From Candidatus Latescibacterota bacterium (GTDB taxonomy: Bacteria; Latescibacterota; UBA2968; UBA8231): 14,524 nt of DNA. The translations under genes and the position numbers were made by a program. Below, piece by piece: positions 1 through 14,524 of the stretch. Numbering within the stretch: the stretch's first letter is position 1; each line of letters begins with the position of its first letter. The DNA lies in contig CBDBIJ010000002.1 in the NCBI GenBank assembly GCA_965205655.1, positions 1 to 14,524 on the forward strand, read 5' to 3'. The notes beneath the pieces are model-generated. The model saw only the letters and a program-made list of their open reading frames with translations, was not told the origin of the DNA and made no database searches.

Positions 1-1
1 G

Positions 2-979
2 CCGGTTGCCGGCGCGCTTCGCGTCGTACTCCACATTGATCTGCCGCAACTGTCCGTCCACGTAGCCCGCCAACTCCTGTGGGCCGATAGCGCTGTCTGA
101 GCTCGGCTCGAGGTACAGCTCGTATCGAGCCAGCTCCTCGTTGGCCAGCATCTGGTAGAATTGGACGCCGAGCTCAAATCTCTCGTCGGCTTTTCCGACA
201 GCGTCGATCACCTGCGTCTCATACAGCTTCTCGCCGGTGATGTTCGTCACGCCCTTCCCTTTTTGCACGAACCTGATAGTCGGCGTGCTCTCGAACAAAC
301 CGGTGACAGCGACGATGTCGTTCATGTTATATCGGTAGAGCCCGGCCGGGGTCGTCACGAAGAGGTAGTACTCCCTGCCGACCTCGAGATCTGCTACACC
401 GATGAAATCCCGCCCTCCTTTTTCCCATGCATCTTTTTCGACGAATTCGAAGAAGTTTTCCTGTATCGTCGGTATTCCCTCATTCGTCTCGAGGTCGATG
501 GTGATGGTGCCGCGCACTTCACTCGAGAGATAGCCGAGCTCTACTACCTTGGTATCTCGGGGAAACCTGGGCGTGATGCTCTTCAGAGATATGGCACAGC
601 TGCCACCCGTCCAGGTGGTCACCAGCTTGATGTAGGGCCAGAAATCGGAAAAGCTGGCTTCCGTCCCGGCTGCGAGAATATCGCGCAACTCCCGAGCCCT
701 CTCTGGGTTGGGCCTCAACCTCGCGCGCAGCGAGTCTGCCGTCGCCTCATCCAGCTCATGGAGGTGCCGGCAGATTCCGGACTCGATGTCGGCGACGATA
801 TCCTCGCGGTGGCGGTTTATCGTCTCGAGCATCCTGTGAAGTGTCGATGGATTGGCAGTGCCGATGTAGGTGATATCATCGTGCTCCACCGCCAGCCGGC
901 AAATGATATAGTACTTGGTGTCGTAGCTCTCAATCGCGAAAACCTCCTTGGGCAGAACGTACTTGGCGCGGGTGAGCTG
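2..979 (-). pseudogene. GH3 (acyl-acid amido synthetase) family protein, C-terminal part, cut off from its N-terminus by IS30; runs off the window edge
   Basis: Not in the ORF track. My translation of the minus strand is open for about 326 codons: QLTRAKYVLPKEVFAIESYDTKYY...TANPST...WPYIKLVTTWTGGS...ELGYLSSEVRGTI...FFEFVE...LEVGREYYLFVTTPAGLYRYNMNDIVAVTG...ITGEKLYETQV...INVEYDAKRAGNR. YxSSE, GLYRYxxxD and GEK are GH3 hallmark motifs. Confidence 0.93.
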
Positions 980-994
980 TCGCGAGTTCAACCA

Positions 995-1028
995 GTCAAC
1001 GCAACACCTTCGTCAACGCAACACCTTC
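995..1028 (+). repeat. Perfect 17-bp tandem duplication (GTCAACGCAACACCTTC x2) at the IS30 right end
   Basis: Copies at 995-1011 and 1012-1028, read directly from the sequence. Confidence 0.97.
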
Positions 1029-2165
1029 ATTGAAGCGTTCTGCGGGTGAAACGAACCCCAACGTCTTCCGCGGGCGCTGGTTCAGTTGAAGAGCGACTCT
1101 GTTCAGGTCGGCTTGGGAGAATGGCGACAGATCGGTCTTCCTCGGGAAGTACTGTCGAAGAAGGCGATTCGTGTTCTCATTTGTGCCTCGTTGCCAGGGA
1201 CTCTGAGGATCACAGAAATACACCTCGACGTCAGTTGCGATCGAGAACTCCTTGTGCCGAGCTAGCTCCATTCCTCGATCCCAGGTAAGGGACAACCGCA
1301 CCGCGGAGGGGAGTCGTTTCACCTGGCTGATCAGCGCTCTGACAACGGTCTCGGTGTCTTTGCCGTTGAGCTTCACGAGCATCGTGAACCGAGACTGCCG
1401 CTCCACCAACGTGGCGATGTGCGTGTTGTTCGACCCCGAGATCAAGTCTCCCTCCCAGTGGCCGGGAACGGCGCGGTCCTCGATCTCGGCAGGCCACTCG
1501 CTGATGGATACGGCGTCGACGATCCGGCCTCTCGGCTGATCGCGTGTGCTTGCCTTCTTGGATCGCCGCATCATCCTTCGCGTCCGCAGATGCGCAATGA
1601 GGTCCTTGTTGAGTGCCCCGCGTGCCTGGATGAAGAGAGTTCGATAGATCGTTTCGTGGGATATCTGCATATTTCCTAAAAGCGCATACTCCCGCTTCAG
1701 CCATCCCGATATCTGCTCAGGTGACCACTTCAGGCGTAGCTTGTCCGCCACGACTCGCCGCAAACGAAGATTGGATGCGAGTCGGCAGCATTTCGGCCGG
1801 CTGGCGCGCGTCCAGGCTGCTTGGTCGGCGACGTTTGCTCGGTACCTTTGCCGCCCGCCATTGCGGGCAATCTCTCGGCTAACCGTCGAGGGTGCACGCT
1901 CAACAGCGGCCGCAATTATTCGTATCGATTTTCCCGCAGCGATACCTCGAGAGATCTCTTCACGCTCTTCCCAGCCAAGAGCCCATCGAGAGCGTCGACG
2001 CGGCATTGGTACGATGCCCCCATTGGCGGTGATGACACCATGAATCGACGCCGGATGCTTCCCGAGCGCCCGACCAATATCGCTATGCGACTGGCCGCTC
2101 TTCCATCGACGCCATACCTCCAACTTCTGTGACGCGGACAATCCTGGTCGTCCCATTTGAGCCAT
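996..2165 (-). CDS. IS30-family DDE transposase
   Basis: HTH region (EREEISRG...RAPSTVSREIARN), WSPEQI, SHETIY, GHWEGD, TWDRG.E, FCDPQSPWQRGTNENTNRLLRQYFP, LNQRPRKTLGF. The DDE triad is intact. Start placed at ATG 2165, 9 nt after AGGAG; the ORF track starts at 2174. Confidence 0.96.
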   Translation of the reverse strand: MAQMGRPGLSASQKLEVWRRWKSGQSHSDIGRALGKHPASIHGVITANGGIVPMPRRRSRWALGWEEREEISRGIAAGKSIRIIAAAVERAPSTVSREIARNGGRQRYRANVADQAAWTRASRPKCCRLASNLRLRRVVADKLRLKWSPEQISGWLKREYALLGNMQISHETIYRTLFIQARGALNKDLIAHLRTRRMMRRSKKASTRDQPRGRIVDAVSISEWPAEIEDRAVPGHWEGDLISGSNNTHIATLVERQSRFTMLVKLNGKDTETVVRALISQVKRLPSAVRLSLTWDRGMELARHKEFSIATDVEVYFCDPQSPWQRGTNENTNRLLRQYFPRKTDLSPFSQADLNRVALQLNQRPRKTLGFVSPAERFNEGVALTKVLR

Positions 2166-2228
2166 GTGCAACATCTCCTATGATTAGATTAGTGGGAAGA
2201 ATGTTGCATTGACCAATTGAATATACCC

Positions 2229-2775
2229 TGTGTTTTTTTCGTATATGTGGCCCGATGCGCTGCCGTACGGCGTTCCCGATTCCAGATGGCCATCGATGGC
2301 CGGGCTCACGAGTCCGAGGATCTTTCCGTGAAACGCCTCCGGTCTCGCCCGATACTGGATGTATGAGAACGTCTGCTGCGACCGTCTCAGATCCTTCAGT
2401 GTCTGAGCCAGCACGGGTATGTATTTTGGTTCGCCCGTGGTGCCGCTGGTCTGGTTGTATATGCACGGAAGCTCGCTCGTCAGCAGAGCCACACGCGACT
2501 TTTCCTGCCGATCGATGTAGGGTCTCAGGTCTTCGTATTCGCAGATCGGCACGCGTTTCATGTAGGAGTCGTGATCGGTGACCTCCGCAAAACCGTGTTT
2601 CTCACCGTACTCGGTGCGGGCGTTGGCGGCCATGATCGAACGCAGAGCTGCCGCCTGCGCCTGCGCCGGGTCCCTGGAGGCCTCTACGAGAGGTTCGTAC
2701 ATCGTCACCCCTATCCAGCGCATTTTGAATTTCAATAGCAGACTGATCGCTATTTGGGTGAGCGACTGCAGCGGG
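2229..2775 (-). pseudogene. GH3 family protein, N-terminal part (interrupted by IS30; probably fused to the upstream desaturase)
   Basis: DPAQAQAAALRSIMAANARTEYGEKHGF...RVPICEYEDLRPYIDR...YNQTSGTTGEPKYIP (GH3 motif I, TSGTT)...GTPYGSASGHIYE. The ORF-track tail GYIQLVNATFFPLI is read-through into the IS. Confidence 0.92.
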
Positions 2776-3667
2776 GTTTGTCGGTGTCGATGCTTCCCGC
2801 GAAGGGCGTTTTCAGCTGCGAACCGAAATCCAGCGGGTACTCTTCATTCAGCAGCCCCAACTCGTCAACGAGCCTGTCCTGCGGGTAGAAGTATGTCCCG
2901 AAGACGAGGTCCCATATGATGATGTTGTTGCCGTAGTTGCTGTTGGCTTCCATCGGCTTGCGCGAGTGGTGCCAGCGGTGGAGCTGAGGGCCGCTGATGA
3001 TGTAATTGAGCACCCCCATGCGCAGCTCGATGTTGCAGTGCTGAAAGAATCCGTTCACCGCGTAGAACACGAAGTAGAGCGCCAGCACCTCGGCGCCGAC
3101 CCCGACTGCGATGAAGGGCAGGGCGTCCATCAGAAACTGGAGTGCCTTTTCCGCCGGGTGGAAACGGCCCACGTTCACCCAGTACAGCTTCTTGGGCGAG
3201 TGGTGCACGGCGTGCAGCTTCCACAGTACCGCGTTTTCGTGGCAAAATCTGTGTAGCCAGTAGCGGAGGAAATCGGCCACCAGTATCATCAACACGACCT
3301 GGCCACCCATGGGCCAGTGGTGTGGCCACAGCTCCTTCGGCTGCAGGTCAGTAGCGCCCAGTATTTTTAGCAGGATGAGAGCCGCCAGAAAAGTCAGGAC
3401 CTTCGGCAGGATCATCTGCACCACGACCATGAAGAGGGCGTCGTTCCACACATCTTCGCGATCGGCGATCCACATTTTCAGGTGGGGGGTGTATAACTCG
3501 AAGAAGGTGATGATCGCGGCGCCCAGAATGACGGGGATGTAGGTGCACATCAACAGATGCTGTTCCCCACCACGAAGGGAATAGAACAGCCAGATGCATG
3601 TCGCTATGGCGAGTGGATAGAGTACCGGGGGCCAGTACTCGAATTTCGCCTGTCTAGTATCGCTCAT
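2750..3667 (-). CDS. Fatty acid hydroxylase / sterol desaturase family membrane di-iron enzyme
   Basis: His boxes YWLHRFCH, LWKLHAVHHS, FQHCN and PQLHRWHHS, plus NYG...WDLVFGT, and several hydrophobic segments. Confidence 0.93.
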   Translation of the reverse strand: MSDTRQAKFEYWPPVLYPLAIATCIWLFYSLRGGEQHLLMCTYIPVILGAAIITFFELYTPHLKMWIADREDVWNDALFMVVVQMILPKVLTFLAALILLKILGATDLQPKELWPHHWPMGGQVVLMILVADFLRYWLHRFCHENAVLWKLHAVHHSPKKLYWVNVGRFHPAEKALQFLMDALPFIAVGVGAEVLALYFVFYAVNGFFQHCNIELRMGVLNYIISGPQLHRWHHSRKPMEANSNYGNNIIIWDLVFGTYFYPQDRLVDELGLLNEEYPLDFGSQLKTPFAGSIDTDKPRCSRSPK

Positions 3668-3682
3668 TTGTCGAGGGAACCT

Positions 3683-3708
3683 CGCTCTTCTGTTCCGACA
3701 GAAGAGCG
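3683..3708. promoter_or_regulatory. Intra-operon hairpin (11-bp perfect stem, 4-nt loop)
   Basis: CGCTCTTCTGT-TCCG-ACAGAAGAGCG between the lipoprotein stop (3714) and the desaturase start (3667). No U-tract follows on the minus strand. Confidence 0.6.
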
Positions 3709-3713
3709 TTGCC

Positions 3714-4214
3714 CTACGCTGTTACCACCCAGGTAATCACGAGCACCCCCTCAGTGCATGGCGGAGGAATCGGCGCCGTGTAGCTCGTCTTCAGGTTGCC
3801 GAAGGTGAGCTCGGTGATCTCCCACACGAAATCCTCCGTTTCGCCCACCTCGGCGTTGCTGCGGTCCAGAATCACTTGCGTCTCGCCCTCGGAAAAGGAC
3901 CATGGTCCCGAGATTGTGTGCACGCCGTCCGGAATGCCGCAATTGCCACCCGGAAAGGTGAAGCTGTAGGTATTGTCGGACTTGAAAGTTATCGACAGCT
4001 CTTCGAATCCTGGCGGAGGCTGCCCCGGTTCTCCCTTCAGAACGAAGGTCCCGAGCGTGGCTTCGCTCACTTGCCAGGTGTGGGCGATCAGGTCCGTCCT
4101 CGTCTGCACAGCGGTGCCTGTGGCCCCCCCGTCATCGCTGCCACAGGACGAGACGCAAGCGGCTGTGAGCGCAAAACACGGGACGAACCGCCGTAGATAT
4201 CGAATGCCGGTCAT
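3714..4214 (-). CDS. Lipoprotein with a lipocalin-like beta-barrel domain
   Basis: Basic N-terminus, hydrophobic stretch and lipobox-like VSSC|GSDD. LIAHTWQV, ITFKSDNTYS, GPWSFSE and WEITELT match the pattern of bacterial lipocalin-like lipoproteins. ATGA overlap with the upstream gene. Confidence 0.7.
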   Translation of the reverse strand: MTGIRYLRRFVPCFALTAACVSSCGSDDGGATGTAVQTRTDLIAHTWQVSEATLGTFVLKGEPGQPPPGFEELSITFKSDNTYSFTFPGGNCGIPDGVHTISGPWSFSEGETQVILDRSNAEVGETEDFVWEITELTFGNLKTSYTAPIPPPCTEGVLVITWVVTA

Positions 4215-4684
4215 TTTTCCACCTCGATGGTGAGCAGTATCTGGAGATCGTCTGTCACGTGTTTTTCATCGACGTACCCCACGGTGCCTGGATTGGTGGA
4301 CACATGCTGGGCCAGGTCTGTCTGGGTTACGAACGACTTTGGCAGCACCGCTTTACCGGAGAACGCCCTGCGCAACCACAAGCGCCGCAGATCGTGGGCC
4401 TTTACGCCCAAAACCTCGTAAAACTGTTTCTGGATTTTCGGATTGGCCGAGTAGTCGACGACGATAAGCTTGGAGTCGTCTTTCCACATTCTCGTGTTCA
4501 GGGTATAAATGTCCGTCAGACGAGCGAGATCGATTTCGCCGGATGGCACCGACTTGTGCGTCACGACGGCGATGTCGAGTGGCGCGGCAATCGCGGGCCC
4601 GCTCCAGGGGGCTGCCGACAGCCAGAGCGCAGCGGCCGCGGCTCCGCAAAATCCCAGCTTCCCGCACCTTGCCCGCTCACTCAT
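4211..4684 (-). CDS. Small exported PstS-like / PBP type 2-like substrate-binding protein
   Basis: Signal peptide, IAVVTHKSVP...LTDIYTLNTRMWKD, FYEVLG, W..RAFSGKAVLP, VSTNPGTVGYVD. GAGGTG precedes ATG 4684; the alternative start is 4702. Confidence 0.8.
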   Translation of the reverse strand: MSERARCGKLGFCGAAAAALWLSAAPWSGPAIAAPLDIAVVTHKSVPSGEIDLARLTDIYTLNTRMWKDDSKLIVVDYSANPKIQKQFYEVLGVKAHDLRRLWLRRAFSGKAVLPKSFVTQTDLAQHVSTNPGTVGYVDEKHVTDDLQILLTIEVEK

Positions 4685-4708
4685 CTGCGCACCTCGAAGC
4701 ATCTGACC

Positions 4709-5941
4709 CTAGAAGATGAGGCTCAGGGCGAATGCCGTGATTGCGAGATTGCCCTCGCCATAGGGATTCTCTCGGATAGATCCGAAACGCCGCTGCAGTT
4801 TCGCCGTCATCAGATAGTTGATGCGGTAGCCCACACCGCCGTCTACAGAGTAGAACCCGGCCTTGTCGACGGAATTGGGCTGCGACGCCTCGTAAGCCTC
4901 ATTATTCATGAACCCGTAGCCGCCGTATGCGAACCAGTTGCCGGATGTCTCGTAAGTGGCGTTAAAGTAGAAGAATTGCTTGTCCAGACTCATCTCGGGG
5001 AACGGAGTGTTATCCAGATCGTGGAGAACCTTGATGTACTCACCTTCGATGCGAAAGTTCCCGAGAATGAGGGACGCGTCCGTGCCGATGCGAACCCGAG
5101 GCACATCGCCAAGGGCCGGGATGGTCGCCCACGGCAGTCTCGAAATAGATCGCTTCATAGCCTCTCGTCGGTTGTCCTTGTCCCAGGTAGTGGACAATCC
5201 CACGACGATATTTTCGTTTCCCGTGCGAAGGCCTATTCGGCCGCCCACTGCCTTGAAGGAGGTTACGTCTTCACCGGGAAAGAGATTGAAGCCGACCCCG
5301 GCGACCTCGTCCGTTCCCAGCGACTTGCTCGTATCCAGAAATGACGTCTCGGCGTTGCCCAGATGCAGTGCGTAGTCGAGCCGCAGATCTCCCACCGGCA
5401 CAGTGCCGGATACCTGAGCGAAAGCCCGCTCGGGGACGAAATCCTCGCGATCCACTTGGGCGTTCATTTGGACTTCGTAGACTACGGGCCTCATGATATA
5501 CGGAAACAGCGGCAGGCGGTTCTGGATCTCGTTCAGGTTGTTGAACGTCGGCAGCAGCAACCCGAAGCGAACGCTCAGGGCCTCGCTGCGTTCGTAATTG
5601 ACCCAACCCTCCTGCAGATTGAAAGCGCCCGATCCGATATCCGATGAGAAGGAGTTCTGGAATTCCAGATTGACGAAGGTCGTGAACCGATCTTCGAACG
5701 GCTTGTTGAGAAAGATGTTCAGCTGCTGCAGGGAGTGCGTCCGCATCTCTCCCTTCAGCGATGTCGTGTCTGGTATGGTGCGGCCCTCCGGAAACCCGGT
5801 GAAGTCGAAATCCCTCTGGTAGAACAGATTCTGCATATACCCGTAGATATGCATCTGTTCCCCCAGCTGTCCGTGGGTGGTCACCGGGACCGTGAGCAGC
5901 AGTGCGGTGATCGCCGCCGTCCGGTACGAGCGTCTCAACAT
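4709..5941 (-). CDS. Outer-membrane beta-barrel (porin-like) protein
   Basis: Signal peptide (...THG|Q), IYGY near the N-terminus, LQEGWVNY...LSVRFG, alternating amphipathic strands, C-terminal Phe (FALSLIF). Confidence 0.8.
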   Translation of the reverse strand: MLRRSYRTAAITALLLTVPVTTHGQLGEQMHIYGYMQNLFYQRDFDFTGFPEGRTIPDTTSLKGEMRTHSLQQLNIFLNKPFEDRFTTFVNLEFQNSFSSDIGSGAFNLQEGWVNYERSEALSVRFGLLLPTFNNLNEIQNRLPLFPYIMRPVVYEVQMNAQVDREDFVPERAFAQVSGTVPVGDLRLDYALHLGNAETSFLDTSKSLGTDEVAGVGFNLFPGEDVTSFKAVGGRIGLRTGNENIVVGLSTTWDKDNRREAMKRSISRLPWATIPALGDVPRVRIGTDASLILGNFRIEGEYIKVLHDLDNTPFPEMSLDKQFFYFNATYETSGNWFAYGGYGFMNNEAYEASQPNSVDKAGFYSVDGGVGYRINYLMTAKLQRRFGSIRENPYGEGNLAITAFALSLIF

Positions 5942-5957
5942 GATGTGTGCCGTTTTC

Positions 5958-7379
5958 CTAGCAACCCGTGGCTAAAGCCCCGTTTGGGAAGATTTGGGGT
6001 GGCCTGAGATTCGTGGTGCGAGTTGCCGCCAATGGCGACGAAAATCGAGCAGTGCCCGAGAGTTGAACCACGGGCGGCGACAAAGCGCGCCAAGGCGCGA
6101 AAACCTGAGTGATGAGAGACGAAATGAGGGAAAACGCCTCCCTCATACCCCTCGGAGTGCCCGCACCGAAGAGGGTGCGCATGAGGAGGCCGAAATTGCA
6201 GCCGCACACGTGAATGACGAGGCGTTTGAGGATGTTTTGTCGGCCCCGAAGAAACAGCCGTCGCATACCGCCGGTTTCGAACAGATGAGCATACGGGCGT
6301 TCGAGCAGCTCGCCGCGCTTACGCCGCAGCGCCTGCCCGCGGTTGCCGCGAATGCGTCGGCGATTGGCATACACCGCCTGTTGTGCTTCCGCTTTGTCCT
6401 TCCAATCTCGACGCCCGCGATCCGGTTCGGAAATGTAGCTGCGAATGGCACTGGCTTTGAGATCGACCAGCACCTCGTTGCTGTGATACCCCTTGTCGGT
6501 GACGACTTCCGACAACGGTTTGGGATGCAGATGCTTCCTGGCCTCGGGATCCTGCGACACGGCCTCCAAGTTCAATTCGGTTCGCACCAGCATCCACGGC
6601 AGCGATTCGGTGTCGCCTTCATCGGCACTCGGCAGACTCACGGCGACGATCGCCTGGGTGTCCATGTCCACCGCCGTCTCCACCTTGTGCGCCAGATGGG
6701 TGCGACGATCCTTCGTCTTGGTAATGCGGGCATCCGGATCGTGCGGGTGTTCCCAGTCCTTATTGGACGCTTTCTTCGGGCGCTTCTTGTCGATCCTGGC
6801 CAGATCCTCTCGCGTTGGCGTCTCGATGCCCGAGGCCTTGGCCAACTTCGTGAGAAACTCCTCGTAACTTTCGCCCGTGTCCCGGCGCACGATGCTGCGC
6901 ATGGCGGCGTTGGCATCCAGCGTCGTGGCGTCGACGCCCAGCGTCTTCCCCTTCAGCAGGTTCGATGTGGCCAGCACCTTCAACACCCACTCGAAGACCT
7001 CATGATGCGTCTGGAAGTCGATCAGCCGGCGCGTGCGAGACACCGTCGAATGATCGGGCGTAGCCTTGTCGAGCTCGTAGCCGAGGAATGCCCGCAACGA
7101 CAGCGAATCGGCGACGCGCCAGGCGATCTCACGCTCCGAGTCGATGCCCTCGAAATAGCCGATCATGAGCAGGCGGAAATAGACCCCGGGCGGGATGCCG
7201 GGCCGACCGGCGCCCTCGGCGTAAAACGTCGTGCACCGCTCTTCCACAAACTCGTCGAATCCGTGCTTGTCCAGCACCTCATTCAATCTCTTGTAAAAAG
7301 GATGTCCCGGAGCCCTCAGGTGCTGCGTCGCCACCCACAGCTGAGCTTGGCTCGCGCGCTTCCGTTTTCCCAACGCCAT
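5958..7379 (-). CDS. DDE transposase (DUF772-type N-terminus plus DDE domain; IS1182/IS5-like)
   Basis: GRPGIPP...LLMIGYFEGIDSERE, PDHSTVSRTR, GVDATTLDANAA, DPDARI, TDKGYHS, R...LERPYAH. GGGGAG precedes the ATG. Confidence 0.93.
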   Translation of the reverse strand: MALGKRKRASQAQLWVATQHLRAPGHPFYKRLNEVLDKHGFDEFVEERCTTFYAEGAGRPGIPPGVYFRLLMIGYFEGIDSEREIAWRVADSLSLRAFLGYELDKATPDHSTVSRTRRLIDFQTHHEVFEWVLKVLATSNLLKGKTLGVDATTLDANAAMRSIVRRDTGESYEEFLTKLAKASGIETPTREDLARIDKKRPKKASNKDWEHPHDPDARITKTKDRRTHLAHKVETAVDMDTQAIVAVSLPSADEGDTESLPWMLVRTELNLEAVSQDPEARKHLHPKPLSEVVTDKGYHSNEVLVDLKASAIRSYISEPDRGRRDWKDKAEAQQAVYANRRRIRGNRGQALRRKRGELLERPYAHLFETGGMRRLFLRGRQNILKRLVIHVCGCNFGLLMRTLFGAGTPRGMREAFSLISSLITQVFAPWRALSPPVVQLSGTARFSSPLAATRTTNLRPPQIFPNGALATGC

Positions 7380-7471
7380 GACAGCATCTCCCCTGCAAGG
7401 TTGATGCTCAAAGGTAAGGAGAGGCTCCTCATCCGCGCCGCAAGAAAATCACCGACTTTCACCACAGGCTG
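5962..7471 (-). mobile_element. IS1182/IS5-like insertion sequence, 1510 bp, CTAG target duplication
   Basis: Terminal inverted repeats CAACCCGTGGCTAAAG (5962-5977) and CAGCCTGTGGTGAAAG (minus strand, 7471-7456), 12/16 identical. CTAG directly flanks both ends (5958-5961, 7472-7475). Confidence 0.9.
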
Positions 7472-7614
7472 CTAGAGAAAAGGATAAGCAGACGACGCCC
7501 TTCGCCCAAGCCCGGTGATGGCTATTCGATATGACTCGGCCATAGGTCGGTAAACCTACCTCTTTCTATATTATCCGCCCATTCCTCTCTTACGACACGG
7601 GAACCGGAGGCGAC

Positions 7615-8544
7615 ATGCGGATAGCGGTAGTGGGACCCGGCGGCCTGGGCGGCCGCTACGCAGTCCTTCTCGCGCAGGCCGGTGAAGATGTTTCGGTGAT
7701 TGCGCGCGGCGCCCACTTGGAGGCGATCCGGGAAAGGGGACTGACGCTGCGTCATTTCGACGAAGAAGTGGCCACGGTCAAGATGACAGCCACAAACGAT
7801 CCTGCCGAAGTGGGTCCTGTCGATCTCGTCCTGTTCTGCGTCAAGACATACGATCTGGAAACAGCGGCCCAGCAGGCTCGACCTCTCGTGCGCGACGAAA
7901 CCGTGCTCCTGCCCATCCAAAACGGAGTGACGATAGGTGAGCGACTGCGGCAAATCGTGGGCGAGAAGGCGGTGATCGCTGGAGCGACCTACTCCAGTGG
8001 CTCGCTCGTCGAGCCGGGCGTGGTGACCTTCGGCCACATGGAGGCTCCCTTGGTATTCGGAGAGCTCGACGGTGGAGAAAGCGAGCGCACCGAACGGATC
8101 CGGGCGGTGCTCGAAAAAGCCGGTTTGCAAGTAGAGCTGAAAGCGGACATGCCAGTGGTGCTCTGGGAAAAGTTTGTCGCCGTCTGCGGCACCGCCGGAG
8201 TCCTCGCCGTGCTTCGCCTTCCGCTCGGCACAGCCTTCGAGATTCCAGAATGCGGCGAACTGCTACTCGGCGTCATGGAGGAAGTCGAGGCGCTGTCCCA
8301 CGCCGGCCGAATCGGTCTTGAGAAGGGGATCGCCGAGCGTCAGTTCAACTACCTCAAACAGGTCTCGCCTTCCACGCGCAGCTCCCAGCTCACCGATATT
8401 CTGAATGGCCGGCGGCTGGAGCTCGAGTACCTCAATGGCGCCGCGGTGCACCTGGGTGAGGAACTAGGCGTTCCCACGCCCCTGAATCGTTTTTGCTATT
8501 CCGCGTTGAAGCCCTACGTGGACGGGCCGCCGCAGGTACCTTAG
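7615..8544 (+). CDS. panE: Ketopantoate (2-dehydropantoate 2-) reductase family protein
   Basis: MRIAVVGPGGLGG Rossmann motif, ARGAHLEAI, VKTYD, IQNG, LWEKF, SSQLTD...GRRLELEYLNG...GVPTPLN. GGAGG RBS. May be a paralogue with a different substrate. Confidence 0.88.
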   Translation: MRIAVVGPGGLGGRYAVLLAQAGEDVSVIARGAHLEAIRERGLTLRHFDEEVATVKMTATNDPAEVGPVDLVLFCVKTYDLETAAQQARPLVRDETVLLPIQNGVTIGERLRQIVGEKAVIAGATYSSGSLVEPGVVTFGHMEAPLVFGELDGGESERTERIRAVLEKAGLQVELKADMPVVLWEKFVAVCGTAGVLAVLRLPLGTAFEIPECGELLLGVMEEVEALSHAGRIGLEKGIAERQFNYLKQVSPSTRSSQLTDILNGRRLELEYLNGAAVHLGEELGVPTPLNRFCYSALKPYVDGPPQVP

Positions 8545-9626
8545 GAGCCCAGATCCAGGCTGTAGTCGGCCGGATCTAGATCCCAGTCCTCGGCCAACCC
8601 CCGCAGGCAGATCAGGACGTCCTCGGGCATGACCATGCCCTCGACGAGCGCCTTGTCGCGGCGCTCCCATTCCATCTCTCCCGGCAAATAGATTCGGTCG
8701 GCGCCGGCAGCCGTGGGGGCGCTCTTCAATTCCTCTGTCATGGAACCCATGCGGGCATGGAACTCGCCGATCGGCATCATCGCTCCCGCGTTGATGGCGA
8801 TAAACGCATGTCCCTGGTCGCTCGGCTCATCCACGTCGGCGACCCAGCTCTGGACGGCGCTCATCATGGCCGAGCCGCTGAGCACGGCCGTGAGAATCTC
8901 TACGAGCACGGCGAGACCGTATCCCTTGTGACCGGCCATCGGCAGCTGTGCCCCCCGCTCCGGATAGTTGCTGGGATCCGTGGTGGGCACGCCATCCTCG
9001 TCGACGAGCCAGGTGTCCGGAATGGACCTGCCCTCATTCCTGGCTGCGAAGATCTTCGTTGCGGCAACGGCGCTGGTGGCAATGTCGAGCATGACCGTGT
9101 GGTCTCCGCCGGTCGGGGCAGCGTAGGCGATCGGGTTCGTTCCCAGCATCTTCGCCTTTCCCCCCGGCACTGTCATGCATGGCTCCACATTGCACATGGA
9201 GACTCCGATCATGTCGTGCTCGGCGATCATATTGGCGTAGTATCCCGCGGCGCCGTAGTGGCTGCTCCCCCGAATCCCGACGTAGGCCATGCCGGTTTCT
9301 CCGGCCTTGGCGATGGCCAACTCCACCGCGCGATAGGAGATCGCCGGCGGCATACCGTCGTGGGCATCGATGATCGCCCACGAGGGACCCTGAGCCAGAA
9401 TCTCCTCGTGTGCCTCTACTTTGAGACGGCCCCTGCGGGCGTTCTTCAACAGGCCGCGCAGCTGGCGAGTGCCGTGTGTGAAGGTGCCCCAGGTGTCGGT
9501 CGTTACGAATACCTTCGCCGTCAATTGCGCATCCTCGTCGCTCAAGCCGGCCTTGCCCATGGCGGCGACGCAAAATGCCTCCAGGCTCTCGGCGCGAATA
9601 CTCTGTGCAGGTGAATCGGCTGTCAT
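8541..9626 (-). CDS. Ldh_2 (type 2 malate/L-lactate/L-sulfolactate dehydrogenase) family oxidoreductase
   Basis: D.WGTFTHG, SSHYGAAGYY, LGTNPIAYAAP, LDIATS, GHKGYGLA, IYLPGE. Start set at ATG 9626 after GAGGAGG; the ORF track starts at 9707. Confidence 0.92.
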   Translation of the reverse strand: MTADSPAQSIRAESLEAFCVAAMGKAGLSDEDAQLTAKVFVTTDTWGTFTHGTRQLRGLLKNARRGRLKVEAHEEILAQGPSWAIIDAHDGMPPAISYRAVELAIAKAGETGMAYVGIRGSSHYGAAGYYANMIAEHDMIGVSMCNVEPCMTVPGGKAKMLGTNPIAYAAPTGGDHTVMLDIATSAVAATKIFAARNEGRSIPDTWLVDEDGVPTTDPSNYPERGAQLPMAGHKGYGLAVLVEILTAVLSGSAMMSAVQSWVADVDEPSDQGHAFIAINAGAMMPIGEFHARMGSMTEELKSAPTAAGADRIYLPGEMEWERRDKALVEGMVMPEDVLICLRGLAEDWDLDPADYSLDLGS

Positions 9627-9796
9627 ACTGTTCACCCTCCTCAGGTGGGATCGAATGCTCGGGTAAGGATAAACCCCCTTTTTGACCGAGTCGTCAAGGT
9701 TCATCAACTATCGAAACGACGACGGCTTTCGAGGGGTCATCTGCTACGGGTGCGCTCTATCCAACCTACTTTCTTCTGGCGCGTGAGGGTCATTCA

Positions 9797-9830
9797 TAAT
9801 GAAAGAGGGCCGACAATTGCCGGCCCTCTT
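9797..9830 (-). terminator. Probable intrinsic terminator of the DUF1579-like gene
   Basis: Minus strand AAGAGGGCCGGC-AATT-GTCGGCCCTCTT followed by TCATT, about 30 nt after the stop at 9860. Confidence 0.7.
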
Positions 9831-9859
9831 GATGTTCAGGGTGTTCGAAAACTCAACAC

Positions 9860-10402
9860 TCACTCAACGCGGTTCAGGCGCCCCTTCGTGCTCATTTCGC
9901 GACCGTCAGGCATCACGTGTCTGGACCGGTATTCGAAAGTGTCATCATCAACGCGTTCCATCACGAGGCGCATCACACCACCGGGTCCCTCCCACCGAGT
10001 GTGCAGGCGCCCCTCTTCCGTACGGCCGTTGCAGCGGGAAATGCCTCGCCGATTGTCGAGCCAGACGCCAATCCAGTTGCCCTCCGGGCCCTGCGTAATG
10101 GCGCCCCTGCCCTTCCAGATGCTCTCACCGTCCGGTGTCTGAGCCCCCGCTCGCACGAACAGGAACTGCCCGTCCAGGCCCAGTTCGTAGCTGCGCCACT
10201 GCTCGACCTCGCCCATCGGGCCCTTGGAGTGACCCTTCCACTCGCCGACCAGGAAATGCACCCAGTCTGCGTCCAGCGGTGGTGGCATGGGGGGCATGTC
10301 CATCATTTCGCCCATTTCACCTTCAGGGGCGTCGCCATCCTGCGCGAAGGCGGGGACGGCGAGACTGAGCCCGAAGACGAAGAGCATCGTCCAACATCTC
10401 AT
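9860..10402 (-). CDS. Exported DUF1579-like beta-strand protein
   Basis: GAGGAGG RBS before ATG 10402, signal peptide ending AFA|Q, FLVGEWKG, LGLDGQFL, GVWLDN, acidic Met/Pro-rich linker. Confidence 0.65.
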   Translation of the reverse strand: MRCWTMLFVFGLSLAVPAFAQDGDAPEGEMGEMMDMPPMPPPLDADWVHFLVGEWKGHSKGPMGEVEQWRSYELGLDGQFLFVRAGAQTPDGESIWKGRGAITQGPEGNWIGVWLDNRRGISRCNGRTEEGRLHTRWEGPGGVMRLVMERVDDDTFEYRSRHVMPDGREMSTKGRLNRVE

Positions 10403-10480
10403 GGCGTTTACCTCCTCAAAGAGATTGTACGACCCGGCCGGGTCGGGACGTCGGGACAAGGTAACGACATGTCTTCAATT

Positions 10481-10510
10481 CTGACAGTGCGCACATTCAG
10501 TCGTTATATT
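10481..10510 (+). promoter_or_regulatory. Possible sigma70-like promoter for the small OMP gene
   Basis: CTGACA-18 nt-TATATT, 36 nt upstream of ATG 10547, in an AT-richer intergenic stretch. Confidence 0.3.
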
Positions 10511-10546
10511 CTCGCCCCGTGCCGCAATAGTGTTTAACGAGCGCTT

Positions 10547-11101
10547 ATGCAACTTCAAACAGCCCTTGTAGGCGCCCTGTGTGCGGGGGTCATCAACCTG
10601 ATGCCTCCTGCGGGTGCGGGCGCTGAACAAACGGGAAGACGAATCGACGCAAGAGGCACTGTGGGATTCCTCGCCTCGCCGGACGAAGGTGCCCCCTATC
10701 CAACCTACTTTCTGGCCGCTGTTTCGATGCGCCTTCAGGCCAAGCGCAACGCGAGCATCGAAACGGAATTCTCCTACTCAGCCAGGGATGACGGACCGGC
10801 GACTGGGGGCTTCGATGAGCATAACTTCGGCCTCCTGCCGCTCTTCGTCGTCGACCTCGGCTCCAGCGGCAAACGGATTCGTCCCTACTGGCTGGCGGGC
10901 TGGGGACTCTACTATCACCGGGATGACTTCCTGAAAGATCTTTCAGAATTCAGAAGCGGATTAAGTCTTGGCGCGGGCACGCGGATATATCTCGGCGGGA
11001 AGATGTTCCTGTCGCCCGAGATCCGCATCCGCACCACTGAAAATTCGTTGCGCGTTACGATCAGTCTGGGCACTACCCTGGCGGGAAGCCGATCGACGTG
11101 A
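10547..11101 (+). CDS. Small outer-membrane beta-barrel protein
   Basis: Signal peptide. SIETEFSY, IRPYWLAGWGLYY and LSLGAGTRIYLGGKMFLSPEIRI are typical of 8-stranded OMP barrels. Confidence 0.72.
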   Translation: MQLQTALVGALCAGVINLMPPAGAGAEQTGRRIDARGTVGFLASPDEGAPYPTYFLAAVSMRLQAKRNASIETEFSYSARDDGPATGGFDEHNFGLLPLFVVDLGSSGKRIRPYWLAGWGLYYHRDDFLKDLSEFRSGLSLGAGTRIYLGGKMFLSPEIRIRTTENSLRVTISLGTTLAGSRST

Positions 11102-11133
11102 CGTTTCTACCCCCACGAGTGCGCAAATGCCCC

Positions 11134-12192
11134 TCATCTGGCTCCCCCGAAAAACGGACTGTCGCGGTAGCAGAACAGGTCCCAGAAGCGGTGCGGATAC
11201 GGATGGTGCGGCTCACTCACCTGCCGCAGCTCGGACATCTCCTTCTCGGTCAACTCGAAGTCGCTGGCAGCCAGATTCTCGGCGAATCTCTCGACGCTGG
11301 AGGAGCTCACGAGGAGCACCTCGCAGGTACCGGATTGCATCAGCCACCGCAGCGCCACCTGGGCAGATGTCTTGCTTCTGTTATTTGCTATCAGCTTGAC
11401 CATGTCGAGTGTCTGCCAGTTGCGGTCGATGTTCAGCTCGTCCCACGAGCACATCTCCCCTTCCTTGAAGTGGCAAAACGACGAATCGGGTCCGGGCATA
11501 TCGCCCGGCTCGTAGCGAGCGGCGAGAAAGGTCGAGGCCAGAGCCCCCCACACGATGATGGCTACCTGCTGGTCCCGGCAGGCCGGAATAATGGAAAACT
11601 CCGGCGACCGGTCGCACAGGTTATACCAGATCTGGTTTGACACCAGCGGGCTCAAACCGTTGGCCCGGGCAAAGGCGTTCGCCTTTACCACCTGCCATCC
11701 CTCCCAGTTGCTGACCCCCACGTAGCGGATCTTCCCGGAGCGAACGAAGTCATCCAGGACCCGCATCGTTTCCTCGATCGGCGTGTACGGGTCGATACAG
11801 TTGCACTGGTAGAGGTCGATGTAGTCGGTGCCGAGCCTGGTCAGGCTCGCTTCGATATTCTTCGTCAGGTAGGCCCTGGACAGGCCGAATCCATTCGGCC
11901 CGAACTCATCCTCCATGGCCCAGCCTCCCTTCGTGGCCACGATGAAGCGGTCCCGCTTCCCCTTGATGATCTTGCCCACCGTGCGCTCCGACGTGCCGGC
12001 CAGCTCGGTATGGCTGCCTCGCATGCCGCCTCCGTAAATGTTGGCCGTGTCGATGAGGTTTCCGCCCGCATCTTCGAAGGTACCGAGCATGCGGGTTGCG
12101 TCCGGGACATTCAGGGAAGTCCCCATTTGGATCGCGCCGAGTCCGAAGCGAGAGACCTGTAGTCCTGAGTTGCCGAGAGTTGAGTACTCCAC
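11134..12192 (-). CDS. Aldo/keto reductase family protein
   Basis: LGNSGLQVSRFGLG, IDTANIYG, VATK, SLTRLGTDYIDLYQ, GKIRYVGVSN, Q..YNL, AQVALRWL. GTG start after GGAGG. Confidence 0.95.
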   Translation of the reverse strand: MEYSTLGNSGLQVSRFGLGAIQMGTSLNVPDATRMLGTFEDAGGNLIDTANIYGGGMRGSHTELAGTSERTVGKIIKGKRDRFIVATKGGWAMEDEFGPNGFGLSRAYLTKNIEASLTRLGTDYIDLYQCNCIDPYTPIEETMRVLDDFVRSGKIRYVGVSNWEGWQVVKANAFARANGLSPLVSNQIWYNLCDRSPEFSIIPACRDQQVAIIVWGALASTFLAARYEPGDMPGPDSSFCHFKEGEMCSWDELNIDRNWQTLDMVKLIANNRSKTSAQVALRWLMQSGTCEVLLVSSSSVERFAENLAASDFELTEKEMSELRQVSEPHHPYPHRFWDLFCYRDSPFFGGAR

Positions 12193-12219
12193 AATGTGTC
12201 GACCTCCGTTTTTAGTCGA

Positions 12220-13023
12220 TTAGACCGAAGGGAGCTGCTGAACTCCCAACGATGGCGCGACCTCCAGGACGATCTCCCGACTTTGCTGTATCGCCAGCAG
12301 CGGATTGGGCAGAGCCGGACTGAGCTCCAGACTCACGGCGCGGGCGTAGCCGATGTCTTCGAGGGCGGAGAAGGTCTGCCTCAGCGAATCTTCGGTCAAT
12401 ACACCGTGGAGCAGGGACAGATGAAGGTCCCCTTCGCCATCGTTGTCGTCGAGATGGACGTATCCCAGCAGCTCGGCGGCGTCTTCGATGGCCTCGGTGG
12501 GATCTTCGTCGCACATCTGCAGATGCCCGATATCCATGAGGAGGGAGAGATTCGGGTGCCCGAGGGTTCGGATGAGATTCAAGGTGCTGGCCACCGTCGG
12601 CAACGCGCGGCCGGGTGCGTGCTCGATGCAGAGTCTGATTCCCAGTTCGGAGGCGTACTCGGCGAGGCCGGAAACCGACCGACCGAACCGTTTGACTGCG
12701 CCAGCGCTGTCGTCGGTCTCGGGGACAACGTACGCCGTGCCGGCTCCGAGAGCGGCGGCGTATTGCAGCGCCCGCCGGGCGCAACCGGCGGCCTCGACGG
12801 CCACTTTCTGGCTCTGGTCGCCGAGGGTCAGGTCGTCGGTCAGCGCTGCGGAAATGGCGATGCATGAGACACTCAGCCCCGCATCTCGCAAACCGGCCAC
12901 AGCGCTCTCGTCAGCGAAGGCGTACGGGCGTAGATCGAGCCAATCGAATCCCGAAGCCCGGATGTGTTCGCGAACCTCGGCCTGTGGTCCCGAGAGGGCC
13001 CAGGCGCAGCAGGAGAAAATCAT
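12220..13023 (-). CDS. Sugar-phosphate isomerase/epimerase (xylose-isomerase-like TIM barrel)
   Basis: GFDWLDL, LCIEH, MDIGH, YVHLDDNDG...H, IGY...VSLE; the metal-ligand pattern is complete. ATGA overlap with the upstream gene. Confidence 0.88.
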   Translation of the reverse strand: MIFSCCAWALSGPQAEVREHIRASGFDWLDLRPYAFADESAVAGLRDAGLSVSCIAISAALTDDLTLGDQSQKVAVEAAGCARRALQYAAALGAGTAYVVPETDDSAGAVKRFGRSVSGLAEYASELGIRLCIEHAPGRALPTVASTLNLIRTLGHPNLSLLMDIGHLQMCDEDPTEAIEDAAELLGYVHLDDNDGEGDLHLSLLHGVLTEDSLRQTFSALEDIGYARAVSLELSPALPNPLLAIQQSREIVLEVAPSLGVQQLPSV

Positions 13024-13694
13024 GGGGTGCGCAGTCTTTCGATCGTGAGTTGCCGCCCGGAATCCACCTGTATGAGAATTTCGGCGTTCGCTTCGGAGGG
13101 GTTCACGTTGCTCTCGGTATCGGGCAGAATTCCCTCTGCCCAGTGTCTTTCCATGTCATCCGAACTCTTGCTCACTGGTTTCTCCGACTCTTGCTGCAAC
13201 CTCCAGCGCTTGCAGTCCTCCTCCCGTGCCTTCATGAAAAGCGGCAGATCGACGAACTCCAGAAACGATCCGAGTGCCGGATCGCTGCTGACGGCGTAGA
13301 GCCCCTCGAAGATGACGACATGGATACCGTCGAGGGAGAGCTGCCAGTCGTAGAGATCCTTGGTAGGTTTGCGGCGATATCGTTGCGTGCGGACGGATGT
13401 TTCACCGGACTTGATGGCGGTGAGAACCCGGCGCGCCTCATCCAGTCGCAGGTGGTGCGGGCCCCACTCCCCGAGATGGCGGCGCTCCTCGGGTGCCTTG
13501 AAGAAGTCGTCCGCACGGATGAGCAGTGCGTTGAATCGCGCCGTGTTCAGTCGATCTTGCAGGGCAGCGGCGAAGGTGGATTTTCCGACACCTGAACGCC
13601 CGCCGACGCCGATCACGTATGGGATGTTATCCGCATGCCGCGTGAGGGCATCCTCGACATGCTTCCACAGCTGTTCGGGAACCCCCTCCGTCAC
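13020..13694 (-). CDS. Uridine kinase / phosphoribulokinase-like P-loop kinase
   Basis: VIGVGGRSGVGKST (Walker A), ADDFF, VVIFEGLYA, and RLQQE in the lid region. GTGA overlap with the upstream gene. Confidence 0.8.
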   Translation of the reverse strand: MTEGVPEQLWKHVEDALTRHADNIPYVIGVGGRSGVGKSTFAAALQDRLNTARFNALLIRADDFFKAPEERRHLGEWGPHHLRLDEARRVLTAIKSGETSVRTQRYRRKPTKDLYDWQLSLDGIHVVIFEGLYAVSSDPALGSFLEFVDLPLFMKAREEDCKRWRLQQESEKPVSKSSDDMERHWAEGILPDTESNVNPSEANAEILIQVDSGRQLTIERLRTP

Positions 13695-13942
13695 TCAGAT
13701 CCACCGCGCCCACTCTCCTGCGGAGGCAGCTGAGCAGCGTCCTCAGTTGATCGAGGACCGTCCTCGGACTCGCTCGTCGAGTCGGGACTGCTGTGCCACA
13801 GTTCGTCGAGGCGATCAATGGCCTCTTCGGCGGAATTCGAGTTCGTGTATTGCTCGCCCAGGGACAGGTAGTAGGCGCGAGCGCTGTCGATGTTACCGAA
13901 CTGCTCATAGGATCGCGCGATGAAGAGGCGGCTGGTCACCAT
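13691..13942 (-). CDS. Small TPR-like protein with an acidic disordered tail
   Basis: AAGGAGG precedes ATG 13942. LFIARSYEQFGNIDSARAYYLSLGEQYTNS..AEEA fits a single TPR. The true start may be 14025 if a frameshift is present. Confidence 0.55.
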   Translation of the reverse strand: MVTSRLFIARSYEQFGNIDSARAYYLSLGEQYTNSNSAEEAIDRLDELWHSSPDSTSESEDGPRSTEDAAQLPPQESGRGGSE

Positions 13943-14035
13943 TGCACGCCTCCTTGGTTTCGGGACTGGAAACATGTGAGGGGGCTCTGCGCCGCCTTGA
14001 GATCATCAGTCAGTGAGACACGCATCGTTGCACTC

Positions 14036-14523
14036 CTACCGGTGAAACGCTTCGATCTGCTCGCCAATCTTCGAATCCTGGTGACCTCTGCCTGGATGTA
14101 TGATGATGCGATACCTGAAAACGGCGGTGGTCCCGCCGGTGATAGTCATGCTCTCGTCGATGCTGTCGTCAGCCTTGTAGTCGTGAACTCCGAACGGGTT
14201 CGCCGTGAACAGGCCGTATCCGCGCACATGCCAATAGGTGGGGTGTCGCGGATTGTCCTTGTGGTCTACGACGGTGTATCCCCATTGCTCTCCAGTCTCT
14301 ACCGGCCCTGAGTAGTCGACCCAGGCCGCCTGCTTGCCCCAGGTCTCGTCTTCCCCCTGTCCGCAATCGTAAACGAGGCCCTCGGAGGTTTCGATTCGCC
14401 CTTGTCCTTCGCATCCATCGACGTCGGCACCCGAATGGACATGAGTCCGCCTTCCTTGGTGTCGCCGAATGTGACGTCGCCGTGGTTCGCGCAAAGATCG
14501 CTCTCGTGATCGATGATTCGCAG
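14036..14523 (-). CDS. DUF6807 (misnamed 'PmoA family') protein, 5'-partial, with an apparent frameshift at 14399-14401
   Basis: The first frame gives LRIIDHE...VTFGDTKEGGLMSIRVPTSMDAKDK. The second gives RIETSEG...TWGKQAAWVDYSG...DHKDNPRHPTYWHVRGYGLFTANPFG...FRYRIIIH. Both halves carry family motifs. Confidence 0.85.
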   Translation of the reverse strand, partial: ANHRSRERSLREPRRRHIRRHQGRRTHVHSGADVDGCEGQGRIETSEGLVYDCGQGEDETWGKQAAWVDYSGPVETGEQWGYTVVDHKDNPRHPTYWHVRGYGLFTANPFGVHDYKADDSIDESMTITGGTTAVFRYRIIIHPGRGHQDSKIGEQIEAFHR

Positions 14524-14524
14524 A

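Follow-up and report, generated by a model that had tools for sequence, protein, structure and literature searches.

The closest described relatives of the locus considered here are enzymes of bacterial amino-lipid synthesis. OlsH (Sinac_1599), the GH3-like lyso-ornithine lipid synthetase of Singulisphaera acidiphila, uses ATP to join a free fatty acid to ornithine, forming N-acyl ornithine; the available text of the 2025 report describes it as using C14–C18 fatty acids and as needing its motif-I serine, S115, and leaves the substrates of other bacterial GH3 proteins open (PMC12493201). OlsE, as presented in the available portion of its source, hydroxylates C4 of the ornithine-lipid head group in Rhizobium tropici and Agrobacterium (PMC12971839). 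OlsH is the one bacterial GH3 that we found characterized in print. The terms "fusion," "fused," "hydroxylase," and "desaturase" have zero occurrences in the main text of the OlsH paper, the supplements of which could list fused homologs (PMC12493201).

The stretch of DNA analyzed here (the window) is the whole of one contig from a Candidatus Latescibacterota genome (G000:C2:1-14524; 14,524 nucleotides), and its minus strand carries an OlsE-like hydroxylase ORF followed by GH3 sequence in two pieces (Table 1). That the hydroxylase and GH3 ORFs descend from one ancestral fusion gene is close to certain. We read the window copy as a pseudogene of a single 864-aa gene, broken by one base lost in the linker and by an IS30-family element in the GH3 half; this reading and the mechanism proposed below for the intact protein, taken together, have a probability of roughly 60%. 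The earlier note on this DNA had proposed that one missing base splits a fusion protein of more than 800 aa. The ancestral single chain, of about 860 aa, stands, but the IS30 element, absent from that note, cuts the GH3 half as well. One added base would not yield a protein of that size here, because the element interrupts GH3 and the contig stops at fusion codon 806 of 864, 58 codons short. No uninterrupted fusion frame was found in this genome, the frame being broken at both lesions; since the IS30 element also splits the GH3 half, the fusion protein is not made in this genome. The window copy is very probably non-functional as a fusion, and a stand-alone hydroxylase is at most what it could make.

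Table 1. Features of the hydroxylase–GH3 locus, in window positions
Feature	Position	Strand	Basis
OlsE-like membrane di-iron hydroxylase ORF, 305 aa	2750..3667	-	Pfam FA_hydroxylase, 108.5 bits
Single lost base, linker codon L298 (A on +, T on the coding strand)	2775..2776	-	Present in X2, X3, and X4; absent from X1
Fusion residues 299–478: linker helix and N-terminal part of GH3	2235..2774	-	Pfam GH3, 126 bits; P0140 alignment
In-frame ATG 2702 (M323) with Shine–Dalgarno (SD)-like stretch upstream	2700..2722	-	-6.5 kcal/mol
IS30-family element, 1247 bp, in GH3 between codons 478 and 481	981..2227	-	NCBIfam IS30, 284 bits (cut-off 80)
Fusion residues 481–806: GH3 motifs II and III, GH3_M, start of GH3_C	1..979	-	Pfam

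The hydroxylase ORF consists of fusion codons 1–297, then eight out-of-frame residues (PRCSRSPK) and a stop; its C-terminus reads ...TPFAGSIDTDKPRCSRSPK (3667-2750, minus strand), with the tail IDTDKPRCSRSPK at 2750. It is 99.3% identical to residues 1–297 of P0140, an intact 864-aa allele, and shares a 90% cluster with it. The His boxes are complete (H139/H143, H152/H155/H156, H210, H230/H233/H234), and the HxxxH, HxxHH, and HxxHH di-iron motifs of the fatty acid hydroxylase/sterol desaturase superfamily are present, as they are in 107/107 sequences of alignment A1. The NCBIfam OlsE model scores 197.9 bits against this ORF (E 2e-58), below its cut-off of 475, and matches over nearly its whole length (residues 11–290 of 293 model positions). 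In the remaining pieces, Pfam places GH3 at positions 5–159 of the second ORF, and GH3 161–290 with GH3_M and part of GH3_C on the third (2-991), which is 96.9% identical to P0140 481–806 and is cut by the contig end. The GH3 fold is accompanied by all three nucleotide motifs: motif I (TSGTTGEPK) at 2450-2424 on the minus strand, and motifs II (YLSSE) and III (GLYRYNMND) in the third piece. All three are conserved in the family and match those given for AtGH3.11 in the available text of PMC12493201. The same genome contains a second, distant gene of the fatty acid hydroxylase family (G000:C68:3849-4568; 28–31% identity).

The earlier note had suggested a search for single-chain homologs carrying both domains, and had named consistently separate genes among close homologs as evidence against a fusion; intact single chains were found. 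With the hydroxylase ORF as query and proteins limited to 535–2000 aa, 119 of the 120 best long homologs (of 591) carry PF04116 and PF03321 in one chain, most of them 840–880 aa long. Given that length limit, the search establishes the existence and closeness of fusions, but not their predominance. These counts use precomputed Pfam labels; a strict motif pattern was set aside, having matched only 83/120 homologs. Close homologs have the architecture PF04116+PF03321+PF23571+PF23572 at about 860 aa. P0140 is 97–99% identical to the window's outer pieces, and P0001 (858 aa), from a cluster with a member named Ca. Latescibacterota, is 85%, 75%, and 79% identical to the three window pieces. The fusion also occurs without an internal stop in 5 of 60 related genomes, these five being of the same family, and the ESM Atlas has two clusters (57 and 98 members) in which both domain families stand at 100%. 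Homologs bear names such as Gracilimonas, Lentisphaera profundi, Rubinisphaera margarita, and Kaarinaea lacus. The intact fusion thus exists in near-identical strains and, by tree labels, in many phyla. Literature searches, from which subscription journals were largely missing, found no paper on the fusion or its gene cassette: the architecture is already visible in databases, and the family is uncharacterized.

An AlphaFold2 model of P0140 (107 sequences) reached a pLDDT of 92.2 and a pTM of 0.88, the latter value suggesting a defined domain arrangement for the chain of 300 + 560 residues. The linker is ordered in the model, with linker blocks at pLDDT 94–96 and residues 303–332 forming one helix. 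An amphipathic membrane helix at 300–332 was considered and is not claimed, the moment being weak (0.17–0.36). The best fold matches are plant GH3s, with GH3.15 (6AVH) at an rmsd of 2.8 Å over 565 columns; no hydroxylase structure is among the fold matches listed. The description of the protein as membrane-anchored and bifunctional, offered before any of these comparisons, fits the domains and the predicted structure.

Covalent linkage of the two domains varies among relatives. The 78 loci compared come from one-per-species genomes. A fused query had led to 148 confirmed stretches, and the best 80 of these supplied the loci; four further loci of the 60-genome survey are excluded from the count. 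In 36 loci the domains are fused across the linker, in 40 they are adjacent separate genes, and 2 loci show one domain. With 40/78 loci split, the covalent link is therefore dispensable. The substrate channeling that the earlier note had raised may suit the fixed domain arrangement predicted by the model, but it would not depend on the two halves being one chain in such relatives. At 35 of the 40 split junctions, those examined, the hydroxylase stops 3–23 residues after the invariant Pro288 (17 in the window), often in a four-base stop/start overlap; 34/35 split GH3s, judged by eye, start early enough to include most of helix 303–332. On a midpoint-rooted FastTree phylogeny of 71 rows, which omits the partial or broken loci L023, L031, L033, L041, L057, L070, L086, and L097, fused and split states change at least four times; the direction of change is inferred for nested cases only. 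One such case is L062, a split locus nested with full support among fused rows and 80.5% identical in DNA to the fused L034. A single base is missing there too, at the codons that are hit in the window, giving a GTGA overlap. Taken together with the position of split ends after Pro288, this places the window lesion on the natural seam of the family. The window provides strain-level proof that what looks like two genes was once a fusion, and it documents, at the level of strains, both the precise lesion and a natural fission that matches it. It is also a caution that lesions can underlie split annotations in assemblies of this kind.

The neighborhood of the fusion is partly conserved. Downstream of it, 71/78 loci have an enolase-superfamily gene of about 370 aa; of the seven loci without it, five reach a contig edge and one (L074) has a GH3–enolase fusion, and the homolog P0048 is a triple fusion of hydroxylase, GH3, and enolase. 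The KxK motif and metal ligands (K163/K165/D192/E218) are kept in 63/63 full-length enolase sequences, and the position of the second catalytic lysine is arginine in 62/62. According to the available text on NSAR/OSBS enzymes, K163 alone serves the OSBS reaction and racemase activity also needs K263 (PMC12006748); an Arg-type enzyme is therefore more likely to eliminate than to racemize. A close ortholog of this gene was not found in the window's genome (matches of only 22–30%, the best at 25–30%), which is 84% complete and in which the contig ends inside GH3. Upstream of the fusion, a 150-aa membrane protein is encoded in 28/78 loci. The four-TM cassette protein has no Pfam match, its ESM Atlas clusters are unnamed, and a search with one query did not find it in G000. 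A CocE/NonD hydrolase is near the fusion in 14/78 loci.

Several loci carry additional genes. In the Caldithrix locus L031 (5911-10514), a stand-alone GH3 and a stand-alone fatty acid hydroxylase lie just upstream of the four-TM gene and the fusion, making two GH3/hydroxylase pairs in tandem. In the Poribacteria loci L075–L077, genes for a second hydroxylase and for a CocE/NonD protein follow downstream. Genes for a cytochrome P450 and a CatA-like acyltransferase lie upstream of the fusion in L030, L043, L047, L048, L053, L067, L073, and L087, and such upstream additions in Bacteroidota/Balneolota, sometimes with a methyltransferase, form a longer tailoring operon.

By analogy with these characterized systems, the GH3 half of the intact fusion would first adenylate a fatty acid with ATP and Mg and then couple an amino acid to it, in the manner of OlsH. 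The tethered OlsE-like half would act next on the resulting N-acyl amino acid in the membrane and hydroxylate it, most likely at the head group, using O2 and reduced ferredoxin or cytochrome. In relatives, the neighboring enolase-superfamily enzyme would remove the alpha-proton of the free carboxylate, and given the arginine in place of its second catalytic lysine, a one-base elimination would be likelier than racemization. A modified amino lipid would result, and fusion would keep the ligase at the membrane beside the hydroxylase. The only NCBIfam matches of the fusion are OlsE and OlsH, both amino-lipid enzymes and both far below cut-off (80 bits against 620 for OlsH and the GH3 half), and on this analogy we lean slightly toward an amino-lipid product. 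A bolder version is doubtful: that handover from the ligase to the di-iron site within one chain, with dehydration by the Arg-type enolase, constitutes an undescribed dehydro-amino-acid lipid pathway, in which the linker codons act as a reversible point of fusion and fission across phyla and the window records one fission event there, resolved to a single base in one strain.

A possible, if unlikely, alternative is that the acid conjugated by the intact enzyme is small or aromatic, as with plant GH3s, and that the product is a secreted signal or secondary metabolite rather than a membrane lipid. The GH3 half scores 114 bits against single plant GH3 sequences, above its score with the OlsH model (the two values come from different searches), and a small-acid substrate is therefore possible. 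The best solved relatives are indeed plant GH3s acting on auxin, jasmonate, and benzoates, and the variable neighbors (P450, methyltransferase, CatA-like acyltransferase, PhyH) resemble those of tailoring clusters. However, the hydroxylase partner is integral to the membrane, and the curated model closest to it, OlsE, matches over nearly its full length; the 78 loci, moreover, share no conserved exporter. The characterized bacterial GH3 takes C14–C18 fatty acids in the available account (PMC12493201).

At the window copy itself, the lesion in the linker can be followed base by base. The observation that the GH3 frame stays open upstream of its annotated start was correct: it is open from 2843 (after a TGA stop at 2844-2846), reads ...QTPLQSLTQIAISLLLKFKMRW, and overlaps the hydroxylase tail, continuing on the minus strand as ...QTPLQSLTQIAISLLLKFKMRWIGVTMYEPL... 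into the GH3 domain. The residues upstream of the GH3 start, PLQSLTQIAISLLLKFKMRW, are identical in P0140, and the overlap is thus not a product of chance. Shine–Dalgarno pairing at TTG 2735 and ATG 2723 is -0.2 and +0.4 kcal/mol, in agreement with the absence of a ribosome-binding site proposed for both, and GGGG is indeed present at 2773-2776. DNA alignment to locus L021 shows that a single lost base accounts for the shift. The base had been proposed to be a fifth C of the C4 run, and this was wrong: contigs of X2, X3, and X4 carry an A behind 2775 on the plus strand. As the missing base is an A inside the run, the lesion is not a homopolymer slip. The restored frame reads K297–L298–P299 (K-L-P-L-Q), as in the DKLPLQ of P0139 and P0140.

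These comparisons use contigs, not raw reads, of four public runs (X1–X4, from three studies) aligned to window positions 1–4300. X1, which may be the source run, shows the deletion as well as both IS junctions; its record over 2207-3215 shows 0 differences and 0 gaps, at a depth of 3.2. None of the four runs shows one lesion without the other at both sites. We consider it likely that the deletion is real and not an assembly error. Were it an error, which is unlikely, the gene of this strain would be broken by the IS30 element alone. Errors or decay do appear elsewhere in the genome: frameshifts occur in 5 of 46 ortholog-like G000 test genes relative to a same-family genome (about 0.8 per 10 kb), mostly as single non-homopolymer bases, and one further gene has a stop, indicating that decay or assembly error is common here. 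X1, if it is the source run, also has a depth of only 3.2 at this point. Against an error, the X1 contig was assembled independently and reproduces the deletion with no other letter changed. At 3254, where the window has a synonymous base of its own, all four runs, X1 included, read C, one control suggesting that window errors are not reproduced in X1. The slip is absent from X2–X4 and is therefore not a context artifact common to all runs; further, a gene already cut by an IS element is free to decay.

For this ortholog test, 20 stretches of one same-family genome supplied 268 query ORFs, and 46 passed the filter (55% identity, 70% cover). Of four "stop" flags, three were dropped as artifacts of over-long or antisense query ORFs. 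The affected sites are at G000:C110 ~5400, C58 ~59380, C45 ~18350 and ~33260, C17 ~46200, and C4 4335-5411. Some of the broken genes are presumably housekeeping genes (hemL-, skp-, and hisC-like); breaks in these apparent housekeeping genes are either assembly errors or decay. An indel-rate bound from IS copies (37 copies totaling 49.7 kb, among them the two of the window, with 8 gap openings) was too loose to exclude error.

A real deletion could also be a functional fission, freeing a working hydroxylase and, until the IS element inserted, also a re-initiated GH3, as in the naturally split operons. The window's hydroxylase end lies within the range of the 35 split junctions past Pro288, the one-base loss and GTGA overlap of L062 lie at the same codons in a locus nesting in a fused clade, and an SD-like site precedes ATG 2702. 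Yet a start at 2702 would drop helix 303–332, mostly kept by 34/35 split GH3s, and the IS30 element cuts GH3 regardless. M323 is not conserved among the 107 fusions, and ATG 2702, a possible internal start, is probably incidental. In sister strains, too, there are hints that the hydroxylase half breaks: P0139 (671 aa, 99% identical) has an intact linker and no IS element and starts at residue 194, with the first 193 residues absent, which may be an independent break in this half, and X4 has two added bases at 3117-3119 (depth 2.5), which would match such a break in P0139. We regard a functional fission as improbable. A programmed frameshift or phase-variable switch at the C4 run between fused and split forms is highly improbable: the shift does fall exactly in the linker, and the two states interchange at least four times on the tree, but the four-base run is short, its codons vary among the 107 fusions, and the IS30 element cuts GH3 downstream. 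The phase-variable homopolymer version was largely refuted by the intact allele, which has a different base inside the run and not a longer run.

The other lesion of the pseudogene is the IS insertion. The IS30 element has a transposase ORF (996-2174), 26-bp imperfect terminal inverted repeats (981-1006, 2202-2227), and a short target duplication, as is expected of its family, and its ends are fixed by 20 full-length copies. CTGT flanks it on both sides (977-980, 2228-2231), a repeat of 4 bp; 14/20 full-length copies have flanking repeats of 2–3 bp. Both junctions are present in X1 contigs, and X2 and X3 are IS-free, joining 977 to 2234 or 2239. The site has been remodeled: removal of the element and one CTGT leaves 5 letters, compared with 7 in X2, and a clean excision would therefore not restore the frame. 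It is possible that a donor flank was carried along, or that copies recombined. The right flank (2228-2239), CTGTGTTTT, equals the right flank of the IS30 copy on G000:C7 ~20825-22087.

Other IS features were also recorded. A 17-bp tandem duplication at 995-1028 in the end of the element overlaps the inverted repeat as well as the region of the transposase stop, and is absent from the IS contig of X3. Across the genome there are 23 near-full IS30 and 14 IS1182-family copies, 98–100% identical and amounting to 1.4% of the assembly, which suggests recent bursts of IS expansion and perhaps early genome decay. Several copies are themselves interrupted by other insertions. One IS1182-family element, with CTAG-containing ends, lies at 5957-7475, directly upstream of a 410-aa ORF (start 5941), and may have displaced the promoter of its operon.

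That operon comprises three tightly packed genes on the minus strand (3714-5941; 410, 163, and 166 aa). The 166-aa product is a lipocalin-like lipoprotein; the other two are without Pfam or NCBIfam matches, and we take the 410-aa product to be porin-like and the 163-aa product to be periplasmic binding-like. These genes are absent from all related loci compared and are therefore not part of the cassette. X3 and X4 have single-base indels relative to the window at 3746 and 4120. A 94-aa ORF (13691-13975, minus strand), right after a DUF6807 gene, is possibly a deletion remnant; to us it looks like the tail of a TPR-type protein.

The window copy, a pseudogene on the preferred reading, matters less in itself than the family, which is a testable target: an OlsE-like hydroxylase and a GH3 kept in one chain beside an unusual enolase across many phyla point to a candidate new lipid, and one gene would suffice for the test. 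Plant GH3s (JAR1/GH3.11, GH3.5, GH3.12/PBS3, GH3.15) share the fold and motifs (E 3e-32 by sequence), at about 20% identity, and are soluble, hormone-conjugating enzymes without a membrane domain. The enolase found in relatives shares KxK and three metal ligands with the MLE subgroup (dipeptide epimerases, NSAR/OSBS; E 2e-22), but differs in having arginine for the second catalytic lysine and in falling below all NCBIfam cut-offs. OlsF, a bifunctional ornithine lipid synthase in the available description, likewise performs two consecutive amino-lipid steps in one chain; unlike the fusion, it does so with two acyltransferase domains unrelated to GH3s or di-iron hydroxylases (PMC12971839). A gene of the OlsB type (PF13444) was not found in this 84%-complete genome.

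OlsE belongs to the same di-iron fatty acid hydroxylase superfamily as the N-terminal half, whose His boxes are intact and whose score is below the OlsE cut-off; OlsE itself modifies ornithine lipids and, as available in its source, has no GH3 link (PMC12971839). OlsH provides the precedent for ATP-dependent ligation of a fatty acid and an amino acid, and shares the bacterial GH3 fold and the three nucleotide motifs, its motif-I serine corresponding to S408 here (105/107 sequences). In the available text it is a soluble, stand-alone protein of 526 aa in an operon with OlsG and OlsI (PMC12493201), whereas the fusion has a membrane hydroxylase as partner and an enolase-superfamily gene as neighbor. 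The OlsH/OlsI/OlsG operon arrangement was not found around the fusion: an OlsI-like alpha/beta-hydrolase is not fixed in the cassette, in which the CocE/NonD gene occurs at 14/78 loci, OlsI itself not having been a query. By analogy, the fusion would work like an OlsH/OlsE-type amino-lipid module, while by score and operon it is a member of neither family.
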